A stretch of 64,000 nucleotides of DNA from Candidatus Microgenomatus sp. GTDB lineage: Bacteria > Patescibacteriota > Minisyncoccia > UBA6257 > GWB1-50-10. The notes below the pieces were generated by a model. It saw nothing but the letters and a program-made list of their open reading frames with translations, was not told the origin of the DNA and made no database searches. This document shows, in pieces, positions 1 through 64,000 of the stretch (positions are counted from its first letter, which is position 1; each line of letters starts with the position of its first letter). The stretch covers positions 303,157-367,156 of the forward strand of contig DYGI01000001.1 in assembly GCA_020724805.1 (NCBI GenBank), read 5' to 3'. Both the position numbers and the translations under genes were made by a program.

Positions 1-84
1 AAGGAGAGGTATCACAAAGAAGCGCGCGCGCTTGCGGCGCGTGCGCGGGCCATGAAGCGCGAACGGCGCATCGCGGCCGTATAA
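1..84 (+). CDS. C-terminal fragment of an upstream gene (partial, unknown product)
   Basis: Frame-1 ORF runs in from the window edge to a TAA at 82-84 and is followed by a terminator hairpin. Confidence 0.25.
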   Translation, partial: KERYHKEARALAARARAMKRERRIAAV

Positions 85-93
85 CGCCGCACA

Positions 94-127
94 AAGGGGC
101 ATCTTCGGGTGCCCCTTGCTTTTTTCT
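94..127 (+). terminator. Rho-independent terminator
   Basis: Hairpin aaggggc-atcttcgggt-gcccctt followed by a T-run. Confidence 0.6.
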
Positions 128-264
128 CTGGGGTATGGTATGCTCCCGTTGTCTCGTAATATGAGCACTCCAAAGTAGTGCGCGGTCGAACGAGAGAAGT
201 AAGTTAAAAGATTGCTTGAAGCGCGCAGAATCTCTTAGGTTCGACCGCGTAGAAGGCAGAAGTA

Positions 265-579
265 ATGGCGAAACGACTTTATGTAGGGAACCTGCCCTAC
301 TCGACGAACGAGTCCGAACTCAAGGACATGTTCTCGGCGGCAGGGACCGTGTCGTCCGCCACCGTCATCACCGACAAGTTCTCGGGCCGTTCAAAGGGCT
401 TCGGGTTTGTCGAGATGTCGTCCGACGCTGAAGCTGATGCCGCCATTGAGAAATTCAATGGGCAGGACATCGGCGGTCGGAAGCTTACGGTCAACGAAGC
501 TCGCCCCCGCGAGGAAGGTGGTTCGCGCGGCGGCTTCGGTGGTGGCCGTGGGTTCGGTGGTGGATACGACCGGGGTTAA
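265..579 (+). CDS. RRM-type RNA-binding protein with glycine-rich tail
   Basis: RNP motifs LYVGNLPY and KGFGFVEM; C-terminal RGG/GGF repeats. Confidence 0.85.
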   Translation: MAKRLYVGNLPYSTNESELKDMFSAAGTVSSATVITDKFSGRSKGFGFVEMSSDAEADAAIEKFNGQDIGGRKLTVNEARPREEGGSRGGFGGGRGFGGGYDRG

Positions 580-595
580 TTTAACCTCTACCCAA

Positions 596-630
596 TCCGC
601 CCCTCTTTACGAGGGGCGGGTTTGTTTTTT
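596..630 (+). terminator. Rho-independent terminator
   Basis: ccgcccc/ggggcgg stem followed by tttgtttttt. Confidence 0.7.
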
Positions 631-658
631 GCACGGGTACGGCGGTACACTGTGAGCA

Positions 659-2350
659 ATGACACGTGACGTAGATCGCCTGAAGGAACGATTGGATGTT
701 GTGGATATAATCCGCGGCTATCTTACGCTTCAACCCGCGGGAAAGAATTTCAAAGCGCTCTGCCCGTTCCATCCCGAAAAAACACCCTCGTTCATCGTGT
801 CGCCGGACCGCAAGTCCTGGCACTGTTTCGGGTGTGGTGCGGGAGGTGACACCATTGCGTTCGTGATGCGTTACGAAAACATGGAGTTTCCGGAAGCGCT
901 CAAGTTCCTCGCGGACAAAGTGGGACTTACGCTCCAATCGTTGAACCCTGCGCACGAACGTGAATTCGGAGTGCTCTATACACTCCATGAAGAAGCGCGT
1001 GCATTCTATGAATATGCGCTTACCGAATCTACCGAGGCGAAAGAATATTTGAAATCACGTGGCCTGAAAGGGGAAACCGCAAAACTTTTCGGTCTCGGAT
1101 TCGCGCCGGGCGGGGAAACACTCACACTGCATCTGATCAAAAAAGGATTTGCGGTGGAGGATATTGTGCGCGCGGGGCTCGCGATGAAAGCCGGCGGACT
1201 TCACCGCGATCGCTTTGAAAACCGCGTGATGTTCCCGCTCATGAATTCAGTGGGGCGCGTGGTAGGGTTCACTGGCCGCATTCTCCCTTCGGGCGACCGA
1301 GAGGGGGTGGGGAAATATGTGAATAGTCCCGAAACCCCGATTTTCTCCAAATCCCGGGTACTCTACGGTCTTCATGCGACGAAACGTGATATTGCGACCG
1401 CGCGCGAGGTGGTGTTTGTGGAGGGCCAAATGGATCTCCTCATGAGCTATCAAGCGGACGTGAAAAATGTGGTCGCGGTTTCAGGAACCGCGCTCACCGC
1501 CCATCATTTGGAACGCTTACGGCGCATCGCGGATTCCGTCGTGCTTTCGTTCGATAACGATGAGGCGGGACTTCACGCCTTGGAGCGCGCGATGGACATG
1601 TTCCACGCGTTCGACTTTCACGTGAAAGCAATGGACCTCGGTGATGTGAAGGACCCCGCGGAGCTTGCGGTAAAAGACCCCGCGAAACTTCGCGAAGCGG
1701 TGAAATCCGCAGCGCCCGCGTTTCGCATGCTTTTCCGTCACTATTTTTCGGGGGACCACACGCGCGATACTGCGGGAATGAAGCGTATACTTCGCGCGCT
1801 CCTTGCAAAAGTGAAGCGACTCCCGAGCGCCGTAGAGCAGATGGCGACTGTGCGCGAACTTGCCGCAATTTCGCATGTTCCGGAAACCGCATTACTCGAA
1901 GAACTCGAGTCGCTCCCAATGGATGCGAAGCCGGAGCCTGTGGTGGCGGATTTGCCGCCGGAACGTGTTGCGGAAGGACGGCTCGAAATGGTGGCAAACC
2001 GTCTCGGGGTGGTCGGCTTTACGGATTCCCCGCTAATTGCTAAACTCAAGGAAATAAAAGAATGGCTTCCGGACCACGTATGCCGGGCCATTGAAGAACC
2101 GGCTTCCCAGTCGGCACAAGCGTTCGAAATGCAAGCATCTTTTATAGCCGCGCGTTTCCCAAAGGATGCGCTCGAACGTGAATTCGGTGAATTGGTTCGC
2201 CAGTTGAAGATTGCGGTCATCAAGCGACGTCAGGAAAGCGCGCGCCGCGATGTGCGGCTTGCGGAGACCCGCGGTGATGAAAAAGTACTTGAGGAGGCGA
2301 TGAAACAATTCCAGTCGCTCGCCTCCGAGCTCCACATACTCTCGGCATAA
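659..2350 (+). CDS. dnaG: DNA primase
   Basis: CHC2 zinc finger (CPFHPEKTPSF, HCFGCGAGGD) and Toprim region; sits in the classic dnaG-rpoD arrangement. Confidence 0.9.
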   Translation: MTRDVDRLKERLDVVDIIRGYLTLQPAGKNFKALCPFHPEKTPSFIVSPDRKSWHCFGCGAGGDTIAFVMRYENMEFPEALKFLADKVGLTLQSLNPAHEREFGVLYTLHEEARAFYEYALTESTEAKEYLKSRGLKGETAKLFGLGFAPGGETLTLHLIKKGFAVEDIVRAGLAMKAGGLHRDRFENRVMFPLMNSVGRVVGFTGRILPSGDREGVGKYVNSPETPIFSKSRVLYGLHATKRDIATAREVVFVEGQMDLLMSYQADVKNVVAVSGTALTAHHLERLRRIADSVVLSFDNDEAGLHALERAMDMFHAFDFHVKAMDLGDVKDPAELAVKDPAKLREAVKSAAPAFRMLFRHYFSGDHTRDTAGMKRILRALLAKVKRLPSAVEQMATVRELAAISHVPETALLEELESLPMDAKPEPVVADLPPERVAEGRLEMVANRLGVVGFTDSPLIAKLKEIKEWLPDHVCRAIEEPASQSAQAFEMQASFIAARFPKDALEREFGELVRQLKIAVIKRRQESARRDVRLAETRGDEKVLEEAMKQFQSLASELHILSA

Positions 2351-2356
2351 AAGCGC

Positions 2357-3583
2357 ATGAAGAAAAAAACATCGAAGAAAAAGAAAATAGCGAAGCGAAC
2401 GAAACCACGTCGCGTGAAGCGGGCGGGAGGAAAAAGGAAAAATGCCACGAAACGCGTACCCGCGAAAAAGAGCGCAAAAAAATCGAAAAGAATACCTCCC
2501 GAGGTGGTGAAGGAATATGAGGTGCACCTGAATGAACTCGTACGGCGTGGTCGTGGGCGCGGGTTTGTCACCGATGCGGAGGTTTTGAACTATTTCCCGA
2601 ACATCGAGCGCTATTTGGGTTTCCTGGAGCAGGTATATGACCGGCTCGATAAAGAAGGTATCAAAGTGCAGGAACCCACGGGGCTTGTGGGAAAGAAGGA
2701 CCGCGATGAAGTGAGTTTGGAAGAACTGCGACGTGCGACCGATGCTGAGGATACCCTTCCCGACGCGGTGCAGATGTACCTCAAAGAAATCGGAAAGACG
2801 CCCCTGCTTACCTCAAAAGAGGAAAAGGAATTAGCCAAGCGTATCGAGGCGGGTGACGAAACCGCGCGCCAAAAACTTATCCAAGCCAACCTCCGGCTCG
2901 TGGTTTCCATCGCGAAACGTTATGTGAATCGCTCGCCCCATCTTTCCATTCTTGACCTCGTGCAGGAGGGGAACATCGGGCTTTCCCGCGCGGTGGATAA
3001 ATTCGATTACCGGAAGGGTTTTAAATTTTCCACGTACGCGACGTGGTGGATACGCCAGGCGGTGACGCGCGCCTTAGCCGACTATTCGCGCACCATCCGT
3101 ATCCCGGTGCACATGGTGGAGACCATCACGAAGTATACGCAAACGAAGCGGCGTTTAATGCAGGAACTGGGCCGCGAACCGTTACCGGAGGAAATTGCGG
3201 CGGAACTTGGCGTTGACGTGGAAAAGGTCCATTACATTCAGAAGATCTCGCAAGAGGTTATCTCTCTCGAGACCCCCATCGGTGACGATGATGACGACTC
3301 GGTGCTTTCGGACTTTATCCCCGACGAGCGCGGGATGACGCCGGATCAACTCGCTTCGCATGCGCTGCTCCGCGACCAAATAAAAGAAATTCTCGCGGAT
3401 CTCACTGAGCGTGAACGGAAAATTCTCTCCATGCGTTTTGGACTTGAAGATAATATTCCACACACATTGGAAGAGGTGGGAAAGATATTCGGCGTCACGC
3501 GCGAACGTATCCGGCAGATTGAAGCGAAAGCGCTTGAAAAGATACGGAGCCATTCCAAGGTTAAAAAGCTGGAAGGATATTAA
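2357..3583 (+). CDS. rpoD: RNA polymerase sigma-70 factor
   Basis: Sigma regions 2-4 (YATWWIRQA, region 4 HTH); lysine-rich N-terminus. Confidence 0.9.
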
Positions 3584-5331
3584 TGACGGGGAGCGACATT
3601 CGAAAAAAATTCCTGGATTATTTCAAAGAGAACGGCCACACGGTGGTGCGTTCTTCATCGCTTGTGCCGGACGACCCTTCGGTGCTTTTGACCACTGCGG
3701 GGATGCAGCAGTTCAAGCGGTACTATACCGGGGAGCTTGATGCGATGAAGGATTTCGGCGCGAAGAGCACCGCATCGGTGCAGAAGAGTTTTCGCACTTC
3801 CGACATTGACGAAGTGGGAGATGAGTCGCACCTCACATTCTTTGAAATGCTCGGGAATTTCTCGTTTGGCGGCTATTTCAAGGAAGAGGCAATCAAGTAC
3901 GGATATGAGTTCATCACGAAGGTGATGGGTCTCCCGATAGATTATGTTTCGGTGTTTGATCCCGAGCAGGTACGCGAGGGAGATTGGCGCAAGGGGGTGC
4001 CGCGCGACGACGAATCGCGCGCCATTTGGGAGAAGATTGGTGTGAAGGATATTCGCGCGGAGGGCGTGGATGTCTTTTGGGGTCCTACCGGGAGCGAAGG
4101 CCCGTGTGGCCCTACCACCGAGATTTATGTGAAGAGTGCCGAGGGAAAGAGCTTGGAGGTGTGGAACATCGTGTTCAACGAATTCTATCGTGATCCGGCG
4201 ATGAAACTGACAAAGCTCAAAACGCCGGGAGTAGACACGGGGATGGGACTCGAGCGTCTCGCGATGGTATCGCAGCGGACGCCAACCATCTTCGAGACGG
4301 ATCTGTTTGCGCCGCTCATGAAGCTTTTACCGGGGAATCTTTCCGAGCGTACGCGGCGCATTCTCGCCGACCACGTGCGCGGCATCGCATTCCTTCTTTC
4401 CGATGGGGTACGCCCGTCGAACAAAGAAGCGGGATACGTGCTTCGGCGCTTGATGCGCCGCTTGGTGACCCACCTCCATTTGGCAGGGAACCCCGTGGAC
4501 CCCGCGCATCTTTTTGCCGAGGTGAACGAGCACTACGAAAAATTCTATCCGGAGCTCAATGCCGAGATAATATTGGAGGAATGGAATGCCGAGCGCGCAC
4601 GATTTGAAAAAACGCTTTCGGTGGGACTCCGTGAGCTTTCGAAGATCGATTCGCTGGATGCGAAGGGCGCGTTCATGCTTTTTGAAAGCTGCGGGCTCCC
4701 GTACGAGGTCCTGAAAGAATTGGGCGGTACAAAAGCGTCGAAACTTGCGCGCGAGGAGTTTGATAAAGAGTTCGAAAAGCATCAGGAAATATCTCGCGCC
4801 GGTGCGGTGAAGAAATTCGGTGGTCATGGACTGATTTTGGACACGGGCGAGTTGAAGGCGGGGAGTGAAGAAGAGCTCAAAAAAGTAACGCGGCTCCACA
4901 CCGCAACTCACCTTCTTCAGCGTGCGCTTCGCGAAGTGCTGGGGTCTGAGGTCTCACAGAGAGGGTCCGATATCACACCCGAGCGCACTCGTTTTGACTT
5001 TTCGTTCCCGCGGAAAGTGGAGAAAGAGGAATTGCGACAGGTGGAGGAGTTGGTGAACGAAAAAATAAAAGAGGACCTCCCCGTGCAATTCAAGGAGATG
5101 CCGAAGGAAGAAGCGGAAAAGACCGGCGCGCTCTATTTCTTCAAGGAAAAATACCCCGATCGCGTGAAGGTCTACTTCGTGGGGCGCTCTCTTGAGAACG
5201 CATGGAGCAAAGAATTCTGTGGGGGTCCGCACGTCACCCATACGGGTGAGATCGGACGTGTGAAGATAGCAAAAGAAGAGGCGGTTGGCGCCGGTGTTCG
5301 CCGCATTCGCGCGACACTTGAAGCGGCATAA
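3583..5331 (+). CDS. alaS: Alanyl-tRNA synthetase, short form lacking the C-terminal C-Ala domain
   Basis: N-terminus [14 protein letters not shown]...TAGMQQFK and editing-domain HTATHLLQ motif; only 582 aa against roughly 870 in the typical enzyme. Confidence 0.85.
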   Translation: MTGSDIRKKFLDYFKENGHTVVRSSSLVPDDPSVLLTTAGMQQFKRYYTGELDAMKDFGAKSTASVQKSFRTSDIDEVGDESHLTFFEMLGNFSFGGYFKEEAIKYGYEFITKVMGLPIDYVSVFDPEQVREGDWRKGVPRDDESRAIWEKIGVKDIRAEGVDVFWGPTGSEGPCGPTTEIYVKSAEGKSLEVWNIVFNEFYRDPAMKLTKLKTPGVDTGMGLERLAMVSQRTPTIFETDLFAPLMKLLPGNLSERTRRILADHVRGIAFLLSDGVRPSNKEAGYVLRRLMRRLVTHLHLAGNPVDPAHLFAEVNEHYEKFYPELNAEIILEEWNAERARFEKTLSVGLRELSKIDSLDAKGAFMLFESCGLPYEVLKELGGTKASKLAREEFDKEFEKHQEISRAGAVKKFGGHGLILDTGELKAGSEEELKKVTRLHTATHLLQRALREVLGSEVSQRGSDITPERTRFDFSFPRKVEKEELRQVEELVNEKIKEDLPVQFKEMPKEEAEKTGALYFFKEKYPDRVKVYFVGRSLENAWSKEFCGGPHVTHTGEIGRVKIAKEEAVGAGVRRIRATLEAA

Positions 5332-5338
5332 AGGTATA

Positions 5339-7234
5339 ATGAGAGCAATGGAAGACGCTCCGGAAAAGAACGTGGCGTACTTTGGCCGCGTTGACTTTCG
5401 AAATCAAAATAGACTTTTTGGCATCAAACGCGCCGATCGACGGCAGCATATGTACGTCATCGGAAAGACCGGGACGGGCAAAAGCGCGATGCTTCACAAC
5501 CTTATCATTCAGGACATCGCGAACGGTGAGGGTGTGTGTGTGGTGGACCCGCACGGCGAGCTCATTGAAAGCATTGTGCAGAAAATACCGAGAGAGCGGG
5601 TAAAAGACGTGGTGTATTTCAACCCGGCCGACAGCGAGCACCCGATGGGGTTCAACGTGCTTGAGCTCCCCGACCCGAAATACAAACACCTCGTAGCGTC
5701 GGGGCTCATGGGCATTTTCACGAAAATATGGGCGGGCACATGGTCCGCCCGTATGGAATACATCCTGAACAACGCGGTGTTGGCGCTTCTCGATACGCCG
5801 GGAAGCACGCTCCTCGGCATCAGCCGCATCCTTGTCGACAAGGAATATCGTCAGCAGATTCTTGCGAACGTGAAAGATCCGGTGGTTCGTTCGTTTTGGC
5901 TGAATGAATATGAGGAGTGGCGCGACCAGTTCAGGAACGAGGCCATCGCGCCTATTCAGAACAAGGTGGGCCAATTTCTCTCGACCGCAATGATACGCAA
6001 TGTCGTTGGGCAGCCGCAGAGCACCATCGACATTTTCAAAATAATGAACGAGGGGAAGATATTCCTCGTGAATGTGTCGAAGGGGCGCATTGGTGAGGAT
6101 AATTCGGCGCTCTTGGGCGCCATGCTCATTACGAAGATCCAGCTCGCGGCAATGGAACGGGTGCGCATTCCTGAGGATGAGCGCGTGGATTTCTATCTCT
6201 ATGTGGATGAATTTCAAAACTTTGCGACCGATTCGTTCGCGAGCATCCTTTCCGAAGCGCGAAAATATCGTTTGAACCTCATTTTGGCGCATCAATATAT
6301 CGGTCAACTCGTGACGGACGTTTCGACCAAAGTTCGCGACGCCGTATTCGGCAACGTGGGAACGATGGTGGTATTTCGCGTGGGGGCGGCGGACGCGGAA
6401 TTTTTGGAACAGGAATTCACGCCGGAACTTACGCAGGAGGACATAGTAAATCTTCCGAATTACACCATCTACATAAAACTTATGGTGGATGGAGTGACCT
6501 CTCGGCCGTTCTCGGCGCGCACGCTTCCTCCTTTTCGAGTTGAGTCGTCGGCACGCATGGAGGTAGAGGTGACAGAAGAGTCGCGTAAGCGTTATGCAAA
6601 ACCCCGCTATATTGTGGAGGATGAAATATCGCGGTGGGCGGGCGGCATTATGGGGGGAGGCACCTCGGTTTCCGGGAATGAGGGCCACGTAGCTTCGGCG
6701 CCAAGCGGAGAAGGAAAATTCGAGACCACGTGTTCTTCGTGCGGAAAGAACACCACCGTTCCCTTTAAACCGCTTCCGGGGAGGCCCGTGTATTGCCAGG
6801 ATTGTCTTAAAAAAATTAAGGCGGGCGAATTGGCGCCGGTACGGGTACCGCGCGCGCCTTCGGTGCGTGAAGAAGCGGGTCACATGAGCGATCTCGCGAA
6901 GCTTGGCATAGAATTTGGCGGGCGTAGCGGCATTCCGGTGCCACGCCCCTCTGCGGCGCCACGCGAAGAAAAACCGCGCGCACCCGCAAAGAAGGAACCG
7001 CGCGTGTCCGAAAAACCGGCTGGAGGAATGTTGAATCGGCGTGCTACCATACTCCGCGATGAGCGCGCGACGTCGACAATGGATACGGAAGAACAGAAGG
7101 AGCATGAACTTCGGTTGAGTGAGCTACAACCTTCGCTTCCCAAGGAAACAAAGAAGCCGTCGTGGGACGACGGCGAGCCGGACATCAAGGGTTTGCAAGA
7201 CGCCCTCCGCGACGCACTCGGCAAATTAAAGTAG
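5339..7234 (+). CDS. P-loop NTPase of the TraD/TrwB/VirD4 (coupling-protein-like) family with a C-terminal CxxC...CxxC zinc ribbon
   Basis: Walker A GKTGTGKS followed by DPHGE, Walker B VDEFQNF, C-terminal CSSCG...CQDC. The start is taken at ATG 5339 (preceded by aaagg) rather than the 5285 ATG that overlaps alaS. Confidence 0.5.
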   Translation: MRAMEDAPEKNVAYFGRVDFRNQNRLFGIKRADRRQHMYVIGKTGTGKSAMLHNLIIQDIANGEGVCVVDPHGELIESIVQKIPRERVKDVVYFNPADSEHPMGFNVLELPDPKYKHLVASGLMGIFTKIWAGTWSARMEYILNNAVLALLDTPGSTLLGISRILVDKEYRQQILANVKDPVVRSFWLNEYEEWRDQFRNEAIAPIQNKVGQFLSTAMIRNVVGQPQSTIDIFKIMNEGKIFLVNVSKGRIGEDNSALLGAMLITKIQLAAMERVRIPEDERVDFYLYVDEFQNFATDSFASILSEARKYRLNLILAHQYIGQLVTDVSTKVRDAVFGNVGTMVVFRVGAADAEFLEQEFTPELTQEDIVNLPNYTIYIKLMVDGVTSRPFSARTLPPFRVESSARMEVEVTEESRKRYAKPRYIVEDEISRWAGGIMGGGTSVSGNEGHVASAPSGEGKFETTCSSCGKNTTVPFKPLPGRPVYCQDCLKKIKAGELAPVRVPRAPSVREEAGHMSDLAKLGIEFGGRSGIPVPRPSAAPREEKPRAPAKKEPRVSEKPAGGMLNRRATILRDERATSTMDTEEQKEHELRLSELQPSLPKETKKPSWDDGEPDIKGLQDALRDALGKLK

Positions 7235-7278
7235 TAACAAAAAAATCGTCCTGAGTTTATCGAAGGGCGGTTTTTTCT

Positions 7279-7854
7279 TTATGCCTTTTCTACGCGCTCC
7301 ACATAATCCCCGGACTCCGTGTTGATGCGAACAACATCTCCTTCACCGATAAAAAGGGGAACGTTCACGGTAGCTCCCGTTTCAAGTGTTACCGTTTTGG
7401 TTCCACCAGTCGCGGTATCTCCTTTCACGGCCGGGGGCGCCTCAGTGACCTTGAGGTCCACTTTCGGGGGAAGTTCGATATTGATGACTTTCTCGCCGAA
7501 TTTATACGCTTTCACTTCGGTGTTGGCTTTTATCAAGTGTCCGGCATCACCCATAATATCGTCGGTAAGTTTGAAACGCGCGGAGGGTTTTCCCTTCTCA
7601 TGGAACCAATATTCTCCGTTCCGGTGATAAATGAAATTTACCGGCACCACATCGATTTCCACTTCTTCGAAACTCTCGTTCTGGTGTGCGGTGACAGGCA
7701 GTACCTTGCCCGAAATGAGGTTTTTTATCTTGAGCTGTGCCACCGGCTTGCGCTGTTGCATCCGGATGAACGCGTATTCCAGAACCTTGTAAGGGTCCGG
7801 GTCTCCCGCGCGCGTGAAAATGGTACCCACCTTGAGTTCGTTATAGGAAAGCAT
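7279..7854 (-). CDS. efp: Elongation factor P
   Basis: Typical EF-P sequence (KVLEYAFIRMQQRKPVAQLKIKNL); 191 aa. Confidence 0.9.
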   Translation of the reverse strand: MLSYNELKVGTIFTRAGDPDPYKVLEYAFIRMQQRKPVAQLKIKNLISGKVLPVTAHQNESFEEVEIDVVPVNFIYHRNGEYWFHEKGKPSARFKLTDDIMGDAGHLIKANTEVKAYKFGEKVINIELPPKVDLKVTEAPPAVKGDTATGGTKTVTLETGATVNVPLFIGEGDVVRINTESGDYVERVEKA

Positions 7855-7903
7855 TGCTCGTAGATTCTATTGAAGGAAATGCGTTTTTGCAAGTATTATT
7901 GCG

Positions 7904-8974
7904 ATGATGGTGCGCGCAAATAAAAAGGTATTTGTGGGGATGTCCGGCGGCGTCGATTCTTCCGTCGCGGCGTTGCGGTTGAAGAAAAAAGGATACGACG
8001 TCACGGGCGTTTTCATGCGTTGCTACAACATCGACGGATGCGCGGAGCGCGACGCCGAGGATGCGCGCCGCGTGGCGGAGCACATCGGAATTCCTTTCTA
8101 TGTATTTGATTTCGAGGAGGAATACAAAAAGCGCGTGGTGGCATATATGGTGGAAGGATATCGCGCGGGGCTCACGCCGAACCCGGACGTGATGTGCAAT
8201 CGCGAGATAAAGTTCGGTTTGTTTTTTAAGAAAGCGATGGCGCTTGGTGCGGACTATGTGGCTACCGGTCATTATGCGCGCGTGAAAAAGGTAGGAAGCG
8301 AATACACGCTTTTCGCGGGGAATGACCCGAACAAGGACCAGTCGTACTTTTTATGGACGCTTACACAAAAAGAGCTTGCGCGTACTCTTTTCCCGGTCGG
8401 TGATCTTTTGAAATCAGAGGTGCGTGCGATTGCGAAAAAGGCAGGGCTCCCGACCGCGGAGAAAAAGGATTCGCAGGGAATCTGTTTTTTGGGCGATGTG
8501 TCGCTCATGGATTTCCTCGCGAAATATCTCCCGCACGAACGCGGCGCGGTGTTCAATATTGAGGGAGAAAAGATAGGGGAGCATGAAGGCGCACATTTCT
8601 ACACCATTGGTCAGCGACACATTGGCGTGGCTGTTTCCACCAAAGGCGGCGCGACGAAGCGCCACTATGTGGTGAAAAAGGACGTGGCGACGAATATGGT
8701 GATAGTTGCGGAAGGCGCAGAACACCCTGCGCTCTATCGGGGAAAACTTGTGCTTACAGACATGAATTTCATTCGTCCGGTTGCGCTTTCAAAGCCGCTC
8801 ATGGTCTTTGCGCGTGTTCGCTATCGGCAGCCGCTTTCACCAGCGACGCTTTCGCGCGATGAAAAGCACTACACGCTTACATTCACCGAGCGACAGAAAT
8901 TTGTCGCCCCTGGCCAATCCGCGGTGTTTTACACGGAAAGAGGTGAAATGTTGGGTGGCGGAGTGATTGTATAA
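7904..8974 (+). CDS. mnmA: tRNA-specific 2-thiouridylase
   Basis: PP-loop SGGVDSS and conserved CNREIKF region. Confidence 0.9.
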   Translation: MMVRANKKVFVGMSGGVDSSVAALRLKKKGYDVTGVFMRCYNIDGCAERDAEDARRVAEHIGIPFYVFDFEEEYKKRVVAYMVEGYRAGLTPNPDVMCNREIKFGLFFKKAMALGADYVATGHYARVKKVGSEYTLFAGNDPNKDQSYFLWTLTQKELARTLFPVGDLLKSEVRAIAKKAGLPTAEKKDSQGICFLGDVSLMDFLAKYLPHERGAVFNIEGEKIGEHEGAHFYTIGQRHIGVAVSTKGGATKRHYVVKKDVATNMVIVAEGAEHPALYRGKLVLTDMNFIRPVALSKPLMVFARVRYRQPLSPATLSRDEKHYTLTFTERQKFVAPGQSAVFYTERGEMLGGGVIV

Positions 8975-10439
8975 TTGGGAAATGCGGGCACACGACGTGT
9001 TTTTCCTTGGAGCTCTTTTCTTTCTTCTTGGGGTGCTTGCGGCGAGCATGGGGTTATCGATGTGGCCGTGGGTACTGGGCGGAATCGCGATGGCGCTTCT
9101 CGCGCGATGGCGGCATGGGCGGGGGTGGAAATTTACTCGCTGGAACCAAAACGGGTGGCTCATGGTAGCCGCTCTTTTGTTTTTTATGCCGGTGGGAGCA
9201 TTTTATTATACGGTTGACGATGCGCGTTTTACTCGTGTACCGCTCCCCGAGGGAGAGAAAACGTTCAATGCAGAAGTGGTTTCACTTCCCATCACGCGCG
9301 AAGGCGTTCAAGAACTCATTTTCCAAATTGAAAACCCCAAACTTCGTGTACTTGCGAAGCTCCCACCTTATCCGGCGTTTTCTTATGGAGCGCGCGTGAT
9401 GTTTTCTGGATCGATTGAGAAACCGCTTTCAGATTCATACCGAGAATATCTTGCGAAGGAGCGGGTGCGTGGCATAGTCGCATATCCGAATATCGTGGCA
9501 CATGAAGTGGGGACATTTTCGCTCCGTGGTGTGCTCTATGCGCTTCGCGAGGAAATCGTGGGCGCATTTCGCAATACGCTTCCCGCGAAAGAAGCGGCGC
9601 TCATGGCGGGCATTGCGGTTGGAGCGCGAGAAGATTTTTCGGAAGAATTTCGCAACGCGATGGCGGAGAGCGGTACCACCCATCTCGTCGCACTTTCGGG
9701 CTACAACATAATGGTGGTTGTTACGGTTGCCATGACGCTTTTTCTTACTTTCTTTTCGCGCCGCCTCGCGTTTTTTGCGACTTTAGGGGTAGTGTGCGCG
9801 TTCGTTCTTATGACCGGCGCGGAAGCTTCCGTGGTAAGAGCGGCGGTGATGGGAGGAGTGGCGCTCCTCGCGCGCTTTATGGGACAGCGCATGGACGTGC
9901 GGAACGCGATACTTTTCGCGGCGCTTATCATGGTGTTTGTGAACCCTAAAGTGCTTGTATTTGACTTAGGTTTCCAACTTTCCTTCCTTGCGCTTATCGG
10001 CATCGTATACCTAAAACCAGCATTTGATCGGATTCTTGGGTGGGAAAATAAAAGCGAAATTTTCTCGTGGCGCGAGAATCTCACCACGACCGCCGCGGCC
10101 CAATGTGCGGTTGCCCCACTCCTGATTCACACATTTGGGAGTGTGAGCATTTCTTCGCTTGCGGCCAATGTGCTGATTTTGGAGGTTGTTCCGCTTACCA
10201 TGGGACTTGGATTTATACTCGCGGCGCTTTCGTTCGTTTCAATATTTCTCGCACAGATAGTCGCGTTTTTTGCATTTATCTTCCTTAAATTTCAAACGTT
10301 CATGATAGAACTATTCGCGGCGCTTGCGTTTCCTATTGGCGCCGCGCTCTCTGCGCTCGCCGTGACGTGTTATTACGGCGTACTTGTGTTGGTGATATAT
10401 CTCGCCAAACAAAGAACAAATACACCACGGTATGCGTAA
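8967..10439 (+). CDS. comEC: ComEC/Rec2 competence protein, membrane channel part (DUF4131 plus competence domain)
   Basis: Polytopic membrane protein with ComEC-like topology and motifs; overlaps the next ORF by 8 nt. Confidence 0.7.
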   Translation: MYNWEMRAHDVFFLGALFFLLGVLAASMGLSMWPWVLGGIAMALLARWRHGRGWKFTRWNQNGWLMVAALLFFMPVGAFYYTVDDARFTRVPLPEGEKTFNAEVVSLPITREGVQELIFQIENPKLRVLAKLPPYPAFSYGARVMFSGSIEKPLSDSYREYLAKERVRGIVAYPNIVAHEVGTFSLRGVLYALREEIVGAFRNTLPAKEAALMAGIAVGAREDFSEEFRNAMAESGTTHLVALSGYNIMVVVTVAMTLFLTFFSRRLAFFATLGVVCAFVLMTGAEASVVRAAVMGGVALLARFMGQRMDVRNAILFAALIMVFVNPKVLVFDLGFQLSFLALIGIVYLKPAFDRILGWENKSEIFSWRENLTTTAAAQCAVAPLLIHTFGSVSISSLAANVLILEVVPLTMGLGFILAALSFVSIFLAQIVAFFAFIFLKFQTFMIELFAALAFPIGAALSALAVTCYYGVLVLVIYLAKQRTNTPRYA

Positions 10440-11289
10440 ACGTTTTATATTTCTTTTATTCGCGCTTCTCGCGGTTCTCAATGTATGGCTTTTCCGCGCG
10501 CTTGGCGCGGGTTCCTCATCCGATATCTCCGTGTCGTTTCTTGATGTAGGTCAGGGAGATGCGGCGCTCATTGCGCTTGAGAATGACGTACAAATTCTTA
10601 TCGACGGTGGTCCCCCAAACGGGAAACTTGTCGGAGAGCTTGGGGAAATGATGCCTGCGCACGATCGCACGATAGAGCTTGTTATTCTCACACATCCCGA
10701 ACTGGACCACTATGGCGGCTTTATTCCGCTCCTCGAGCGCTACGAAGTAAAAGTATTCGCCGATGCGGGAGTGAAGAAGGAAATCGAGGCGTACGAAATG
10801 CTTGAGCGGCTCATTGCGGAAAAAAATATTCGCCGCGTGGTTTTAAGAGAAGGAGATCGCATACGGTACGGTTCGCATATTTTTTCGATACTTTCTCCCG
10901 ACAATGCGCGTGCCGAATCGAACGCAAAAAACGATACTAGTATAGTGCTCACATTCGAAACGAATGGAGCGCGATTCCTTTTTACGGGGGATATCAGCGT
11001 TGATGTTGAACGAGCGCTCGTACCAGCGCTTACGGCGCCATACGATGTTTTGAAGGTTTCGCACCACGGTTCAAAGTTTTCATCCGCGGCCGAATTTCTC
11101 GCGGCGGTCCGGCCAACGCTTGCCACCATAGGAGTGGGGGAAAATTCATATGGCCATCCGACCTCCGAGGCGCTCTCGCGGCTCACATCGAGCGGTGCAC
11201 GCGTATATCGCACCGACCGTGATGGCACGGTCACGGTTCGCGTTGCGGACCGTGCGTTGCGGGTTTTTGCCGAACAAAAAGAGAGGTGA
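10432..11289 (+). CDS. MBL-fold metallo-hydrolase (ComEC C-terminal beta-lactamase-like domain encoded as a separate secreted/anchored protein)
   Basis: Own N-terminal signal/TM segment, then LDVGQGDAALI...HPELDHYGG...VSHHGS, typical of the ComEC MBL domain. Confidence 0.75.
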   Translation: MRKRFIFLLFALLAVLNVWLFRALGAGSSSDISVSFLDVGQGDAALIALENDVQILIDGGPPNGKLVGELGEMMPAHDRTIELVILTHPELDHYGGFIPLLERYEVKVFADAGVKKEIEAYEMLERLIAEKNIRRVVLREGDRIRYGSHIFSILSPDNARAESNAKNDTSIVLTFETNGARFLFTGDISVDVERALVPALTAPYDVLKVSHHGSKFSSAAEFLAAVRPTLATIGVGENSYGHPTSEALSRLTSSGARVYRTDRDGTVTVRVADRALRVFAEQKER

Positions 11290-12764
11290 TATCATCACAT
11301 CATATGGAACGGACGCTCATACGGGATATTCCCACGAAAGAAGGGGAGGAAATCATATTGAAGGGGTGGGTCGATACGAGGCGCGACCACGGCAAACTCA
11401 TATTCATCGACCTTCGGGACCGCACTGGCATTGCGCAGGTGGTGTTGAAGGATGCGGTGGAGCATGCGGGTGATATTCGAAACGAGGACGTCATTGAACT
11501 TCGTGGAAGCGTGAAAGCGCGTCCCGAGGGTATGGTGAATGAAAAACTTCCGAATCATTTGGGGCACTACGAGGTGCAGGCGAGCGCATTTTCGTTCCTT
11601 AACCGGCGTGCAGGGGAGGGACTTCCAGTGCCATTGGAGGGAGACGGATATGACGTGAATGAGGAGGTTCGCATGCAATACCGCTATGTGGACCTGCGTC
11701 GCGCGCGGCTTCAAAAAAACCTTCGCAATCGCTCAAAAGCCACGCAATTCATAAGGAATTTCCTTGCCGAGAGAGATTTTACCGAGGTGGAAACGCCGAT
11801 TCTTACGAAATCCACGCCGGAAGGCGCGCGCGACTACCTCGTGCCTTCTCGTCTCTATCACGGGAAGTTTTATGCGCTCCCGCAGGCGCCTCAGCAGTAC
11901 AAACAATTGCTTATGGTCGCGGGGCTTGAGCGATATTTTCAAATCGCTCGATGTTTTCGCGATGAAGACACGCGCGGCGACCGCCAACCCGAGTTCACAC
12001 AGTTGGACCTCGAGATGAGTTTCGTGGCGCGCGAAGACGTCATGGCGCTCAATGAAGAACTGCTTATCGCGCTCGTCGAGACACTTTATCCCGGAAAGCG
12101 CATTCAAGAAAAACCATTTCCGCGTCTCTCGTATACTGACGTGGTGAAAAAATACGGCACGGATCGGCCCGATCTCCGTGCGGATAAGAACGATCCTAAC
12201 CTTCTCGCATTCGCGTGGATAATAGACTTTCCCTTTTTCGAACGGGTTCCACCCGTTCGTCCCGAGCGAAGTCGAGGGATGAGCCCTTCGACAGACTCAC
12301 CACAAACTTCTAAGGAGGTTTGGACCTTCACGCACAATCCGTTTTCCGCACCCAAACCCGAATTCATGGCCGACCTGCTTGCGGGAAAAAATGTCGGCGA
12401 CATTCTCACGTCGCAGTACGATGTGGTTTTGAACGGGTGGGAGATCGGCGGAGGGAGCATTCGGAATCACGAGTCGCGCGCGCTGGAGGCAGTGTTTAAT
12501 ATTCTCGGTTTTACCGCGGAACGTATCAAAGCGAACTTCGGTCACATGCTTGAAGCACTTTCGCTCGGCGCGCCGCCGCATGGCGGTATCGCGTGGGGAT
12601 TGGATCGTGTGGTGATGCTCCTTGAGAATGAACCGAACATCCGTGAAGTCATCGCGTTTCCGAAAACCGGCGATGGACGTGACCCGATGATGGATTCTCC
12701 GTCGGAGGTGGAAAAAGAACAGTTGGAAGAACTTGGATTGGAGATAAAAAAGAAAAAGAGATAA
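11286..12764 (+). CDS. aspS: Aspartyl-tRNA synthetase, compact form
   Basis: Class II aaRS motifs (FRDEDTRGDRQPEFTQLDLEMSF, GGGSIR) and N-terminal OB fold; 492 aa. Confidence 0.85.
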   Translation: MISSHHMERTLIRDIPTKEGEEIILKGWVDTRRDHGKLIFIDLRDRTGIAQVVLKDAVEHAGDIRNEDVIELRGSVKARPEGMVNEKLPNHLGHYEVQASAFSFLNRRAGEGLPVPLEGDGYDVNEEVRMQYRYVDLRRARLQKNLRNRSKATQFIRNFLAERDFTEVETPILTKSTPEGARDYLVPSRLYHGKFYALPQAPQQYKQLLMVAGLERYFQIARCFRDEDTRGDRQPEFTQLDLEMSFVAREDVMALNEELLIALVETLYPGKRIQEKPFPRLSYTDVVKKYGTDRPDLRADKNDPNLLAFAWIIDFPFFERVPPVRPERSRGMSPSTDSPQTSKEVWTFTHNPFSAPKPEFMADLLAGKNVGDILTSQYDVVLNGWEIGGGSIRNHESRALEAVFNILGFTAERIKANFGHMLEALSLGAPPHGGIAWGLDRVVMLLENEPNIREVIAFPKTGDGRDPMMDSPSEVEKEQLEELGLEIKKKKR

Positions 12765-12772
12765 AAATAATC

Positions 12773-13375
12773 ATGGCAAACAAAAAAGAACGAACGCTGG
12801 TCATCATCAAACCCGACGGCGTGCAGCGCGGACTCATTGGAGAAGTTATTCAACGGTATGAACGCACGGGGCTGAAGCTCGTAGGGCTCAAAATGGTGAT
12901 TGTGGATGAGGCGCTGGCTGAAAAACACTATCTTGTTGATCCGGAGTGGAAGAGAAAATCTGGACAGAAAACCATCGATTCGTATCTCAAAAAAGGATTA
13001 ACACCGCCCTCCGACGATCCTGAGAAGGTCGGAGATATCACTTTGGGGAAATTAAGGAAATTTATGACTTCAGGGCCGGTGGTTGCGATGGTGTGGCAAG
13101 GGATGCATGCGGTGGGAGTAGTGAGAAAGATAACGGGAGGCACCGAGCCGCTTACGTCGGATGTCGGCACCATCCGCGGGGATTTTACCGTCGATTCGTA
13201 TGAGGTTTCGGACGAGGACAACCGTGCAACACGCAACATTGTGCATGCGTCGGGGTCCGCGGAGGAGGCGGAGAAGGAAATTTTGCTTTGGTTCAAGCCG
13301 GAGGAGCTCTTGAGCTACCGTCTTGTCGGCGACGCCATCCTCTATGACGTCAACTTAGACGGAATTTTGGAATAG
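12773..13375 (+). CDS. ndk: Nucleoside diphosphate kinase, with an insertion
   Basis: RTLVIIKPDGVQRGLIGEVI and NIVHASGS motifs. Confidence 0.85.
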   Translation: MANKKERTLVIIKPDGVQRGLIGEVIQRYERTGLKLVGLKMVIVDEALAEKHYLVDPEWKRKSGQKTIDSYLKKGLTPPSDDPEKVGDITLGKLRKFMTSGPVVAMVWQGMHAVGVVRKITGGTEPLTSDVGTIRGDFTVDSYEVSDEDNRATRNIVHASGSAEEAEKEILLWFKPEELLSYRLVGDAILYDVNLDGILE

Positions 13376-13392
13376 CTGTCAAATACTTATCC

Positions 13393-13421
13393 ACTTTGGT
13401 CGGTTTCGGCGGGAGTATAAT
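13393..13421 (+). promoter_or_regulatory. Candidate sigma-70-like promoter (perfect TATAAT at 13416-13421) driving a non-coding transcript
   Basis: TATAAT with a weak -35 (actttg, 17-bp spacer); no CDS downstream before a terminator at 13567-13588. Confidence 0.35.
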
Positions 13422-13427
13422 GGTGGT

Positions 13428-13588
13428 AGGAAGTCCTGCTTTTAGATTCCGGATCAAATAAATTTGAAATGGGATTCTTAATCGTCCCGACCTGTGGGGA
13501 GGGACTGCGGAAACCCACGTAGATCAGAAGCCGGGAATCATGAGGTAGAACTTCCTGTTAAAAATCACGTGCGCAGCACGCGATTTTT
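13428..13588 (+). ncRNA. Candidate small RNA (about 160 nt) bounded by the promoter and a terminator hairpin
   Basis: Promoter as above; terminator cgtgc-gca-gcacg followed by a T6 run; no credible ORF; carries short RNase P-like motifs (GGAAGUCC, GGAAACCCACG, CAGAAGCCGGG). Confidence 0.3.
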
Positions 13589-13646
13589 TGTACGTTCGGC
13601 CTGTTGGCCTCAGTACTTCCTCACCTGCGTTTGTCAGTTTGTTTTG

Positions 13647-13717
13647 TCGGGCCGCCGGGAATTGAACCCGGTCTACATGCACCCCATGCATGCGTACTGC
13701 CGGTATACTACGGCCCG
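13647..13717 (-). tRNA. tRNA-Pro (anticodon GGG)
   Basis: Manual cloverleaf fold: acceptor CGGGCCG/CGGCCCG, D-arm GTAT/GTAC, anticodon stem CATGC/GCATG with loop AUGGGGU, T-arm CCGGG-TTCAATT-CCCGG, discriminator A; no encoded CCA. Confidence 0.85.
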
Positions 13718-13758
13718 TGAACGGAGCGAAAATATGCTAAAAGTATATTTTTGCGAAG

Positions 13759-13788
13759 TGAGCGGGACGCATGCGAAGCATACGGCCC
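13759..13788. repeat. 30-nt direct repeat, copy 1 (TGAGCGGGACGCATGCGAAGCATACGGCCC)
   Basis: Identical to 13819..13848; the 30-nt spacer contains the palindrome aatgatt-tacgc-aatcatt. Confidence 0.9.
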
Positions 13789-13818
13789 GAAATGATTTAC
13801 GCAATCATTCTTTCTGAA

Positions 13819-13848
13819 TGAGCGGGACGCATGCGAAGCATACGGCCC
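13819..13848. repeat. 30-nt direct repeat, copy 2
   Basis: Exact copy of 13759..13788. Confidence 0.9.
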
Positions 13849-13955
13849 AACACATTTTCCTGTTTCCATCCTACCTCATCGCTTCTTGTGTTCGCAATGG
13901 GGAGATAGTAGGGTAGAGTGAGCAATTTACATCACCACTACCCACAGGAGGGAAT

Positions 13956-14135
13956 ATGGAAGAACGCGATAACCCGCCCGCAAAAAAGGAGCGGACGCTT
14001 CGTGGGAAGGGAAAGATTTTCGATGTTCTCTTTCGTTGGCCGCTCCTTCCCGAAGAGCCACTGGAAGCAGTTCTAAAATCGTTAAGGAAAAAAAGGAGGA
14101 AGTTGTTGGTGCGCCTCGGATTCTTGGATACATGA
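13956..14135 (+). CDS. Hypothetical small basic protein (59 aa)
   Basis: Strong RBS caggaggg 5 nt before the ATG; ends just before a bidirectional terminator; falls below the cutoff of the ORF track. Confidence 0.3.
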   Translation: MEERDNPPAKKERTLRGKGKIFDVLFRWPLLPEEPLEAVLKSLRKKRRKLLVRLGFLDT

Positions 14136-14151
14136 GGCGAATGGGGAGAAA

Positions 14152-14187
14152 CAAAAAAGGAGCGCCGATGCGCTCCTTTATTTTTTT
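14152..14187. terminator. Bidirectional Rho-independent terminator
   Basis: Perfect hairpin ggagcgc-cgat-gcgctcc flanked by an A-run and a T-run; serves rpmB (minus strand) and the small plus-strand ORF. Confidence 0.75.
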
Positions 14188-14390
14188 ACTGCTTTCTTCC
14201 TCGCCGGCTTCCGCGTGATGGTGCGCAAGCACCGAGTGCAGAGGAGCACTCGTTTGCCGGAAATATAAGAACGCGTCCACTGAAGGTTGGCCTTCTTCTG
14301 CCCGTACGTGGTCGGGTTATAGTGGCCGCGAAGAAGCTTTCGAGTGCCACCTCCTTTATACGATTTTCCGCACCGAGCACATTCGCGCAT
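14178..14390 (-). CDS. rpmB: 50S ribosomal protein L28
   Basis: MRECARCGKSYKGGGTRKLLRGHYNPTTYGQKKANLQW...CTRCL bL28 pattern. It is the C-terminal 70 aa of the long 14178..15053 minus-strand ORF; the remainder overlaps the M50 gene and is spurious. Confidence 0.8.
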   Translation of the reverse strand: MRECARCGKSYKGGGTRKLLRGHYNPTTYGQKKANLQWTRSYISGKRVLLCTRCLRTITRKPARKKAVKK

Positions 14391-14457
14391 AGTAATGGGA
14401 AGAATAGCGAGGTGTGCGCGAGGTGTCAATAATGGTCCGTTAATATATGATGGACGT

Positions 14458-15078
14458 ATGGAAATCGTGTTTTCTGTTATCGTGCTCGTGTTTTCTGTGG
14501 TCATCCACGAAGTTTCGCACGGCGTGGTGGCCGAGAAACTTGGTGACCCGACCGCGCGGCTTGCGGGGCGGCTTACGTTGAATCCATTGAAGCATTTGGA
14601 TCCTTTCGGATCGGTTATTCTTCCGCTTCTCCTTTCTCTTCTCCCCGGCGGTGTTATTTTCGGGTGGGCGAAACCGGTACCATATGACCCGAGGAATCTT
14701 CGACATCCGGCGCGTGATGGCGCGTTGGTCGCTGCCGCCGGGCCAGTATCTAATCTCGCGCTCGCGCTTGTGTTCGGCCTTCTTTTCCAATTTTTTTCTC
14801 CGGGACCGGGAGAAACTGCAGTGGTGAACGAACTATTTCCTGCGCTTTTGGCGCAGATAGTCATCGTGAACGTTTTTCTTGCTGTCTTTAATCTTGTACC
14901 TATCCCGCCCCTCGACGGCTCCAAGGTGCTTTTTTGGCTTCTTCCCGACTCCACCCATGAATTCCGCATATTTCTCGAGCGATACGGGTTCTTTATTCTC
15001 CTTTTTTTCATTTTCTTCGGTATCCAGGTTATCGTGCCGGTGGTGCTTCGCATTGTCTCCTTCTTCTTGGGCGTCTAG
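14458..15078 (+). CDS. Site-2 protease family (peptidase M50) membrane metalloprotease
   Basis: HEVSHG zinc motif in the first TM helix, LNPLKHLDPFG; start placed at MEIVFSV to avoid overlap with rpmB. Confidence 0.8.
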   Translation: MEIVFSVIVLVFSVVIHEVSHGVVAEKLGDPTARLAGRLTLNPLKHLDPFGSVILPLLLSLLPGGVIFGWAKPVPYDPRNLRHPARDGALVAAAGPVSNLALALVFGLLFQFFSPGPGETAVVNELFPALLAQIVIVNVFLAVFNLVPIPPLDGSKVLFWLLPDSTHEFRIFLERYGFFILLFFIFFGIQVIVPVVLRIVSFFLGV

Positions 15079-15185
15079 TTGATGGTTCAAAATATTCGCC
15101 ATCAATACTGAGCGGAAAAAGTGCGAAGTATTGACCGATTTTAGCTTCCCTTATATACTTTCCCACGCGTGGAAGCACGCATTTT

Positions 15186-15608
15186 TTGATGCCCACAGTC
15201 AATCAACTCATCAAAAAAGGACGCTCCAAATCGTCCGGGAAGGATAAAACCCCGGCGCTTGGTTATTATTTCAATTATCTTAAGAATCGCCCGGTGAACT
15301 CGCCCTCGCCTTTCAAGCGGGGAGTATGCGTGAAGGTGTTTACCACCACGCCGAAAAAACCGAACTCCGCGCTCCGGAAGGTCGCGCGCGTTCGCCTTAC
15401 GAATGGCATGGAAGTTACGGCGTACATTCCGGGAGAGGGCCACAATCTTCAGGAACACTCGGTCGTTATGATCCGCGGAGGCCGTGTGAAGGACCTTCCC
15501 GGTGTCCGTTATCACATTGTGCGTGGGGTACTCGATACGCAGGGCGTGACAGCGCGCAAACAGCAGCGCTCGAAATATGGGGCAAAGGTGGCCAAAGCGG
15601 CAAAATAA
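15186..15608 (+). CDS. rpsL: 30S ribosomal protein S12
   Basis: [11 protein letters not shown]...HNLQEHS...[14 protein letters not shown]. Confidence 0.95.
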
Positions 15609-15611
15609 AGT

Positions 15612-16082
15612 ATGAGAAGGAAGAACTTCAAGCGCCCCACTCTTAGCGTCGACCCATCCTATGACCGGACGGACATCGGTCGTTTTGTGAACTATGTGAT
15701 GGAAGACGGAAAGAAATCAGTGGCGGAAGAGATCGTATACAATGCGTTTGCGAAGGTGAAGGAGGAAACAAAAGAAGACCCGGTGAAAGTGTTTGAGCGC
15801 GCGATGGAGAATGCAACTCCACTTGTGGAAGTGGTGTCGCGGCGTGTCGGTGGTGCGAACTATCAGATTCCGCAGGAAGTGCGGCCGGAGCGAAAATTCT
15901 ATCTTGCGACCCATTGGATTATCGCCGCGGCGCGCGCGAAGAAAGGGAAGCCGATGGCGGACCGTCTCGCGGAAGAGCTCATGCTCGCCGCAAAGAATGA
16001 AGGGACCGCGATCAAAAAGAAGCAGGACATGCACCGCATGGCGGAAGCGAACCGCGCATTCGCAAGTTTGCTTCGCCGGTAA
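15612..16082 (+). CDS. rpsG: 30S ribosomal protein S7
   Basis: Conserved S7 sequence; str-operon position. Confidence 0.95.
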   Translation: MRRKNFKRPTLSVDPSYDRTDIGRFVNYVMEDGKKSVAEEIVYNAFAKVKEETKEDPVKVFERAMENATPLVEVVSRRVGGANYQIPQEVRPERKFYLATHWIIAAARAKKGKPMADRLAEELMLAAKNEGTAIKKKQDMHRMAEANRAFASLLRR

Positions 16083-16088
16083 TCTCAT

Positions 16089-18197
16089 ATGGCACGACAG
16101 TATCCAATGGAGCGGGTGCGTGATTTCGGTATCATCGCGCACATTGACGCGGGGAAAACCACCGTTTCGGAGCGGGTACTTTTTTATACCGGCGTTTCCC
16201 ACAAGATCGGCGAGGTGCACGAAGGCGATACGGTGATGGACTGGATGGAGCAGGAGCGCGAACGCGGTATCACTATCACGTCGGCGGCGACGACCTGTTT
16301 CTGGACGCCGACGTACGCGGCAGGCGATAAATCGAAGGAACACCGTTTCAATCTTATTGATACTCCGGGTCACATCGACTTCACCGTGGAGGTGAAGCGC
16401 TCGCTTCGCGTGCTCGACGGTGCGGTCGTCGTGTTCGACGGAGTTGCGGGCGTAGAACCGCAGTCGGAGACCAACTGGCGTTATGCGGACGAGTACCATG
16501 TGCCGCGTCTGTGCTTCATCAATAAATTGGACCGGATGGGAGCGAACTTCGACCATGATATTCAATCCATCAGAGAACGACTCACCACGAATCTTGCGAT
16601 TCTTCAGCTCCCCATCGGCATTGAAGGGACATTCGAGGGAGTGGTGGATCTTTTGACTCGCGCCGCATATCGCTTTGAGGGAGAGCGCGGTGAAAAGATA
16701 GTGAAGGGCGAAATTCCCGAAGACATGAAGGAAAAGGTGGAGAAATACCGCCATGATCTCATCGAGCGCATCGCGGAAACCGACGACAAATTGCTCCACT
16801 CATATCTCGAAGGAAAAGAGCCGACGCTTGAAGAATTGAAGAAGGCGCTCCGTGCGGCGACTTTGAAAGTACGCTTGGTGCCCGTGCTCTGCGGCTCGGC
16901 GCTCAAGAATAAAGGGGTGCAGTTGGTGTTGGATGCGGTGGTGGATTATCTTCCGTCGCCACTGGATGTGCCGCCAGTGAAGGGCATAAACCCCGAAACG
17001 CACGCCGAGGAGGAGCGAAAACCTTCCGACGATGAACCTCTAGCGGCGCTCGCGTTCAAAATCGCGGCGGACCCGTTCGTCGGTTCTTTGACTTATTTCC
17101 GCATTTATTCGGGAGTGATGAAGCGCGGAAGCTACATTTTGAATTCGGTGAAAAATGAACAGGAGCGCGTGGGCCGTATTATGCGGATGCACGCGAACCA
17201 CCGTGAAGAAGTGGAAGAAATTTACGCGGGAGATTTGGGCGCCATCGTAGGACTTAAGAACACCACGACCGGCGATTCACTCGTGGATCCCGCAAAGCCG
17301 ATTATTCTGGAAAAAATCACGTTCCCCGAACCGGTTATTACTATCCGCATTGAGCCGAAGACGAAAGCCGACCAGGAAAAAATGGGTATCGCACTTCACC
17401 GTCTTGCGGAAGAGGACCCGACGTTCCGCGTGTCGGGAGATGCGGACACCGGGGAAACGCTTATTGCCGGTATGGGCGAGCTCCACTTGGAAATCATCGT
17501 GGACCGCATGAAGCGGGAATTCAATGTGGAAGCGAATGTCGGTCGGCCGCAGGTGGCGTACAAAGAAACCATCAAAGGCAAGGCGGATGCGGAAGGGAAA
17601 TATATTCGCCAGTCGGGCGGTAAGGGTCAATACGGTCATGTGAAGATAAAAATTGAGCCGATGGAACGTGGTAAGGGTTATGAGTTTGTGGATGAGATCA
17701 AGGGTGGTGCCATCCCGCAGGAATTCATCGCGCCGGTGGAGAAAGGATTGGAAGAGGCCATCGCGAAGGGTGTGCTCGCTGGGTACCCAATGACTGACTT
17801 GAAGGTGACGCTCTACGATGGTTCGTACCACGACGTGGACTCCTCGGAATTTGCGTTCAAGATTGCGGCATCCATGGCGCTTCAGGAAGCGGCGAAGCAG
17901 GCGAAGACGGTGCTCCTTGAACCCATCATGAAGGTGCAAGTTATCGCGCCTGACCAATTCTTGGGCGACGTGACCGGCGACCTTTCCTCGCGCCGGGCAA
18001 AAATCACGGCGATGGGGGAGCGCGGTATGGCGCGCGTGGTGGATGCGGATGTGCCGCTCGCTGAGATGTTCGGGTACGTAACGAACTTGCGGTCTATGAC
18101 GCAAGGACGCGGGTCATTCACCATGGAATTCAGTCACTACGATGAAGTGCCGGGGAATGTGGCGACTGCGGTGATTGAAGGGAGAACGAAAAAGTAA
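16089..18197 (+). CDS. fusA: Elongation factor G
   Basis: G-domain [21 protein letters not shown]; 702 aa. Confidence 0.95.
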
Positions 18198-18293
18198 CGA
18201 CGCGGGTATTGTCAAAACAGCACGCGGGTGCTATTTTATTTTTCAGCTGCTTCGAAGTTTTTCTCCAACTCAAGAACAGAAAGGAGGTCAGTA

Positions 18294-18728
18294 ATGGAAG
18301 ATGCAATATCGCGCAGGCATTGGTCTGTGCGCCTTCACCGCGCAAAAACGGCAACGCGTGCTTTCCAACTTCTCGCGCAGGCGGATGCTGCAGGAATGCT
18401 CGCGTGGGATTGCGATCTCGAGCGGGAAAATGAAAAGACGCGGAAGGTGACGACCGCCCTTATGACAAGGCGGATGAATATTTTTATCACTATCCGCGCG
18501 CCAAGTGCCCGCGCCATCCTCTTCGTAACGCTCCGTGGTGTGGTGTGCCGCTCACGCAGGGTCCGATGGGAAAGAAGGCATATGGTTGCTCTCTCGCGCG
18601 ATCCCGCGCTTTGGAAGGCGGCGAATGGATTTTTTGAGAAAATCCGCGACCGCGCCATTGAACTAAATCTCAAAATTTTGAGCGGTCTCGCGGAAGAGCA
18701 GCGAACATCCTGCGCCGCCTTGAACTAA
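18294..18728 (+). CDS. Hypothetical protein (144 aa) inserted between fusA and tuf
   Basis: Strong RBS aaaggagg 6 nt upstream of the ATG; terminator hairpin gcgccgcctt...aaggcggcgc plus a T-run at its end. Confidence 0.5.
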   Translation: MEDAISRRHWSVRLHRAKTATRAFQLLAQADAAGMLAWDCDLERENEKTRKVTTALMTRRMNIFITIRAPSARAILFVTLRGVVCRSRRVRWERRHMVALSRDPALWKAANGFFEKIRDRAIELNLKILSGLAEEQRTSCAALN

Positions 18729-18745
18729 GGCGGCGCTTATTTTTT
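18708..18745 (+). terminator. Rho-independent terminator
   Basis: gcgccgcctt-gaacta-aggcggcgc followed by ttatttttt. Confidence 0.6.
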
Positions 18746-18759
18746 GGTATAATACCGAT

Positions 18760-19476
18760 ATGAAGCATTTTCTTGTGTTCGGGATTGCGTGCGTGTTAGT
18801 GTTCCCTGCAGTGGTCGGCGCCCAAGGGGAGGCCTTCGCACTTCCCGATCCCGGCGCCCTCCCCGATAGTCCATTCTACTTTTTGAAATCCTGGCGCGAG
18901 GGTGTCCAACTTTTCTTCACGTTCAACGCGGAAAAGAAAGCGGAGCAATACCTTCACCTAGCCGAGGTACGTCTCGCGGAGTACGAGAAGATGCTGGAGA
19001 AGGCCCTTCGACCGGCTCAGGGTGAGTCCGCGGAGCGAACTCAGGCGAAGTATGAGCAAATAGCGGAACGGACGCTCGAAAAGTACGAGAATCAACTGGA
19101 ACGCGCACTCACAAAAGCGGAGGAGCTGAAAGCAGAAGGAGATGTTGTGGCGGACGAGTTGAAACGGGAAGTCGAAGAGACAGCGACGAAACACCTCAAA
19201 GTACTTGAGCGTAATTTGGAGAAAGTGTCCGAGTCCGCGAAGCAGGGCATTGAGCGTGCACTTGAAGCGTCCAAAAAACAGCTTGAGAAGCTGGACGATA
19301 TTTTCGGCGACGAGTTCGACGACTTATTCGAGGATATCGATGAGGACAATATGGAGGATATGGATATCGACGATGTGGATGCGGATGATGACGATGAAGT
19401 GGAAGAGTTGAATGATCTTTTGGACGACACCGGGTTGGAAGATGAGCTCGACAGTCTTCTTGAGGGTCTGGAATAA
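18760..19476 (+). CDS. Secreted coiled-coil protein with an extremely acidic C-terminal tail
   Basis: Signal peptide MKHFLVFGIACVLVFPAVVGAQG, PDSPFYFLK motif, coiled-coil K/E repeats, D/E-rich C-terminus. Confidence 0.6.
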   Translation: MKHFLVFGIACVLVFPAVVGAQGEAFALPDPGALPDSPFYFLKSWREGVQLFFTFNAEKKAEQYLHLAEVRLAEYEKMLEKALRPAQGESAERTQAKYEQIAERTLEKYENQLERALTKAEELKAEGDVVADELKREVEETATKHLKVLERNLEKVSESAKQGIERALEASKKQLEKLDDIFGDEFDDLFEDIDEDNMEDMDIDDVDADDDDEVEELNDLLDDTGLEDELDSLLEGLE

Positions 19477-19577
19477 GGGGGTTGACACTATTTGTGGGAT
19501 ACGCGAGTATATCTAGGCCAATTGATGGCCTCCTTAAAGTCGAAAAGGAGGTAAATATTTTCTCGTAAGAAAACAGT

Positions 19578-20777
19578 ATGGCAGAGAAAGCAAAGTTTGA
19601 ACGAACGAAGCCCCACGTGAACGTGGGGACCATCGGGCACGTTGACCACGGCAAGACCACTCTTACCGCGGCGATGACGCACGTGCTCTTCATGAAAGGT
19701 CTGACGAAGAAAGAGGAGAAGGTGGATCAGATAGACAACGCGCCGGAAGAAAAAGCGCGTGGTATCACCATCGCTCTTCACCACTCGGAATATGAATCCG
19801 AGAAGCGCCACTACGCGCACATCGACGCGCCTGGTCACGCGGACTACATCAAAAACATGATTACGGGTGCCGCCCAAATGGATGGCGCCGTGCTTGTGGT
19901 ATCCGCCGCCGACGGTCCGATGCCGCAGACGCGTGAGCACATCCTGCTTGCTCGTCAGGTAGGCGTGCCGGCCATCGTGGTCTTCTTGAACAAAGTGGAC
20001 ATGGTGGACGACAAGGAGCTTGTGGACCTCGTGGAATCCGAGGTGCGCGAACTCTTGAAGAAATACCAGTTCCCGGGCGACACGACCCCCATTATTCGCG
20101 GGTCGGCCCTGAAGGCGCTTGAGGCAAAGTCGGCGGACGACGAAGCGGCGAAGCCGATCCTTGAGCTCGTAAAAGCGCTCGACGAGTTCGTGCCGGAACC
20201 GGTGCGCGAGAAGGATAAACCGTTCCTTATGCCTATCGAGGACATTTTCTCCATCGAAGGCCGTGGCACCGTTTGCACGGGCCGTGCGGAACGTGGGGTG
20301 CTTAAAGTGAACGACGAAGTGGAAATCATCGGTATTCGCCCCACCCAAAAAACGGTGGTAACGGGCATCGAAATGTTCCAGAAAACTTTGGACGAGGCGC
20401 AGGCCGGCGACAACGTCGGTATCCTCCTCCGTGGTTTGAAGAAGGAAGACGTGGAGCGCGGACAGGTCATTGCAAAGCCCGGTTCGGTTACGCCCCACAC
20501 TGAATTTGAAGCGGAAGTATACGTGCTCTCCAAAGAAGAGGGAGGCCGTCACACCCCATTCTTCAAGGGTTACAAGCCGCAGTTCTACATTCGTACCACG
20601 GACGTCACCGGTGAGGTCATCCTTCCCGCGGGCGTTGAGATGGTAATGCCGGGCGACACCGTATCTATCTCGGTGAAACTCATCGCGCCCGTCGCGCTCG
20701 AAGAAAAGCAGCGCTTCGCAATCCGTGAAGGCGGTAAGACGGTGGGTGCCGGTGCGGTCACGAAGATCCTTAAGTAA
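19578..20777 (+). CDS. tuf: Elongation factor Tu
   Basis: [22 protein letters not shown]; 399 aa. Confidence 0.97.
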
Positions 20778-20782
20778 TCACA

Positions 20783-21115
20783 ATGGCCAAGAAAGACGTT
20801 GAACTTCACAAGGAGCGTATTCGCCTTCGTGTGAAGTCGTATGACGCGAAGCTCATCGATAATTCGGTTCGCCAGATCATTGAAGCGATCCGGCGGCAGG
20901 GCGGCGAAGTGGTAGGACCCACGCCACTCCCCACGGAGTTCAAAAAGTACACCGTGAACCGCTCGACCTTCGTGCACAAGAAATCGCGCGAAGCGTTCGA
21001 ACTCCGCGTACACAAGCGTCTCTTGGACATCATGAATCCGAATCCGAAAACTGTGGAATCCCTTTCCGATCTGAACCTTCCTGCGGGAGTGGATGTGGAG
21101 ATAAAAATGGGATAA
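20783..21115 (+). CDS. rpsJ: 30S ribosomal protein S10
   Basis: RIRLRVKSYDAKLIDNS...PLPTE. Confidence 0.95.
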   Translation: MAKKDVELHKERIRLRVKSYDAKLIDNSVRQIIEAIRRQGGEVVGPTPLPTEFKKYTVNRSTFVHKKSREAFELRVHKRLLDIMNPNPKTVESLSDLNLPAGVDVEIKMG

Positions 21116-21117
21116 AC

Positions 21118-21148
21118 AAAAGGCCGCCGAAAGGCGGCTTTTTGTTTG
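21118..21148 (+). terminator. Rho-independent terminator after rpsJ
   Basis: aggccgcc-gaaa-ggcggctt followed by tttgtttg. Confidence 0.7.
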
Positions 21149-21230
21149 AAGCAAGGGGTGATTGCCCCCGCACCTACCGAGGAGTGCGCCAGAGGCGCAG
21201 AATTTTTTTACTCCTCGATAGGTGTGGGGG

Positions 21231-21259
21231 TTGACGCTTTGGCCCATTTTGGTTAGGAT
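21231..21259 (+). promoter_or_regulatory. Sigma-70-like promoter for the rplC cluster (TTGACG-17-TAGGAT)
   Basis: -35 TTGACG at 21231-21236, 17-bp spacer, -10 TAGGAT at 21254-21259; followed by RBS aggagg and GTG at 21282. Confidence 0.55.
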
Positions 21260-21281
21260 TATCGGGCTTTAGGAGGCACTC

Positions 21282-21752
21282 GTGAAACACCGAAACACCC
21301 CGCCTAAAGCGGGTGTTTTTCCTATGACGAACATCGCGGCAACAAAGATAAATATGACGACGATTTGGAAAGGTGACGAGGCGGTACCAGTCACGGTTCT
21401 TAAAGTTTCAGACGCGGCGGCATGCGACGCGCTTGCGGAAGGAGCGATAGTGGCGGTGGCCGGCACGAGTCGTGGAAAAGGTTTTCAGGGAGTCGTAAAG
21501 AGGCACGGGTTCCATGGGGGACCGAAGACGCACGGTCAAAAAGATCGCCTTCGCGCTCCCGGTTCTTTGGGTCCTACCGCACCTCAGCGTGTGCTTCCCG
21601 GACGGAAGATGGCGGGTCACATGGGGAATGCGCGGGTTACCGTAAGAAATTTGAAGATAGTGGAAGTAAAAAAAGATGAACAATTGGTTTTCGTGCGCGG
21701 CGCAGTGCCGGGCCCGAAAGGAAGAAAGGTGGAGATGGTGGTAAAAGAGTAA
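21282..21752 (+). CDS. rplC: 50S ribosomal protein L3 (GTG start)
   Basis: GFQGVVKRHGFHGGPKTHGQ. Confidence 0.9.
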   Translation: MKHRNTPPKAGVFPMTNIAATKINMTTIWKGDEAVPVTVLKVSDAAACDALAEGAIVAVAGTSRGKGFQGVVKRHGFHGGPKTHGQKDRLRAPGSLGPTAPQRVLPGRKMAGHMGNARVTVRNLKIVEVKKDEQLVFVRGAVPGPKGRKVEMVVKE

Positions 21753-21758
21753 CGAACC

Positions 21759-22385
21759 ATGGCGCTTACCGCGGACATATTGAATTTGAAACACGAAAAA
21801 GTGGGGACCGTTGAACTCCCGACACGCGTGTTTGGCGCGGCATGGGCGCCACGAGCGGTGCACCAGGTGGTGACCGCATTTCTCGCGAACACCCGGAACA
21901 CGGTGGCGCACGCCAAGGGGCGCAGTGAGGTTTCCGGTGGAGGAAAAAAGCCATGGAAACAAAAGCACACGGGGCGCGCGAGACACGGGTCCACCCGTTC
22001 TCCCATCTGGCGCGGCGGCGGCGTGACCCATGGTCCGCTTACGGCACGTGACTTTTCCAAAAAAGTGAATGAGGGGATGAAACGGGCGGCGCTTCGCTCC
22101 GTGCTCTCAAAGAAGTTGAAAGACGGCGAAATTGCCGTAGTGGATTCGTTCTCACTCCCGGCGGCGAAAACGAAGGAAGCGGCGGCGGTTCTCAAGAAAT
22201 TCGGGACGCGTTCCGCGCTTTTTGTTTCGGCGAAAACGGACCGCGCGCTTGCACGGGCAAGCCGTAACGTGCCGAAGGTCGACACCATCACCGCGGCGGA
22301 TCTCCACACGTATGTGTGTGCGGCTCACCGAACCCTTTTCATTGAAGCGAAGGCATTGGAAGTTTTGAAAAAGCGTCTTGCATAA
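21759..22385 (+). CDS. rplD: 50S ribosomal protein L4
   Basis: Conserved uL4 core; operon position. Confidence 0.9.
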   Translation: MALTADILNLKHEKVGTVELPTRVFGAAWAPRAVHQVVTAFLANTRNTVAHAKGRSEVSGGGKKPWKQKHTGRARHGSTRSPIWRGGGVTHGPLTARDFSKKVNEGMKRAALRSVLSKKLKDGEIAVVDSFSLPAAKTKEAAAVLKKFGTRSALFVSAKTDRALARASRNVPKVDTITAADLHTYVCAAHRTLFIEAKALEVLKKRLA

Positions 22386-22767
22386 CACCATGGGAATCTT
22401 TTCCAAGACAACCAAACCGAAAAAGGAAGCGGCACCGAAGAAAGACGTGGCGCCGGTTTCTATCGCGTCCGAAGCGAAAGCCGCGAATTCTCACGATGTG
22501 GTGCGCGTGCTCATTGCGCCTCATGTGAGCGAGAAAGCGAGTCGCGGAGAACCGTCCGGCACCTACGCGTTTTTGGTGCGTGACGAAGCGAACAAGACGT
22601 TGGTAAAGGAAGAGGTGGAACGGCGTTACAAAGTGAAGGTAGGGCGCGTGAACATCGTGCGCACCCACGGCGCGATGCGATATTTTCGCGGACGCTGGCA
22701 CGAAGGAAAGATTACGAAGAAAGCCCTCGTCACGCTGAAAAACGGCCAAAAAATAGAGCTTAAATAA
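22378..22767 (+). CDS. rplW: 50S ribosomal protein L23, with an N-terminal extension
   Basis: VLIAPHVSEKAS...VKV; operon position. Confidence 0.85.
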   Translation: MHNTMGIFSKTTKPKKEAAPKKDVAPVSIASEAKAANSHDVVRVLIAPHVSEKASRGEPSGTYAFLVRDEANKTLVKEEVERRYKVKVGRVNIVRTHGAMRYFRGRWHEGKITKKALVTLKNGQKIELK

Positions 22768-22769
22768 CC

Positions 22770-23597
22770 ATGATAAAGATCTATAAACCTACGAGCGCCT
22801 CGCGGCGTCATATGCAGGGCACCGACTACCGGACGCTCACCGTTTCGAAGCCTTGGAAGCGGCTCACAAAAAAACTCCACGATTCTGCGGGGCGCAATCA
22901 TCATGGGCGGATTACCATGCGTCATCAGGGGGGCGGCAACCGGAAGCAGTATCGTATGGTTGATTTCAAAATGGAAAAGCTTAATATTCCGGCACGGGTT
23001 GAGGCGTTGGAATATGATCCGTACCGCACCGCGTTCATTGCCCGTGTGGTCTACAAAGATGGTGACCGCCGCTATATTCTTGCGCCGCAGGGGATGAAGG
23101 TGGGAGATGAAATAATCGTTGCGCCGAACGCGCCTCTGAAAACCGGGAACCGCCTTCAGCTCAAAAATATTCCGGTGGGCACCTTTGTGCATAACGCGGA
23201 GGTCTTTCCGGGACGAGGAGGAGCGCTTGCGCGAAGTGCGGGAACCTCGCTTCAAGTGCTCGCGAACGAGGAAGGGTATACCCATTTGAAGATGCTCTCT
23301 GGCGAGGTTCGTAAAGTTTTTGCGGAAGGATATGCGTCCGTGGGGGCAGTATCAAATCCCGAGCACTCGCTTGTGGTCATTGGGAAAGCCGGTCGTTCAC
23401 GTTGGCTCGGTATTCGGCCCACCACACGCGCAAAGGCGATGAACCCCCGTGATCACAAGTACGGAGGCGGCGAAGGAAGCACTCAGCGTGGTACCAAGCG
23501 CCCGAAGGACAAATGGGGTAATATCACGGGTGGTCGGAAGACCCGCAACAAGAAAAAGTGGTCCAATGCGCTTATTGTGAAGCGTCGCACTAAATAA
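22770..23597 (+). CDS. rplB: 50S ribosomal protein L2
   Basis: GRNHHGRIT...HQGGG. Confidence 0.95.
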
Positions 23598-23602
23598 TCA
23601 TC

Positions 23603-23938
23603 ATGACACGTCCATTGCGTAAGGGTCCGTGGATAGACCCGAAACTTATGAAAAAAATCGCGGGGAAGAATCCCGCGAATGCCGCGCCGGTAAAAACCTG
23701 GTCGCGCGATTCCGAAATTGCTCCGGAGATGGTCGGGTTCACTTTCCAGGTGCACAACGGGAAAGATTTTATCAGTGTGTCGGTGTCCGAGGATATGGTA
23801 GGGCATCGGCTTGGCGAATTTGCACCCACGCGGAAATTCACAAAGCACGGCGGAAAGATGCAGCGCGAGCTCGAAGCATCCGTGGCGGCAGCGCCGGCAA
23901 AACCCGCGGGCCCCGCGCCGGCTCCGGCAAAAAAATAA
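23603..23938 (+). CDS. rpsS: 30S ribosomal protein S19, with an Ala/Pro-rich C-terminal extension
   Basis: [10 protein letters not shown]...VHNGKDF. Confidence 0.9.
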
Positions 23939-23947
23939 CACCGCTCT

Positions 23948-24460
23948 ATGACGCAATACGCAAAAGCACAACTTCGCTATCTCCATGTATCGCCCCGCAA
24001 GACTCGCGCGGTGGCCGACGTTATCCGCGGACTCTCGGTCACGGAAGCGGAAGCGCAGCTCATGTTGATGCCGCGCCGCGCCGCAACGCCTCTTTTGAAA
24101 CTTTTGCGCTCCGCAGCGGCAAATGCGAAACAAACGATGAAGAAGGATGCAGATGCGCTTTTTGTGAAGGAGATTCGTGTGGACCAGGGGCCGAAATCCA
24201 CACGGTGGATGCCGCGCGCCCGTGGCGCCATGAGCCCCATCGAGCGGAAAACGAGCCACATTTCGGTCACGCTTGGTGCGTTCGAAGTTTCCAAGCCATC
24301 GCGATTTACCATTCGCAAGCCAGTTAAAAAAGCTTCGGAAGCAAAGAAGAAGGCAAAGCCGAAGCCTGAGACGCATGAACACGAGCATGCGCACGATGAA
24401 AAAGAAACCACGGAAAAGAAAGGGTTCGCCCAGCGCATTTTCCGGCGGAAAGCGGTGTAA
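23948..24460 (+). CDS. rplV: 50S ribosomal protein L22, with a C-terminal extension
   Basis: AKAQLRYLHVSPRKTR... Confidence 0.9.
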   Translation: MTQYAKAQLRYLHVSPRKTRAVADVIRGLSVTEAEAQLMLMPRRAATPLLKLLRSAAANAKQTMKKDADALFVKEIRVDQGPKSTRWMPRARGAMSPIERKTSHISVTLGAFEVSKPSRFTIRKPVKKASEAKKKAKPKPETHEHEHAHDEKETTEKKGFAQRIFRRKAV

Positions 24461-24470
24461 ATAAAGATCT

Positions 24471-25157
24471 ATGGGACAAAAAGTAAAACCAAACGCATAT
24501 CGCATCGGTATCACGCTTCCGTGGCAGAACCGATGGTTCTACAAGAAAGGCCTCAGATATTTCTTCGAGGAGGATTTCCGCATCCGCGAATACCTGCGCT
24601 CCAAGGTGCTTCAGGCTGGTATCGCATCCATTGAGATAGAACGTACCTCGGCGGCGCTCCGCGTTTCCATCCGCGCGGGACGGCCCGGACTCATCATCGG
24701 TCGCGGCGGCAAGGGAATCGAAGATTTGAGGAACGGACTTGTGGCGGAGATAAAGAAGTGGCGCCGTGAAGCAAAGGTGGCGGCACAGGTCGTGGTGAAT
24801 TTGAACATCGAAGAATTGAAGCGCTCGGAAGTATCCGCAGCCGCAACCGCGCAGCAGGTGGCGTTTGATATCGAGAAGCGTCTCCCATATCGCCGTGCAA
24901 TGAAGCGTACTCTCGAACTTCTCATGCAGAACCGCGACGTACTCGGCGCAAAAATCCGCCTCTCGGGTCGGCTGAATGGTGCCGAAATTTCGCGGAACGA
25001 CTGGCTCGCGAAGGGGCGCATGCCGCTCCAAACGCTTCGGGCGAACGTGGATTACGGCGAAGCAACCTCGTTCAACACCTACGGCACGGTGGGCGTGAAG
25101 GTGTGGATCTACAAAGGCGACATCTTTGATAATGAAAAAGGAAAAATGCAAAAATGA
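24471..25157 (+). CDS. rpsC: 30S ribosomal protein S3
   Basis: MGQKVKPNAYRIGI...GRGGKGIE (KH domain). Confidence 0.95.
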   Translation: MGQKVKPNAYRIGITLPWQNRWFYKKGLRYFFEEDFRIREYLRSKVLQAGIASIEIERTSAALRVSIRAGRPGLIIGRGGKGIEDLRNGLVAEIKKWRREAKVAAQVVVNLNIEELKRSEVSAAATAQQVAFDIEKRLPYRRAMKRTLELLMQNRDVLGAKIRLSGRLNGAEISRNDWLAKGRMPLQTLRANVDYGEATSFNTYGTVGVKVWIYKGDIFDNEKGKMQK

Positions 25158-25196
25158 AAATTTTCCATTTTGATTTTTCCATTTTAATTTAACGTT

Positions 25197-25610
25197 ATGT
25201 TGCAACCAAAGAAACAAAAGTTCAGAAAGCAGCAGAAAGGACGTTCGCGCCGCCGCCTGGTGGAAACGCGCGGAGTAACGCTCGGGTATGGGCGCTACGG
25301 CCTCCAAGCAACATCCGCTTCGTGGGTAACGGCGAATCAGATCGAAGCGGCACGCAAAGCCATCAGTCATGAGCTCGCGAAGGAAGGGAAGATGTGGATT
25401 AGAATTTTCCCCGATAAACCAATTACAAAACTGCCGCCCGAGGTCACCTTGGGAGGTGGAAAAGGGGACGTGGACCACTACGTGTTTCCGGTAAAGCCCG
25501 GCCGCATGCTTTTTGAAGTGGATGGCGTCAAAGAGGAAACCGCGCGTGCGGCGTTGAAGCGTGCAGGATATAAACTTCCGGTTGGCACGCGGATTGTCGC
25601 GAAACAATAA
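25197..25610 (+). CDS. rplP: 50S ribosomal protein L16
   Basis: MLQPKKQKFRKQQKGR... Confidence 0.95.
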   Translation: MLQPKKQKFRKQQKGRSRRRLVETRGVTLGYGRYGLQATSASWVTANQIEAARKAISHELAKEGKMWIRIFPDKPITKLPPEVTLGGGKGDVDHYVFPVKPGRMLFEVDGVKEETARAALKRAGYKLPVGTRIVAKQ

Positions 25611-25618
25611 TCATATGA

Positions 25619-25739
25619 ATCCCGTTAGAAACAACTAAATTCTACAATCATGATTTACCGAAACAACAGCACAATATCTAGCACAAAGGTCTCGTGGCTC
25701 AACCACGGTCGTCTTGAGACGACCTGTCTCTAACGGGAT
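25619..25739. repeat. Palindromic structured leader element, copy A (121 bp; termini ATCCCGTTAGAAA...TCTCTAACGGGAT)
   Basis: Inverted termini shared with 34808..34883 and 45004..45079; two internal hairpins (cgtgg/ccacg and ggtcgtc/gacgacc); the right terminus overlaps the rpmC ATG. Confidence 0.8.
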
Positions 25740-25950
25740 GAAAAAGAAAGACCTCGCCAATCGCAAAGGAAAGAATGAAGCGGAGCTCACCAAAGAGATC
25801 CGCGAGCTTGAGAGTCGTAAAGAGGCTCTCCAGTTTGACTTGGCGGCGGGCAAAGTGAAGAATATACGCGAAATTCGGGACGTGAAAAAAAGCGTCGCAC
25901 AACTTCGAACGCTCCTCGGCGAGCGTGGTCGCCTAACGCCTAACACCTAA
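25738..25950 (+). CDS. rpmC: 50S ribosomal protein L29
   Basis: ELTKEIRELESRKEALQFDLAAGKVKN. Confidence 0.85.
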   Translation: MKKKDLANRKGKNEAELTKEIRELESRKEALQFDLAAGKVKNIREIRDVKKSVAQLRTLLGERGRLTPNT

Positions 25951-25961
25951 CGCCTATTCAT

Positions 25962-26189
25962 ATGAGAACTCTTACTGGTATCGTAATTTCCGACAAAATG
26001 CAGAAAACCCGCGTGGTGGAAATCACGAGGGTGAAAAAGCATCCGCGTTATGAGAAGCGATATGAAGTGACCGCGCGCTTCAAGGCGCACGACGAGGAGA
26101 ACCAGTACCACACGGGAGATAAAGTGCTCATCAAGGAAATTCGGCCGATGAGCAAAGATAAGCGTTGGGAAATCGTGAAGAAAATATGA
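25962..26189 (+). CDS. rpsQ: 30S ribosomal protein S17
   Basis: [15 protein letters not shown]... Confidence 0.9.
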
Positions 26190-26551
26190 TACAAGAACGC
26201 GCCATATTGAAAGTAGCCGACAACTCCGGAGCGAAGACGGTCCGGTGTTTCCGCGTTCTCGGCGGGAGCCGCAAACGATATGCGCGCATCGGCGACATTT
26301 TCGTGGCGTCCGTGCAGGCCGCGGAACCGCGTAAACAGGTGAAAAAGAAGGACGTAGTGCGTTGCGTGCTCGTGCGGAGCCGCGCCCCCATTCGCCGCAA
26401 GGACGGCACGGTGGTGCGTTTCGATGACAATGCGGCGGTGCTAATCGACAAAAATGAGCCTCGCGGGACCCGTATTTTCGGCCCCATTCCTCGTGAAATA
26501 AAAGAAAAAGGGTACGACACTATTGCGTCGCTCGCGGAAGAATTGGTGTAG
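26186..26551 (+). CDS. rplN: 50S ribosomal protein L14
   Basis: [17 protein letters not shown]. Confidence 0.9.
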
Positions 26552-26559
26552 ACATGACC

Positions 26560-26871
26560 ATGAAGTTCAAGATCAAAAAAGGGGATACCGTCATCATGCG
26601 TCGCGGAAAGGACCGCGGGAAGTCCGGCAAGGTACTTCATGTGAATTTCACGACGTCGCGCATATCGGTGGAGGGGGTGAACCTGGTGAAAAAGCATGTC
26701 CGGCCGAAGCGCCAGGGAGAGAAAGGTGAATCGGTTTCGGTGCCGCGCTCGGTGCCCATTGCTTCCGTGGCTCTTATGTGCGGAAAATGCGGGCGCGGGG
26801 TGCGGGTCAGTATGAAGGTCGAGGGAAAAACGCGCACGCGAGTATGTCGCCGTTGCGGAAACGCGCTCTAA
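26560..26871 (+). CDS. rplX: 50S ribosomal protein L24 (KOW domain) with a C-terminal C4 zinc-ribbon extension
   Basis: MKFKIKKGDTVIMRRGKDRGKSGKV; C-terminal CGKCG...CRRCG. Confidence 0.85.
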   Translation: MKFKIKKGDTVIMRRGKDRGKSGKVLHVNFTTSRISVEGVNLVKKHVRPKRQGEKGESVSVPRSVPIASVALMCGKCGRGVRVSMKVEGKTRTRVCRRCGNAL

Positions 26872-26876
26872 CGAAT

Positions 26877-27368
26877 ATGACCAAAGCATTTCGCAAGGAC
26901 AATGACTTGGAGAAGATCGTCGTGAACGTCGGCGTGGGTCGCGCACGCAATCTCACCCAGTTCGAGGAAAAAGTGCTCCCGGCAATCCAAGAGGAGCTCT
27001 CGGTGGTTACCGGTCAGAAACCCTCGCCGCGCGCGGCGAAAAAAGCGGTTGCGAGTTTCAAAACGCGCGAGGGAGATGTGGTGGGACTGCAAGTGACGTT
27101 GCGCGGTGCGCGGATGAGGGATTTTCTCGAAAAGCTCGTTCGCATCGTGCTTCCGCGTGTAAAAGACTTCCGCGGGTTGGATATGCGCGCAGTGGATGAA
27201 CGAGGCGCGTTGAATGTGGGACTCCGCGAACAATACGTGTTTCCCGAGATTAACCAGGAAAAATCCAAGGTGTCGTTTGGAATCCAAGTGACGGTGGTAC
27301 CGCGCACCCGTAACCGCGCACGTGCAATTGCGTTTTACGAGTCCGCCGGAGTACCCTTGAAGAAATAA
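26877..27368 (+). CDS. rplE: 50S ribosomal protein L5
   Basis: Conserved uL5 sequence; operon position. Confidence 0.9.
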
Positions 27369-27370
27369 TT

Positions 27371-27556
27371 ATGGCAAAAACATCCGTTATCGCGCGCGCG
27401 AAAAAGACCCCGAAATATTCCACCCGAAAGGTGCGGCGGTGTTTCCGCTGCGGCCGCGGGCGAGGCTATATGCGCGATTTCAATATGTGCCGCATTTGTT
27501 TCCGTGAACTTGCGAGTAAGGGCGAGATTCCGGGAGTAAAGAAGGCATCGTGGTAA
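27371..27556 (+). CDS. rpsZ: 30S ribosomal protein S14, type Z (zinc-binding)
   Basis: 61 aa with CFRCGRGRG...CRIC. Confidence 0.9.
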
Positions 27557-27563
27557 ACACACC

Positions 27564-27935
27564 ATGTATATAAACTTTTTGATACAACTAAAGAATGCGG
27601 TACGTGCCGGCAAGCGTTCGGCAAAAGCGCCCTACACCACAATGGATTTGAAGGTGGCGGAGGTGCTCCAGCGCCATGGATTTCTCACGAATGTGGAGGT
27701 GAAGGGGCGGGCGCCGAAAAAAGTTATCGAGGTTGACTTGAATATAGAGCGTCCCATTCGTGACGTGCGTTTCAAGAGTACGCCGTCCGTGGCGCGTTAT
27801 GCGGGATATCGCGACGTGAAGTCGGTGAAGCAGGGCCACGGTCTCCTGGTTTTGACGACGCCGAACGGCATTAAAGCCGGGCACGAAGCGAAGCGCGAAA
27901 AAGTGGGCGGAAAGATTCTTTTTGAAATCTGGTAA
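27564..27935 (+). CDS. rpsH: 30S ribosomal protein S8
   Basis: Conserved uS8 sequence. Confidence 0.9.
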   Translation: MYINFLIQLKNAVRAGKRSAKAPYTTMDLKVAEVLQRHGFLTNVEVKGRAPKKVIEVDLNIERPIRDVRFKSTPSVARYAGYRDVKSVKQGHGLLVLTTPNGIKAGHEAKREKVGGKILFEIW

Positions 27936-27937
27936 TT

Positions 27938-28501
27938 ATGTCAAAGATAGGCAAACAACCCATTGTTATTCCGAACGGCGTCACGGTCACGGTGACGAAC
28001 GGCGTGGTTGAGGTGAAAGGGAGTAAAGGGACCCTTTCTATCCCAATGCTCTCTGGCACCGAAGTGAAAACGGAAGGGAGCGAGCTTGTAATTTCTCTCG
28101 TGGGAACCGGCAAACAATCCCGCGCGAACTGGGGCACACTTCGTGCGCTCATTGCGAACGCGGTTTTTGGTCAGACGAAAGAGTTTGAGAGGAAGCTTAT
28201 CCTGGAAGGTGTGGGATTCAGGGTTGCCAAAGACGGCGAAGGACTCACGCTGAACCTTGGATTTTCTCACCCGGTGAAATACAGTGCACGCCCCGGCATC
28301 ACTTTCGAGGTTGATGCGAAGGCGAACGCGCTGCTAGTGAAGGGAATGGATAAATCACTGGTAGGTCAGGTAGCAGCCGAGATTCGAGCGCTCAAAAAAC
28401 CGGAGCCTTATAAAGGGAAAGGTTTCCGCTATTCCGATGAGGTCATCCAGCGTAAAGCGGGCAAGAAAGCGGCAGCGGCATCAGGCGGGGCTGCGGCGTA
28501 G
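27938..28501 (+). CDS. rplF: 50S ribosomal protein L6
   Basis: MSKIGKQPI... Confidence 0.9.
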   Translation: MSKIGKQPIVIPNGVTVTVTNGVVEVKGSKGTLSIPMLSGTEVKTEGSELVISLVGTGKQSRANWGTLRALIANAVFGQTKEFERKLILEGVGFRVAKDGEGLTLNLGFSHPVKYSARPGITFEVDAKANALLVKGMDKSLVGQVAAEIRALKKPEPYKGKGFRYSDEVIQRKAGKKAAAASGGAAA

Positions 28502-28522
28502 CGCACATAATATTTTTCTATC

Positions 28523-28879
28523 ATGCGTAAAGTAAAATCATCCATTCAAACCCAGCGTGCGCGCCGCGCGTTCCGCGTGCGAAGTAAGGTGCGCGGCACC
28601 GCAGAGCGCCCCCGACTTTCCATTTTCCGCAGCAATCGCTTCACAGTGGTGCAGCTTATTGACGACGTCACCGGGAAGACCATGGTGCACGCGTCCTCGC
28701 GCGAGCTGAAGGAAAAAGGTGCAAAGGGCACGATAGCGGCCTTGGTGGGGAAAGCGATCGCGGAGCGCGCGAAAAAAGCGGGTATCGCGAAGGCGGTGGC
28801 GGATCGCGGAAGTTATCGGTACCATGGACGCGTGAAGGCGCTTGTCGAAGCGGCTCGTGAAGCGGGACTTTCCATATAA
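28523..28879 (+). CDS. rplR: 50S ribosomal protein L18
   Basis: RLSIFRSNR... Confidence 0.9.
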   Translation: MRKVKSSIQTQRARRAFRVRSKVRGTAERPRLSIFRSNRFTVVQLIDDVTGKTMVHASSRELKEKGAKGTIAALVGKAIAERAKKAGIAKAVADRGSYRYHGRVKALVEAAREAGLSI

Positions 28880-28886
28880 CCACACC

Positions 28887-29372
28887 ATGAGAAGGATAAT
28901 GATGAAAAAGAAAAGCGATTACGCGGACCGGCTCCTTGAAGTGCGGCGGGTGACGCGTGTTATGGCCGGAGGAAAGCGTTTCAGTTTCCGTGCGGCGGTG
29001 GTGGTGGGCGATATGCGCGGGAAAGTGGGATTTGGGCTCGGGAAGGGCTTGGACGTCATGAGCGCCATCGAAAAAGCAAAACGTCAAGGCGAGAAAAGCC
29101 TCATCACGGTTCCTTTGGTTGATCGGAGGACCATTCCCCATGAGATTGATGCGAAATATGGTGCGGCGCAGGTGCGTTTGAAGCCGGCGAAAGAAGGGCA
29201 CGGACTCATCGCCGGTTCGGCGGCTCGTGCAGTTTTGGAACTCGCGGGGATACGCGATGTTTCCGCAAAGACCACAGGACGCACCAAGAACAAAATTGCG
29301 AACGCCCGCGCAGCACTCGCCGCACTTGCGGGACTTCATCCAAGAAAAATGAAAACCGATGCAACTACATGA
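28887..29372 (+). CDS. rpsE: 30S ribosomal protein S5
   Basis: RVTRVMAGGKRFSFRAAVVVGD...GLGKG. Confidence 0.9.
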   Translation: MRRIMMKKKSDYADRLLEVRRVTRVMAGGKRFSFRAAVVVGDMRGKVGFGLGKGLDVMSAIEKAKRQGEKSLITVPLVDRRTIPHEIDAKYGAAQVRLKPAKEGHGLIAGSAARAVLELAGIRDVSAKTTGRTKNKIANARAALAALAGLHPRKMKTDATT

Positions 29373-29775
29373 ACTTTCTCCTCGAATGAGGAGACAAAAA
29401 GAAAAACGAGTGGGCCGCGGCGGTAAGCGCGGAAAGACCGCAGGACGCGGCGAAAAGGGGCAAGGGGCTCGCTCAGGGCACCGCATCCGTCCGGCGGAGC
29501 GTGACCTTATTCAGCGCCTGCCGAAACTTCGCGGCATCAAGCATCCGCGTCTTTCACTGCGCGCGACGGCGATATCGCTCGGCGACCTGGTGCGCGTGAA
29601 GGGGAACGAGGTGACGCGTGCGGCACTCGTGGAATCCGGTTTCATCATGCACGCAAAAGACAAGGTGAAAATCTTGGGTGGCGGGAGCATTTCCCGTGCG
29701 CTCACGGTCAAGGGCATTCCAGTGTCAGAAAGTGCGAAGAAGGCCATAGAGGCCGCAGGCGGGAAGGTAGAATAG
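29359..29775 (+). CDS. rplO: 50S ribosomal protein L15 (directly follows S5; no L30 gene)
   Basis: RRQKEKRVGRGGKRGKTAGRG. Confidence 0.9.
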   Translation: MQLHELSPRMRRQKEKRVGRGGKRGKTAGRGEKGQGARSGHRIRPAERDLIQRLPKLRGIKHPRLSLRATAISLGDLVRVKGNEVTRAALVESGFIMHAKDKVKILGGGSISRALTVKGIPVSESAKKAIEAAGGKVE

Positions 29776-29779
29776 GTAT

Positions 29780-31051
29780 ATGGAGCGCATACTCCAAATC
29801 TTTAAGATACCGGACCTTCGTAAGAAGGTTCTTGCGGTTTTGGGGCTTCTTCTTGCCTTCCGCGCCCTTGCGGCCATTCCTATTCCCGGTATCGACGCGT
29901 TTCGGCTCGAGGAATTCTTTTCCTCGAACCAACTTTTCGGCTTTTTGAACATCTTTTCGGGGGGCGGGCTCGATTCTCTTTCCATCATGATGCTTGGTGT
30001 CGCGCCATACATCACCGCAACCATCATCATGCAGCTTTTGACCATCATCTTTCCCCAGCTCAAAAAGTACTACTACGAAGAAGGGCCCGAGGGTCGCGCG
30101 AAGTTCAACCGTATCTCGCGTTGGCTTACCGTGCCTTTGGCCGCGCTCCAAGCTTACGGATTTTTGAATCTTTTGAAATCGCAGGGAATTCTCGGCGAAC
30201 TTTCCGCGATGGATTTTATTACGAACGTTATTGTGGTGTCTGCGGGAAGTGTGGTCTTGATGTGGATAGGAGAGCTTATCAGCGAATATAAGATTGGGAA
30301 CGGCATCTCGCTCCTTATTTTTGCGGGCATTGTTTCCGCGCTCCCGCAGGCGGTTATCTCTGCGGTGGTGAACTACGATCCTTCCATGATCCCTACCTAC
30401 ATTGCGTACGTCATTCTCGCGGTCATTGTCATTGCGGGTGTGGTTTTTGTGAACGAAGCGGAGCGCAAGATTCCGGTCTCGTATGCGAAGCAGGTGCGCG
30501 GGAACCGCATGTACGGTGGCGCACAAACCTATCTTCCGCTTAAGGTGAACCAGGCGGGCGTCATCCCCATCATTTTCGCAATCTCACTTTTGCTGTTCCC
30601 ACAATTTTTGGCGCAGGCGGCGGCCATATTCTCACCGGATCTTTCCATTCGGTTGAATGACCTCGTGAACCAACTTCTTGGGAACGTGATGGTGTACAGC
30701 GCATTGTACTTTATTCTTGTGGTGCTTTTCACCTATTTCTACACTGCAGTGACCTTCGACCCAGAGGAGATTGCAAAGAATCTCCAAAAAAGTGGGGGAT
30801 TCATTCCGGGCATTCGACCGGGCGAGCAGACCGCGACCGCGATCGGAAAAGTGGTACACCGCACCACGTTCTTCGGCGCGCTTTTCTTGGGCGTTATCGC
30901 AATCTTGCCGAACGTCACGCAGATTTTGACTGGCATTCAGGCATTGACCATCGGCGGTACCGCGCTTCTCATCGTGGTGGCGGTGGCGCTCGAGGTGATG
31001 AAGCAGGTGGAGAGTCAGCTTACGGTGCGCGAGTACGAGGGAATTTTTTAA
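29780..31051 (+). CDS. secY: Preprotein translocase subunit SecY
   Basis: Ten-TM SecY topology and motifs. Confidence 0.95.
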   Translation: MERILQIFKIPDLRKKVLAVLGLLLAFRALAAIPIPGIDAFRLEEFFSSNQLFGFLNIFSGGGLDSLSIMMLGVAPYITATIIMQLLTIIFPQLKKYYYEEGPEGRAKFNRISRWLTVPLAALQAYGFLNLLKSQGILGELSAMDFITNVIVVSAGSVVLMWIGELISEYKIGNGISLLIFAGIVSALPQAVISAVVNYDPSMIPTYIAYVILAVIVIAGVVFVNEAERKIPVSYAKQVRGNRMYGGAQTYLPLKVNQAGVIPIIFAISLLLFPQFLAQAAAIFSPDLSIRLNDLVNQLLGNVMVYSALYFILVVLFTYFYTAVTFDPEEIAKNLQKSGGFIPGIRPGEQTATAIGKVVHRTTFFGALFLGVIAILPNVTQILTGIQALTIGGTALLIVVAVALEVMKQVESQLTVREYEGIF

Positions 31052-31058
31052 GAATAAA

Positions 31059-31085
31059 AGCCGCCGCAAGGCGGTTTTTTGTTTT
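31059..31085 (+). terminator. Rho-independent terminator after secY
   Basis: aagccgcc-gcaa-ggcgg followed by tttttt. Confidence 0.75.
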
Positions 31086-31109
31086 TAGGGCGCGGTGTAT
31101 AGTAAAACC

Positions 31110-31811
31110 ATGCAAAAACAAGCGGTGATACTCTACGGCCCGCCGGGGTCGGGGAAGGGGACGCAGGCCGAGCTTCTTCAGCGTCGGTATGGGTTTGTGC
31201 ACTTTGATACCGGCCATTTCCTCGAGAATCTCGTCCATAGTCCGGGTGCGTCACGCGATCCAGTGCTTCGCCGGGAGCAGAAGAATTTTGATACCGGAAA
31301 GCTCAACACTCCGTCGTGGGTGCTGAAAATGGTAGCGGAGGAAACAAAGAAAATTGCTATTGCGGGGTATTCCATCGTGTTTTCGGGTTCGCCTCGCACG
31401 CTCTATGAAGGGTTTGGGGAAAAAGGGAAGGGCGGACTTTACGCCACGTTCATCAAATACTACGGGAAAAGGAATCTCCATCCGGTTTGGCTCAACATTC
31501 GTCCGCAAACGACCTTGAAGCGCAATAGTACGCGGAAGATTTGCTCGGTATGCGGTCTCCCGAAGCTCGGGAAGGCAAAGGTGAATCACTGCCCGTTCTG
31601 CGAAGGCCCGCTCTATGTCCGCACTTTGGACGACCCCAAAATCATCAAAGAGCGACTCAAAGAATATCGGGGCCGCACGTACCCGGTGCTTCGCGAGTTC
31701 GAGAAGCGCGGCATTGATGTGAAAAAGGTGAACGGCGAACCCGCGCCTTATAAAGTGTTCGCGAGCGTGGTGAAAGTTTTGAAGCTCGCTCCGCTTCGGC
31801 TCAAAAAATAA
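31110..31811 (+). CDS. adk: Adenylate kinase (Zn-lid type)
   Basis: GPPGSGKGTQ P-loop; lid CSVCG...CPFC. Confidence 0.85.
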   Translation: MQKQAVILYGPPGSGKGTQAELLQRRYGFVHFDTGHFLENLVHSPGASRDPVLRREQKNFDTGKLNTPSWVLKMVAEETKKIAIAGYSIVFSGSPRTLYEGFGEKGKGGLYATFIKYYGKRNLHPVWLNIRPQTTLKRNSTRKICSVCGLPKLGKAKVNHCPFCEGPLYVRTLDDPKIIKERLKEYRGRTYPVLREFEKRGIDVKKVNGEPAPYKVFASVVKVLKLAPLRLKK

Positions 31812-32566
31812 TGCGGTTGAAGACGAAAAAAGATGTGGCCGCACTCCGCATCTCGGGGCGTATTCTCGCGGAGACGCTTAAGCTTCTCGCAAAGGAGTGC
31901 AGAGAGGGAGTATCGCTCGAGTATCTAGACGGTCTCGCGCGTGACTACATCAAGCGAAAAGGAGCGAAGCCCGCATTTTTGGGATACAAGCCGGCATGGG
32001 CGGACGAAGCATACCCCGCGGCTATTTGTACGTCGCTCAATGAGCAGATAGTTCACGGTATCCCTTCGGAATATGCGGTGCGAGAGGGCGACGTGGTGAA
32101 GCTTGATCTCGGCGTGGATTATAAGGGTTACTTCACCGATGCGGCGGTTACGGTCGCGGTAGGCAAGGTTTCTGCGCGGACCGCGCGGATGATAGCGGCA
32201 ACGAAGAAAGCGCTTATGGCGGGTATCCGCGTCGCAAAGCCGGGGCGGCGTCTTGGCGATGTGGGGCACGTCATTCAGCGCACGGTGGAAGGCGCGGGAT
32301 TTCGCATTGTAGAGGGGCTTACGGGTCACGGCGTGGGTTTTGCGCCGCACGAGGACCCGGAGGTCCTAAACTACGGCGAGAAAGGGACTGGCATTGAGAT
32401 AAAGCCGGGACTCGTTATCGCAATCGAACCCATGGTGAGCGCGGGCACACCGCAGACGCGCGAAAACCCTGACGGAAGTTTTTCAACCGCCGACGGAAGT
32501 GTTGCGTCGCACTTCGAACACACAGTGTACGTAGGTGAGGACGGCCCCGAGATTCTTACACTGTAG
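31811..32566 (+). CDS. map: Methionine aminopeptidase type I
   Basis: Pita-bread fold metal ligands (D...D...H...E...E); conserved order after adk. Confidence 0.9.
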   Translation: MRLKTKKDVAALRISGRILAETLKLLAKECREGVSLEYLDGLARDYIKRKGAKPAFLGYKPAWADEAYPAAICTSLNEQIVHGIPSEYAVREGDVVKLDLGVDYKGYFTDAAVTVAVGKVSARTARMIAATKKALMAGIRVAKPGRRLGDVGHVIQRTVEGAGFRIVEGLTGHGVGFAPHEDPEVLNYGEKGTGIEIKPGLVIAIEPMVSAGTPQTRENPDGSFSTADGSVASHFEHTVYVGEDGPEILTL

Positions 32567-32626
32567 CGTTCGTCGCGCCTCTCATTAAGCCATCTCCAGG
32601 CTGACAGCCAAGTCTTTAGTCTCCAT

Positions 32627-32662
32627 CGTGGGCGTGCCGAACGCGCCCGCTATTTTTTTATC
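32627..32662 (+). terminator. Rho-independent terminator after map
   Basis: gggcg-tgccgaa-cgccc followed by gctattttttta. Confidence 0.55.
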
Positions 32663-34809
32663 TTATGCGGATTATGATTCGCGCACGCTTTATTACTGCA
32701 CCGTTCGGGGATGGTCTTCGTGCCTTCCATCATTAAAGCGCCGCAAAGCGTACAGATATTTCCGGTGGGGCGGGATTTCATGATGAACTTACATTTCGGA
32801 TAATTGTTGCAGCTGAAGAACGGACCGAAGCGACCGCGGCGCTCTACGAGTTCACCGCCGTCCAAAAGACACTTCACGCCGGTGCCGTTCGCGCCATTCT
32901 CGCTCTGCTTTACGTATTTACACTTCGGATAGTTCGAGCACGCGATGAAGAGGCCAAAACGTCCCTCGCGCTCGATAAGCTTGCCGTCCTTACAGTCAGG
33001 GCACGCTTCCCCGATTTCTTTCGGCGGTTCCATGATGCTCCCGTCGGCTTTGCGCGCGCCGAGGCACTCGGGGAATCGCTTGCAGCTCAAAAATTTACCC
33101 GCGCGCCCGAGCTTTACCACCATCGGTCCTCCGCAAAGCGGACAGGTGTGCGCGGCGTCCGCCTCGCCCAAAGTGGTCGCTTTTTCGATTTTTTCCTTTG
33201 ATTTCACGTCTTTTTTGAAGGGCCCATAAAAATCCTTCAAGGTTTTCACATAGTCGCGTTTTCCGTTCGCGATCTCATCAAGGTCGTTTTCCATCTCCGC
33301 GGTGAAGGAGTCGCTGATGTAGTTCGGGAAATGGGTTTCCAAAAATCCAGAGACTACCTCACCGGTGTCGGTGGGCTTCAGGGATTTGCCGAGTTTTTCC
33401 ACATATCCGCGCTTCTGGAGCGTGGAGATGATGGAGGCATAAGTGGAAGGGCGGCCTATCTCACGCTTTTCAAGCTCCTTAATGAGCCCCGCTTCGGTGT
33501 AGCGTGGCGGAGGCTCTGTCTGTTTTTCCTCTTCGTGCATCTCTTTCAAAGTAAGAGGCTCGCCTTTCGTAACCTCGGGAAGTTCCACATCCTCACCGCG
33601 TGCGCGGGGGTCGGCGGCGAGCCATCCGGGAAATTGCACGATAGTTCCGGTCACGGAGAAGTCGGGAATTTTGGAATCCGCGATATTGGCCGTCACGGTA
33701 TTCCGGAGGAGTTTTGCGTCCGCCATCTGCGATGCGAGCGTACGTTCGCGTATCAAGGCATAGAGCTTCTTTTGTTCATCGTTTGCGCCGGCGCTTTTTT
33801 TCCGCGCATCCGTGGGCCGGATGGCCTCGTGGGCCTCCTGCGCGCTCTTGGAGCGTGTTATATAGGTGTGCGGTGAGACATATTGTTTTCCAAACTCTTT
33901 TTCAATCGTTCCGTATATCACGGGGAGCGCCTCGCGGCTCAAATTCACACTGTCGGTGCGCATGTAGGTAATGAGCCCCTGTTCGTAGAGTTTTTGGGCG
34001 ATGGACATCGTACGGTAGGGGGCGAACCCGAGGCGCGAGCTTGCGGATTGTTGGAGCGTGGAGGTGATGAAGGGCGGGCGCGCCGCGCGCTTTACCTCGG
34101 TTTGTTTCACGGCCGTGATTTTCCAAGAACCGGTCTTCGCGGCGCGGAGAATTTCATCGGCTTCCGCCCGATCACGCGGTTCTTTCGTGCACGTGAGTAC
34201 TATCGCTTTCTTCTTTTTGGTCAAAAATTCGCCGGAAATGACCCAGAACGTTTCTGGGACGAATGCCTGTATCTCACGCTCGCGCTCCACGAGAATGCGG
34301 AGCGAGGGGGATTGCACGCGGCCCGCGGAGAGCCCATAGCGCACTTTTTTCCATATGAGACCCGAAAGGTCGTAGCCGAAAAGCCGATCAAGTACTCTGC
34401 GCGCTTCCTGTGCTTTCACGAGGTGAGGGTCTACCGCGCGGGGATGTTCCATTGCTTCGCGCACGGCGGGTTCGGTGATTTCGTGGAAGACCACGCGTTT
34501 CGCTTTTGTGCCCGGATTCAAGAGTTCCATAATGTGCCAGGCAATAGCCTCGCCTTCGCGGTCGGGGTCGGTGGCAAGATAGACCGTGTCCGCTTTCTTC
34601 GCCAGCCTTGCGAGTTCTTTCACCACGTCGTCCTTGCCTTTCACTACCTCATAGTGGGGGACGAAACCGGCGGCGACATCTATCGCCGCCTTGTTGCTTT
34701 TAGGGAGGTCGCGCACGTGACCGACGCTCGCCTTGATGGTGAACGCCTTGTCTAAATACTTTGATATGGTTTTGGCCTTGGTTGGCGATTCGACAATGAC
34801 GAGATTCAT
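32650..34809 (-). CDS. topA: DNA topoisomerase I with four C-terminal zinc ribbons
   Basis: Toprim MNLVIVESPTKAKT, active-site region, repeated CxxC..CxxC ribbons. The start is taken at MNLVIV; the longer ORF reads through the palindromic element. Confidence 0.9.
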   Translation of the reverse strand: MNLVIVESPTKAKTISKYLDKAFTIKASVGHVRDLPKSNKAAIDVAAGFVPHYEVVKGKDDVVKELARLAKKADTVYLATDPDREGEAIAWHIMELLNPGTKAKRVVFHEITEPAVREAMEHPRAVDPHLVKAQEARRVLDRLFGYDLSGLIWKKVRYGLSAGRVQSPSLRILVEREREIQAFVPETFWVISGEFLTKKKKAIVLTCTKEPRDRAEADEILRAAKTGSWKITAVKQTEVKRAARPPFITSTLQQSASSRLGFAPYRTMSIAQKLYEQGLITYMRTDSVNLSREALPVIYGTIEKEFGKQYVSPHTYITRSKSAQEAHEAIRPTDARKKSAGANDEQKKLYALIRERTLASQMADAKLLRNTVTANIADSKIPDFSVTGTIVQFPGWLAADPRARGEDVELPEVTKGEPLTLKEMHEEEKQTEPPPRYTEAGLIKELEKREIGRPSTYASIISTLQKRGYVEKLGKSLKPTDTGEVVSGFLETHFPNYISDSFTAEMENDLDEIANGKRDYVKTLKDFYGPFKKDVKSKEKIEKATTLGEADAAHTCPLCGGPMVVKLGRAGKFLSCKRFPECLGARKADGSIMEPPKEIGEACPDCKDGKLIEREGRFGLFIACSNYPKCKYVKQSENGANGTGVKCLLDGGELVERRGRFGPFFSCNNYPKCKFIMKSRPTGNICTLCGALMMEGTKTIPERCSNKACANHNPHKIKK

Positions 34810-34883
34810 CCCGTTAGAAATCGCGCTCGCGGCAGAGCCGCGAGTCCCTCTGGGACCGCTGGCGCGGCTATTTCTAACGGGAT
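34808..34883. repeat. Palindromic structured leader element, copy B (76 bp; ATCCCGTTAGAAAT...ATTTCTAACGGGAT)
   Basis: Perfect 14-bp inverted termini; internal hairpins ctcgcgg/ccgcgag and gtccc/gggac; it exactly fills the dprA-stop to topA-start gap and overlaps the topA ATG. Confidence 0.85.
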
Positions 34884-35744
34884 TCATAAAATGGTGAATT
34901 TTCCTTTCGTTTCGCGCACGGCACCATCCAACGTGAGCTCGGTGAGTCGCGCAAGAACGATATTTGGTTCAAGTGTAGTGGCTTCCGCGATGGTGTCAAC
35001 GGAAAGCGGTTCTGTGGACGTCGCGAGCACCATGAGGATGGGGTCGTGGCTCGGAACGCGGGAAGTGGGCGTGTCCGCCATGACACGTGCGAGCACGGGG
35101 AGGTCTTCCATGAGGTCTGCCGCGTTCCTGATGAGGCGGGCTCCTTCGCGAATCAACATATGTGAGCCTTCGTAGTGAGGATGGCCAGCGGGGCCGGGAA
35201 GCACAAAGACCTCGCGTCCCTGGTCTGCCGCGTGGCGCGCGGTGGCCAAAGCGCCGGACGCAATGGGCGCTTCCACGATAACTACCCCGTCCGAAAGGCC
35301 AGAAATGATGCGATTTCTCTCAAGGAACTGATTCGGGTATGCGGGTGTGCCCGGAGGATATTCGGAAACGAGCGCACCGCGCTCTTCAATGCGACGTCCG
35401 AGGGATTCGTGCGAAGGAGGATAGATGGTGTCGATGCCACACCCAAGGACCGCAACGGTTTTTCCGTGCGCGTCCAAAGCTCCCTCGTGCGCTGCGGCGT
35501 CGATGCCGAGCGCGAGGCCAGAGACGATAACAATGCCGTGCCCCGCAAGGGTACGCGCAAGCATGCGCGCCATCTCGCGCCCTTCCCGGGTCGCTTTTCT
35601 GGTTCCTACTATGGCGATGGCAGGGATATGTTCGTGCGGGAGCGCGCCGCGTACAAAAAGTTGCGCCGGAGCGCCGGGAAGAGGCGCAAAACGCGCAGGA
35701 TACGAAGGATCTTTCCGTATGAGCGTGTGAATATGCGGCGCCAT
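34884..35744 (-). CDS. dprA: DNA processing protein A (Smf)
   Basis: Rossmann-like DprA core (GTRKATREG...GIDAAAH...GGTVAVLG); conserved smf-topA pairing. Confidence 0.8.
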   Translation of the reverse strand: MAPHIHTLIRKDPSYPARFAPLPGAPAQLFVRGALPHEHIPAIAIVGTRKATREGREMARMLARTLAGHGIVIVSGLALGIDAAAHEGALDAHGKTVAVLGCGIDTIYPPSHESLGRRIEERGALVSEYPPGTPAYPNQFLERNRIISGLSDGVVIVEAPIASGALATARHAADQGREVFVLPGPAGHPHYEGSHMLIREGARLIRNAADLMEDLPVLARVMADTPTSRVPSHDPILMVLATSTEPLSVDTIAEATTLEPNIVLARLTELTLDGAVRETKGKFTIL

Positions 35745-35763
35745 TCTATATAATGATAGTGTA

Positions 35764-36291
35764 ATGGACCCGTTCCGTAAAAAATTACTCCTTGAACTGG
35801 GGGTAGGAGGCGGTGTTATTGCGGTGCTTGCCGTGATGCTCATAATACTCGGCACCTACGTGGGGAATGTGAGCGAACGTATTGCATCCACGCGGACCGA
35901 TCTGCTCGAACGTTCCGCAACCGTCGGGTCGCTTGCCGCGCTCCAAGAATCATGGAAAAACAAAGCGGAAGGTTATTTGAACGTGCTCCGCAACGTGGTT
36001 CCGGAAAAGGACACGCTCATCAACGTTTCGCGCGATTTTCAATCGCTCGCAAGTCAAACCCGTACCGAATATTCCTTTGGATTCCTGGGAGAGACGGGGG
36101 AGTCGGAAGGGGGTATCGGGGCGCTTACATTCCGCCTTACCCTACGGGGAGACCTCGCAAATCTCTACGAATTCATTGAACGGTTCGCAGGGTTTCCGTT
36201 CCTTTCTACCATCGATAACTTCAATATTGCGCGAAAAGGCACGGAAACGGCGAGCGAACTTCTCGCGCAGGGGCGCATCTTTTTCCGATAA
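35764..36291 (+). CDS. PilO-like type IV pilus assembly protein (N-terminal TM helix)
   Basis: TM helix, coiled coil, C-terminal LTLRGDLANLYEFIERFAGFPFLSTIDNFNI resembling the PilO domain. Confidence 0.45.
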   Translation: MDPFRKKLLLELGVGGGVIAVLAVMLIILGTYVGNVSERIASTRTDLLERSATVGSLAALQESWKNKAEGYLNVLRNVVPEKDTLINVSRDFQSLASQTRTEYSFGFLGETGESEGGIGALTFRLTLRGDLANLYEFIERFAGFPFLSTIDNFNIARKGTETASELLAQGRIFFR

Positions 36292-36292
36292 C

Positions 36293-36523
36293 ATGGATAG
36301 ATTTAAAAATGCCCTGGATGGGGTAAAGAAAATAAAGTTCACGAAACACACCCTTTTCTATTTTTTAGGCGTGGTGATGGTGGCGTGCATCGGCGGGGTC
36401 ATCATCGGACTCGCCACGTTTCTCGCAAATCGGATGAATACCGCGCTCACCGCGGACCCCAATCTCGCGCCACACGTGCGGTTTGACACGGAAGGTTTCG
36501 AAAAACTAGGATTAACGAAGTAA
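36293..36523 (+). CDS. Hypothetical small membrane protein (76 aa)
   Basis: Single TM helix; tightly coupled to the preceding gene. Confidence 0.35.
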   Translation: MDRFKNALDGVKKIKFTKHTLFYFLGVVMVACIGGVIIGLATFLANRMNTALTADPNLAPHVRFDTEGFEKLGLTK

Positions 36524-36605
36524 AAGAAGATACGGGCGTATATCGGTAGATATTGCGCCCTCGTTCGAAGCAAAAAGATGTTATCATCCTTTTGGCTTCT
36601 CTCTC

Positions 36606-36677
36606 GGGCGCATAGTTCAGTGGTAGAACGCCATACTGATAATATGGAGGTCCTAGGTTCGATTCCTAGTGCGCCCA
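36606..36677 (+). tRNA. tRNA-Ile (anticodon GAT)
   Basis: Manual cloverleaf: GGGCGCA acceptor, anticodon loop CUGAUAA, T-loop TTCGATT. Confidence 0.85.
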
Positions 36678-36687
36678 CCGAAGCTTT

Positions 36688-36759
36688 GGGCCGTTAGCTC
36701 AGTGGTAGAGCACTTCATTTGCAATGAAGGGGTCACCGGTTCGAATCCGGTACGGTCCA
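36688..36759 (+). tRNA. tRNA-Ala (anticodon TGC)
   Basis: Manual cloverleaf with the G3:U70 identity pair, anticodon loop UUUGCAA, T-loop TTCGAAT. Confidence 0.85.
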
Positions 36760-36778
36760 CTGTATACAAGAAACAGAA

Positions 36779-38512
36779 ATGAACATACCGCGTCACATCA
36801 TATTTATTGTTTGCGCCTTCTTGCTTCTTGTGCTCGGACTTGTTTTCTTTCGGGTGCCCGTGGCCGAGCCGGCGCTTGAAGTGGCAACGGTGGATTACTT
36901 TGAGGGAGTGAAGGGGCATTATGTTCGGCCCGCGGACGGGGAATCGTACCCCGGGGTGGTGATGATCCATGAGAACCGTGGTCTCCGTCCGGAAATAAAG
37001 CAGGCCGCTGAAAATCTTGCGAAAGAAGGGTATCTTGTGCTCGCGGTGGATCTTTTTGATGGACAAGTACTTGAAACGCAGGAACAAGCGCGTGCGGTGA
37101 CGGCCAGGTTCGATCAGGGAAGAGGCATCGCGAACATGCGGGCCGCGGCGCAATATTTACGCGCACAAGGTGCGGAGAAAATCGCTTCGTGGGGGTGGTG
37201 TTTTGGAGGTCGGCAATCGGTGAACCTTTCAATTTCCGGTGAGCCATTGGACGCAACCGTGGTGTACTACGGAGGAGGGATGGCGACGACCACTGAGGCG
37301 TTGCGCCCCGTCACGTGGCCTGTGTTCGGTGTTTTTGGCGACGCAGATCAAGCGATCCCGGTTGCCACGGTTCGCGCGTTCGAAAGTTCACTTAATACGC
37401 TCGGCATCGAAAACGAGATTCATATATATCCGGGCGTCGGCCACGCGTTTGCAAACCCCTCAAACCCAAACCACGCGCCCGCCGAAACGGCGGATGCATG
37501 GACGAAAACTCTTTCATTTTTGGAGCGGACATTAAAAAACATCGAAGCAAGGTCCGAAGGAGCGAACAGCGTTGAATTGGTAGTGTCTGGGTTGGACACG
37601 CCCTGGGCAATAACGTTTTTGCCGAACGGAGATATGTTGGCCACCGAACGGCCGGGGAGGCTTCGTGTTTTTGGTGCGGCTCCCGCCACGATCGAAGTGC
37701 CGGGCGTGGTGGAGCGCGGCGAGGGCGGGCTCTTGGGTATCGCGCTCCATCCCGATTTTCAAGCTAATCGTTTTCTCTACCTTTACTACACAACGGCGCG
37801 CGGTGGCGAAACGGTAAACCGTGTTGTGAGATACGTATTTGATGGTGCTGGTCTTACCGAAGACCGTGTCATTGCAGATAACTTGCCGGCGAGCGGAAAC
37901 CACAACGGCGGGCGCATCGCGTTTGGCCCCGATAATCTGCTCTATATTGCAACGGGCGATGCGGGTGATGCGGATCGCGCTCAGGATGTGAATTCATACG
38001 CGGGTAAAATTCTTACGGTACGAGACGACGGAAGCGAGCTCCAGGTGTTTTCGTACGGCCATCGGAATCCTCAGGGGCTTGCATGGGACGAACAAGGGAA
38101 TCTTTGGGCCACCGAGCATGGTCGTTCGGGCGTGCTCTCGGGATATGATGAGTTGAATTTTGTCGAACGGGGTGCGAACTATGGATGGCCGGAAATTCAA
38201 GGGGATGAGACGAAGGTGGGGATGCGTGCACCCGCAGCGCACTCCGGCCCCACGACCACGTGGGCGCCCGCGGGTCTCGCGTATCATCGGGAGACGCTTT
38301 ATTTCGCGGGACTTCGCGGAAGCGCGCTCTATGTAACCAGTATCAAAGACGACGGGAAGGTCGGTGAGGTTCGCCGCCTCGTTGAAGGGTATGGACGTCT
38401 CCGCGCCGTTGCAGTGCACGATGGTTATCTTTATTTTTCCACATCCAACCGGGATGGTCGTGGAAGTCCGAGTTCCGATGACGATAGAATTTTTCGCATG
38501 CGCCTGCCCTAG
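36779..38512 (+). CDS. Fusion protein: dienelactone-hydrolase-like domain (N-terminal) plus PQQ-dependent soluble sugar dehydrogenase beta-propeller (C-terminal)
   Basis: N-terminal DLH-like region (VVMIHENRGL...DLFDG); C-terminal SGDH-like (VSGLDTPWAITFLPNGDMLATERPGRLRV...GLLGIALHPDF). Confidence 0.7.
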   Translation: MNIPRHIIFIVCAFLLLVLGLVFFRVPVAEPALEVATVDYFEGVKGHYVRPADGESYPGVVMIHENRGLRPEIKQAAENLAKEGYLVLAVDLFDGQVLETQEQARAVTARFDQGRGIANMRAAAQYLRAQGAEKIASWGWCFGGRQSVNLSISGEPLDATVVYYGGGMATTTEALRPVTWPVFGVFGDADQAIPVATVRAFESSLNTLGIENEIHIYPGVGHAFANPSNPNHAPAETADAWTKTLSFLERTLKNIEARSEGANSVELVVSGLDTPWAITFLPNGDMLATERPGRLRVFGAAPATIEVPGVVERGEGGLLGIALHPDFQANRFLYLYYTTARGGETVNRVVRYVFDGAGLTEDRVIADNLPASGNHNGGRIAFGPDNLLYIATGDAGDADRAQDVNSYAGKILTVRDDGSELQVFSYGHRNPQGLAWDEQGNLWATEHGRSGVLSGYDELNFVERGANYGWPEIQGDETKVGMRAPAAHSGPTTTWAPAGLAYHRETLYFAGLRGSALYVTSIKDDGKVGEVRRLVEGYGRLRAVAVHDGYLYFSTSNRDGRGSPSSDDDRIFRMRLP

Positions 38513-38530
38513 CAGGCGTTTTTTGTTTAT
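38496..38530 (+). terminator. Rho-independent terminator
   Basis: cgcctgc-cctag-caggcg followed by ttttttgttt. Confidence 0.6.
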
Positions 38531-38542
38531 GATGTATAGACA

Positions 38543-39232
38543 ATGAAGACGATAGGGTTGGATGTGGGAGGTTCTATGGTACGCGCGGTGCGTTGGAACG
38601 GCATCCGCGTAGAAAAGCTCGCGGTGGCAAAAACGCCGCGGAGCGCGCCGGAACTCACAAAAACTCTCCGGCGCATGGTGAAAAAGTTAGAAGAGCATAC
38701 ACCCCTCAAAGTGGGTGCGGGTTTCGCGGGCGTCATTGAAGGTGGAAAGATCAAAATGAGCCCGAATAACCGCTTTCTTAAAGGGTATAACGTTACGAAG
38801 GAGTTCGGTCGTGCGGTGAGGGTAGAAAACGATGCCCGCGCGCTTGCGCGTGCGGAGTATGCGCTCGGGGCAGGAAAAGGGGCGTCGCGCGCTCTTTTTT
38901 TCACGTTCGGTACGGGAATAGGGCGCGCCTACGGCGTACGCGGCGCGGTGAAACGGGTGAAACGATTCGAATATCCAGAAAAATGGGAAAAGCATTACCA
39001 GCGCGTGAAAGGCGCCGTGGCGCTCGCGCCGTTTCTCGCGGAACATCTTGAGCCGCTCATCCGTCTCTACAAACCGAGAGTGGTGGTTGCGGGCGGAGCG
39101 GTCGCGGAGAAAAAAGGATTTATGGCGCTCTTTCGGCGCGAGCTGAAGAAAAAAGGGTTCGCGGGTGAAGTGAGGGGCGCGAAGCTCGGCACGCTCGCCG
39201 GAGCAATAGGAGCGGCTATGTTGATGCAATGA
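38543..39232 (+). CDS. ROK-family sugar kinase-like protein (short)
   Basis: IGLDVGGS N-terminal ATPase motif and ENDARALA ROK signature. Confidence 0.55.
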   Translation: MKTIGLDVGGSMVRAVRWNGIRVEKLAVAKTPRSAPELTKTLRRMVKKLEEHTPLKVGAGFAGVIEGGKIKMSPNNRFLKGYNVTKEFGRAVRVENDARALARAEYALGAGKGASRALFFTFGTGIGRAYGVRGAVKRVKRFEYPEKWEKHYQRVKGAVALAPFLAEHLEPLIRLYKPRVVVAGGAVAEKKGFMALFRRELKKKGFAGEVRGAKLGTLAGAIGAAMLMQ

Positions 39233-40380
39233 AGAAAGAACACTTCTTTTTTGGCGCGGCATCGAGCGCCCATCAAGTGGAGGGTGGGCAAATGAATGAT
39301 TGGTCGGAGTGGGAAGCGCGAACCGGTCACGAACGATCGGGGACTGCGGCGGACCACTGGAACCGGTACGAGGAGGATTTCGATATCGCAAAAAAGCTTG
39401 GGCATAACGCACACCGCTTTTCCATCGAATGGTCGCGGGTGGAGCCGGAGGAGGGGAGGTTCGATGAGGCGGCACTCGAGCATTACGTGAAGGTCGTACA
39501 GGCGCTTCGGGCGCGAGGTATGGAACCGTTTGTCACACTTTGGCATTTTACGCTTCCGGTATGGGTCGCGCGCCAGGGAGGATGGGAGTCGGAGAAGACC
39601 GTGCACCACTTTGCGCGCTACGTGGGGCGTGTCGCCGCGCGCCTGAAGGACGACGTGAAGTTTTGGATACCGCTCAATGAGCCAGAGATCTATTCCCATA
39701 TGTCATATCTGGTCGGCAAGTGGCCTCCGGCGGCGAAGAATCCGTTCCGCACTGTATCGGTACTGCTTCGCCTCGCCCGCGCCCATCGCGCGGCCTACGC
39801 GGTTTTGAAGGGTATTGCCCCCACCGCGGAGATAGGAATTGCCAAAAATCACATGTATTTCGAAGCGGCGGGGAAAAACCAGTGGAACGAGATGTTGAAA
39901 GCGTGTGCTGACTGGTGGTGGAACTTCTTCTTTCTCGATCGGGCGAAGGACTCGCTCGACTTCGTCGGCGTCAATTTTTACTTTCACAATCGTATCGACG
40001 GGTGGTTTAATAAAAATCGGAATGAACAAGCGAGCGATATGGGGTGGGAGCTTCTCCCCGAAACGCTTTACCACGCGCTTGCGGAACTCTCCCGGTACCA
40101 GAAACCGCTCTATGTGACGGAGAACGGACTTGCCGATGCGAAGGATGTGTATCGCGCGGAGTATATCACGGAGGCACTGAAGGCAGTGGCCCATGCGCGG
40201 CGCGAAGGGGTGGAGGTACGGGGCTATCTTCACTGGGCGCTCACCGATAACTTTGAATGGGCAGACGGATTTTTCCCGCGCTTCGGGCTCGTCGCGATCG
40301 ATTATGAAACGCAAAAACGGACGATACGGAAAAGCGCGATGGTCTATCGCGATATGATAAAAAAGTGGCCTAACATCTGA
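39229..40380 (+). CDS. Glycoside hydrolase family 1 beta-glucosidase
   Basis: HRFSIEWSR, acid/base LNEP, nucleophile YVTENG. Confidence 0.85.
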   Translation: MKKEHFFFGAASSAHQVEGGQMNDWSEWEARTGHERSGTAADHWNRYEEDFDIAKKLGHNAHRFSIEWSRVEPEEGRFDEAALEHYVKVVQALRARGMEPFVTLWHFTLPVWVARQGGWESEKTVHHFARYVGRVAARLKDDVKFWIPLNEPEIYSHMSYLVGKWPPAAKNPFRTVSVLLRLARAHRAAYAVLKGIAPTAEIGIAKNHMYFEAAGKNQWNEMLKACADWWWNFFFLDRAKDSLDFVGVNFYFHNRIDGWFNKNRNEQASDMGWELLPETLYHALAELSRYQKPLYVTENGLADAKDVYRAEYITEALKAVAHARREGVEVRGYLHWALTDNFEWADGFFPRFGLVAIDYETQKRTIRKSAMVYRDMIKKWPNI

Positions 40381-40383
40381 AAT

Positions 40384-41280
40384 ATGCATTGGAGTATCGT
40401 TGCCATCGCTGCGTATCTTGCGAATGCTGGAGTCGGCATCGTGGATAAGTTTCTTCTGAAGCGTCTCATCCCGCACCCGGCGGTGTATACGTTCTTTGTG
40501 AGTCTCACCGGAGGGGTGGTGATAGTGGCCGCACCGTTTGTCCTTGAAGATGCGCCAGCGCCGGTGCTTGCGACGAGCGCGATAACCGCGCTCGCATTTT
40601 CCGCGGCTCTTTTCTGTTATTACGCCGCGCTTCAAAGGAACGAGGCGTCACGGGTCATCCCTCTTGTGGGGAGTCTCACGCCGGTCGCGGTACTTGTGTT
40701 CGCGGGTCTTTTTCTCGGCGAGACGCTCACGTGGCTGCAACTTGTGGGTTTTATACTTGTGATGCTTGGCACTGCGGTACTCGCGGAGGAGGGAAACGCC
40801 CGCACGCGTCTTGGCATGCATACCATCCTGCTCGGAGTTTTCTCCGCAACGCTCTTTGGCGCCGCACATGTGGCGGCAAAATATCTCTATACCATTCATC
40901 CATTCGGGAGCGGCATCGTATGGCGCGGTATCGCGAGTATCGTGGTGGCATTCCTTATTTTTGTGATACCCATGAACCGGCGGCGCATTGTCGCGGAGCT
41001 CACCGATAAGGAAACGAAGACCGAAGGAATAGTGCTTTTGGGGCAGGCGATGGGTGGTACGGGGTTCCTTCTTTTTAACTACGCGCTCTCTCTCGGCCCC
41101 GCAACATTGGTGAATGCGCTCGCGGGCGTGCAATACGGGATTTTATTTCTCGGTACTCTCGTACTTTCGCGAATGGCGCCGCGGGTGATACGGGAGGCGC
41201 ACTCACGCCGCGAGATAGCGATGAAAAGCGCGGGACTTTTGGTGGTCGCGGGAGGGCTCGCGGTCATATTTCTCGTATGA
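40384..41280 (+). CDS. EamA/DMT-family transporter
   Basis: Ten-TM protein with duplicated EamA-like halves. Confidence 0.7.
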   Translation: MHWSIVAIAAYLANAGVGIVDKFLLKRLIPHPAVYTFFVSLTGGVVIVAAPFVLEDAPAPVLATSAITALAFSAALFCYYAALQRNEASRVIPLVGSLTPVAVLVFAGLFLGETLTWLQLVGFILVMLGTAVLAEEGNARTRLGMHTILLGVFSATLFGAAHVAAKYLYTIHPFGSGIVWRGIASIVVAFLIFVIPMNRRRIVAELTDKETKTEGIVLLGQAMGGTGFLLFNYALSLGPATLVNALAGVQYGILFLGTLVLSRMAPRVIREAHSRREIAMKSAGLLVVAGGLAVIFLV

Positions 41281-42314
41281 GCACGGGGCGTCTGAGAAAA
41301 ATAGTGCTTGGCACGTTCACGACTCTTCTCCTGCTCTATGGGCTCTCGTGGATTCCTACCTATGAGAATCCGAGCGCGGTATGGGGAGTTACGTGGAGTC
41401 AATATTATGCGATGGAAGAACTGGGGCTTGATTGGCGTCCGGCGTATCTTGCGCTCCTCGACGAGCTGCGTCCGCCGAAACTCCGCCTTATCGCGTATTG
41501 GCAATATCACGAGCCGGACGAAGGAACATTTCGTTTTGACGACCTTGATTGGCAGATAGAGGAAGCGGCGAAACGCGATATTCCCGTGACGCTTTCCATC
41601 GGTCACCGCGTTCCTCGGTGGCCGGAGTGTCATTCGCCCGAGTGGGCAAAGAGAAAAACGGAGGAGGAATTCGGCGCCGCATTGAAACGCTATCTTTCGG
41701 CGGTGGTGACACGGTATCGCGAAGTGCCGGTGCTCGAGCGGTGGCAGGTGGAAAACGAGCCCTACATTCGCGTGTTCGGCATTTGTCCACCGCTCAATGT
41801 GGATTTTTTACATGAGGAATTCGAACTTGTACGCGCGCTTGACCCTTCCCGTCCCGTGCTTCTTACCGATTCCGGCGAACTTTCCACGTGGCGCAAGAAT
41901 ATAGGATATCCTGATGTGGTGGGCACCACGCTTTACCGAACCGCGTGGAACCCTTATACCGGGTGGTGGACGAGCGTGTTCCCGCCGTTTTGGTACACCG
42001 CGCGCGCGTGGATGCTTGAAATGACGGGCGCGGATGAGGTCATCGTGGCCGAACTTCAAGCCGAACCGTGGGCTCCCGGGGGCCGTAGCATCGTGGCGGT
42101 GCCGTTCGACGAACAGATCGAACGGTATGACGTGGAGGAGTTCAAGCGGATGGAAATTTTTGCGCGCGCCACGGGACTTCCCGAAATTTATCTTTGGGGC
42201 GCCGAGTGGTGGTATTGGCGAAAGGAGCGCGGTGACGACTTGTTTTGGAACGAAGCAAAAGCGCTTTTCGCAACCTCGGGCGGTGTTGACACGCGTGGTA
42301 TGATGGAACCATGA
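41277..42314 (+). CDS. Secreted clan GH-A (TIM-barrel) glycoside hydrolase-like protein
   Basis: N-terminal signal/TM segment; WQVENEP acid/base-like motif. Confidence 0.45.
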   Translation: MSTGRLRKIVLGTFTTLLLLYGLSWIPTYENPSAVWGVTWSQYYAMEELGLDWRPAYLALLDELRPPKLRLIAYWQYHEPDEGTFRFDDLDWQIEEAAKRDIPVTLSIGHRVPRWPECHSPEWAKRKTEEEFGAALKRYLSAVVTRYREVPVLERWQVENEPYIRVFGICPPLNVDFLHEEFELVRALDPSRPVLLTDSGELSTWRKNIGYPDVVGTTLYRTAWNPYTGWWTSVFPPFWYTARAWMLEMTGADEVIVAELQAEPWAPGGRSIVAVPFDEQIERYDVEEFKRMEIFARATGLPEIYLWGAEWWYWRKERGDDLFWNEAKALFATSGGVDTRGMMEP

Positions 42315-42544
42315 AGAATGTGACCATCTATACCACCCCCTCGTGCGTCTATTGCAAAATGGCGAAGGCATTCTTTGCGGAAAAAAAGATGGCTTACACC
42401 GAGTACGATGTGGTCACCGACCTCAAAGCGCGCGCTACGATGGTGCAGAAATCGGGCCAGCTTGGTGTGCCGGTTATTGAGGTGGGAGACGTTGTTATTG
42501 TGGGGTTTAACAAAGAAGCGCTCGAACACGCGCTTGGGGTATAA
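42311..42544 (+). CDS. Glutaredoxin/NrdH-like thiol-disulfide protein
   Basis: 77 aa with CVYC active site. Confidence 0.75.
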   Translation: MKNVTIYTTPSCVYCKMAKAFFAEKKMAYTEYDVVTDLKARATMVQKSGQLGVPVIEVGDVVIVGFNKEALEHALGV

Positions 42545-42555
42545 TATTTGAATAT

Positions 42556-42993
42556 ATGAATAAAGCATGGTATTTGGTGTTGGGGATAGCGGTGCTTGTC
42601 GGCGCGTTCTTTCTTTTTGCGCAGGAAAGTGCGCCGAATGGAACGCTTTCTACCGAAACACCCGCGCCGGAAGCGGGGAATGAGCGCACTATCCGGGTGA
42701 CCGCAGAAGGTTTTGTACCGTCCGCGCTTACCATTAAAAAAGGAGAGAGCGTGACGTGGATGAATGAGACGGATAGGAATGTATGGCCCGCCTCGGCGAT
42801 GCACCCGACCCATATGGTGTACCCGGGGTCCGATATTAAAAAGTGCGATACGGCGGAGGCTGCGACCATTTTTGACTCATGTGCGGGCATTACTCCCGGA
42901 AGTTCCTGGTCTTTCGTATTTAACGAGGTGGGCACGTGGAAGTATCATGACCATCTTCGCGCGACCGTGTTCGGTTCGATAACCGTTCAATAG
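42556..42993 (+). CDS. Secreted cupredoxin-like domain protein
   Basis: Signal peptide; C-terminal His/Cys/Met pattern (C...YHDH) loosely resembling a cupredoxin. Confidence 0.4.
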   Translation: MNKAWYLVLGIAVLVGAFFLFAQESAPNGTLSTETPAPEAGNERTIRVTAEGFVPSALTIKKGESVTWMNETDRNVWPASAMHPTHMVYPGSDIKKCDTAEAATIFDSCAGITPGSSWSFVFNEVGTWKYHDHLRATVFGSITVQ

Positions 42994-43014
42994 CGAGGTA
43001 GAATGGCGGGGCAT

Positions 43015-44094
43015 ATGCCCCGCATTATTCTTCACCTTGATATGGACGCGTTCTTTGCCGCGGTGGAGGAGCGCGACGAGCCGCGCTTCGCGAGGCGGCC
43101 ACTCGTCGTCGGTGCGGATCCGAAAGGAGGAAAAGGGCGTGGGGTGGTGTCGACCGCGAATTACGCGGCGCGGAAGTATGGCATCCATTCCGCAATGCCC
43201 ATCTCCGAAGCATGGAGGAGAGCCGAAGCGGCAAAGAAACAGGGAGAGCCCGAGGCGGTGTTTCTCGGCGGAAGTTTTAAAAAATATGCGGAGGTGTCGG
43301 AGCGAATCATGGCACTCCTTCGCGCGAGAGCGGTGATTGTGGAGCAGGTGAGCGTGGACGAGGCGTTCGCAGACATAAGCGAAATGGGAAATTTCGGGAG
43401 CGCCGAAAAGTTCGCGCGCGAATTGAAAACCGAGATACAAAAGAAGGAGAGGCTCACCTGTTCGGTGGGTATCGGTCCGAACAAGCTCATTGCGAAGATA
43501 GCGTCGGATAGGCAAAAACCCAACGGGCTCACGGTGGTAGGTCCTGAGCTTGTCGAAGGATTCCTCGCACCACTTCCCATCCGTGTTATTCCTGGTATCG
43601 GGCCGAAAACAGGAGCCGCGCTCGCGCGGAAAGGCATTACCACCATCGCGGAGCTTCAGAAATTGCCACTCGAAGTGCTGGTCGCCGATTTCGGGAAGTG
43701 GGGGAGCGATCTTTATGGAAAAGCGCGCGGCGAGGACGATTCGCCGGTCGAAGAGAGAGGCGAGGCGAAATCGGTGGGCGAGCAGGAGACGTTTGAGGAG
43801 GATACGAAAGATATGAATATTTTGACCGCGCGCCTCAAGTCGCTCGCGTCCGAAGTACACCGCCGTTTCACGAAGGATGGGTTCAAAACCTTTCGTACCG
43901 TGGTGTTCACCGTGCGATTCGCCGATTTCGAGACGAAGAGTAGGGCGCATACGCTCTCCGAGCCCGCACACACGCGGGAGTCGTTAGAGTTCGAGGCGCT
44001 GAAGCTTCTCCTCCCATTCATTGATCGCCGTGAGAACCCGAAAGGAAAGAAAATCCGCCTTATCGGTGTCCGGGTGGAAAAGTTGACCTCCTAG
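43015..44094 (+). CDS. dinB: DNA polymerase IV (Y-family)
   Basis: MPRIILHLDMDAFFAAVEERD...SVDEAF; the start is at ATG 43015, with TAGAAT 10 nt upstream. Confidence 0.9.
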   Translation: MPRIILHLDMDAFFAAVEERDEPRFARRPLVVGADPKGGKGRGVVSTANYAARKYGIHSAMPISEAWRRAEAAKKQGEPEAVFLGGSFKKYAEVSERIMALLRARAVIVEQVSVDEAFADISEMGNFGSAEKFARELKTEIQKKERLTCSVGIGPNKLIAKIASDRQKPNGLTVVGPELVEGFLAPLPIRVIPGIGPKTGAALARKGITTIAELQKLPLEVLVADFGKWGSDLYGKARGEDDSPVEERGEAKSVGEQETFEEDTKDMNILTARLKSLASEVHRRFTKDGFKTFRTVVFTVRFADFETKSRAHTLSEPAHTRESLEFEALKLLLPFIDRRENPKGKKIRLIGVRVEKLTS

Positions 44095-44160
44095 TGGGCG
44101 GTAGGGTACCGTGGAAACACGTTCTTTTTATTCACGCATATCGACGAAAGGAGGTTTGTA

Positions 44161-44654
44161 TGACCTATACGCTCCCGCCGCCTCTTGAGGCGCGCGCGAA
44201 GGAAGTATGGTCGTTCGGGGAATTGGGAGGCGTGGGCGCCGAGGTGCTCCACAACGCTGTGGCCCCGTACGGCCCGAAGGTGAAGCTCGGCATGGTGTCG
44301 GGCCCCATCTCGACCGGTGGGTTGGGGAGTGTGGAGGCCAATATGGTGGCGTTTGAAGGTACCGTGGCGCTTCTTGAACTTATAGGGGTGCCTCTCTTCA
44401 ATCAGCTCCCGTTCGAGCCGCACATGTGGAGGATCGCAAAGCGAGAAGGGGTGGACTTCAACCCTCGCGAGCTTCTCGAAGGTTTCTATCTCCCGCTTCT
44501 TATGAGCGGCCGTATCGGAACCCTCTACTTCATTCATGGGTGGGAGGGTTCGAGCGGTGCGCGGTGGGAGCATGGGAAAACCATCGAGCTCGGCTTGGGG
44601 AGGATTTTTCTCCCCCAAGATTTCCATCGTCTCCAGTTTCGTAAGGAGCCCTGA
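44161..44654 (+). CDS. Hypothetical protein (164 aa), possibly a nucleoside-deoxyribosyltransferase-like fold
   Basis: RBS aaaggagg; GMVSGPISTGG motif; the fold assignment is speculative. Confidence 0.45.
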
Positions 44655-44719
44655 ACCGAAAGGTGAGGGGCTCTTTTTTGTTTGGTGTTACATTTTACCC
44701 TTCTCGTTCGTATTACTTT

Positions 44720-44935
44720 ATGAAGACCATGAAACCATCGATATTAACCTTTGAAGCCAAGTCCGCCGCGGCCCCGCGGAGACGTTCCGCGAAGGCCGTG
44801 GGGTATGCGAGCTACTATACTCCGCGCCGGCGCGACGGCGGCATTATGTTCGCGTGGAGCGTTATTGGGTTTACCTCCACGCTCATCATGGTAGGAATCG
44901 CATTCTTCACGTATGCCTTTACCCACCTCCCGTAG
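44720..44935 (+). CDS. Hypothetical small membrane protein (71 aa)
   Basis: C-terminal TM helix; followed by terminator ggctccg-cacg-cggagcc plus a T-run. Confidence 0.3.
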   Translation: MKTMKPSILTFEAKSAAAPRRRSAKAVGYASYYTPRRRDGGIMFAWSVIGFTSTLIMVGIAFFTYAFTHLP

Positions 44936-45003
44936 CGCTCATTCGTCGCAAACCAGCGGCTCCGCACGCGGAGCCGTTTTAGGTTATGATGGAAAAGCAA
45001 TGG

Positions 45004-45079
45004 ACCCCGTTAGAAATCGCGCTCACGACGAAGTCGCGAGTCCTTCAAGGACCGCTGGCGCGGCTATTTCTAACGGGGT
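45004..45079. repeat. Palindromic structured leader element, copy C (76 bp; ACCCCGTTAGAAAT...ATTTCTAACGGGGT)
   Basis: Same architecture as copies A and B, with compensatory substitutions in both internal hairpins; the right terminus overlaps the GTG start of the ECF sigma gene. Confidence 0.85.
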
Positions 45080-45638
45080 GGAAGTAAGCGCCCTTGTTCG
45101 TGCTTTCAAGAAGGGAGACCGCAATGCGTTCGGCGGTATTTACGATGAGTATGCGGAGCGTATCTACCGCTTCTTTTTTTCGCGTACCGCAAACAAGGAA
45201 CTTTCCGAGGACCTCACGAGCGACACGTTTCGTAAAGCGCTTGAGCACCTCGCGGATTATAAGGAGGGGAAGGGAAGTCTTACCTCGTGGCTCTACACCA
45301 TCGCGCGCAATACGCTCACAGACCATTGGCGCACCGCGAAGGGAGATGCGCCGCTCGACGAAGCGCTTGAACTCGGGGCCTCCATTGATATGGCGGGCCA
45401 CGCGGACGCGAAAGAGCAATTGGCGAAAGTGAAAGCGTATCTCACAAAGCTTTCTGCGGACGAGCGTCAGGTGGTGCTCCTGCGGGTATGGGACGAGCTT
45501 TCCTACGCGGAAATCGCGGAAACCATGGGACGCACTGAGGGGTCGGCGAAGATGCTTTTCTCGCGCACGGTCCAGAAAATGAGGCGCGACCTTCCCTTTG
45601 CGGCCGTTATGCTTTTCCTCATCAATCGTATTCATTAA
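45078..45638 (+). CDS. ECF-type sigma-70 family factor (GTG start)
   Basis: Region 2 (IYDEYAERIYRFF...DLTSDTF) and region 4 HTH (LSYAEIAETMGRTEGSAKMLFSR). Confidence 0.8.
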   Translation: MEVSALVRAFKKGDRNAFGGIYDEYAERIYRFFFSRTANKELSEDLTSDTFRKALEHLADYKEGKGSLTSWLYTIARNTLTDHWRTAKGDAPLDEALELGASIDMAGHADAKEQLAKVKAYLTKLSADERQVVLLRVWDELSYAEIAETMGRTEGSAKMLFSRTVQKMRRDLPFAAVMLFLINRIH

Positions 45639-45644
45639 AGGATT

Positions 45645-47132
45645 ATGGACACGCGCATCAAAGAAATTTTGAAGGACCTTGCGGCGCTTGACCCTGCGTT
45701 CAAGGACGAACGCGCGGTGCGTCCGCTCGTGGAGCACCTCTTGGCGCTGGCTCCGCGCGGCGGGATGGACGATTCATTCAAGTCGCGTTTGCGGCGCGAG
45801 CTCATTGCGACCGCTTCGGCGCTTCCCTCGCGCCCAATGTCCGCGGCGCAGTTTTTCGCGTCGTGGGGGAATGTGGTCTATGCGGGCGCGGGCGCGCTCG
45901 CGGTGCTCCTCGTGCTCTTCGGCGTGTTCTACAGCCCGGGGCTTCTCGCTCCCTCGAGCGGCGTGAGCGTGGTAGCGGTTCGTGAGCGCGCGTTCGGCGA
46001 TCTTGCCACCCAAGGCGCTCTCGGCATGGGAGCCTCCGCAATGAAAGGCGGTGCGGAGAGTGCGCCGACGCCTGAAGGCGATATCGCGGTGCGGAGTGTG
46101 GCGCCTTCCATGGCGTTCGGTATGGGAGGCGGCACGGGCGCGGGAGGTCCCATCGATATGCCCTCGCCGCTCATTTATCCGGCGCCCGAGGTTCCGCGTA
46201 TCGATTTCGTATATCGCGGGGCGTTTCCTGAAATCGGGGACACGGTGGACGTGTTGCGGCGCGTGAAGCCCGAGGTGGCGGCGGGAGGCGCGGTCACCAC
46301 GCTTCGGCGTTTCGCGATGGGGCTTTTGGACCTCGGCGAATTTTCCGGTGCGCGCGTGGAATCGTTCGCGCTTTCTGAAAACGAGCCGTATGGTTACACG
46401 GTGTATGTGAATCCGGCGGAAGGTACGGTATCCATCGGCCAGAACTGGCGGCAGTGGCCGCAGTTCATCGATGGTCCCACGATGGGGGAAGGCATGGCGC
46501 TTCCGCCCGATGCGGAGCTCATCGCGCTTGCCGATGCATTTTTGGATGAATACGACATCGACCGGAACGGATATGGTGACCCGGTGGTTCAGAAGGCGTG
46601 GAGTATGGACCCTCTTGCGCTCGAGAAGTCCATCATGCCGGCATACGTTCAGGAAGTGCCTATCATTTACCCGTATCTTGTGAACGGCGAACCCATCTTT
46701 GACGAAGGCGGGAATCCCACCGGACTTTATGTCGGTGTGAATGTGAAAGAAAAGCGCGTGTCGAACGTGTCGGGCCTCATGACGCGTCGATACGAATCGT
46801 CCGCGTACGCGGCGGAGCGCGACGTTGAGCGGCTCTTGGGATACGCGGAAGGCCGCTATTGGTATGGTGAGGGCGCGCGCACGGTTACGGTGGAGGTGGA
46901 TGCGCCGACCAAGGGGTATGTGACGACGTGGACGTGGAATGGGAGCGAAGGGTCGGAAGTGGTGGTGCCCGCGCTCATTTTCCCGATACCGGAAAATCTC
47001 AATATTCCCAATATGTATTTCCCGAAAAACCTGGTGGTGCCGCTTGCAAAGGAACTTATCGACCGAAATATGGGTGGCCCTATCCGCATCATGTCCGACT
47101 CGATAGAAGTGATGTCTCCGCCGAGCCAATAG
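45645..47132 (+). CDS. Putative anti-sigma factor (cytoplasmic N-terminal domain, one TM helix, large extracytoplasmic domain)
   Basis: Immediately downstream of the ECF sigma gene; topology typical of anti-sigma factors; no recognised catalytic motif. Confidence 0.45.
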   Translation: MDTRIKEILKDLAALDPAFKDERAVRPLVEHLLALAPRGGMDDSFKSRLRRELIATASALPSRPMSAAQFFASWGNVVYAGAGALAVLLVLFGVFYSPGLLAPSSGVSVVAVRERAFGDLATQGALGMGASAMKGGAESAPTPEGDIAVRSVAPSMAFGMGGGTGAGGPIDMPSPLIYPAPEVPRIDFVYRGAFPEIGDTVDVLRRVKPEVAAGGAVTTLRRFAMGLLDLGEFSGARVESFALSENEPYGYTVYVNPAEGTVSIGQNWRQWPQFIDGPTMGEGMALPPDAELIALADAFLDEYDIDRNGYGDPVVQKAWSMDPLALEKSIMPAYVQEVPIIYPYLVNGEPIFDEGGNPTGLYVGVNVKEKRVSNVSGLMTRRYESSAYAAERDVERLLGYAEGRYWYGEGARTVTVEVDAPTKGYVTTWTWNGSEGSEVVVPALIFPIPENLNIPNMYFPKNLVVPLAKELIDRNMGGPIRIMSDSIEVMSPPSQ

Positions 47133-47146
47133 CGAAATGACCGCAG

Positions 47147-47177
47147 AAAACCCGCCTCGCAGGCGGGTTTTTGTTTT
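47147..47177 (+). terminator. Rho-independent terminator
   Basis: cccgcct-cgc-aggcggg followed by tttttgtttt. Confidence 0.8.
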
Positions 47178-47187
47178 ACCCCACACA

Positions 47188-47217
47188 TTGACAAATGCCC
47201 ATATTTAGTGCTATAAT
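47188..47217 (+). promoter_or_regulatory. Sigma-70 consensus promoter TTGACA-18-TATAAT
   Basis: Exact hexamers at 47188-47193 and 47212-47217; drives the gene at 47261. Confidence 0.6.
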
Positions 47218-47260
47218 GAGAGCAGAATAATTCCCAACCCTCACTTCACTGGAGGTTCTC

Positions 47261-47905
47261 GTGTACGAACTTATGGTCTTTGCGACCGCGGCGCTTATGA
47301 CGCTCGCGGCAGTGGACTATGTACGCCGTGCGTGGAAGCGGGAAACAAACCCGGTGCCGGCAACGTGGATTCTCATGATGGTCATGATGAGCCTTTCGTT
47401 CTGGATGTACTGGGTAAGTCCTCAGAAGTCATGGACCGGCAATATCGGCGTCACGGCAGGGATTTTGAACATCATCATCATTCTTGTCGGCGTACTTGCA
47501 GTGAAGATGCGTGACCACGTGCTTCATGTGGCCTTTGATAAGGTTCAGAAGTGGTGCCTGGCGTTCGGCGGTGCGGTGGTGGTGTTCTGGTTTTTAACCA
47601 AAGCCCCGCTCATTGCGTATACGCTCGTCCAGTGCATCGCACTTATCGCATACTTCGCTACGGTGAAGCGCCTATGGAACGCCGAGCGAAGCACTGAGCC
47701 TTATTTCATATGGGCCGCGGTGCTCTGCGCGAATCTCTGTGCACTCTATCCCGCGTGGGTGAGGAGTGATACGTTCGCATGGATTTATCTCTCGCGGGCG
47801 ATTCCTTCCACCATCTTCATGATCTTTCTCATTGCGCGGGTTAAGCGGCGTGTCGCGCGTGTGGAATTTGCTTCCGCGCAGATGTTTGAACGGGCCTCGT
47901 CGTAG
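47261..47905 (+). CDS. Hypothetical polytopic membrane protein (GTG start)
   Basis: RBS ggagg, then GTG; about 6 TM helices. Confidence 0.5.
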   Translation: MYELMVFATAALMTLAAVDYVRRAWKRETNPVPATWILMMVMMSLSFWMYWVSPQKSWTGNIGVTAGILNIIIILVGVLAVKMRDHVLHVAFDKVQKWCLAFGGAVVVFWFLTKAPLIAYTLVQCIALIAYFATVKRLWNAERSTEPYFIWAAVLCANLCALYPAWVRSDTFAWIYLSRAIPSTIFMIFLIARVKRRVARVEFASAQMFERASS

Positions 47906-48048
47906 TGCGGGTTGGTATCATCAGCGTCCGGTTTTCCGAAAGGGGAACCGGCGCTTTCTTTTTGGTTTTCATTGACTTTTCCTTGTGTAAATTGTATTCT
48001 ATACCGCAGACAATTTGTCACACTAAATAACTCATAAGGAGAAGAAAC

Positions 48049-48819
48049 ATGAAAAAGACTACGAAAGAAGCGTTTGCCGACCTGGCAAACCGCTACACGC
48101 GTATGTCGAACGAAGAGAAAGTGAAGGTTCGTGATGCGCTCACCGCATTCACCGGCGTAAGCCGCGACGCGGTGCGTGACTGGTTTGCGAACCGTCATTT
48201 TCCAGTCGGCGTGCCGTTCATCAAGTTGCGCCATGCGCTCATCGGACTTGGATATCGCATCCAGACGTTCGAGGAGATGCCTGAGGCGCTCCGGTATATG
48301 AGCACACTCGTCGCCCACGACGTGGTGAAGGTCAAGGACACGTATTCGAAAATCGGTTATCCGACGACGGATGCGTTCATCCGGCCACTCACCGAAGGTG
48401 TCAAAGCTCCGGTGCCGCTTCCCGAAAGGATGCGGCGTATCGAAGCATTGTGCGGCGGGTACCGGAAGGAACTCGAAGCGGCGTGGAGTTTGGAGACGGA
48501 GCACTGGAAGTTGAACGGGGAGACGCGGTATTCCAAGCCGGCAGTTTCCCACGCTTCCGCGACGGGAGAAGAAACGGTGGGCTTGCTCGAAGTATTGAGC
48601 GGCGCCCACGCGCTTGCGACCGTCGGCATTCCGCTTCTCGAGAAATTGCTTTCGGAAGAGACGGGAGTGGAGGGACGGAGAGAATTCCGTGATGCCTTTG
48701 GGGTGGAGAAGCTTTTTAGGTTCTCCAACCTGCAGTATCGATTTACAAAGCTCTTGAACGCGGTACGCAGCGAGAAAGCGAAAGAGCTTTTCGAACAAGA
48801 ATTTTCCTCTATCACCTAA
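48049..48819 (+). CDS. Hypothetical protein with a possible N-terminal HTH (partner of the GHKL ATPase)
   Basis: RBS aaggaga; N-terminal segment GVSRDAVRDWFANRHF is HTH-like; no other recognisable motif. Confidence 0.5.
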   Translation: MKKTTKEAFADLANRYTRMSNEEKVKVRDALTAFTGVSRDAVRDWFANRHFPVGVPFIKLRHALIGLGYRIQTFEEMPEALRYMSTLVAHDVVKVKDTYSKIGYPTTDAFIRPLTEGVKAPVPLPERMRRIEALCGGYRKELEAAWSLETEHWKLNGETRYSKPAVSHASATGEETVGLLEVLSGAHALATVGIPLLEKLLSEETGVEGRREFRDAFGVEKLFRFSNLQYRFTKLLNAVRSEKAKELFEQEFSSIT

Positions 48820-48846
48820 CCCCCATTTCTCTGAAAGGATTTCTCC

Positions 48847-50520
48847 ATGAACAAATCAAAACTCGCCTTCCATGAAGGGAAGGCGCTCATTCGGCTTGCA
48901 GAGAAGTATCCCACGCTCCTCGCTGTCATTCTCGAAAGCATCCAGAACGCTATCGACACGCTCGCCAGCACCGTCTGGGTAACCGTGAATCTGCATCGCA
49001 GTACGGTAACGGTTCGCGACGACGGCACGGGAGCGACCAAAGACTACTTCGAAAAGGCGCTCCTCTCGGTCTGCCACAGCATCAAGACGGACGATAAGAT
49101 GGGGCGTTGGGGCCTAGGGCTCATCAGCCCGCTTGGGAAGTGCGACATGTTTACATTCACTTCCACCAAGCGTGGCACGGTGGGGCCATACCTTCGCTGG
49201 ACGTTCGATACCGAAAAACTCGAGCGGCAATCCAAGATCGACGGGATCCCGTTTGAGGAAGTGAACGATGTCGTATTCATGCCGTCAGGTTCCACTCCGC
49301 CCTTCAGAAAGCAGACAGTGCCATGGCGGACGGAAGTGGCGATGCGTGGCGTGACGAAGGATCGGCTCATCGGCAAAGTGGAGCTCTCTGAGCTTCGCGA
49401 CACCATCCTCGAGCGGTTCTCTGAAGCGATGCGCAAGCGGGGGACCATGATCGTGCTTACGGTGGTGTCCCGCACGAAGGAACGGGCGCAGGAAGAGATC
49501 GTGGCGCTCCAGTTCGATGGCAAGCGGCTTCCCGTGGTTCGGTATGAAGGAAAGGACTGCGGGGGAACGACCTTCGAGTTGTACCTCGCGCGGAAGAAGT
49601 CTCGCGGACGTACGGGCAAGGTGTCGGTCGGTATTCGTCACAACGACTATCGTGTCGGCATCCGTGATTTCGCCCGTTCCGCGACAGGGCTTCTCGCGCC
49701 CGAAGTGGTCGACGCGCTGACCTCAGGTGTGTTCGAGGGATACATCATCTCGCAGAAATGCGAGTTGAACTCGGACCGGAAGGGATTTGTGCAGAACGAC
49801 TCGCTTCTCGACTTTTGTCTCCACCTCGAACGGTGGGTGCAGGAAGTCGGCCTGAAGCATCTTCAGGATCTCGACGACATGCGGCGTGACGAACGGTTCC
49901 AGGTCTTGGGCCTGAAGTCGCTCTCGATCATCGAGGATATGCTGAAGAGCCCCGGGTTTGAGCACCTCATGAAGGTCATCAAGGGGTTTCGCTATGGTAC
50001 GATCGGCGCGGGTCATTTCCCGAAGGGTCGGGTCGTGGAGACGCAGGAAAGACCCTCGGTGGCCATTCAAGGGAGCGGGACGAAGTCGGGGAAGGGTTCG
50101 AGCGGGACAACCGCGAGCACCCCTCCGAAGACGGATCATCCGGAGCACAGCCCCGGTTCGGTGTTGGGGACGCTTGGGCGCCGCCGAAAGGTAGTGCGGG
50201 GGCACAGCACCGGATTGCAGTTCTCGTACGACGAGATGCCGGGGCAAAGCGTGTTGTGGCAGTTCGACGTCACGTACGGCGTCCTCCACTTCAATACCGG
50301 CCATCCGCTCTGGGAGAAAGCGGAGCGAAAAAGCGACCGCGTGCTCATGCGGTTTCAAGAGCACATTGCGGTGAAAGCGCTCACGCTCGCCACCATTCCG
50401 CCGGAATGGACGGAAGTAGCGGAGAAGTTCGTCTACGAAGAACTTCCCGCAGTGCTCCATCTTCTCCTGAACGAACGGCCGACGGCGCGCAAGAAAAACG
50501 CCGTAGCCGCAGCGGCATAG
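48847..50520 (+). CDS. GHKL (Bergerat-fold, MORC/Hsp90/MutL-like) ATPase-domain protein with an uncharacterised C-terminal region
   Basis: N box ILESIQNAIDT, G1 box RDDGTG, G2 box GRWGLGL in the first 110 aa; 557 aa. Confidence 0.65.
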   Translation: MNKSKLAFHEGKALIRLAEKYPTLLAVILESIQNAIDTLASTVWVTVNLHRSTVTVRDDGTGATKDYFEKALLSVCHSIKTDDKMGRWGLGLISPLGKCDMFTFTSTKRGTVGPYLRWTFDTEKLERQSKIDGIPFEEVNDVVFMPSGSTPPFRKQTVPWRTEVAMRGVTKDRLIGKVELSELRDTILERFSEAMRKRGTMIVLTVVSRTKERAQEEIVALQFDGKRLPVVRYEGKDCGGTTFELYLARKKSRGRTGKVSVGIRHNDYRVGIRDFARSATGLLAPEVVDALTSGVFEGYIISQKCELNSDRKGFVQNDSLLDFCLHLERWVQEVGLKHLQDLDDMRRDERFQVLGLKSLSIIEDMLKSPGFEHLMKVIKGFRYGTIGAGHFPKGRVVETQERPSVAIQGSGTKSGKGSSGTTASTPPKTDHPEHSPGSVLGTLGRRRKVVRGHSTGLQFSYDEMPGQSVLWQFDVTYGVLHFNTGHPLWEKAERKSDRVLMRFQEHIAVKALTLATIPPEWTEVAEKFVYEELPAVLHLLLNERPTARKKNAVAAAA

Positions 50521-50542
50521 CGCCGTTTCATCGATTCAAGAA

Positions 50543-50575
50543 ACCCCGAAGCAGTTCATCGCTTCGGGGTTTTTG
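50543..50575 (+). terminator. Rho-independent terminator
   Basis: ccccgaagc-agttcat-cgcttcgggg followed by tttttg. Confidence 0.75.
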
Positions 50576-50601
50576 TTGTGTGGAAGGTGTACAATAAGGA
50601 C

Positions 50602-50907
50602 ATGAAAGTGTGGTTAGGAGAATTCGTGCAGTTTTTGAAGGAATACAAGGTAATCGCGCTTGCGGTTGCGTTCGTGATGGGCGCAGCGAGCACGGACCTG
50701 GTGAAGTCGCTGGTGAACGACGTATTCATGCCGCTCGTCGCGCCCCTCCTTCCAGAGGGGGCGTGGCAGACGGCGACGCTTGCACTTGGACCCGTGAATA
50801 TCGCGTACGGCTCGTTTCTCGCCGAACTTTTGAACTTCGTCATTCTCGCGCTTGTGGTGTTTCTCGTCGCGCGGAAGATATTAAAAACGGACGCGCCGGC
50901 AAAATAG
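50602..50907 (+). CDS. mscL: Large-conductance mechanosensitive channel
   Basis: EFVQFLKEYKVIALAVAFVMGAA...DVFMPL; about 100 aa. Confidence 0.85.
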   Translation: MKVWLGEFVQFLKEYKVIALAVAFVMGAASTDLVKSLVNDVFMPLVAPLLPEGAWQTATLALGPVNIAYGSFLAELLNFVILALVVFLVARKILKTDAPAK

Positions 50908-50929
50908 AAGTTTTTTGTACAAAAAATAT

Positions 50930-50970
50930 GAAACCCCGATGCGAATGCTCGCGTCGGGGTTTCGTGATGA
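50930..50970. terminator. Bidirectional terminator hairpin
   Basis: ccccgatgcg-aatgct-cgcgtcgggg flanked by A-rich and T-rich runs, between the convergent mscL and M50 genes. Confidence 0.55.
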
Positions 50971-50984
50971 GATGAGGAGAGGTA

Positions 50985-51734
50985 TCAGACCCTCAGCCAA
51001 TCCGTGGTGGTGCTGAGGAGCGTGATGCCGAGCGCCACGAGGAATACGTACGCGCCGGCCCAGGTTCGCTGCTCTTCCACCGTCATAGCTCTCCGGTCGT
51101 AGCTGCCCTTAGGGTCATCCCGTTTCGACTGGAGACGGAGTCCCCAGAAGATGAGATAGATGGTCCCGAAGTAGAACTGGAGGGTGAGGATGGCGGTTGC
51201 GATGCCCACGATGCCGATCGTGATGGCCATGCCGTGCACGAAGTCGCGGTCACGGTCCTCCGATACGCTGTCGAAGAGCACCTTAGTGAACCTGCCGCCG
51301 TCGAAGATGCCGAAGGGGAGCAGATTGAAGAGAATGAGGCTCCCATTCAGATTGGCGACCTGCATGAGCTCCGCGCCAGTTACCGCGCCGGCGCCGTAGA
51401 GGATGCCGTAGGCGACGATGACGAGGATGTTTGCGGCAACGCCTGCCAGGTAGATTCCCGCCTTCGTGTTCCAGGAAAGCGCGTCGAAACGTTCCTTCTG
51501 ACGTGGATCGGGGATAGCGCCGCCGAGGATGACGAGGAATACGAGGTAGGTGCGGATGCCGTTTGCTTCGAGCACCGCGAGGTGTCCGAGCTCATGGACC
51601 ACGATGCTCACGAGAAGCATGGTGGCGACGAACGACGGATCGGATGCGCCGAGCCATTCCGCGAGGTACTCGAATGCGTACCAGTTGAGCACCGCGGTGA
51701 CCGTGGCAACGAGATAGCCGATAAGTCGGCCCAT
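50985..51734 (-). CDS. Site-2 protease family (peptidase M50) membrane metalloprotease, second copy
   Basis: HELGH motif in a TM helix; polytopic. Confidence 0.75.
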   Translation of the reverse strand: MGRLIGYLVATVTAVLNWYAFEYLAEWLGASDPSFVATMLLVSIVVHELGHLAVLEANGIRTYLVFLVILGGAIPDPRQKERFDALSWNTKAGIYLAGVAANILVIVAYGILYGAGAVTGAELMQVANLNGSLILFNLLPFGIFDGGRFTKVLFDSVSEDRDRDFVHGMAITIGIVGIATAILTLQFYFGTIYLIFWGLRLQSKRDDPKGSYDRRAMTVEEQRTWAGAYVFLVALGITLLSTTTDWLRV

Positions 51735-51902
51735 AAAACCTCCCTAAGTGATGGAAAATGGTGAGACACCAACGCTGGTTTCTTTTTAGCATATTTTAGT
51801 AAAAATGTCAACTCATGATGCGGAGTGAAACGAACCGGGAGAGCGCTATATTAAATTAGAGTAGGCAAGGGTGGGGTTTTTGTTTGGTATAATAGTTTCA
51901 CT

Positions 51903-52271
51903 ATGGCGAAATATGTTGATGGGTTTGTGATTCCCGTTCCGAAGGAGAACACGGCACAGTACAAGGCGATGGCGGCGGAGGGAAGCCGCGTGTGGAAGCG
52001 GTTCGGCGCCTTGGACTACAAGGAGTGTATTTTGAATGATGCCCGGCCGGACAAAAAGCTGAAGTTTACTTTCCCCAAAATGGCGAAGGTGAAGGCGGGG
52101 GAGACGGTATGGTTTTCGTTCATCGTCTACCGCTCGCGCGCGCACCGCGACGCGGTGAACAAGAAAGTGATGGCGTATTTCTCGAAGAAGTATAAGAAGA
52201 GTGATATGAAGATGCCGTTCGATATGAAGCGCTTTGCGTACGGCGGCTTCAAAGTGGTGGTGGAGCGATAA
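51903..52271 (+). CDS. DUF1428-like (YbaA-type) small protein
   Basis: N-terminal MAKYVDGFVIPVPK, characteristic of this family as I recall it. Confidence 0.5.
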   Translation: MAKYVDGFVIPVPKENTAQYKAMAAEGSRVWKRFGALDYKECILNDARPDKKLKFTFPKMAKVKAGETVWFSFIVYRSRAHRDAVNKKVMAYFSKKYKKSDMKMPFDMKRFAYGGFKVVVER

Positions 52272-52282
52272 ACAACAAAGTC

Positions 52283-52310
52283 CCGCCTCAAGGCGGGTTT
52301 TTGAGTGTGT
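52283..52310 (+). terminator. Rho-independent terminator
   Basis: cccgcct-caa-ggcggg followed by tttttg. Confidence 0.75.
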
Positions 52311-52322
52311 TAAGATTAGGAC

Positions 52323-53222
52323 ATGGTAAATAAGGTTTATTTTGGAGACAACCTTGCGCTGTTAAAATCGTTACCCACGAGATCGGTGCGGCTGATTTAT
52401 ATTGATCCGCCGTTCAACACCGGAAAAGTACAGAAACGGAAACAGCTCAAGACGATCCGCGCGGCCGACGGAGATCGTGTAGGTTTTAAAGGGCAACGTT
52501 ATCAAACGACCGTAGTGGGGGAAAAGGGATACGCTGATGTTTTCGATGACTATCTCGGCTTTCTTGAGCCACGACTCCGAGAAACTCGTCGTGTGCTCAC
52601 CGATGATGGGAGTTTGTATTTTCACATCGATTATCGGGAAGTGCATTATTGTAAGATTCTACTTGATCAGATATTTGGCCGCGAATCGTTTTTGAACGAG
52701 ATCATATGGGCGTATGACTACGGCGCACGCACAAAAAAGAAATGGCCCGCAAAACATGACAATATCTTGTGGTATGCGAAGGATCCGGAACGTTACATCT
52801 TCAACTACGAGGAAATTGAACGAATACCTTACATGGCGCCCGGGCTCGTGGGTCCCGAGAAAGCTAAACGGGGGAAAACGCCTACCGATACGTGGTGGAA
52901 CACCATCGTGAGTCCGAACGGAAAGGAAAAAACCGGATACCCTACACAGAAACCGCTCAGTATTATACGACGCATTGTTCTAGCGTCGTCGAATCCCGGC
53001 GATATGGTGATGGACTTTTTTGCTGGAAGCGGAACTCTTGGCGAGGCCGCGCTTGAACTCGGAAGAAATTTTATTTTAGCAGACAGCAATCCCGAAGCGA
53101 TCGAAGTAATGAAGAAACGATTACTCAAGTATCCTAATGTGGCATTTGAAACGTTAGAGAAAGATGCAGATGCCCAACCTTTGAAGCTTGTTTCGGAACA
53201 AAAAGTTCACACTTTACTGTGA
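52323..53222 (+). CDS. Site-specific DNA methyltransferase (N6-adenine/N4-cytosine class)
   Basis: Catalytic DPPF (IYIDPPFNTG) and an AdoMet-binding motif; lower GC than the flanking DNA. Confidence 0.85.
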   Translation: MVNKVYFGDNLALLKSLPTRSVRLIYIDPPFNTGKVQKRKQLKTIRAADGDRVGFKGQRYQTTVVGEKGYADVFDDYLGFLEPRLRETRRVLTDDGSLYFHIDYREVHYCKILLDQIFGRESFLNEIIWAYDYGARTKKKWPAKHDNILWYAKDPERYIFNYEEIERIPYMAPGLVGPEKAKRGKTPTDTWWNTIVSPNGKEKTGYPTQKPLSIIRRIVLASSNPGDMVMDFFAGSGTLGEAALELGRNFILADSNPEAIEVMKKRLLKYPNVAFETLEKDADAQPLKLVSEQKVHTLL

Positions 53223-53755
53223 AGCGTAAGGTTACCAATCACGATGTTGGAATGCTTGCGAGCATCGCGCAGAGCCTCCGCGCTGACTATGTGAGCAATG
53301 ATGCGGCATGGGAAGGCAGCCCATTTGCATGGATTAGAACGCGTCCATCACGTCAGAAAGGCAAGATTGGGGAACAGCTCGTTGCCGGATGGTGCGCAGC
53401 AAAAAGTTTGAACGTGGAACGAAGCCCTGATAGTGACGCAGATCGTGTTATTGAGGGGAAAAGAGTTGAGATAAAACTTTCAACGCTTTGGGAAAGTGGA
53501 ATTTATAAATTTCAACAGCTCCGTGATCAGAATTATGAATACCTTATTTGTCTCGGTATCTCTCCTTTTGATGCGCGCGCCTGGGTTTTCAAGAAGAGCG
53601 AAATACCATTTGATCGCTTAGACCATCAACATGGAGGATCACGCGGAAGAGATACTTGGTGGATAGAAGCAGATCCAAATCGCCCTCCAAGGTGGATGAT
53701 GCGTGATCAGCGCGGGAAATTATCCGATGTGTATCGAATTTTGAAAAGCAGATAG
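53219..53755 (+). CDS. Putative type II restriction endonuclease (PD-(D/E)xK fold), translationally coupled to the MTase
   Basis: 4-nt overlap with the MTase gene; motif SDADRVIEGKRVEIK (D...E-x-K). Confidence 0.5.
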   Translation: MKRKVTNHDVGMLASIAQSLRADYVSNDAAWEGSPFAWIRTRPSRQKGKIGEQLVAGWCAAKSLNVERSPDSDADRVIEGKRVEIKLSTLWESGIYKFQQLRDQNYEYLICLGISPFDARAWVFKKSEIPFDRLDHQHGGSRGRDTWWIEADPNRPPRWMMRDQRGKLSDVYRILKSR

Positions 53756-53870
53756 CATGGCTCGTTGAAGGTTTTCCGGAATCACGGTATAATAAGAAAA
53801 AAGTAGGGGACCAGCGTCCCGACCTGAAAGCCGTTTGACTTCCATGCCGGGCCAACCCGGATTTTTAATT

Positions 53871-54215
53871 ATGGATCAGGAACTGCAGAAGAAAATTCTA
53901 GAGGTTATAAAAAAGAACGGCGGCCAAGCTTCCGTTGGATATTTGGGTGTAGCAGTTGGTTCGAAAGTTTTGTCTGGCGAAAAGACCGGAATAGATAAGT
54001 GGAAACATAATCTACATCTCTTAATCGACTCTAATAAAATCAAAGAAATCGGAGAAGGTTTACGACCCACTTCATCGGTGAGAATTACCGAGGAGGGAGA
54101 AAGTTTTCTTAAGGGTGAGAGTAATGATGGGGATATTCTAAAGCTGTCTCCGGAGTTTTATGGTGTCGGAATAAACCTCAAATCTCTTTGGAGAAAGATT
54201 AAGTCATGGTTCTAG
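53871..54215 (+). CDS. Hypothetical protein, possibly winged-helix
   Basis: LQKKILEVIKKNGGQASVGYLGVAVGS resembles a wHTH. Confidence 0.4.
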   Translation: MDQELQKKILEVIKKNGGQASVGYLGVAVGSKVLSGEKTGIDKWKHNLHLLIDSNKIKEIGEGLRPTSSVRITEEGESFLKGESNDGDILKLSPEFYGVGINLKSLWRKIKSWF

Positions 54216-54279
54216 CTTCCCATCTAAAGTAGTTCTCAGAACTATGAACACCTACGCCGAAGCGATGTTAATTTAAGTT

Positions 54280-54591
54280 ATGGATTACAAAAGCAAAACA
54301 GATGAGGAAATAGTGGAAATTGCAAAAGAGGGAATTATACGATCACCGCAGGGCGCGCAAGCCGAAATGATGCGTCGGCTTAAAGATTCTATCGTGAAAT
54401 TAGATATCAGCACCTCTCGTTATAACCGCATGTTAGTGAGACTAACCTATTTTCTTTTAGTTATAGCAATTTTTCAGTTGTGGTATTACGCATTCGATGG
54501 GCGTCTCAATTCATTGACAGCGCTCGCCGGCTTACTAGCGATCCTTCCAATTCTTATTGTTTATAGACGAGAAATTGCTCGCTTGAAATAA
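54280..54591 (+). CDS. Hypothetical small membrane protein (two C-terminal TM helices)
   Basis: Preceded by a conserved 35-nt upstream element shared with the gene at 54632. Confidence 0.45.
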   Translation: MDYKSKTDEEIVEIAKEGIIRSPQGAQAEMMRRLKDSIVKLDISTSRYNRMLVRLTYFLLVIAIFQLWYYAFDGRLNSLTALAGLLAILPILIVYRREIARLK

Positions 54592-54631
54592 AAAATGACC
54601 ACCTACACCGGATCGATGTTTAAATAAATCT

Positions 54632-54991
54632 ATGGCCTGGCACCATTATTTTAAAAAGTTTTACAGAAAGAAGATTGGTCAGACGCCTCACTCCCGACGC
54701 CTATGGGCCGCTCTTAAAGAGCGTGGAATAGATTCCGAAACCGAGTATTTCGATGGTCACAAGCATGTTGATATCGCCATTCGTAGTGCTCGTATCTATA
54801 TTGAGGTAGATGGTATCCAGCATTTTACTAACCCAGAGCAAATCATGAGAGATTTCAAGCGGAGCCATTATTCTGATGGTGACGACTTTAGCACTTTCTA
54901 CGTAACCAACCAGATCATTGAAACGCACTTGAACGAAGTTGCAGACGCTATCGCTAAAGTTGTGGAAATGAAACTTAACCCCTCCCCATGA
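54632..54991 (+). CDS. DUF559-family (Vsr/MutH-like endonuclease fold) protein
   Basis: HVDIAIRSARIYIEVDGIQHFTNPEQIMRD...GDDFSTFYVTNQI matches the DUF559 pattern (VDF...IELDGxQH...PEQ...D). Confidence 0.6.
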   Translation: MAWHHYFKKFYRKKIGQTPHSRRLWAALKERGIDSETEYFDGHKHVDIAIRSARIYIEVDGIQHFTNPEQIMRDFKRSHYSDGDDFSTFYVTNQIIETHLNEVADAIAKVVEMKLNPSP

Positions 54992-55033
54992 CCCTCCAAA
55001 ATCTTTCATTACTCGTAATGGCCATCGCGGTGG
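54983..55033. repeat. 51-nt perfect direct repeat, copy 1 (covers the start of the gene at 54988)
   Basis: TCCCCATGACCCTCCAAAATCTTTCATTACTCGTAATGGCCATCGCGGTGG, identical to 56821..56871. Confidence 0.95.
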
Positions 55034-55740
55034 CGATATTGATTTTCGCGGCCGTGGGGCTCTACCCCGGGAGCTTTATGGTGCTACGGATAGTGACTTT
55101 CCTCGCGGCCGCGGCGTTTGCAAACCTTGCGTACCGGAGCAAGCAAATCCCGTGGCTATGCGTATTTGTGGCAATAGCGGTGGTGTTTAACCCGTTTATT
55201 CCTTTTGCCCTGAACGACGCGACCCTATGGCGCGTGATAGACGCGGCGGTGGTGCTCATTTTCGGATTTTTCTTCTGGCGCTACTACGACCGGTACGGCA
55301 AGGGGCATCGGTTCGAGGAATATGTGGCCGCGCTTTTTCCCGCGCACCACTGGGTGGTGGTGGACCGGACGCGGGATTTTTCAAAAACACTCGGGCGGTT
55401 TGTGGAGTCGGACACCAATCCCGACTTTATGTTTCGCGACGTGAAGACCGGAAAATCGTTTGCGGTGGAGTGCAAGTTCAGATCGTATCTCTACAAAGGC
55501 GGCATTTCGTGGGATAGGCAGAGAGGGGAACGGTACCATGCGTATGGCGTGAAGCACAGCGTGCCGGTGTTCATCGCAATCGGGCTTGGTGGGAGCCCCA
55601 AGAAGCCCGAGCGGCTGTTTATGTGCCCTTTGGAAAAACTGAACAACTTTGCGAACCCCGTGGTGCCGATGGAGGAGTTTGTCCGCTACGAGCGCGACCC
55701 GAAAAGGCAGTTCGTTTCGATTGAGGAGATTATAGGATAG
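54988..55740 (+). CDS. Membrane-anchored PD-(D/E)xK nuclease-fold protein (3-4 TM helices plus a C-terminal nuclease-like domain)
   Basis: C-terminal NPDFMFRDVKTGKSFAVECKFRS (PD...ExK); paralogous to the gene at 56342. Confidence 0.55.
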   Translation: MTLQNLSLLVMAIAVAILIFAAVGLYPGSFMVLRIVTFLAAAAFANLAYRSKQIPWLCVFVAIAVVFNPFIPFALNDATLWRVIDAAVVLIFGFFFWRYYDRYGKGHRFEEYVAALFPAHHWVVVDRTRDFSKTLGRFVESDTNPDFMFRDVKTGKSFAVECKFRSYLYKGGISWDRQRGERYHAYGVKHSVPVFIAIGLGGSPKKPERLFMCPLEKLNNFANPVVPMEEFVRYERDPKRQFVSIEEIIG

Positions 55741-55779
55741 CTTCCCACTGACCTACCCCAATTGGGGTAGAATGGAGAT

Positions 55780-56313
55780 ATGAAAATAGCGGTAGGGACC
55801 GTTTCGGAACAAAAAATAGGATATCTACGTGAAATTCTCGCAGAGGTCGGCGTTTCCGCTGAAACTTTTCCAGTTGGTGTATCAAGCGAAATAGCGGAAC
55901 AGCCGTTCACCTCGGATGAGGTAAAGCGGGGTTCGTTGAATCGAGCCCGCCACGCACTGGAAAAAGTTCCCGATGCCGACATATCAATTGGCATCGAGGT
56001 GGGATATGAAAAGGATAAAAACGGGAGTTTTTGGATGTTTTGTTGGGGGACAGCGATCGATAAGGCGGGATTCATAATTTCACACAAATCAAATGAGTTT
56101 CTCCTCCCCGCGTTTTTTCAAAGCGTCCTTCAAGATGGACGATACGTTTCTGATTCTGTGGCTGAATATAAGAGGCAGCAGTCAGACACCGCGGGGCATG
56201 TAATCGCGGACATCGTAACTTACCGCAAGCCCTTCATTGTGGACGCGGTACGAAACGTATTGCTTCGCTACGTAAAGCGTGAGGAATTTGAAAGAAAGCA
56301 TCCTTTCCTATGA
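55780..56313 (+). CDS. YjjX-family non-canonical purine NTP phosphatase (inosine/xanthosine triphosphatase, Maf/Ham1 superfamily)
   Basis: SEIAEQPFTSDEVKRGSLNRARHAL...ISIGIEVG aligns with E. coli YjjX ([26 protein letters not shown]...FWVAIEAG). Confidence 0.75.
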   Translation: MKIAVGTVSEQKIGYLREILAEVGVSAETFPVGVSSEIAEQPFTSDEVKRGSLNRARHALEKVPDADISIGIEVGYEKDKNGSFWMFCWGTAIDKAGFIISHKSNEFLLPAFFQSVLQDGRYVSDSVAEYKRQQSDTAGHVIADIVTYRKPFIVDAVRNVLLRYVKREEFERKHPFL

Positions 56314-56341
56314 GCTCAGCAAATTAGGGTAGAATAGAGGT

Positions 56342-56818
56342 ATGAAAAACCCCATCGACTTCTCGCGAGGGCTTATAAAAGGAAAAATTGCGGAGGTTAT
56401 TTTCGAGCAAATGTTCCGCGAGTCGGGCGAGTTTACTATTCTCCATTTTGGATACGAATATACATCGCAAGAATTGGCCCAATATCGGAAAACCCTTAAA
56501 AAAGAGGTTGTGGAAGATATAAGTAACGCACCTGACTTCGCACTTATTTCACAATCGAAGAAAGAATTGTATTTAGTTGAAGTGAAGTATCGCTCGCAGT
56601 ACAACAGGGATGATTTGAAAGAAATTGCCAGAACTCAACTTAAGCGATGGGACCCATCATGGCTTTTTGTGGCATCTCCAAAAGGATTTTTCTTTTCGCC
56701 TTGTAGCTCAATTGTAAAAAGTGGGGGAGAAATGGAACCTTTGCGCGACACGTGGGTAAATAAAGAATCGCAAAAGGAGTATCTGAAACTACTGAACGAG
56801 TTCATAAAACAGAAATAA
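56342..56818 (+). CDS. Soluble PD-(D/E)xK nuclease-fold protein
   Basis: APDFALISQSKKELYLVEVKYRS (PD...EVK); paralogous to the C-terminal domain of the gene at 54988. Confidence 0.55.
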   Translation: MKNPIDFSRGLIKGKIAEVIFEQMFRESGEFTILHFGYEYTSQELAQYRKTLKKEVVEDISNAPDFALISQSKKELYLVEVKYRSQYNRDDLKEIARTQLKRWDPSWLFVASPKGFFFSPCSSIVKSGGEMEPLRDTWVNKESQKEYLKLLNEFIKQK

Positions 56819-56820
56819 AC

Positions 56821-56871
56821 TCCCCATGACCCTCCAAAATCTTTCATTACTCGTAATGGCCATCGCGGTGG
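56821..56871. repeat. 51-nt perfect direct repeat, copy 2 (encodes a truncated 26-aa duplicate of the N-terminus of the gene at 54988)
   Basis: Exact copy of 54983..55033; the ORF ATGACCCTCC... terminates after 26 codons at 56906. Confidence 0.95.
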
Positions 56872-56892
56872 AAAAGAAACGGCCATCAGTTT

Positions 56893-57147
56893 CTATTGAA
56901 TTCTGATGGCCGCGAGAATGAAGATAATGAGAACGATGAGGGCGACGCCGAAGGGGATAGGATTCTGTGCGATGAAGTGACCAAGCGAGCGGCCCATCCA
57001 TCGTACAAATGTGGCGAGTTGTCGCCCCGTCCACCCTCGGAAGCGATTCGCCTGCGCGGGGCTCACCATATAGATAATCGCGTAGCACGTGAGCCACATC
57101 CCCGTGAGCAGCGCTACCCACTGCATGGAATATTCGAAAAGAGTCAT
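56893..57147 (-). CDS. Hypothetical small membrane protein (84 aa, two TM helices)
   Basis: Divergent from the gene at 57318; a palindromic operator-like site lies between them. Confidence 0.4.
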   Translation of the reverse strand: MTLFEYSMQWVALLTGMWLTCYAIIYMVSPAQANRFRGWTGRQLATFVRWMGRSLGHFIAQNPIPFGVALIVLIIFILAAIRIQ

Positions 57148-57214
57148 AAGGTCCTCTTTTTGGTTTTGAAAGATCGGCGACGCACAACCTATCGTGAATT
57201 GTGTGGATGCATTA

Positions 57215-57231
57215 TAGCATATTATATGCTA
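57215..57231. promoter_or_regulatory. Perfect 17-bp palindrome TAGCATATTATATGCTA in a divergent intergenic region
   Basis: Arms tagcatat/atatgcta; located between the minus-strand gene at 56893..57147 and the plus-strand gene at 57318. Confidence 0.45.
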
Positions 57232-57317
57232 ATATGTCAATATGTGTATATTTAGCGTGGTATCAGTTCTCAGTCAATGCACTTCCAATGTTTGTGGGAT
57301 AAAATGGAGGTGTGAGC

Positions 57318-58073
57318 ATGGAAATGTCCAACACGATGGAGCTTAGACCAGAGAAGGAATCGCTCGGTCCGGAATTCCTCGCCGAGCAGGCCCGGCTTCC
57401 GCGCGAGGAATGGGACGAGCGTTTTCGTATACTCGTCGCGAAGAAGAGCGAGGAAAATCAAAAGGTGATTGCGGAGGGGGTGGAAGAAGGTCCGGAGTCG
57501 CCGGAGGAGCGCGTGTTCCGCCGCTATTGCGACGGGCTTGGGCTCGACGAAGAATCGCTCCACGGAAAGCGCATCGTGGACTTTGGGTGCGGCGAGGAAG
57601 GGGAATTCGTAAAATATTGCATTGAGCACGGAATCACCACGGAAGTCTACGGTGTGGACGCGCAGGTGGACGAGTCTTTGGTGGAAGAGAAATTCAAAAA
57701 ACACCTCGTGAAAGGATATTTTGAAGATGAAGCGCCGGTACGCGATGCGGATTACGTGATTTCCGTGGGGGCGGTATCAAATGAGATATGGGGAGGCGAA
57801 ACGCAGGGGGATATTGAGAAAATACTCGCGCGTGCCGTGGACGCACTGAAAGACGGCGGAGAGATAAGAATGTACCCGATACAGGAAGCCGCCCGCGCGA
57901 CCCCGCTGGAAGGGCTTGCGGCATCACGGGAAAGATGGAAAGAGATACTGGACGCATTTGCCGCGGACCACGGCGTGGAATATCGGCTGGAACCGCGCGA
58001 TATCAAAGTGGCAGGAAACGACAACGACATCATCCTTGAATCGGTGCTTGTGATGAAAAGGAAACATAAATAG
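57318..58073 (+). CDS. Class I SAM-dependent methyltransferase-like protein
   Basis: Motif I IVDFGCGEEG; post-I acidic VYGVD; DYVIS. ATG 57318 is preferred because RBS ggagg sits 7 nt upstream. Confidence 0.55.
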   Translation: MEMSNTMELRPEKESLGPEFLAEQARLPREEWDERFRILVAKKSEENQKVIAEGVEEGPESPEERVFRRYCDGLGLDEESLHGKRIVDFGCGEEGEFVKYCIEHGITTEVYGVDAQVDESLVEEKFKKHLVKGYFEDEAPVRDADYVISVGAVSNEIWGGETQGDIEKILARAVDALKDGGEIRMYPIQEAARATPLEGLAASRERWKEILDAFAADHGVEYRLEPRDIKVAGNDNDIILESVLVMKRKHK

Positions 58074-58123
58074 CTCCTCCCACTGACCCCCGACAGCAGT
58101 AAACAGCTAGACGGGCAGGCTGA

Positions 58124-58165
58124 AACAAAAAGCCGCTCACGCTGTACGAACAACGTGAGCGGTAT
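58124..58165 (-). terminator. Rho-independent terminator (minus strand)
   Basis: ccgctcacg-ctgtacgaacaa-cgtgagcgg preceded on the plus strand by aaacaaaaa. Confidence 0.6.
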
Positions 58166-58182
58166 ACTTATGTGCCGGCGGT

Positions 58183-58404
58183 TCAGGCGGGAGTTGGGGT
58201 GAAATTGGGCGGACCGGAGCAGTTGTCTCCCAGCGCCCTCATGGACTTCTCTTCCCGTCGCCGGCGAATGATGGATTCAATGTCGCTCCCTTTTGCGCAC
58301 ACGAACCCCGCACCTCCCTCCAACGCGAGGAAACTGCAGGTTTCGGATCCTTTTCCCCGCTTGCAGAGCGTTTGCATGCGTGCTTCATCGACCTTGGTGG
58401 CCAT
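58183..58404 (-). CDS. Hypothetical small Cys-containing protein (73 aa)
   Basis: RBS aagggagg 5 nt upstream of the ATG; dedicated terminator downstream. Confidence 0.45.
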   Translation of the reverse strand: MATKVDEARMQTLCKRGKGSETCSFLALEGGAGFVCAKGSDIESIIRRRREEKSMRALGDNCSGPPNFTPTPA

Positions 58405-58470
58405 AGTACCTCCCTTTGCTGGTGAGCGAATACTGACGCCACCTTACCACCGCTCCGCCCCGGGAGTCAA

Positions 58471-58500
58471 TTGACAAATACCACCAATCGGTGGTATTTT
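58471..58500 (+). promoter_or_regulatory. Sigma-70-like promoter TTGACA-18-TATTTT with a 20-bp perfect palindrome (ATACCACCAATCGGTGGTAT) in the spacer
   Basis: TTGACA at 58471-58476, palindrome at 58478-58497, -10 at 58495-58500; a second palindrome gtcaattgac overlaps the -35. Confidence 0.5.
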
Positions 58501-58546
58501 GTTTTCAGCCCTAATTAACTTATTTTCCATTAAAACGGAGGTTTGT

Positions 58547-58912
58547 ATGAACCGCAAAGAATCCATCGGTGAGCGTATTCGCTCCCTTTGGTTTGATGTC
58601 CAACTGCTCATGCTCATCGGCTACATGTTGATCGGCGGGTTCCAGACAATTCGATGGGCCGGTCAGATCGGTGTGAAAGAGCCGCAAACCGCCGCAATCA
58701 CCATCGGGCCGGAAACGGGCCTGGGGCAAGCAATGCCCTTCAGCGACCTTTCACCGGGTACGTACCGCGTGATCGCGCAAGCCGACGACTACACGACCAT
58801 CCTCGCGGCGGTTGTGCCGACGGGGGACATCCCGCTCCTCGTTCGGGACGTGCCCAAGCACCTTCTCAAGAAAGGCACTTTCCGGTATGGGACGTTCCTT
58901 GATTCCGTTTGA
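58547..58912 (+). CDS. Hypothetical protein with an N-terminal TM helix (121 aa)
   Basis: RBS aaacggagg; terminator at 58924..58966. Confidence 0.5.
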   Translation: MNRKESIGERIRSLWFDVQLLMLIGYMLIGGFQTIRWAGQIGVKEPQTAAITIGPETGLGQAMPFSDLSPGTYRVIAQADDYTTILAAVVPTGDIPLLVRDVPKHLLKKGTFRYGTFLDSV

Positions 58913-58923
58913 CGCTTTGCATC

Positions 58924-58966
58924 CGGCGGGTGACGCATTTTCATGCGCCACCCGTTTTTTGTTGGT
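58924..58966 (+). terminator. Rho-independent terminator
   Basis: ggcgggtgacgcat-tttc-atgcgccacccg followed by tttttt. Confidence 0.7.
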
Positions 58967-58984
58967 TTGAAGTAGAATTGATTT

Positions 58985-59431
58985 ATGCAAGGTAATCGAA
59001 CGAAAACGCTCCTCGCGCGGGTGAAAGAGCTGCGGCTGCCCACGGAGCAGTACGTTATTTTCGGGAGCGGACCCATGGTGGTGCGGGGATTACGCGAGTG
59101 CAAGGATATCGACATACTCGTTTCCGAAAGTGTTTTTCGAGAATACAGGGATAAGCCCGGATGGACGACGAAAAAATTCGGTGACGGCTCGGATTATCTG
59201 GAAAACGACGGCATCGAACTTTGGGCCGAATGGGGGCCGGGGGAGTGGAACGAAGCAGCGCTTATTCGCGAAGTGGAAATAATAGACGGGTTGCCGTTCG
59301 TTCCGTTGGAAATGATGCTCAAGTGGAAGAAAATCTGTGGCCGCCCGAAAGACCTCGCGGACGTAAAGACGGTGGAGGAATACCTGAAACGAAATAACCT
59401 CTTCGAGCTCGTCGAGACTGAGTCTTTCTGA
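58985..59431 (+). CDS. Minimal nucleotidyltransferase (Pol-beta-like NTase fold) protein
   Basis: IFGSGPMVVRGLRECKDIDILV matches the hG[GS]x9-13 Dh[DE]h NTase signature. Confidence 0.55.
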   Translation: MQGNRTKTLLARVKELRLPTEQYVIFGSGPMVVRGLRECKDIDILVSESVFREYRDKPGWTTKKFGDGSDYLENDGIELWAEWGPGEWNEAALIREVEIIDGLPFVPLEMMLKWKKICGRPKDLADVKTVEEYLKRNNLFELVETESF

Positions 59432-59506
59432 GACGAATGTCCTGAAGGCTCCTCAGAGCCTGAACGGCCCTCCCACTGATCCGACCGTATAAACAAACGC
59501 CGCTTG

Positions 59507-59686
59507 CTATGAAGCGGCGCCTTCGATGATGCGGGGCTCCTCCATGCCGGGAGCGCAATAATAGAGATGGTCCATCGCGATGCGGGTTTCGGGAATCCAG
59601 AGGCGATGGCAACGCGGACAACGCGTTGGAATTTTCATAAGGTCCCTACCTACGCATTCCGGGCATTGCTCGGGCGTGTCAGACAT
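59507..59686 (-). CDS. Small zinc-ribbon protein (59 aa)
   Basis: RBS aaggaga 5 nt upstream of the ATG; CPEC...CPRC; terminator hairpin plus a T-run downstream. Confidence 0.45.
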   Translation of the reverse strand: MSDTPEQCPECVGRDLMKIPTRCPRCHRLWIPETRIAMDHLYYCAPGMEEPRIIEGAAS

Positions 59687-59839
59687 GGCTATCTCCTTAA
59701 TGGTGGCCTATCAAAAACATGCTATTTTCCCTATTAAAAGTCAATTATCTGAGCCTATAATTTGCCTTCCCTTGGCCTTTCTGTTATTACTGCATTTAGA
59801 GCGTTTTTGACATCATCCAATAACGAAAGGAGTAAGGAT

Positions 59840-60625
59840 ATGAAAACCACACATGCGGTAGAAAGAAACGCGGAAACCCGTATTTCCGCAGATGTTCTCC
59901 CGCTCAGCCATCTTGAATCGGTGGCGCTGGGATTTCTTGCATTGGCAGCAGGAGCCAGCTTCTTCAAGGAGTGGCTCACCGAGCGCCTATCCGAACGCAC
60001 GCTCGCTTTGCCGGACATCATCGAGATTCCCGCATTCGAGCCCGCGCACATCGAATGGATCCCTCCGATCAGCCCTGCAGTAGCCGAGAGGAAGCTCATT
60101 TGGCTGCTGAACGAGATGGAGTATGCTCCGGAGCGTCAGCGGCAGAGGGTCATCAATATCCTGAACCTGTCACATCAGACTCCCATACCGAAGGCCGCTG
60201 CGTGGGGTATCGTCTTTAACGAGACGCTGGGGGTATTCGTCGCGGGTCACCCATTCAGATTCAACACGCTTGTGGACTACTCACAGACTGTAATTGTGGG
60301 TCCCGAGTGGACTCGGTTGAAATCGCACGAGCTCACCAAGTGTGTAAGCAGGGTGAGCCTGATGGCGACGGCGAAGTGTATCGAACACGCCAGCTTCAAG
60401 CTGGAGCGGCTCGAGCCCGAAGTCAGCTCCTGGCTTCTTGAGGGATCAGGTGTGCGGCTGTATGGCGCCGAAAGCGGGCAAAGCTTCAACGATGTTCTGG
60501 CCCGTGTCCGCGAATCCGGTCTGCCGTACGCTTTTCTCTCCGAAAAGGTGGATATGCTGGCACTGCAGCCCTGCATTACCGGCAGTTACGAAACTCTTCT
60601 CGCCGAACTGACCCCAGTCGAGTGA
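59840..60625 (+). CDS. Hypothetical protein (261 aa)
   Basis: RBS aaaggag 7 nt upstream of the ATG; no recognisable motif. Confidence 0.5.
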   Translation: MKTTHAVERNAETRISADVLPLSHLESVALGFLALAAGASFFKEWLTERLSERTLALPDIIEIPAFEPAHIEWIPPISPAVAERKLIWLLNEMEYAPERQRQRVINILNLSHQTPIPKAAAWGIVFNETLGVFVAGHPFRFNTLVDYSQTVIVGPEWTRLKSHELTKCVSRVSLMATAKCIEHASFKLERLEPEVSSWLLEGSGVRLYGAESGQSFNDVLARVRESGLPYAFLSEKVDMLALQPCITGSYETLLAELTPVE

Positions 60626-60701
60626 GTCGAGAAGTGGGAATTTCCGGGTGGTGTACTTTGGTACCCCACCCGTTTTTGTTTAGTTGAGGTAAAATAGAAT
60701 C

Positions 60702-61322
60702 ATGAATAACAATACGATTGTGGTGGGGGCGGTAGGGCTTGTGGTGGGTGCATTGCTCGGGATGTATGCAGTGCCGGCGGTGGTGCCGGAGACCTACGCG
60801 CCGCGGGGCGGGTGGGGGATGATGGGCGGTGGAATGATGGGTGCAAACTTGGACCAGCACTTCATCGCGCAGATGATACCGCACCATGACGACGCGATTG
60901 CGATGGCGGAGCTTGCGCTCGAGCGCGCGACAAAGCCCGAGATACGCACGCTTGCGGAGAACATTATCGCGGCGCAGACGCGCGAGAATGGGGAGATGCG
61001 CATGTGGTACCGCGCGTGGTTCGGCGGCGAGGTGCCGGACGTATTCCTCGCGATGGGGCACGGGATGGATCCGAGGATAACAATCGACGGGATGATGATG
61101 TATATGACCGACGTCGCACGCCTCGAGACCGCGAATCCCTTTGAGCAGGCATTTATTGAGGAGATGATTCCGCACCACGAGATGGCCGTGATGATGGCGC
61201 AGATGTTGAAAGCCGGTTCGGCGCGCCCCGAGATGCAGAAACTTGCGGATGATATCATTGCCGCACAGACCGACGAGATCAATCAGATGCGCGCGTGGTA
61301 CCGCACTTGGTACGGAAACTAG
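60702..61322 (+). CDS. DUF305-domain protein (four-helix-bundle metal-binding family), secreted/anchored
   Basis: Two repeats of the MIPHH(D/E)xA(I/V)xMA motif; N-terminal TM helix. Confidence 0.7.
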   Translation: MNNNTIVVGAVGLVVGALLGMYAVPAVVPETYAPRGGWGMMGGGMMGANLDQHFIAQMIPHHDDAIAMAELALERATKPEIRTLAENIIAAQTRENGEMRMWYRAWFGGEVPDVFLAMGHGMDPRITIDGMMMYMTDVARLETANPFEQAFIEEMIPHHEMAVMMAQMLKAGSARPEMQKLADDIIAAQTDEINQMRAWYRTWYGN

Positions 61323-61334
61323 AATTATAGAGAT

Positions 61335-61763
61335 ATGAGAGACCGTAATGAGGCGCAAGCGGTCATTGTGCGCGGGAAAGGGGATGCGCGCGCGTTTTTA
61401 ATTATCCGACGTCGCGGTGAGAACGGCATCGTCCAAATGCGCTTAGTGAAAGGAGGTATTGATGCGGGCGAAAAACCGGAAGAAGCGGTATTGCGGGAAG
61501 TTCAAGAAGAGGTCGGACTCACGAAGACAAAGGTAACCGTCGAGCTTGGTTATTACGATTACACCGTTGATGATATACGGCATTGTGTGACCTCGTTTCT
61601 TGTGGAAGCCAGCGGTGGCGAAGAAGCGGGCACTCCCTCACTCGACGAAGGCGACGCGACCATCGAAGAGGCGATATGGGTGAGCGCAGAACGCGCGCTC
61701 GAGCTTGTCACGTTTGATAACGAGAAACGGATGATGCAAAAAGCAATTGAGGCGTTGAAGTAA
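61335..61763 (+). CDS. NUDIX hydrolase
   Basis: Nudix box GGIDAGEKPEEAVLREVQEEVGL. Confidence 0.8.
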   Translation: MRDRNEAQAVIVRGKGDARAFLIIRRRGENGIVQMRLVKGGIDAGEKPEEAVLREVQEEVGLTKTKVTVELGYYDYTVDDIRHCVTSFLVEASGGEEAGTPSLDEGDATIEEAIWVSAERALELVTFDNEKRMMQKAIEALK

Positions 61764-61994
61764 CCGCTTGTGAAAATAAAAAGAGCCCGTTCGGTTGTTA
61801 CCTACTGAGGCTCTCATTGCTGACCTGGGGCCGATTAGTCGTTCTGGCCGTGGTCGCCGCCCTGTCCGTCGCAGTCGGAATCTCCGCACGGGCAGTCTTC
61901 TGGGCCGTAGCGCCGCATATCAATCCCTCCTTTCGCTCGTGAAGCTAATGTTACGGTAGAACGGAGAAAGAGGCCGGTCAAGGTCGCCTATTCT

Positions 61995-62432
61995 CTAACG
62001 TGGAGCAAGTTTCTTTAAGCGGCGCATGAGATTGTCGATTTGCCGCTTAGTGAGCACCGAACGATCGCGCCCGTCCTTATCCAGGTCGCCGATGCGGTGT
62101 TTTGGAATGATGTGGTAGTGGAGATGGGGAACGCTTTTTGCGCGGTTACCGCCGTCCCGCACAAGGACGGAAAAATCTTTCACGTTGAGTTTTGTAAGGA
62201 GCGAAGCGCCGAGTTTCAGGAGTTCGCCGATATCCTTTTCTTCCGATTTGGTGAGTTTTAAAAATGAAACGACGTGCCGCGTGGGGATTACAAGGAGATG
62301 ATACGGCGCGTACGGCGCGAGCGCGTAGGTAAGATATGCGGAACGTCTCGCTTTCAATATTTGATTCCCGCGCCCGCAGAACGGACATCGGGTACGGGCC
62401 TTTATCCAGTTTTTGTATAACATTGGTTTCAT
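61995..62432 (-). CDS. HIT-family (histidine triad) protein
   Basis: HLHYHIIP histidine-triad motif; start taken at MKPMLYKNW to avoid the divergent gene at 62471. Confidence 0.7.
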   Translation of the reverse strand: MKPMLYKNWIKARTRCPFCGRGNQILKARRSAYLTYALAPYAPYHLLVIPTRHVVSFLKLTKSEEKDIGELLKLGASLLTKLNVKDFSVLVRDGGNRAKSVPHLHYHIIPKHRIGDLDKDGRDRSVLTKRQIDNLMRRLKKLAPR

Positions 62433-62470
62433 TGTACAAAAAACGTTCGTGATTAGGGTAGAATGAAAAT

Positions 62471-62914
62471 ATGAAGACATTGCCGAAGGAATTCGGGGAG
62501 AAAAAGGAGGGAGTCGTATACGCACGGCGGCCCGGGGCGTACGCGGTATTTGTTGAAAACGGCAAAGTGGCGGTGGTGGACGTTGCCGGCAAGTATTTTC
62601 TCCCCGGAGGAGGAGTGGACGAAGGGGAATTGCCCGAAGCCGCGCTGCGCCGCGAGCTTCAGGAAGAATTGGGGTGGAAGATAGGGGAGGTGGAGGAATT
62701 AGGGAATGCGCTGGACCACTGCTTTTCCGAGAAGGCGAACGCGTATATCACCAAAGAAGAAACCTTTTTTACCGCGACGCGTACCGGCGAAGCGGGGCAT
62801 GTCGAAGAGGAGGACCATAAAATCCTTTGGCTTCCGCCCAACGAGGCGCAGCCACGCATGTTCCACCCCGGCCAAGCGTGGGCAATATCACGCGCATTCG
62901 GAGAGGTAGAATAA
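62471..62914 (+). CDS. NUDIX hydrolase
   Basis: Nudix box LPGGGVDEGELPEAALRRELQEELGW. Confidence 0.8.
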   Translation: MKTLPKEFGEKKEGVVYARRPGAYAVFVENGKVAVVDVAGKYFLPGGGVDEGELPEAALRRELQEELGWKIGEVEELGNALDHCFSEKANAYITKEETFFTATRTGEAGHVEEEDHKILWLPPNEAQPRMFHPGQAWAISRAFGEVE

Positions 62915-62918
62915 TGTT

Positions 62919-63395
62919 ATGCAGAGAAAAGGAATCAGATTTGTGGTGGCGGTAGGTGGTCCGCTTCTTGCGGGTGCGATTGGTTCCATATTTACGTCCA
63001 TATCGGTCGGCACGTGGTTTCCGACGCTTGTAAAGCCAGCGCTCAACCCTCCCGCGTGGGTTTTCGGACCTGTGTGGACATTGCTTTACGCGCTCATGGG
63101 CATTGCGGCATATCTCGTGTGGGCGAACCAAGGCGCGATGAGGGAAGAGAAAAAGCGCGCGCTTCAAATTTTTGTGCTCCAACTGGCGCTGAACGTACTT
63201 TGGTCCGTGCTTTTCTTTGGACTCCTAAGCCCGCTCGCGGCGCTCGTGAATATCGTGCTTTTGTGGTGCGCGATACTCTGGACCATATTTGCGTTCAAGG
63301 GGATCTCGCGTCCCGCGGCATGGCTTCTTGCGCCGTACCTTGCGTGGGTGACGTTTGCCACGTATCTCAATGCCGCAATTTGGTTTCTGAACTAA
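62919..63395 (+). CDS. tspO: TspO/MBR-family tryptophan-rich sensory protein
   Basis: WF..L.KPALNPPAWVFGPVWTLLY..MG.AAYLVW. Confidence 0.85.
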   Translation: MQRKGIRFVVAVGGPLLAGAIGSIFTSISVGTWFPTLVKPALNPPAWVFGPVWTLLYALMGIAAYLVWANQGAMREEKKRALQIFVLQLALNVLWSVLFFGLLSPLAALVNIVLLWCAILWTIFAFKGISRPAAWLLAPYLAWVTFATYLNAAIWFLN

Positions 63396-63574
63396 CCTCG
63401 CAAGTTTTTTGGTAGTTGACGAGTAAGATAAAGAAAGGTATAAAGAGAACGTTATGCATTGCGTATATACCAAGGCGAATATGTGGAACTCGATCTCCTG
63501 GAATCCGGAGACGTGTCTTCTGTTCAGCCGCGGTGGTTTTAGGAATTCACAGTAACGAATACCCTTATCGCTAA

Positions 63575-63610
63575 AAAAACCTCGGCTGGACGGAAGCCGA
63601 GGTTTTTCGT
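63575..63610. terminator. Bidirectional terminator hairpin
   Basis: aaaaaaa-cctcggct-ggacgg-aagccgagg-ttttt. Confidence 0.6.
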
Positions 63611-63656
63611 TCCAGTATCGGTTCTTTCACAATCACATATCAAAGGAGAGCGACAT

Positions 63657-64000
63657 GAACACGCTCGCGTTTTTGAAAGGAAAACGGGTCGCCCTCCGAC
63701 CCGTGCTTAAGGCGGACCTCCCGCATTTTATGCGGTGGCTCAACGACCCCGCGATGACCCAGTACCTCGCGGTGTATCTGCCGGTGATGGAAGGGGACGA
63801 AGAGGAATGGCTCGAGGGCCTTCGGAAAAAGAAACAGACCGACCTCGTGTTTGCCATTACTCTCGCGAACGGCACGCTTATCGGCGTGATGGGACTCCAC
63901 CGCATTGACTGGAAGGACCGCACGGCGCTGACCGGCGCCTTTTTCGGCGAAGCGCGGCACTGGGGGAAAGGGTACGGCACGGAGGCGAAGATGCTTCTCT
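63657..64000 (+). CDS. GNAT-family N-acetyltransferase (RimJ/RimL-like), truncated by the window end
   Basis: RBS aaaggagagc; LRPVLKADLPHFMRWLNDP...; the ORF runs off the window. Confidence 0.65.

What the first reader, a model, noticed from the sequence alone, without database searches (positions are those of the whole stretch)
25619..25739. Family of structured palindromic leader elements whose terminus supplies the start codon of the downstream gene (copy A, rplP-rpmC junction)
Three elements (25619..25739, 34808..34883 and 45004..45079) share near-identical 13-14-bp inverted termini, (A/C)(T/C)CCCGTTAGAAA(T)...ATTTCTAACGGG(A/G)T, enclosing two internal hairpins. Between copies B and C both hairpins carry compensatory base changes (ctcgcgg/ccgcgag versus ctcacgac/gtcgcgag, and gtccc/gggac versus gtcc/ggac). 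That argues for selection on secondary structure rather than on primary sequence. Copy A has the same termini and a two-hairpin 3' half, plus an extra AT-rich insert of about 60 nt. In all three copies the distal terminus overlaps the initiation codon of the next gene (ACGGGATG for rpmC, ACGGGGTG for the ECF sigma gene, and on the minus strand ACGGGATG for topA). The A and U of the start codon therefore lie at the base of a perfect 14-bp stem. Each element sits in a transcribed position: inside the ribosomal operon, between dprA and topA, and in the sigma leader. The architecture suggests an RNA-level device, either start-codon sequestration for translational control or a long perfect stem serving as an RNase III-type processing site that would yield near-leaderless downstream mRNAs. 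I do not recognise it as a described element.
Basis: seen in the sequence. Interest (0 to 1): 0.8.

Follow-up and report, generated by a model that had tools for sequence, protein, structure and literature searches.

The report
Mini-transposon that regenerates start codons
The three "leader hairpins" are copies of a tiny non-coding jumping element (a MITE) found in more than 100 uncultivated bacterial species, and its insertion duplicates four bases so that its own last base rebuilds the start codon of the gene it lands on.

Summary
Three elements with near-identical 13-14 bp inverted termini abut the start codons of rpmC, topA and an ECF sigma gene.

The RNA-device interpretation is secondary. 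Each copy is bounded by YCCCGTTAGAAA...TTTCTAACGGGR and by an exact 4-bp direct repeat (TGAA, TTCA, TGGA). A public-genome scan found at least 120 more loci in Patescibacteria, Planctomycetota, Deltaproteobacteria, Omnitrophota and other phyla. They share these termini but have unrelated interiors. Of 120 copies, 71 have an exact 4-bp target-site duplication (8 expected, P~1e-51), mostly T-N-N-A. Relatives have an unoccupied rplP-rpmC junction.

[quoted passage not shown] When the target is A|TGAA or A|TGGA, the duplication plus the terminal purine rebuilds ATG or GTG. B and C lie in opposite orientation to their genes, which argues against a sequence-specific RNA.

Some features are unusual. 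36% of copies sit exactly on start codons (control at most 5.5%). Eight of ten TTGA copies sit on -35 boxes. An ORF from the retained upstream start reaches the rebuilt start twice as often as expected; B and C each add 26 in-frame codons. No transposase was found.

Verdict: a new, undescribed MITE family of moderate interest.

The parts
25620..25738 (.). Copy A of the element (119 bp, T...A outer pair). It lies between the rplP stop and the rpmC start, with 13-bp imperfect terminal inverted repeats.
   Evidence: The same insertion is present in JGI contig Ga0246236_1000004.
25616..25619 (+). Left copy of target-site duplication TGAA of copy A. With A25615 it preserves the original rpmC ATG (25615-25617), which now opens a 7-codon uORF (ATG AAT CCC GTT AGA AAC AAC TAA) covering the 5' arm.
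25739..25742 (+). Right copy of TSD TGAA of copy A. Terminal A25738 plus TG gives the rebuilt rpmC start codon (25738-25740).
   Evidence: Ribosomal_L29.
34809..34882 (.). Copy B (74 bp, T...A outer pair) at the dprA-topA junction. The interior has an outer 5-bp stem enclosing two hairpins.
34805..34808 (-). TSD copy (TTCA on +, TGAA on -) next to topA. T34809 (A on the minus strand) plus this repeat gives the rebuilt topA ATG (34809-34807, minus).
34883..34886 (-). Second TSD copy of B. It contains the dprA stop TGA (34886-34884, minus), which overlaps the original topA ATG (34887-34885, minus) as ATGA. From this ATG the element is read in frame and without stops as 26 extra codons (MNPVRNSRASGPRGTRGSAASAISNG-MNLV...).
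   Evidence: Gene callers in all 4 public assemblies use this 745-aa form.
45005..45078 (.). Copy C (74 bp, C...G outer pair) in front of the ECF sigma gene. It has the same interior as B (8 differences), on the same strand.
45001..45004 (+). Left TSD copy TGGA of C. With A45000 it preserves the original ATG (45000-45002). From there the element is read in frame and open as 26 codons (MDPVRNRAHDEVASPSRTAGAAISNG-VEVS...).
45079..45082 (+). Right TSD copy TGGA of C. Terminal G45078 plus TG gives the rebuilt GTG start of the sigma gene (45078-45080).
   Evidence: Sigma70_r2, r4, ECF.

Best explanation
[quoted passage not shown] This is a non-coding DNA transposon of 27 to about 190 bp, defined only by its 13-bp terminal inverted repeats YCCCGTTAGAAA(T)...(A)TTTCTAACGGGR. 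A transposase supplied in trans (not identified) moves it, and insertion duplicates a 4-bp target, usually T-N-N-A.

Shown:
- Termini, target-site duplication, dispersal across genomes and phyla, near-identical sister copies within genomes, and an unoccupied orthologous site for copy A.
- When the target is the TGAA or TGGA that overlaps a start codon (A|TGAA), the upstream repeat keeps the original ATG with its native initiation context. The downstream repeat plus the element's terminal purine rebuilds ATG (T..A type) or GTG (C..G type), so the gene stays intact. This is why 'the terminus supplies the start codon'.

Inferred:
- In very compact genomes, insertions that regenerate the signal they split (start codon, stop codon, -35 hexamer TTGA|CA) are the ones that survive. 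This explains the strong concentration at those sites.
- In the mRNA the terminal repeats form a 13-14 bp stem with the rebuilt start at its base. Ribosomes starting at the retained upstream start enter the 5' arm in a fixed open frame (AAY CCC GUU AGA AAN) and melt the stem.
- Depending on element length, those ribosomes then do one of three things: continue in frame (B and C, giving a 26-residue N-terminal extension of TopA and the sigma factor), stop at the UAA built into the 3' terminus 4 nt before the start, or stop at UGA overlapping the AUG. In A they translate a 7-codon uORF that covers the 5' arm and would unmask the rpmC start.
For: 1. Distribution. The pattern CCCGTTAGAAA-N40-70-TTTCTAACGGG hit at least 120 loci in the species-representative genome collection, where about 1 is expected by chance. 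Hits come from Patescibacteria, Planctomycetota, Deltaproteobacteria/Thermodesulfobacteriota, Omnitrophota, Nitrospirae, Elusimicrobia, KSB1, WOR-3 and others.
2. Termini. The outer pair is complementary Y..R in 111 of 120 copies.
3. Target-site duplication. An exact 4-bp direct repeat lies immediately outside Y..R in 71 of 120 copies, against 8 expected from permuted flanks (P = 1e-51). The repeat works only in the 4-bp register. The repeats are TTTA/TAAA, TGAA/TTCA, TTGA/TCAA and TGGA/TCCA. All three window copies have it.
4. Interiors. They share no similarity between genomes but are near-identical within a genome: B and C; four 92-bp copies in MAG DX4.bin27; L022/L060; L026/L071; L091/L100; L116a/b.
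5. Minimal forms. Copies of 27 bp made only of the two termini also carry duplications.
6. Empty site. In relatives with 55-69% identical L16, the rplP-rpmC junction is stop + 0-8 nt + ATGAAA with no element. This matches the window sequence after excision (caaTAAtcatATGAAaaag).
7. Origin of the first base. The original start is ATG while the rebuilt one is GTG in C and 8 other C..G-type copies, so that base comes from the element.
8. Orientation. B and C are in opposite orientation relative to their genes.
9. Position. 52 of 143 copies abut the start codon of an ORF of at least 60 codons, against 5.5% of random TNNA sites (P = 7e-29). Stop-codon adjacency is 13% against 2.8%. Eight of ten TTGA-duplication copies sit on the -35 hexamer of TTGACA-N16-17-TATAAT-like promoters.
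10. Translation through the element. The ORF from the retained upstream start reaches the rebuilt start in 20 of 41 copies against 10.7 expected (P = 0.0016). Insertion size is a multiple of 3 in 75 of 163 copies (P = 5e-4) and in 18 of 23 GC-rich copies.
Against: - No autonomous element or recurrent neighbouring transposase gene was found in about 1 Mb of flanking sequence around the genomic copies, nor in a further about 0.8 Mb of viral-contig loci. Mobilisation in trans is therefore inferred from the footprints only.
- No presence/absence polymorphism was seen among the 4 assemblies of this organism. The empty-site evidence rests on distant relatives and only on copy A.
- 49 of 120 copies lack an exact duplication.
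- Conservation of an identical 11-13 bp terminus across more than 10 phyla is unusually broad for a MITE. MAG taxon labels could be wrong in some cases.
- Several features go beyond a passive MITE and suggest RNA- or translation-level selection that I cannot separate from survivorship. These are: recurring pairs of perfect internal hairpins with unrelated sequences; two compensated pairs between B and C; and a strict orientation bias of an internal sequence complementary to the 5' terminus, 21 sense against 0 antisense.
Confidence: 0.85

Rival explanations
1. A selected cis-regulatory RNA leader. Here the long stem exists to sequester the start codon or to be cut by RNase III, and the element is maintained for gene control rather than being a transposon.
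For: - The start codon lies at the base of a perfect stem in all three copies.
- B and C differ by two compensated stem pairs.
- 20% of interiors are unusually well folded, against 7% of controls, and an architecture of two perfect hairpins recurs with unrelated sequences.
- In 21 of 55 start-associated copies an internal RRYGGGR complementary to the 5' terminus (G.U allowed) occurs only in the mRNA sense, with 0 antisense and 2.1 expected. This would give an alternative pairing that frees the start codon.
- An SD-like sequence lies just inside the gene-proximal terminus in 14 copies, against 3 in the opposite sense.
- The best Rfam resemblance is a cis-regulatory motif with the same architecture (closing stem, two hairpins, then SD): RF02953.
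Against: - The target-site duplications, unrelated interiors and 27-bp minimal copies are transposon hallmarks.
- The stem sequence is invariant across phyla instead of covarying.
- B and C are reverse complements with respect to their genes.
- A, B and C lack the internal anti-terminus and any SD.
- Only 36% of copies are at start codons. Others sit at stops, -35 boxes or elsewhere.
- The RF02953 score is 23.5 bits against a gathering score of 42, and no family member passes.
Confidence: 0.1
2. A repetitive extragenic palindrome of the REP/REPIN type. These are spread by a RAYT (Y1/HUH) transposase acting on single-stranded hairpins.
For: The elements are short palindromic, multi-copy and mostly extragenic. 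Some occur as pairs or clusters, as in L066, L105 and L241.
Against: - REP/REPIN and IS200/IS605-type elements do not make target-site duplications (established knowledge). Here an exact 4-bp duplication is present in 59% of copies.
- No recurrent neighbouring gene was found.
- REP sequences are typically lineage-specific, whereas these termini are identical across phyla.
Confidence: 0.03
3. A protein-binding or recombination site rather than a mobile element. Candidates are an integron attC-like site, a Xer/dif-like core site, an invertible-promoter inverted repeat, or an operator.
For: - GTTAGAA and TTCTAAC resemble the attC core motifs GTTRRRY and RYYYAAC.
- The 27-bp minimal forms (11-bp arms plus a 5-bp spacer) have the geometry of a tyrosine-recombinase core site.
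- Many host phyla are integron-rich. This is a lead from memory, not a test.
Against: - The order of the boxes is reversed relative to attC. Here GTTAGAA is 5' and TTCTAAC is 3', whereas attC is 5'-RYYYAAC...GTTRRRY-3' (read).
- Copies are dispersed singly at unrelated genes, not in arrays.
- Flanking 4-bp duplications are not produced by these recombinases.
- No integrase or recombinase recurs nearby.
- Arms 40-70 bp apart are too close for inversion.
Confidence: 0.02

Closest known systems
Correia repeat-enclosed elements (CREE/NEMIS) of Neisseria
   Same: Both are small non-coding elements with terminal inverted repeats and target-site duplications. They have many copies, predominantly just upstream of genes, and are co-transcribed. 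In Correia the repeat stem is an RNase III substrate and the elements can supply promoters (review PMC10969869, read). This is the best functional analogue for what a repeat stem in a leader does.
   Different: The terminal sequences are unrelated (26 bp in Correia). Correia has a TA duplication rather than the 4-bp T-N-N-A seen here, is 100-155 bp long and is restricted to one genus. Correia is not reported to rebuild start codons. Neither RNase III cleavage nor promoter activity was testable here, and no promoter or terminator was called inside A, B or C.
Rickettsia palindromic elements (RPE)
   Same: These are palindromic MITE-like repeats tolerated inside reading frames because they insert in frame and are translated (PMC10969869). 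B and C are likewise in frame and stop-free from the retained start (26 codons). Insertion sizes are biased towards multiples of 3.
   Different: RPEs are about 100-150 bp, lie in the interior of ORFs and are confined to Rickettsia. These elements sit at the very first codon, and most copies are not in frame.
piggyBac / IS1380-type DDE transposons (lead from memory, not a test)
   Same: Both have a 4-bp duplication of a T..A tetranucleotide (TTAA for piggyBac) and termini beginning CC(C). The piggyBac end CCCTAGAAAG resembles CCCGTTAGAAA. The IS1380 family is listed with 4-5 bp duplications and CC ends.
   Different: No transposase of any family was found with these termini. The target here is T-N-N-A and rarely TTAA. 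The similarity of 6-9 bases could be chance.
Rfam RF02953, DUF1874 RNA motif
   Same: It is the only Rfam model that aligns end to end with copy B. It has a closing stem beginning CCC and ending GGG, two internal hairpins, and a position immediately before a gene start.
   Different: The score is 23.5 bits against a gathering score of 42. The stem sequence is different, and none of 18 family loci reaches threshold. This is a resemblance of architecture only.
ERIC/IRU, RUP and BOX repeats of enterobacteria and pneumococci
   Same: These are small imperfect palindromes in transcribed intergenic regions that alter mRNA stability or translation (PMC10969869).
   Different: The sequences are unrelated, the elements are lineage-restricted, and there is no start-codon regeneration. 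A blastn search of plasmids with copy B found nothing.

Membership tests
MITE (non-autonomous TIR transposon) | Small size and no coding capacity | tested here: met
   Copies are 74-119 bp in the window and 24-189 bp in other genomes.
MITE (non-autonomous TIR transposon) | Terminal inverted repeats shared by all copies | tested here: met
   YCCCGTTAGAAA/TTTCTAACGGGR is present in the 3 window copies and at least 120 other loci. The outer pair is complementary in 111 of 120.
MITE (non-autonomous TIR transposon) | Target-site duplication of fixed length flanking each copy | tested here: met
   An exact 4-bp direct repeat is present in 71 of 120 copies against 8 expected (P = 1e-51), and only in the 4-bp register. 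All three window copies have it.
MITE (non-autonomous TIR transposon) | Several dispersed, near-identical copies within one genome | tested here: met
   B and C have 40 of 48 interior positions identical at unrelated loci. There are four identical 92-bp copies in MAG DX4.bin27, and other sister pairs exist.
MITE (non-autonomous TIR transposon) | Unoccupied orthologous sites | tested here: met
   For copy A only. The rplP-rpmC junction of 7 relatives (55-69% L16 identity) is stop + 0-8 nt + ATGAAA, equal to the excised window site. No polymorphism was seen among the 4 assemblies of the same organism. No usable orthologous junction was found for B.
MITE (non-autonomous TIR transposon) | Cognate autonomous element with the same termini that encodes a transposase | tested here: inconclusive
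   None was found in about 1 Mb of flanks of the genomic copies, in about 0.8 Mb of viral-contig loci, or in the window. No recurrent neighbouring protein family was seen. Whole genomes could not be scanned.
Structured cis-regulatory RNA (Rfam RF02953 DUF1874 motif or a new family) | Score at or above the curated threshold | tested here: not met
   The score is 23.5 bits against a gathering score of 42 for copy B. There was no hit at threshold in the window or in 18 family loci.
Structured cis-regulatory RNA (Rfam RF02953 DUF1874 motif or a new family) | Fixed orientation relative to the regulated gene | tested here: not met
   B and C are the same strand of the same sequence but precede genes on opposite strands. 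However, a subset of other copies shows a 21:0 orientation bias of an internal anti-terminus.
Structured cis-regulatory RNA (Rfam RF02953 DUF1874 motif or a new family) | Covariation supporting the structure | tested here: inconclusive
   Between B and C there are two compensated pairs and one broken pair (P 0.002-0.03 by simulation, n = 2 sequences). The long stem does not covary at all; it is invariant.
Correia elements (Neisseria) | Correia 26-bp terminal repeats and TA duplication | tested here: not met
   The termini differ and the duplication is 4 bp. The Correia features are taken from PMC10969869 and general knowledge.
Correia elements (Neisseria) | RNase III cleavage of the repeat stem in transcripts | not testable with these tools
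   This needs end mapping or in-vitro cleavage.
Rickettsia palindromic elements | In-frame, translated insertion in ORFs | tested here: inconclusive
   B and C are in frame and open (26 codons). Seven of 41 start-associated copies are in frame and open. 75 of 163 insertion sizes are multiples of 3. Translation itself was not testable.
REP/REPIN (RAYT-mobilised) | No target duplication, plus an associated RAYT gene | tested here: not met
   A 4-bp duplication is present and no recurrent neighbouring gene was found.
Integron attC site | 5'-RYYYAAC ... GTTRRRY-3' order of core sites, in arrays next to cassettes | tested here: not met
   The order is reversed (GTTAGAA at the 5' end, TTCTAAC at the 3' end) and the copies are solitary.
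piggyBac/IS1380-derived MITE | 4-bp T..A duplication, CC(C) ends, and a transposase of that family with the same ends | tested here: inconclusive
   The duplication and ends fit, but no transposase was found. The family traits are recalled from memory.

The most novel reading that the evidence does not exclude
The family is not merely tolerated at gene starts but is adapted to them, or is targeted to initiation landmarks.

- It may integrate preferentially at promoter and initiation landmarks: -35 TTGA|CA, and +1 A|TGAA of leaderless or translationally coupled genes.
- Its termini may have evolved to be 'translationally transparent'. The entry frame PVRN is open, the exit frame ISNG-M is in frame, a UAA lies 4 nt before the rebuilt start, and an AUGA overlap can form.
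- Many copies also carry an oriented internal decoy for the 5' arm and a Shine-Dalgarno sequence.

If so, this is a mobile, self-accommodating 5' leader that has spread horizontally across more than 10 bacterial phyla, including the CPR. It could rewire translation initiation wherever it lands.
Probability: 0.2. Interest if true: 0.8.

Novelty: new member of a known kind. Interest (0 to 1): 0.5.

Why it matters
- It removes a false lead. The element is not a new riboregulator class but a transposon footprint.
- It defines a previously undescribed MITE family. No literature hit was found for the terminus, there is no Rfam family, and the element is absent from a MITE review.
- The family is shared by ultra-small CPR bacteria and by Planctomycetota, Deltaproteobacteria, Omnitrophota and others. 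That makes it a marker of horizontal exchange among groundwater and sediment lineages.
- It shows how a transposon can persist in genomes with almost no intergenic space, by rebuilding the start codon, stop codon or -35 box that it splits.
- It affects annotation. In this genome TopA and an ECF sigma factor are called with 26 element-encoded N-terminal residues, and rpmC has been moved 123 nt away from rplP.
- If the translational features are adaptive, the family offers natural experiments on leaderless or coupled initiation and on hairpin unmasking in organisms that cannot be cultured.

Tried and rejected
1. Rfam. Nothing was found at gathering thresholds in the window (tRNAs only) or in 18 family loci. 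A permissive scan gave only a sub-threshold structural match to RF02953.
2. attC idea. Rejected because the core boxes are in the reverse order.
3. Search for the autonomous parent. I looked for pairs of termini 150-6000 bp apart with matching flanks, for solo ends, and clustered all ORFs of at least 150 aa from 120 loci to find a recurrent neighbour (the largest cluster covers 6 of 121 sources). None was found.
   - A 3.1-kb pair in viral contigs L256/L277 encloses phage replication genes and has a poor right end, so it is chance.
   - The L008 2.6-kb pair is chance.
   - The two inverted 92-bp copies around a 686-aa gene in L009 are nested in a 325-bp inverted duplication and are not an IS.
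4. Viral contigs. The single-end pattern gave 90 hits, which my own rough estimate puts at about chance level. Only about 8 are true small copies.
5. Plasmids. blastn with copy B gave nothing relevant.
6. Literature. A full-text search for the 10-mers of the terminus returned only primers. Searches for MITEs in CPR and for MITEs at start codons gave no description of this family.
7. Strain-level empty sites. All 4 assemblies carrying this L16 and this TopA have copies A and B. The 719-aa TopA without the extension is not on record. Extending the genome 10 kb on each side gave no further copies.
8. Orthologous dprA-topA junctions in relatives are organised differently, so there is no empty site for B.
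9. Promoter and terminator scans of A, B and C found nothing inside the elements.
10. Hypothesis that all start-associated copies are translated in frame: rejected. The frame distribution is 25/18/16, and the commonest size (76 bp) is out of frame.
Full report
**1. What is in the window**

- The exact 12-mer CCCGTTAGAAAT occurs on both strands at the ends of B (34810, 34870) and C (45006, 45066). One- and two-mismatch versions occur at the ends of A (25621, 25726).
- Nothing else in the 64 kb resembles them (inverted-repeat scan).
- Each folds much better than shuffled sequence, equally on both strands (z = -5.1 to -5.7).
- The neighbouring genes are as stated: L16 then L29, DprA then topoisomerase I on the minus strand, and an ECF-type sigma factor.
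- The outermost base of each element is the first base of the downstream start codon: A25738-TG, G45078-TG, and on the minus strand A(34809)-TG.

These are TGAA/TGAA for A, TTCA/TTCA for B (TGAA on the gene strand) and TGGA/TGGA for C. Because of this repeat, the original start codon is still present on the far side of each element, at 25615-17, 34887-85 (minus) and 45000-02. At B that upstream ATG still overlaps the dprA stop as ATGA.

**2. The family outside the window**

A scan of one genome per species (GTDB representatives) used CCCGTTAGAAA-N40-70-TTTCTAACGGG.
- By record title the hosts are many Patescibacteria lineages, including Kaiserbacteria, whose TopA is 59% identical to the window's. 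Other hosts are Pirellulales, Phycisphaerae, Sedimentisphaerales and anammox Planctomycetota, Deltaproteobacteria/Thermodesulfobacteriota/Syntrophaceae, Omnitrophota, Nitrospirae, Elusimicrobia, KSB1, WOR-3, Stahlbacteria and some MAGs labelled Gammaproteobacteria.
- Interiors are unrelated between genomes. Within a genome they are near-identical at different loci: B/C here; four 92-bp copies in DX4.bin27; L022/L060; L026/L071; L091/L100; L116a/b.
- With relaxed matching, sizes run from 24-29 bp (termini plus a few bases) to about 190 bp. Modes are at 27, 63-66, 76-78 and 92 bp, but the original scan only captured 62-92 bp, so the upper modes partly reflect the search window.

**3. Transposon hallmarks**

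- The base outside CCCG and the base outside CGGG are complementary (C..G 71, T..A 40 of 120). The inverted repeat is therefore 13 bp including this pair.
- Immediately outside it, the four flanking bases are identical on both sides in 71 of 120 copies. Permuted flanks give 6.7%, or 8 expected (P = 1e-51). The identity holds only in the 4-bp register.
- The duplicated tetranucleotides are TTTA/TAAA (23), TGAA/TTCA (20), TTGA/TCAA, TGGA/TCCA and a few others, which is essentially T-N-N-A.
- Even the 27-bp minimal copies carry duplications.
- Excising element A plus one repeat gives caaTAAtcatATGAAaaag. That is the layout found at the rplP-rpmC junction of seven relatives: stop, 0-8 nt, ATGAAA.
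[quoted passage not shown] The one missing item is the autonomous partner, which I could not find in the sequence I could reach.

**4. Why the terminus 'supplies' the start codon**

- If the target is the TGAA or TGGA that follows the A of a start codon, duplication leaves ATGAA|Y on one side and R|TGAA on the other.
- With R = A the start is rebuilt as ATG. With R = G it is rebuilt as GTG.
- In C and eight other C..G-type copies the upstream codon is ATG while the rebuilt one is GTG. This shows directly that the first base comes from the element.

**5. Against a dedicated RNA device**

- The long stem is invariant in sequence across phyla rather than covarying.
- The interiors are unrelated.
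- B and C are the same strand of the same sequence yet precede genes on opposite strands, so the two 'leaders' are reverse complements.
- No Rfam family reaches threshold. The best permissive hit, RF02953 (DUF1874 motif), shares only the architecture (closing stem, two hairpins, then the gene start) at 23.5 bits against a gathering score of 42.
- No promoter- or terminator-like site is called inside A, B or C.

**6. What is nevertheless unusual**

(a) Position.
- 52 of 143 copies abut the start codon of an ORF of at least 60 codons, against 5.5% of random TNNA sites in the same loci (P = 7e-29).
- 13% against 2.8% have the duplication on a stop codon.
- Eight of ten TTGA-duplication copies lie exactly on the -35 hexamer of TTGACA-N16-17-TATAAT-like promoters, so the right-hand copy keeps the promoter intact.
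- By eye, roughly a third of start-associated sites have a -10-like hexamer 6-8 nt before the original ATG, which suggests leaderless genes (list; not tested statistically).
- I interpret this mainly as survivorship in genomes with almost no spacer DNA: insertions persist where the duplication regenerates the signal that was split. Active targeting of initiation landmarks cannot be excluded.

(b) Reading frames.
- The duplication fixes the frame in which a ribosome starting at the retained upstream start enters the element: AAY CCC GUU AGA AAN, which is always open.
- At the exit there are three cases. The in-frame reading is UCU AAC GGG RUG. One shifted frame meets the UAA inside the terminus, 4 nt before the rebuilt start. 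The other gives UGA overlapping AUG when the duplication is TGAA.
- The upstream ORF reaches the rebuilt start in 20 of 41 cases against 10.7 expected from shuffled interiors (P = 0.0016). Seven are in frame (including B and C, 26 codons each), ten end at the terminal UAA and three at the AUGA overlap.
- Insertion size is a multiple of three in 75 of 163 non-redundant copies (P = 5e-4) and in 18 of 23 with GC-rich interiors. Copies within subfamilies are not independent, so these P values are optimistic.

(c) Orientation.
- In 21 of 55 start-associated copies the interior holds RRYGGGR, the complement of the 5' terminus with G.U allowed. It is always in the mRNA sense, never antisense (2.1 expected), and is usually 7-16 nt from the 5' arm.
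- SD-like sequences lie just inside the gene-proximal terminus in 14 copies, against 3 in the opposite sense.
- These could be decoys and ribosome-binding sites that keep the rebuilt start usable. A, B and C have neither.

(d) Structure.
- 20% of interiors fold with z < -2, against 7% of nearby control segments.
- A 60-69 bp class has two adjacent perfect 7-8 bp hairpins whose sequences differ completely between genomes.
- B and C differ by two compensated pairs.
- Hairpins therefore seem to be maintained, but the data cannot tell DNA-level constraint from RNA-level constraint.

**7. Most likely working of the three window copies (inferred)**

- B: ribosomes terminating on dprA reinitiate at the overlapping upstream ATG, as before the insertion. 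They read 26 element-encoded codons (MNPVRNSRASGPRGTRGSAASAISNG) and continue into TopA. All four public assemblies call this 745-aa form, and the 719-aa form is not on record.
- C: initiation at ATG 45000, which keeps the native upstream context, gives MDPVRNRAHDEVASPSRTAGAAISNG fused to the sigma factor. Initiation at the rebuilt GTG is the alternative.
- A: the original ATG, 4 nt after the rplP stop, now opens a 7-codon uORF that covers the whole 5' arm. Its translation would free the 3' arm and the rpmC AUG, which has no SD. This is coupling by unmasking, as known for ribosomal-protein operons such as rpmI-rplT (recalled from memory, not checked here).
- RNase III cleavage of the repeat stem, as shown for Correia elements (PMC10969869), is possible in all three.

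**8. Comparison and novelty**

- The closest analogues are Correia elements (repeat stems in leaders, RNase III, promoters) and Rickettsia palindromic elements (in-frame translated insertions). Both differ in sequence, duplication, size and host range.
- The 4-bp T..A duplication and the CCC...TAGAAA ends recall piggyBac/IS1380-type transposons. That is a lead from memory without a transposase to support it.
- REP/REPIN, attC and recombinase-site readings fail on the duplication, box order and lack of associated genes.
- No paper holds the terminus sequence.
- The finding is therefore a new family of a known kind of element, with an unusually wide host range and a neat way of surviving at gene starts.

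**Caveats**

- Taxon labels are those of the MAG records.
- ORF-based 'gene starts' are not curated.
- Statistics treat copies as independent.
- Only 8-kb windows around hits were available.
- All functional statements about RNA and translation are inferences.

Noticed in passing
L017, L023, L027, L033, L049, L107, L116 (two copies); Copies with the duplication TTGA sit exactly on the -35 hexamer of consensus-like promoters (TTGACA-N16-17-TATAAT/TACAAT/TATGAT). The right-hand repeat rebuilds TTGACA, in the same way that start codons are rebuilt.
   Followed up: partly
Start-associated copies in L005, L034, L050, L051, L053, L068, L083, L092, L111 and others (20-nt upstream strings): Many original start codons have a -10-like hexamer ending 6-8 nt upstream, which suggests leaderless genes. 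The insertion would turn a leaderless mRNA into one with a structured leader of about 80 nt that begins with a leaderless mini-ORF. This was counted by eye only, with no statistical control.
   Followed up: no
L066 2082-2154, L105 5896-5967, L025, L061, L070, L260 3963-3989: There are minimal 27-29 bp copies made of just the two termini and a 1-5 nt loop. Several have their own 4-bp duplications, and some sit in tandem clusters. This implies that the 13-bp ends alone suffice for mobilisation.
   Followed up: partly
L128 about 4405-4530 and L123 about 4410-4490 (rplP-rpmC junction of other CPR genomes): The same junction carries unrelated insertions in other lineages. L128 has a different palindromic element with 20-bp inverted ends (gtaatcgcgaatatacgaat...attcgtatattcgcgattac). 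This junction may be a recurrent landing site for small elements.
   Followed up: no
L009 2046-2369 and 4832-5155: A 325-bp inverted duplication (89-95% complementary across its three segments) flanks a gene for a 686-aa putatively secreted protein. Each arm contains a nested 92-bp copy of the element, and the same 'empty site' sequence recurs in L014. This may be a larger repeat or a composite unit.
   Followed up: partly
window 34805-34885 (-): Rfam RF02953 (DUF1874 motif) aligns end to end below threshold. Its consensus (stem CCCcgccc.../...gggcggGGG, two hairpins, then GGAGGA) has the same architecture as these elements. It may be worth asking whether that motif is itself MITE-derived.
   Followed up: no
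L221 10175-10215, L262 377-417, L225/L236, L241 4734-4776 and 9059-9116 (IMG/VR contigs): A few true copies occur on contigs classified as viral. Nearly all sit at gene starts (duplication TTCA) and have GGAG directly inside the gene-proximal terminus. L241 uses a variant terminus, CCCGTTAGATA.
   Followed up: partly
all non-redundant copies: The inserted length (element plus duplication) is a multiple of 3 in 46% of copies overall and in 78% of copies with GC-rich interiors. This resembles the frame-preserving behaviour of Rickettsia palindromic elements.
   Followed up: partly
window 25136-25185: An AT-rich imperfect palindrome (29-nt arms, 79% complementary) lies at the rpsC-rplP junction and is unrelated to the element family.
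   Followed up: no
L027 3154-3454: A group I intron (Rfam RF00028, 57.8 bits) lies in a Parcubacteria contig that also carries two copies of the element.
   Followed up: no
L292/L293 and L294/L295: Other assemblies encode proteins identical to the queried window proteins but differ locally in gene content: NCBI GCA_020725245.1 and Logan SRR5011275. For example, an extra 76-aa DUF5652 gene lies before the HhH-GPD gene in L295. These closely related strains could be used for presence/absence tests.
   Followed up: partly

Follow-up and report, generated by a model that had tools for sequence, protein, structure and literature searches.

In the window, the 64-kb stretch of DNA analysed here, the palindromic sequence in front of an ECF sigma factor gene (copy C) is very probably an inserted non-autonomous mobile palindromic element, MITE-like in its sequence features, rather than a regulatory leader that evolved for the sigma gene. 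Most likely, copy C is selfish DNA that is either translated as an N-terminal extension or carried as an incidental 5' hairpin. As for a MITE, we found defined terminal repeats, a target duplication, small non-coding copies dispersed over many loci, and empty sites in relatives.

We folded positions 45004-45079 on both strands, and one long hairpin was obtained on either strand. On the + strand, the predicted energy was -40.7 kcal/mol (z -5.65), a value equalled by 0 of 200 shuffled sequences, and on the - strand, it was -41.6 kcal/mol (z -5.73). The structured element proposed in the initial annotation is thus present. Repeat finding, pattern search, and folding placed the element at 45005..45078 on the + strand (74 nt), with the left terminal repeat C-CCCGTTAGAAAT at 45005-45017 and the right terminal repeat ATTTCTAACGGG-G at 45066-45078. 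The foot of the hairpin is a perfect 14-bp stem that resumes beyond a 3-nt bulge. Its interior consists of a second stem (CGCGC/GCGCG) with the 3-nt bulge, GCT, on the 3' side, and two small internal hairpins. The element is flanked by the direct repeat TGGA/TGGA, and the junctions read ATGGA[C-CCCG…CGGG-G]TGGAAG.

Two upstream signals that had been described before copy C were also recovered. A terminator-like GC-rich hairpin with a U-tract (44955..44980, + strand) lies 3' of a 90-aa open reading frame (ORF; 44663-44935). The hairpin itself, at 44955-44978, folded with -21.1 kcal/mol (z -4.65) and is followed by UUUUAGGUU; a consensus terminator scan did not list it at 44955-44980. The -10-like hexamer TATGAT is located at 44985..44990 on the + strand and ends 9 nt before an ATG at 45000. 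It may drive transcription of a sigma mRNA that is leaderless or nearly so, and a simple sigma-70 promoter scan at the locus returned no promoter and no -35 element. At the orthologous locus (L121), TACGAT is located at the same 9-nt distance from the ATG. Together with the -10-like boxes found 6-9 nt before the ATG of many genes hit by the family, this makes a transcript start just before the element plausible.

We next examined the start codons and the reading frame of the sigma gene. The GTG at 45078, taken as the sigma start in the initial annotation, is in the frame of a Pfam-supported ECF sigma factor, but an in-frame ATG lies upstream at 45000, and gene calls favour upstream starts. This ATG (45000-45002), which overlaps the first TGGA (45001-45004), was assigned as the original start (45000..45004, + strand) from the ortholog sequences, the open frame, and the public gene call P0001, which begins here. 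It lies four bases upstream of the hairpin base and 78 nt from GTG 45078. The frame from ATG 45000 is open across the whole of copy C, adding 26 residues, and the earlier description of the element as the entire 5' UTR does not take this ATG into account. The regenerated start, GTG (45078-45080), is composed of the terminal G of copy C and the TG of the target duplication, whose second TGGA occupies 45079-45082; this assignment (45078..45082, + strand) is based on sequence, flank statistics, and start-codon association. By translation and Pfam, the ECF-type sigma factor ORF as now read spans 45000..45638 on the + strand and encodes 212 aa, of which the first 26 come from the duplication and the element. 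The equivalent of the native protein corresponds to 45078-45638 (+ strand; 186 aa). Pfam detected Sigma70_r2 (residues 47-114), Sigma70_r4_2, and Sigma70_ECF. Public gene calls start at ATG 45000 (212 aa) or ATG 44913 (241 aa) and never at GTG 45078. The downstream ORF (45645..47132, + strand, 495 aa) is conserved 3' of the sigma gene in L121 and gave no Pfam match. A single hydrophobic helix comes after the N-terminal ~75 aa, an arrangement that would fit a single-pass membrane anti-sigma factor, for which this ORF is a possible candidate.

Empty sites were found in relatives. Orthologous sigma genes with 80-88% identity read ATGGAA without interruption, and the DNA of the ortholog in L121 (gcgctATGGAAACG) is likewise uninterrupted. 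The N-termini of the orthologous proteins P0002-P0007 read …GAMETSAL… and ...GAMETSALIRAF. For TopA, 119 of the 120 closest homologues start with M-x-L-[VI]-IVESP, and the 26-aa extension is present in the window protein only. A sister copy in locus L125 is inserted in frame within the coding region of a UDP-GlcNAc 2-epimerase and contributes 25 aa. The Pfam domain of this protein extends across the insertion, and nothing in E. coli WecB (1f6d) corresponds to the insert. All three members of the 69-72-nt subfamily (copies B and C and the L125 copy) are in frame and stop-free, and the strict subfamily pattern matched a single locus in the metagenome collection. Further copies through which an ORF runs were found at L009:2403 and L050:2808. 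Five compensatory double changes distinguish the internal hairpins of B, C, and L125. These were read directly from the three sequences because the consensus fold obtained for six short copies with MAFFT, whose alignment ignores structure, was of poor quality.

The window contains three copies, compared with 0 expected by chance for the two-arm pattern, and a search that allowed two mismatches per arm returned no additional copies in the window. Copy B is located at the topA start on the - strand (34805..34887; element 34809-34882, 74 nt), downstream of dprA, and the core of copy C (45006-45077) is 89% identical to that of copy B (34810-34881). On the gene strand, the duplication TGAA occupies 34886-34883 and 34808-34805. 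The TGA with which dprA ends is overlapped by the upstream ATG (34887-34885), and the downstream ATG is at 34809-34807. The topA frame stays open through copy B, which lengthens TopA by 26 aa, and in the resulting 745-aa topA ORF the Pfam domain Toprim begins only at residue 29. Copies B and C face opposite ways with respect to the genes that they precede, and their RNAs are thus mutual reverse complements. Copy A (25615..25742, + strand; element 25620-25738, 119 nt) lies between rplP (stop 25608-25610) and rpmC, as identified by Pfam Ribosomal_L16 and Ribosomal_L29. In its core (25621-25737, 117 nt), only the termini and a 3' 'CCT' sub-terminal hairpin are common to B and C. Its upstream ATG (25615-25617) meets TAA after 7 codons, TGAA is present at 25616-25619 and 25739-25742, and the regenerated ATG is at 25738-25740. 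The same device had been proposed to be reused on a ribosomal-protein gene and on topA. Copies are indeed present at rpmC and topA, but they do not amount to one dedicated regulatory device, as A shares the termini only and B and C are in opposite orientations.

Outside the window, the exact 9-nt termini were found at at least 120 genome loci, mainly in Patescibacteria; the host phyla are Patescibacteria, Omnitrophota, Desulfobacterota, and Planctomycetota. The genome scan required exact termini, and the family proportions given here are approximate and refer to the matches listed. The termini form a 13-bp inverted repeat, Y-CCCGTTAGANNN … NNNTCTAACGGG-R, searchable as the pair Y-CCCGTTAGA … TCTAACGGG-R. 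Among the matches listed, 77 of 142 copies have a terminal stem of exactly 12 bp, stem positions 10-12 vary yet pair in 88-94% (37-51% after shuffling), and the base outside CCCG/CGGG forms a Y:R pair in 95% of copies. The flanks carry a 4-bp direct duplication with the consensus TNNA and 71-79% identity per position (138 copies listed). A 6-bp duplication was rejected, as the outer positions match in just 51% and 43% yet are 95% complementary, which corresponds to 4 bp plus the Y:R pair. Family lengths range from 30 to 129 nt, the interiors are unrelated in sequence, and the elements have no coding capacity of their own. The minimal 30-nt copies are plain hairpins, and in locus L110 a tRNA-Thr lies exactly between the two terminal repeats. 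The length class of 0 mod 3 was not enriched across the family among the matches listed, and most upstream frames stop inside the element; in-frame translatability was therefore discarded as a family rule and is true of the 69-72-nt subfamily only.

A scan of viral contigs gave 16 heterogeneous, uninformative matches. With Rfam 15 at the gathering threshold, three tRNAs were the only matches in the whole window, and in E-value mode (E<=10), copies C and A gave chance-level or no matches. Autonomous partners were sought by pairing termini up to 5 kb apart and by clustering ORFs of at least 200 aa. No transposase or autonomous element with these termini was found in the ~1 Mb of loci examined, and the clustered ORFs around the family loci belonged to housekeeping families only. 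We thus infer mobility from structure and empty sites only. A literature search returned no description of these termini or of start-codon MITEs in CPR.

Many members of the family are located on start codons. Among the matches listed, 63 of 138 copies border directly on an ATG or GTG from which an ORF of 60 aa or more begins. The share of listed copies on start codons was 53% in Patescibacteria and 12% in other phyla. When the element was removed in silico, the abutted codon was the first in-frame start in 76% of the listed cases, compared with 17% at random RTGNAY sites (p=3.5e-23). The terminal purine of the element rebuilds ATG or GTG. Most of the listed start-associated copies (54/63) front a gene seen once in the set, and the only recurring targets among them were topA (3 copies) and three other families (2 each). 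A -10-like box was present 6-9 nt before the targeted ATG in 14 of 51 listed copies and in 81 of 752 control ORF starts. Many start-codon copies in Patescibacteria apparently sit on leaderless genes.

Of the 51 listed start-associated copies with a retained upstream start codon, 49 have a closed upstream frame; the 2 in-frame fusions are both in this window. Most of the closed frames listed stop early, in the AT-rich interior, and 15 of the 51 end no more than 4 nt from the downstream start at stops in the terminal repeat or the duplication. The TAA in the terminal repeat lies 4 nt ahead of the new start, which is itself overlapped by a TGA-containing duplication. Since read-through is not the family rule, most members must use the regenerated downstream start, and this could apply to copy C. 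The asymmetric 'CCT' sub-terminal motif is oriented one way toward the downstream gene in 26 of 31 elements among the matches listed. This orientation bias and the five compensatory double changes in B, C, and L125 suggest constraint beyond selfish DNA.

For copy C, we propose that the element entered the sigma gene between its fifth and sixth base (ATGGA^AG), duplicating TGGA. The original ATG would have been left upstream at 45000, and the new GTG at 45078 would have been formed from the last base of the element and the duplicated TG. In the 72-nt subfamily, element and duplication together amount to 78 nt (26 codons) with no stop in the frame used. Slightly more likely than not, ribosomes start at the original ATG, which is probably 5'-proximal, and continue through the element, so that the sigma factor gains 26 residues at its N-terminus. 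Read-through products would bear MDPVRN…, MNPVRNSR, TAGAAISNGVEVSALVR, and MDPVRNRAHDEVASPSR, with the TopA junction …SAISNGMNLVIVESPTK, and a product from the downstream start would begin with (M/V)EVSALVR…. The hairpin of -40 kcal/mol, located four bases past the ATG and including the first G of the GTG, should lower initiation rather than give conditional control.

Translation of the same mobile element's target could instead begin at GTG 45078, which we consider possible but clearly less probable than read-through. The element would then be the entire, incidental 5' UTR of a transcript from near 44997, a constitutive 5' hairpin that protects the mRNA and/or throttles initiation, with the 5'-terminal ATG either silent or feeding the same frame. 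The closed upstream frames of 49 of the 51 listed copies that keep an upstream start, the terminal purine that always rebuilds ATG or GTG, and the -10-like box 9 nt before ATG 45000 are consistent with such a start. However, no Shine-Dalgarno-like sequence is suitably spaced for GTG 45078, the G of this codon is base-paired within the stem, ribosomes from the in-frame, open ATG 45000 would not terminate, and gene callers favour upstream starts. Both of these starts presuppose a mobile element. The initial annotation had instead suggested post-transcriptional control of the sigma factor, that is, a dedicated cis-regulatory 5' UTR through which the ECF sigma/anti-sigma operon would be controlled in a stress-dependent way, with the same device serving rpmC and topA. 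This is now very improbable, although the hairpin is very stable and directly follows the -10-like box, the first base of GTG 45078 lies within its stem, and compensatory changes preserve the internal hairpins. A device dedicated to the sigma gene is not supported, because the element is missing from orthologs 80-88% identical to the sigma gene and from 119 of 120 TopA homologues, target duplications flank it, and the host genes are unrelated and carry it in both orientations. The empty sites in particular largely refute it. Furthermore, B and C are reversed relative to their genes, A has the termini alone in common and an unrelated interior, members of the family stand before dozens of unrelated genes and inside coding regions, including the intragenic L125 copy, no Rfam match was obtained, and an in-frame ATG lies upstream.

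Two further explanations concern what the inserted element does. The family may have been domesticated, or be mutualistic, as a start-codon module for leaderless or tightly coupled CPR genes that supplies a protective 5' hairpin and re-initiation signals, with copy C as a working member. We regard this as unlikely. Among the matches listed, the higher share of copies on starts in Patescibacteria (53% vs 12% in other phyla), the 26 of 31 asymmetric-motif elements in one orientation, and the 15 of 51 upstream frames that end within 4 nt of the new start would agree with it, as would the enrichment of -10-like boxes at leaderless spacing and the stem covariation. Yet purifying selection, because insertions elsewhere in dense genomes are lethal, together with a preference for RTNNAY targets could yield the same pattern, and asymmetric ends on an asymmetric target could cause the orientation bias. 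In addition, the majority of upstream frames meet an early stop within the AT-rich interior, and close relatives thrive without the element. Even less probable is that the hairpin is removed or skipped after transcription, by RNase III-type processing or by translational bypass between the duplicated codons, leaving no lasting extension or UTR. Stems flanking tRNAs usually act as processing sites, and the tRNA-Thr of L110 lies between terminal repeats. The perfect 14-bp stem, continued past the 3-nt bulge, is near the length of an RNase III substrate, identical codons stand on both sides (ATG-GAx … xTG-GAA), and binding or cleavage by RNase III has been described for Correia elements (PMC2649163). 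Against removal, all three subfamily members, including the intragenic one, are in frame and stop-free, a state needed for translation and not for removal. Returning to the preferred mobile element, we tentatively propose, at somewhat less than an even chance, that copy C belongs to an undescribed cross-phylum hairpin-MITE family with 13-bp termini (Y-CCCGTTAGANNN) and TNNA duplications. In Patescibacteria, this family would reside mainly on start codons, often of leaderless genes or ATGA-overlapped gene pairs, and restore ATG or GTG with its own terminal purine, ribosomes from the old start being delivered in frame or released beside the new start.

We compared the family with known systems. 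As summarised in PMC10969869, Rickettsia palindromic elements (RPE; Ogata et al. 2000) are also small gene-less palindromes that lie in frame in unrelated genes and are read as peptide, and the insertions in sigma (26 aa), TopA (26 aa), and the L125 epimerase (25 aa) resemble them in this respect. Stop-free, in-frame insertion in ORFs was found in the 69-72-nt subfamily alone. RPE measure about 100-150 nt, compared with 30-129 nt here, and differ in hosts and apparently in sequence; unlike RPE as described there, this family has sharp 13-bp termini and a 4-bp TNNA duplication, and most of its copies are out of frame and exactly on start codons. The likeness to RPE is one of way of working, and the termini and host range set the family apart. 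Correia elements (CREE/NEMIS) of Neisseria are ~100-nt hairpin MITEs near gene starts that are co-transcribed and can alter adjacent expression (PMC2649163, PMC2229807). Their terminal repeats measure 26 bp and their duplication is TA; they contain an IHF site and promoter halves, are Neisseria-restricted, and do not rebuild start codons. With 13-bp repeats, TNNA, and mainly Patescibacteria as hosts, the present family is not a member of the Correia group.

The ends of the family resemble those of piggyBac and IS1380 elements in having ~13-16-bp repeats starting with CCC, a T..A-type 4-bp duplication, and asymmetric sub-termini, a likeness confined to end structure. The piggyBac target is TTAA, with the variants TAAA, TCAA, and TATG, and the IS1380 duplication is 4-5 bp (PMC10813416, PMC7351741, PMC3281130). 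In contrast to piggyBac, the present family has an extra Y:R pair outside CCC and a free target middle (TNNA). As piggyBac excises precisely (PMC10813416, PMC7351741, PMC3281130), start-codon insertions by a mechanism of this kind would be reversible. Structured 5' UTR regulators such as riboswitches, RNA thermometers, and leader hairpins share with copy C a stable hairpin at the start codon that possibly makes up most of the 5' UTR. Unlike them, the family is not conserved in orthologous leaders, occurs in both orientations with a variable interior and duplications, and matches no Rfam model; the Rfam searches at the gathering threshold and in E-value mode gave no known RNA family for the element. 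Integron attC sites require R''(RYYYAAC) … R'(GTTRRRY), whereas in the present family the boxes run in the opposite order, with GTTAGAA in the 5' arm and TTCTAAC in the 3' arm whichever strand is read, and the copies are next to core genes (rplP, topA, sigma) rather than in cassette arrays. IS200/IS605-type or REP/RAYT hairpins were rejected because of the true flanking duplication, the symmetric termini, and the absence of a GTAG-type guide. Excision as a small intron or by a bulge-helix-bulge motif was rejected because the stem foot is perfectly paired and bulge-free and the 30-nt copies are plain hairpins.

These results indicate that the sigma, TopA, and L29 genes of this genome should not be annotated with a regulatory leader. 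Two of them probably carry an element-derived 26-residue N-terminal extension, or else a handicapped start. Start-codon annotation near such elements is unreliable, as seen in the public calls of 212 aa and 241 aa for the sigma factor, and the presence or absence of copies provides possible strain markers. The family is widespread in uncultivated gene-dense bacteria, namely Patescibacteria and some Omnitrophota, Desulfobacterota, and Planctomycetota, and illustrates how a transposon can persist in gene-dense genomes, by insertion at start or stop codons with rebuilding or through sequences that can be translated. Many apparently leaderless genes are marked by the family, which offers natural 'hairpin at +5' experiments on leaderless translation. 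If the elements actively target, for example, the open promoter or initiation region, or have been domesticated as a mobile 5' hairpin or coupling module, they would represent a new selfish-DNA lifestyle in gene-dense genomes, and the family would modify translation initiation across the genomes of CPR bacteria.

The element at 45004-45079 (A-C-CCCGTTAGAAAT…ATTTCTAACGGG-G-T), copy C of three palindromic elements in the window, folds into one long hairpin (-40.7 kcal/mol, z -5.65; 0 of 200 shuffled sequences equally stable), and its opposite strand folds as well as the plus strand. As described in the initial annotation, it is located between a terminator-like, GC-rich hairpin followed by UUUUAGGUU (44955-44978; -21.1 kcal/mol, z -4.65) and the GTG at 45078 opening an ECF-type sigma factor gene (Pfam Sigma70_r2, Sigma70_r4_2, and Sigma70_ECF), with a -10-like TATGAT upstream (44985-44990). 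A consensus promoter scan reported no promoter at copy C or the sigma gene start. An ATG at 45000-45002 lies 4 bases upstream of the stem and 78 nt (26 codons) before the GTG, and their common frame is stop-free through copy C, with the translation MDPVRNRAHDEVASPSRTAGAAISNG-VEVSAL…. The layout is ATGGA[C-core-G]TGGAAG, in which the direct repeat holds the start codon; the element entered 5 nt into the sigma ORF, and the original ATG was kept, the GTG rebuilt, and all 26 codons left open. Counted from the ATG, the hairpin starts at +5, and the first G of the GTG is part of it. Public gene calls give the sigma factor 212 aa (ATG 45000) or 241 aa (ATG 44913); none begins at GTG 45078, which is without a usable Shine-Dalgarno sequence. 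The 495-aa ORF downstream had no Pfam match, and its anti-sigma label, judged from topology, is therefore still a guess.

In the nearest sigma homologues, at 80-88% identity, the sequence runs …GAMETSALIRAFKKGD without an insert, whereas the window protein reads …GKAM-[DPVRN…ISNGV]-EVSALVRAFKKGD. In the DNA of a sigma ortholog from another genome (L121), gcgctATGGAAACGAGC contains an uninterrupted ATGGAA. At topA, the N terminus M-x-L-[VI]-IVESP was found in 119 of the 120 closest homologues; MNPVRNSRASGPRGTRGSAASAISNG precedes it in the window protein (745 aa) alone. The nearest named homologues, from Candidatus Brennerbacteria (88% identity), have 718 aa, and position 2 of the Pfam Toprim domain falls at residue 29 of the window TopA. 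Judging from these uninterrupted relatives, the copies at the sigma gene and topA are lineage-specific insertions. A database TopA, P0121, from the genome holding locus L092, starts with MRDILRPRPISYG-MKLLIVESP, in which ISYG resembles a degenerate …ISNG element end. The topA start may therefore have been struck independently in at least four lineages (the window, loci L002 and L038, and the P0121 genome).

The core of copy C (45006-45077) was 89% identical to copy B at topA (34810-34881), and copy A (25621-25737, 117 nt), between rplP and rpmC, had only the termini in common with these two. A two-arm pattern search of the window detected exactly these three elements (0 expected), and relaxed matching across the window added no copies. 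Each is flanked by a short direct repeat containing a start codon: ATGAA[T-core-A]TGAAAAAG for copy A and, on the topA strand, ATGAA[T-core-A]TGAATCTC for copy B, where the upstream ATG overlaps the dprA TGA stop. Copies B and C have opposite orientations relative to their own genes, and each nevertheless leaves the reading frame open; the upstream frame of copy A reaches a TAA after seven codons. The initially proposed reuse of the element at a ribosomal-protein gene and topA holds; against a single shared device stand copy A, which has only its termini in common, and the opposite orientations of B and C. Other features of the window included adjacent tRNA-Ile(GAT) and tRNA-Ala(TGC) genes (36606-36760), a pair whose usual place is the 16S-23S spacer; the search for rRNA across the 64 kb found none. 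A perfect 52-nt direct repeat (CTCCCCATGACCCTCC…; 54982-55033 and 56820-56871, 1.8 kb apart) is not related to the palindromic element, and two 42-nt repeats (13747-13848; 60 nt apart, 88% identical) adjoin tRNA-Pro (13646-13717).

Searching a set with a single genome for each species by the 9-nt termini alone yielded at least 120 loci of the family; because exact matches were required and the loci counted as a lower bound, the family proportions are approximate. Approximately three quarters of the matches listed were from Patescibacteria (Saccharibacteria, Kaiser-, Nomura-, Kerfeld-, and Jorgensenbacteria, Paceibacterota, and others), and the other listed loci were from Omnitrophota, Desulfobacterota, Planctomycetota, and MAGs without names. 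Among the matches listed, elements were 30-129 nt long with interiors lacking sequence kinship, and the terminal stem was exactly 12 bp in 77 of 142 copies. Stem positions 10-12 were variable yet Watson-Crick paired in 88-94% of listed copies, compared with 37-51% after shuffling, and in-register pairing ended at position 13. Just outside the stem of the listed copies are a left pyrimidine (Y) and a right purine (R), complementary in 95%, and the next four bases form a direct duplication with the consensus T-N-N-A. The 12-bp stem, Y:R pair, and duplicated TNNA therefore indicate that the family structure is a 13-bp terminal inverted repeat with a 4-bp target duplication. Some loci hold two or three elements in tandem, spaced solely by a regenerated 6-mer (ATGAAT, ATTCAT, or GCTCAC; L052:5899-6278, L058:7674-7895, and L043:2943-3104); these arrays indicate repeated insertion into the same target and imply a preference stronger than TNNA.

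Copies A, B, and C belong to a subclass whose right end is asymmetric (…CCT-R-NN-TCTAACGGG); ahead of this end there is usually either a CGCGG/CCGCG stem or a small hairpin of the GG…CC type. Such elements took one orientation toward the downstream gene in 26 of 31 cases among the matches listed (in the window, A and C are forward and B is reverse); this 26:5 bias may reflect selection for function or, equally, asymmetric ends meeting an asymmetric target. In ~15% of listed copies, CYTGY (e.g., ACTTGT) replaces the upstream duplicate (L057:6895, L091:681, L097:16, L099, L116:3303, L018, L040, and others) and can pair with the downstream AUGAA via G·U pairs, lengthening the stem across the start codon. 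In L035 (2100-2340 and 4860-5100), two 92-nt copies lie within a ~250-nt inverted repeat bracketing a gene for a 686-aa secreted protein; the same flanks reappear in L025 and L075, which places the hairpin there in a larger repeat unit. In a Saccharibacteria MAG (L110:4972-5128), a complete tRNA-Thr(CGT) (4981-5052) lies exactly between CCCGTTAGA and TCTAACGGG, followed by a 5′-truncated tRNA-like sequence again ending in TCTAACGGG. The terminal repeats would lengthen the tRNA-Thr acceptor stem, and the arrangement could represent tRNA cargo, a processing stem, or the origin of the element.

Among the matches listed, 63 of 138 copies adjoin an ATG or GTG opening at least 60 codons, the regenerated start codon consisting of the terminal purine of the element and the duplicated TG. 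After in silico removal of the element together with one duplicate, this codon was the first in-frame start of the ORF in 76% of cases (median, 8 open codons upstream), compared with 17% (87 open codons) for random RTGNAY sites (Fisher P = 3.5e-23). The association was seen in 49 of 92 listed copies in named Patescibacteria versus 4 of 33 from other phyla; in the latter, TAAA duplications predominate and several copies lie on TAA stop codons. About ten listed copies, like the one at dprA-topA, separate a stop and a start that overlap as ATGA, and the genes behind listed elements were diverse (TopA three times, three families twice, others once). With its end at a spacing of 6-9 nt, a -10-like hexamer preceded the upstream ATG of 14 of 51 listed copies versus 81 of 752 control ORF starts; TATGAT at copy C and TACGAT in L121, both at 9 nt, fit this spacing, and control ORFs in the same loci also peaked at 6 nt. 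Many targeted genes therefore look leaderless, and leaderless mRNAs seem common in these Patescibacteria.

Element lengths among the matches listed were not enriched in multiples of three, and only 2 of the 51 listed copies keeping an upstream start gave an in-frame fusion, both in the window; in-frame read-through as a family rule was therefore rejected. Of the 51 upstream frames, eleven run as far as the TAA that the terminal repeat itself supplies 4 nt ahead of the new start, and four close at a TGA overlapping that start; the remaining closed frames stop earlier. These stops and the strength of the start-codon association may equally reflect selection for function or target asymmetry. The 69-72-nt subfamily, in contrast, behaves like a coding palindrome in the sequences compared. 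Its sole further member found sits within a gene for UDP-GlcNAc 2-epimerase in a contig from Hainich groundwater (L125; flanks, ATTTAC/GTTTAC) and, with the frame intact, lengthens the protein by 25 residues (PVRNRASAFGGSPKDRGAAISNG and the duplicated VY); the Pfam domain extends across the insertion, and alignment with Escherichia coli WecB (1f6d) resumes exactly at the break point. Comparison of the two inner hairpins of B, C, and L125 shows five double substitutions, all compensatory (CTCGCGGC/GCCGCGAG, CTCACGAC/GTCGCGAG, CTTCCGCC/GGCGGAAG; GTCCC/GGGAC versus GTCCT/AGGAC), which indicates that the palindrome itself is maintained. Further copies with an ORF running through (L009:2403, L050:2808, and L089:2207) also have lengths in multiples of three.

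At the sigma gene, transcription would start from the TATGAT box, close to ATG 45000, and ribosomes most likely initiate at this ATG and read on through the element, so that the sigma factor would gain an N-terminal extension. Less probably, they initiate at GTG 45078, the downstream start being obligatory in most family members; the element would then be the 5′ untranslated region, as initially proposed. A transcript beginning just before the element is plausible from the boxes at 9 nt, but the in-frame ATG upstream speaks against the element forming the whole leader. With either start, we would expect a constant handicap on initiation or 5′-end protection, not conditional control. A regulatory role peculiar to the sigma operon is improbable, and the proposed dedicated riboregulator found no support, given the insert-free orthologs and the upstream ATG.

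Rickettsia palindromic elements insert in frame into unrelated genes (PMC10969869), a behavior matched by the 69-72-nt subfamily. Neisseria Correia elements, neighbors of gene starts that RNase III binds or cuts (PMC2649163), resemble the present family in position and hairpin formation but not in termini or duplication. The ends resemble those of piggyBac/IS1380 relatives (CCC-initiated ~13-bp repeats, T..A-type 4-bp duplication, and asymmetric sub-termini; PMC10813416, PMC7351741, and PMC3281130), a likeness that is only a lead because no transposase with these termini was found among the family loci examined. The analysis also weighed attC sites, IS200/IS605 hairpins, REP hairpins, small introns, and all Rfam families as identities of the element and discarded each of them. 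Full-text literature searches, terminal sequence included, returned no description of the family, and neither Patescibacteria nor insertion at start codons comes up in a review of prokaryotic MITEs published in 2024. Copy C belongs to a family of mobile palindromic elements that appears undescribed and is unusual in inserting on start codons, which it then rebuilds.

Follow-up and report, generated by a model that had tools for sequence, protein, structure and literature searches.

The segment at 52323-57250 of the window (the whole stretch of 64,000 nucleotides that was analysed) is probably strain-specific DNA that was acquired horizontally and forms part of a variable defence hotspot, in the genome of an uncultured member of the Patescibacteria (CPR) related to Candidatus Jorgensenbacteria. 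Its low-GC genes, which include a bona fide type II restriction-modification (R-M) module, lie on either side of a native gene for a 250-aa membrane protein, the anchor of the hotspot, and in three related genomes other defence genes are found beside this anchor instead.

Composition and layout of the segment

The GC content, computed in windows, is 0.465 at 52323-57250 compared with 0.548 in the remainder, making this the lowest-GC 4.9-kb stretch of the window; 4.9-kb stretches outside the segment have a minimum GC of 0.516 and a mean of 0.547 (sd 0.015). The tetranucleotide distance reaches its maximum at 53001-55000 (z = 5.0). The drop in GC between 52.3 and 57.2 kb of the preliminary description was therefore confirmed by computation, and the tetranucleotide check that it proposed also showed a deviation, but the baseline is approximately 0.55 and not the core GC of >60% given there. 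The single uniform island that it described is also not what was found, as the low-GC patch, approximately 4.5 kb in total, consists of two blocks (A and B) with a gene of native composition between them. The features are as follows:

52282-52303, plus strand: intrinsic-terminator-like hairpin CCCGCCTCAAGGCGGG and T-run, 3' of the native DUF1428 gene (terminator scan)
52304-54987: low-GC block A, GC 0.445
52323-53222, plus strand: type II DNA methyltransferase (MTase), beta-class N6_N4, DPPF motif (Pfam, PADLOC)
53219-53755, plus strand: cognate type II restriction endonuclease (REase), 178 aa, PD-(D/E)xK fold (PADLOC; AF2/Foldseek)
53844-54215, plus strand: 123-aa soluble protein, no hydrophobic segment, GC3 0.40
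54280-54591, plus strand: 103-aa protein, two C-terminal hydrophobic (transmembrane-like) segments (hydropathy)
54632-54991, plus strand: DUF559 protein (Vsr-like endonuclease fold), 119 aa (Pfam PF04480)
54982-55033, plus strand: copy 1 of the 52-nt direct repeat, spanning the 3' end (10 nt) of the DUF559 gene and, overlapping with it, the 5' end (46 nt) of the 250-aa ORF
54988-55740, plus strand: 250-aa membrane protein, N-terminal DUF6804 and C-terminal Hjc-like PD-(D/E)xK domain
55741-56819: low-GC block B, GC 0.441
55780-56313, plus strand: DUF84 / NTPase_I-T protein (inosine/xanthosine-triphosphatase-like), GC3 0.466
56342-56818, plus strand: 158-aa stand-alone protein, PD-(D/E)xK signature (E18, P64-D65, E80-x-K82), low GC
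56820-56871, plus strand: copy 2 of the direct repeat, where a piece of the 5' end of the 250-aa gene stands as an orphan
56893-57147, minus strand: 84-aa two-TM protein (hydropathy), GC3 0.69, native composition

The seven cargo genes have GC3 values of 0.39-0.48 (background 0.611 +/- 0.074), and no gene in the window is lower than the 103-aa gene (0.385). The 250-aa gene (GC 0.551, GC3 0.713) resembles the native genes. The hairpin at 52282-52303 is the left edge of block A, and across this edge the GC3 is 0.76 in the DUF1428 gene versus 0.48 in the MTase gene. The 84-aa gene marks the right edge of the variable DNA; it is absent from strain L006 and has a 12/12 sigma-70-type promoter at 57240-57211. 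A second small membrane protein had been placed here. The called gene, whose 84-aa product has two hydrophobic segments, is the one on the minus strand behind this promoter, and the plus-strand ORF at 56896-57255 is probably spurious.

The restriction-modification pair and the accompanying cargo

The MTase matches Pfam N6_N4_Mtase (2e-51; 175.5 bits, cutoff 26.7) and the PADLOC model MTase_II PDLC03300 (4e-144), and DPPF is readable in its translation. Its best matches among PDB sequences are the N6A enzymes M.RsrI (4e-31), CcrM and MboIIA, whereas PDB N4C enzymes match at ~1e-6 only; judged from its sequence, the specificity is probably N6-adenine. The GTG start of the REase gene overlaps the MTase stop by 4 nt, and the REase matches PADLOC REase_II PDLC03515 (5.6e-48). 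Its homologues number at least 1355, almost all of them without a name or annotated 'hypothetical', and residues E52, D75, E84 and K86 are invariant. A sequence search for a solved structure of the family detected none, while the AF2 model (pLDDT 89.8) has Foldseek matches in PDB to Hjc, NhoI, I-Ssp6803I, DpnI, NaeI and EcoRV.

The REase homologues were examined in 80 metagenomic loci, 8 of which have no room upstream and were left out; in the others (72/72) an MTase homologue is immediately upstream on the same strand. None of the remaining island genes was found in these loci, and the GC content of the host contigs ranges from 0.43 to 0.71. The MTase and REase thus make up a true R-M module of type II, as the preliminary description had it, and belong to a widely dispersed two-gene module. 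Like type II systems with a beta-class N6_N4 MTase, the pair has the order MTase-REase on one strand with the short overlap and, like the PADLOC MTase_II/REase_II systems, combines an N6_N4 domain and DPPF with an REase having conserved E, D and ExK; unlike systems with a controller (C) protein, the pair in the window is without one. By homology, the MTase would methylate its site in host DNA and the REase would cut incoming DNA unmethylated at that site. Among palindromes, GATC shows the strongest under-representation (142 observed, 256 expected, z = -7.1), a non-specific hint of the recognition site.

Over the segment, the R-M pair is the only defence system recognised by PADLOC. The 123-aa, 103-aa, DUF559, NTPase and 158-aa proteins have no PADLOC match better than E = 0.01 (the 123-aa protein, the 103-aa protein and the NTPase have none at all), so the 'defence' label for the segment as a whole is guilt by association. 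Block A contains a complete type II R-M system together with three independent small genes (123-aa, 103-aa and DUF559), and block B the DUF84 NTPase with the 158-aa PD-(D/E)xK-like protein.

The 123-aa gene has a promoter-like site of its own at 53765-53793. Its product has no match in Pfam or NCBIfam, the sole match being to PHROG 2440 'transcriptional regulator' (E = 0.024), and is a plausible candidate for a wHTH-like protein. The 103-aa protein has no family match in Pfam, NCBIfam, PADLOC or PHROG; its two hydrophobic segments agree with the small membrane protein proposed at this position. The DUF559 assignment, also proposed earlier, scores 28.9 bits in Pfam (gathering score 20.6); the match to MTES_1575 (4.5e-4) is under the cutoff. 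The protein carries the motif VDIAI...IEVDGIQH, and the stop codon of its gene shares the letters ATGA with the start codon of the 250-aa gene. In size (119 aa) and in the D...E-x-D-G..H motif it is similar to DUF559/Vsr-like proteins (E. coli YcjD-type, PRK09767), but its NCBIfam equivalog score is 17.8 compared with a cutoff of 218, and, unlike Vsr, no C5-cytosine MTase is linked to the gene.

In block B, the NTPase matches Pfam PF01931 with 65.9 bits (cutoff 25) and the NCBIfam DUF84/NTPase models at 6.7e-21, where its score of 74.6 is far under the equivalog cutoff of 199; the predicted assignment reaches membership of the NTPase_I-T / DUF84 family and stops short of a YjjX-type equivalog. 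The family of the 158-aa protein has 334 representatives, and in an alignment of 47 sequences conservation is 90% or higher at E18, P64-D65 and V81-K82, with Glu as the alignment consensus in the ExK triad. Weak profile matches were obtained to TnsA_N (1.4e-3), REase_II (0.01) and YraN (0.06), and hhalign aligned the 158-aa and 250-aa families across the PD..ExK core (probability 42%, E = 2.7e-4); the 158-aa profile had no match among PDB sequences. Motif conservation and the weak matches make this protein a nuclease-fold candidate. Five nuclease-fold proteins had been counted in the segment, of which four are supportable (REase, DUF559, the C-terminal domain of the 250-aa protein and the 158-aa protein), and one of these, the 250-aa protein, is native and not cargo. 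Those other than the REase would serve accessory defence or DNA processing.

The native anchor gene and the 52-nt repeat

The 250-aa protein matches Pfam DUF6804 (3e-12) over a region of roughly 100 residues with approximately 4 TM helices; a literature search found no paper mentioning DUF6804. Residues E110, P145-D146 and E161-C-K163 are invariant in the family (16 sequences), and in the AF2 model (pLDDT 82) Foldseek matches the C-terminal domain to archaeal Hjc (probability 1.00, TM 0.76-0.78) and also to RecU. The domain resembles Hjc (A. fulgidus) and bacterial RecU in its compact PD-(D/E)xK core and invariant E, PD and ExK, but shares 14-23% identity with them and is fused to the DUF6804 four-helix membrane domain; a function in junction resolution is unsupported. 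Orthologues with 79-86% identity are present in the three related genomes, the 79% orthologue being from Ca. Jorgensenbacteria. The gene is native and vertically inherited, and encodes a membrane-anchored Hjc-like nuclease fold. Distant members of the family have a mix of R-M and housekeeping genes as neighbours, and the association with the hotspot is limited to the close clade.

The two copies of the direct repeat are identical (52/52 nt) and bracket exactly the 250-aa, NTPase and 158-aa genes, with 1838 bp from repeat to repeat. The repeat is present in independent assemblies, with copy 1 in L003, L005 and L008. Copy 2 consists of 6 nt of upstream sequence and 46 nt of the ORF of the 250-aa gene, followed by unrelated sequence.

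This arrangement could suggest that the three genes are a discrete mobile cassette, excising and integrating via att-like repeats and possibly forming a small circle, which we consider unlikely. The Logan k=31 unitig L010 begins and ends within the repeat, which fits a circular or tandem form and a linear form alike; the unitig breaks at ~55004-55011 and 56849 are due to the 52-nt repeat, and the longer-k-mer contigs L003, L005, L008 and L009 run through both junctions. The GC3 of the 250-aa gene (0.71) does not match that of the other two genes (0.43-0.47), and no recombinase gene was found with the Pfam and NCBIfam profiles. The three-gene cassette of the preliminary description is also not a conserved unit: in the three relatives neither the NTPase gene nor the 158-aa gene adjoins the orthologue of the 250-aa gene, the best homologue of the 158-aa protein (L138) is without an NTPase or DUF6804 neighbour, and in strain L006 the corresponding 157-aa gene is preceded by a different sequence.

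The repeat may instead be a footprint of cargo turnover in the hotspot. The orphan 52-nt anchor 5' end after the 158-aa gene suggests that the NTPase-158aa block was once directly upstream of an anchor copy, and the relatives keep their cargo directly upstream of the 250-aa gene. Cargo would be exchanged by recombination, without a dedicated integrase, with the anchor gene most likely acting as a homology arm; the route to the 52-nt repeat is one that we infer.

Orthologous loci and the origin of the segment

Loci orthologous to the hotspot in three related genomes (L018, L019 and L020) were compared with the window, with which they share the 250-aa gene, DUF305, NUDIX, HIT and a 261-aa gene. 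Homology among the loci starts at the left edge of the repeat, with the ATG of the 250-aa gene. No relative showed the left flank (DUF1428, M50, MscL), and the comparison rests on the anchor and the right flank; the nearest homologues of the M50 peptidase (53-55% identity) are from 'Patescibacteria group bacterium'. In this comparison, which answers the synteny check proposed earlier, none of the low-GC genes of the window is present at the three loci, and their cargo is as follows:

L018: AbiEii, RadC, MazG-like, SLFN-type helicase, DUF3800, MTES_1575, PIF1
L019: type I HsdS/HsdR
L020: RE_BsaWI, LexA-MTase fusion, GmrSD_N, HEPN, MazE, Fic

The presence of quite different defence genes beside the anchor in the relatives suggests an ordinary kind of defence hotspot, in which the relatives have several defence systems per locus compared with the R-M pair alone in the window. 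The claim of a horizontally acquired defence island is thus upheld with regard to acquisition, by the GC3 and tetranucleotide deviation, by absence from the relatives and by the wide dispersal of the R-M module over contigs of differing GC, but not with regard to a single island, as there are two blocks.

The E. coli hsd-mcr-mrr 'immigration control region' is a variable-cargo defence hotspot beside conserved genes. The hotspot in the window is similar to this region, and to the R-M islands of Patescibacteria, in having differing defence genes at the same neighbourhood in relatives, atypical cargo composition and no dedicated integrase. Unlike hotspots of the hsd-mcr-mrr type, it has a single recognised system in the window, its conserved neighbour is a membrane-anchored nuclease gene with the cargo abutting its start codon, and in the relatives it is delimited on the anchor and right side only. 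R-M-bearing genomic islands have been reported in Patescibacteria (PMC12455944).

No integrase, transposase or recombinase domain was found with Pfam and NCBIfam in any ORF in or beside the segment, and no tRNA is in or beside it, the nearest being at 36.6 kb. An integrase-mediated island was rejected, as there is no recombinase and the 52-nt repeat brackets the native gene and block B, not the island. It is very unlikely that an integrated phage, a plasmid or an integrative element left the segment behind as a remnant. Low GC and an R-M system, a common cargo of mobile elements, would fit such an origin, as would the weak cyanophage homologues (37-38% identity) and PHROG match of the REase; however, relaxase and phage structural or replication genes are lacking along with integrase, transposase and flanking tRNA, the REase had no match in a plasmid search, the 158-aa family had none in viral contigs, and a native gene splits the low-GC DNA.

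Also very unlikely is that the low-GC genes are old residents, their composition arising from functional or expression constraints in a region normal for the lineage: the NTPase and 158-aa genes do share a promoter-like motif, GGGTAGAAT, with the native NUDIX gene, and the 158-aa gene is common to strain L006, but none of the low-GC genes is present at the three orthologous loci, the clusters that the cargo proteins form at 90% identity are all tiny, many unrelated GC backgrounds contain the R-M pair as a two-gene module on its own, and the tetranucleotide deviation is pronounced. Strain L006 is the closest to the window (roughly 87-94% DNA identity) and carries the 158-aa orthologue (93%) at the same place, from which it follows that at least the 158-aa gene predates the split of both strains.

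Composition and coding content of the low-GC segment

The GC content of the whole window is 0.541, and at 52323-57250 it falls to 0.465 vs 0.548 in the remainder. This is the minimum among the 4.9-kb stretches of the window (those outside the segment have a mean of 0.547, a standard deviation of 0.015 and a minimum of 0.516), and the tetranucleotide distance from the window average is also maximal in this region (z = 5.0 at 53001-55000). These values bear out the drop at about 52.3 to 57.2 kb noticed in the preliminary description, although the core GC content of above 60% given there was wrong. The dip is not the single uniform island it was taken for. Third-position GC (GC3), for which the background is 0.611 ± 0.074, is low in the genes for the methyltransferase (0.48), the endonuclease (0.41), the 123-aa (0.40), 103-aa (0.39), DUF559 (0.47), NTPase (0.47) and 158-aa (0.43) proteins, but is 0.71 in the 250-aa gene lying in the middle of the dip, so that the low-GC DNA, referred to here as cargo, forms two blocks. 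The flanking genes have a GC3 of 0.76 (DUF1428) and 0.69 (84-aa gene).

Genes and blocks of the segment
52304-54987, first low-GC block (GC 0.445), which also holds the 123-aa and 103-aa genes
52323-53222, N6_N4 DNA methyltransferase (MTase)
53219-53755, restriction endonuclease (REase), 4-nt overlap with the MTase gene
54632-54991, DUF559 (Vsr-like fold) protein
54988-55740, + strand, 250-aa protein, native gene between the blocks
55741-56819, second low-GC block (GC 0.441)
55780-56313, DUF84/NTPase_I-T family protein
56342-56818, 158-aa stand-alone protein
56893-57147, - strand, 84-aa protein

The claim of a DNA MTase with an overlapping PD-(D/E)xK REase candidate was upheld. The MTase matches Pfam (2e-51) and PADLOC MTase_II PDLC03300 (4e-144), and the enzymes of solved structure nearest to it (M.RsrI, CcrM and M.MboIIA) modify N6 of adenine. 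The REase matches PADLOC REase_II PDLC03515 (5.6e-48), has the invariant residues E52, D75, E84 and K86, and its AlphaFold model (pLDDT 89.8) resembles the PD-(D/E)xK nucleases Hjc, NhoI, I-Ssp6803I, DpnI, NaeI and EcoRV. It has more than 1300 homologues, nearly all unnamed and annotated as 'hypothetical'; by sequence, no relatives were found in the PDB and no matches among plasmids, and the only phage matches were weak ones to cyanophage 'hypothetical proteins'. In 72 of 80 metagenomic loci a homologue of the MTase (55-80% identity) lies immediately 5' of the REase homologue on the same strand, the upstream space being too short in the remaining eight, and homologues of the other island genes were found in none of the 80. 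Since, in addition, the GC content of the contigs ranges from 0.43 to 0.71, the predicted restriction-modification (R-M) system is a self-contained two-gene module that has travelled widely. The sole hint at its recognition site, and a weak one, is that GATC is the most depleted palindrome across the whole window (142 observed vs 256 expected, z = -7.1); CGATCG is the 6-mer with the strongest depletion in the window under a first-order model.

The DUF559 protein scores over the Pfam gathering cutoff, in agreement with its earlier assignment as a Vsr-like endonuclease fold. The DUF84/NTPase_I-T protein was assigned by Pfam and falls under every NCBIfam equivalog cutoff. The 158-aa protein belongs to a family of proteins of about that length (334 cluster representatives) with conserved E18, P64-D65 and E-x-K82, and its profile links to PD-(D/E)xK families are weak; the family profile matched neither PDB sequences nor viral contigs. 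No significant match to a Pfam, NCBIfam, PADLOC or PHROG family was found for the 123-aa and 103-aa proteins. Two hydrophobic segments are present in the latter, which is the small membrane protein described previously, and none in the former. On this evidence, four nuclease-fold proteins are supportable, one of them tentatively, and not the five counted initially.

The 84-aa protein has two transmembrane segments, and its gene is preceded by a perfect TTGACA-18-TATAAT promoter (57240-57211). A 119-aa ORF with a TTG start on the opposite, + strand (56896-57255) is probably spurious.

The 250-aa nuclease gene and its neighbourhood in related genomes

The N-terminal part of the 250-aa protein is a DUF6804 membrane domain with about four helices; in the C-terminal domain of the protein, E110, P145-D146 and E161-C-K163 are invariant among 16 homologues. 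Its model superposes on archaeal Hjc resolvases (TM 0.76-0.78), and RecU was also matched. No mention of DUF6804 was found in the literature searched. Among the Patescibacteria sampled, the protein combining DUF6804 and the nuclease is present in Tagabacteria, Doudnabacteria, Kaiserbacteria, Yonathbacteria and Paceibacterota. Genome matches to the nuclease domain without DUF6804 (28-43% identity) occur in archaea (Methanoperedens, Methanosarcinaceae) and in Bacteroidota, Verrucomicrobiota, Methylococcaceae and Longimicrobium. Orthologues in related genomes share 79-86% identity with the 250-aa protein, comparable to the values for native genes (DUF305 75%, NUDIX 80-85%, 261-aa protein 77%).

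The window recurs without any difference in the JGI metagenome contig Ga0246236_1000004 (570 kb), and NCBI DYFJ01000005.1 matches it at 99.99% identity. Scans of genome and metagenome contigs with the flanking M50 peptidase found no close relative: its nearest homologues (53-55% identity, named 'Patescibacteria group bacterium') adjoin L10/L12 and MraZ genes, are not syntenic with the window and are therefore uninformative on this locus, and this approach to synteny was dropped. Three related loci were compared through the 250-aa orthologue.

Genes adjoining the 250-aa orthologue in three related loci
L018 (Ca. Jorgensenbacteria): AbiEii, RadC, MazG-like, SLFN-type helicase and DUF3800 around it; a 352-aa gene with an ATGA overlap with its start; MTES_1575 and PIF1 downstream
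L019 (SRR5581857): type I HsdS and HsdR directly 5'
L020 (SRR22388331): RE_BsaWI, LexA-MTase fusion, GmrSD_N and HEPN upstream; HTH_5, MazE and Fic downstream

The four loci are homologous in sequence from the 250-aa start codon (ATG) onward, and no homologues of the low-GC genes of the window were found in L018, L019 or L020. By this comparison, which is the synteny check proposed in the preliminary description, the cargo is strain-specific. An exception is the closest strain, L006 (about 87-94% DNA identity), which has a 158-aa orthologue (93%) placed as in the window with respect to the SAM-methyltransferase gene downstream and is without the 84-aa gene. Judged from predicted gene content, this neighbourhood is a defence-gene hotspot in the close clade. 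The claim is confined to that clade because the neighbours at more distant loci (17 in Patescibacteria, GTDB genomes) are mixed: of the 116 adjoining ORFs, counted over 20 loci, the commonest family, N6_N4_Mtase, accounts for four and many are housekeeping genes. A role for the 250-aa gene as a defence-hotspot marker throughout Patescibacteria is only weakly supported.

A second variable spot lies at 58065-60689, where 2.6 kb carrying the 73-aa (- strand), 121-aa, 136/148-aa and 261-aa genes is replaced in L006 (1339-1898) by a stretch of about 560 nt that encodes a protein with a RibD_C domain. Repeated palindromic sites of the type CTAATTCG-N-ACGAATTAG adjoin ArsR-type HTH_5 genes in L018 (11751-13220 and 19993-20033) and L020 (5770-6129), and L018 also contains repeated 5' gene fragments (CATGAACTACCACGGCACCATCATCGAAGAAAGC...), which suggests operator sites and further rearrangement scars in these hotspots.

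The 52-nt direct repeat and a proposed cargo turnover

The 250-aa, NTPase and 158-aa genes are enclosed by a 52-nt direct repeat whose two copies (54982-55033 and 56820-56871) are identical and 1838 nt apart; contigs of independent assemblies (L003, L005, L008 and L009) span it. The first copy is the genuine 5' end of the 250-aa gene, comprising 6 nt upstream and 46 nt of the ORF, and its left edge is the point where orthologous loci turn homologous. The second is an orphan directly 3' of the 158-aa stop codon, followed by unrelated sequence; the L006 equivalent retains 'CTCCCCATGACCC' alone. Breaks in Logan contigs at about 55011 and 56849 are fully accounted for by the repeat, which is longer than the k = 31 of the unitigs, and strain heterogeneity was dismissed as their cause.

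The NTPase-158-aa block would once have occupied the usual place of cargo, directly 5' of a 250-aa gene copy, and a later rearrangement would have left the orphan 5' fragment. The route may have been a duplication, or the first block arriving together with a second copy of the 250-aa gene, followed by deletion. That the three enclosed genes are instead a mobile cassette is argued against by four results: the 250-aa gene is native in composition, its orthologues have neither the NTPase nor the 158-aa gene beside them, the best 158-aa homologue lies in a different context, and there is no recombinase. The idea that they form a conserved three-gene module was rejected on the same comparison with L018-L020 and the 158-aa homologue. 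There is a slim chance that the conserved 250-aa nuclease does more than stand by, and that its gene, or the protein itself, sets a site of integrase-free exchange in this Patescibacteria clade, with cargo swapped directly 5' of the start codon and the orphan 52 nt as the footprint. If true, this would be a new type of cargo turnover, directed by an anchor gene, in ultra-small bacteria dependent on DNA uptake.

The repeats D2 and D3, which lie 5' of the genes for the NTPase and the 158-aa protein, resembled cassette boundaries but were discarded as such; they contain the promoter-like motif GGGTAGAAT, also found before a native gene and in L018. The motif lies 6-8 nt before the start codons of the NTPase (55765-55773), 158-aa (56327-56335) and native NUDIX (62456-62464) genes and recurs in L018 (17073-20102) and L006. 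It is likely to be an extended -10 promoter typical of the lineage, with very short leaders.

Significance and other features of the window

In other bacteria, variable defence hotspots next to conserved genes are a familiar finding. Patescibacteria have tiny genomes and are thought to depend on R-M-type defences; to our knowledge, CRISPR is missing from most of them. Integrase, transposase and phage structural genes are absent from the segment and its immediate surroundings, and no tRNA adjoins it. The proposal of a horizontally acquired defence island is partly supported: it holds for the strain-specific low-GC genes at a defence hotspot, but not for the native 250-aa gene or the number of nuclease folds. 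The locus is a well-resolved new example of a variable defence hotspot, ordinary in kind, and a documented instance that leaves current concepts unchanged. Genomic islands with R-M systems have been described in Patescibacteria, in which transferred genes are enriched in defence functions (PMC12455944). The present locus offers a concrete example of a tiny genome keeping and turning over defence genes, the same neighbourhood in close relatives holding unrelated systems (type I and type II R-M, GmrSD, HEPN, Abi and toxin-antitoxin) and no integrase. Of modest interest are the membrane-anchored Hjc-like nuclease at the hotspot centre and the 52 nt read as a footprint of cargo turnover; the uncharacterised nuclease families highlighted are the membrane-tethered Hjc-like DUF6804 and the 158-aa stand-alone proteins.

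Elsewhere in the window, tRNA-Ile(GAT) and tRNA-Ala(TGC) lie 8 nt apart at 36606-36760. The usual place of this pair is the 16S-23S spacer; no rRNA was found in the 64-kb window with Rfam. At 45645-50520, after an ECF-type sigma factor, four genes of native GC content encode 495-aa, 210-aa, 256-aa (weak HTH match) and 557-aa HATPase_c_3 proteins. HATPase_c_3 proteins are frequently defence-associated (MORC-like), and the four-gene block is conserved in strain L011 at 92% DNA identity.
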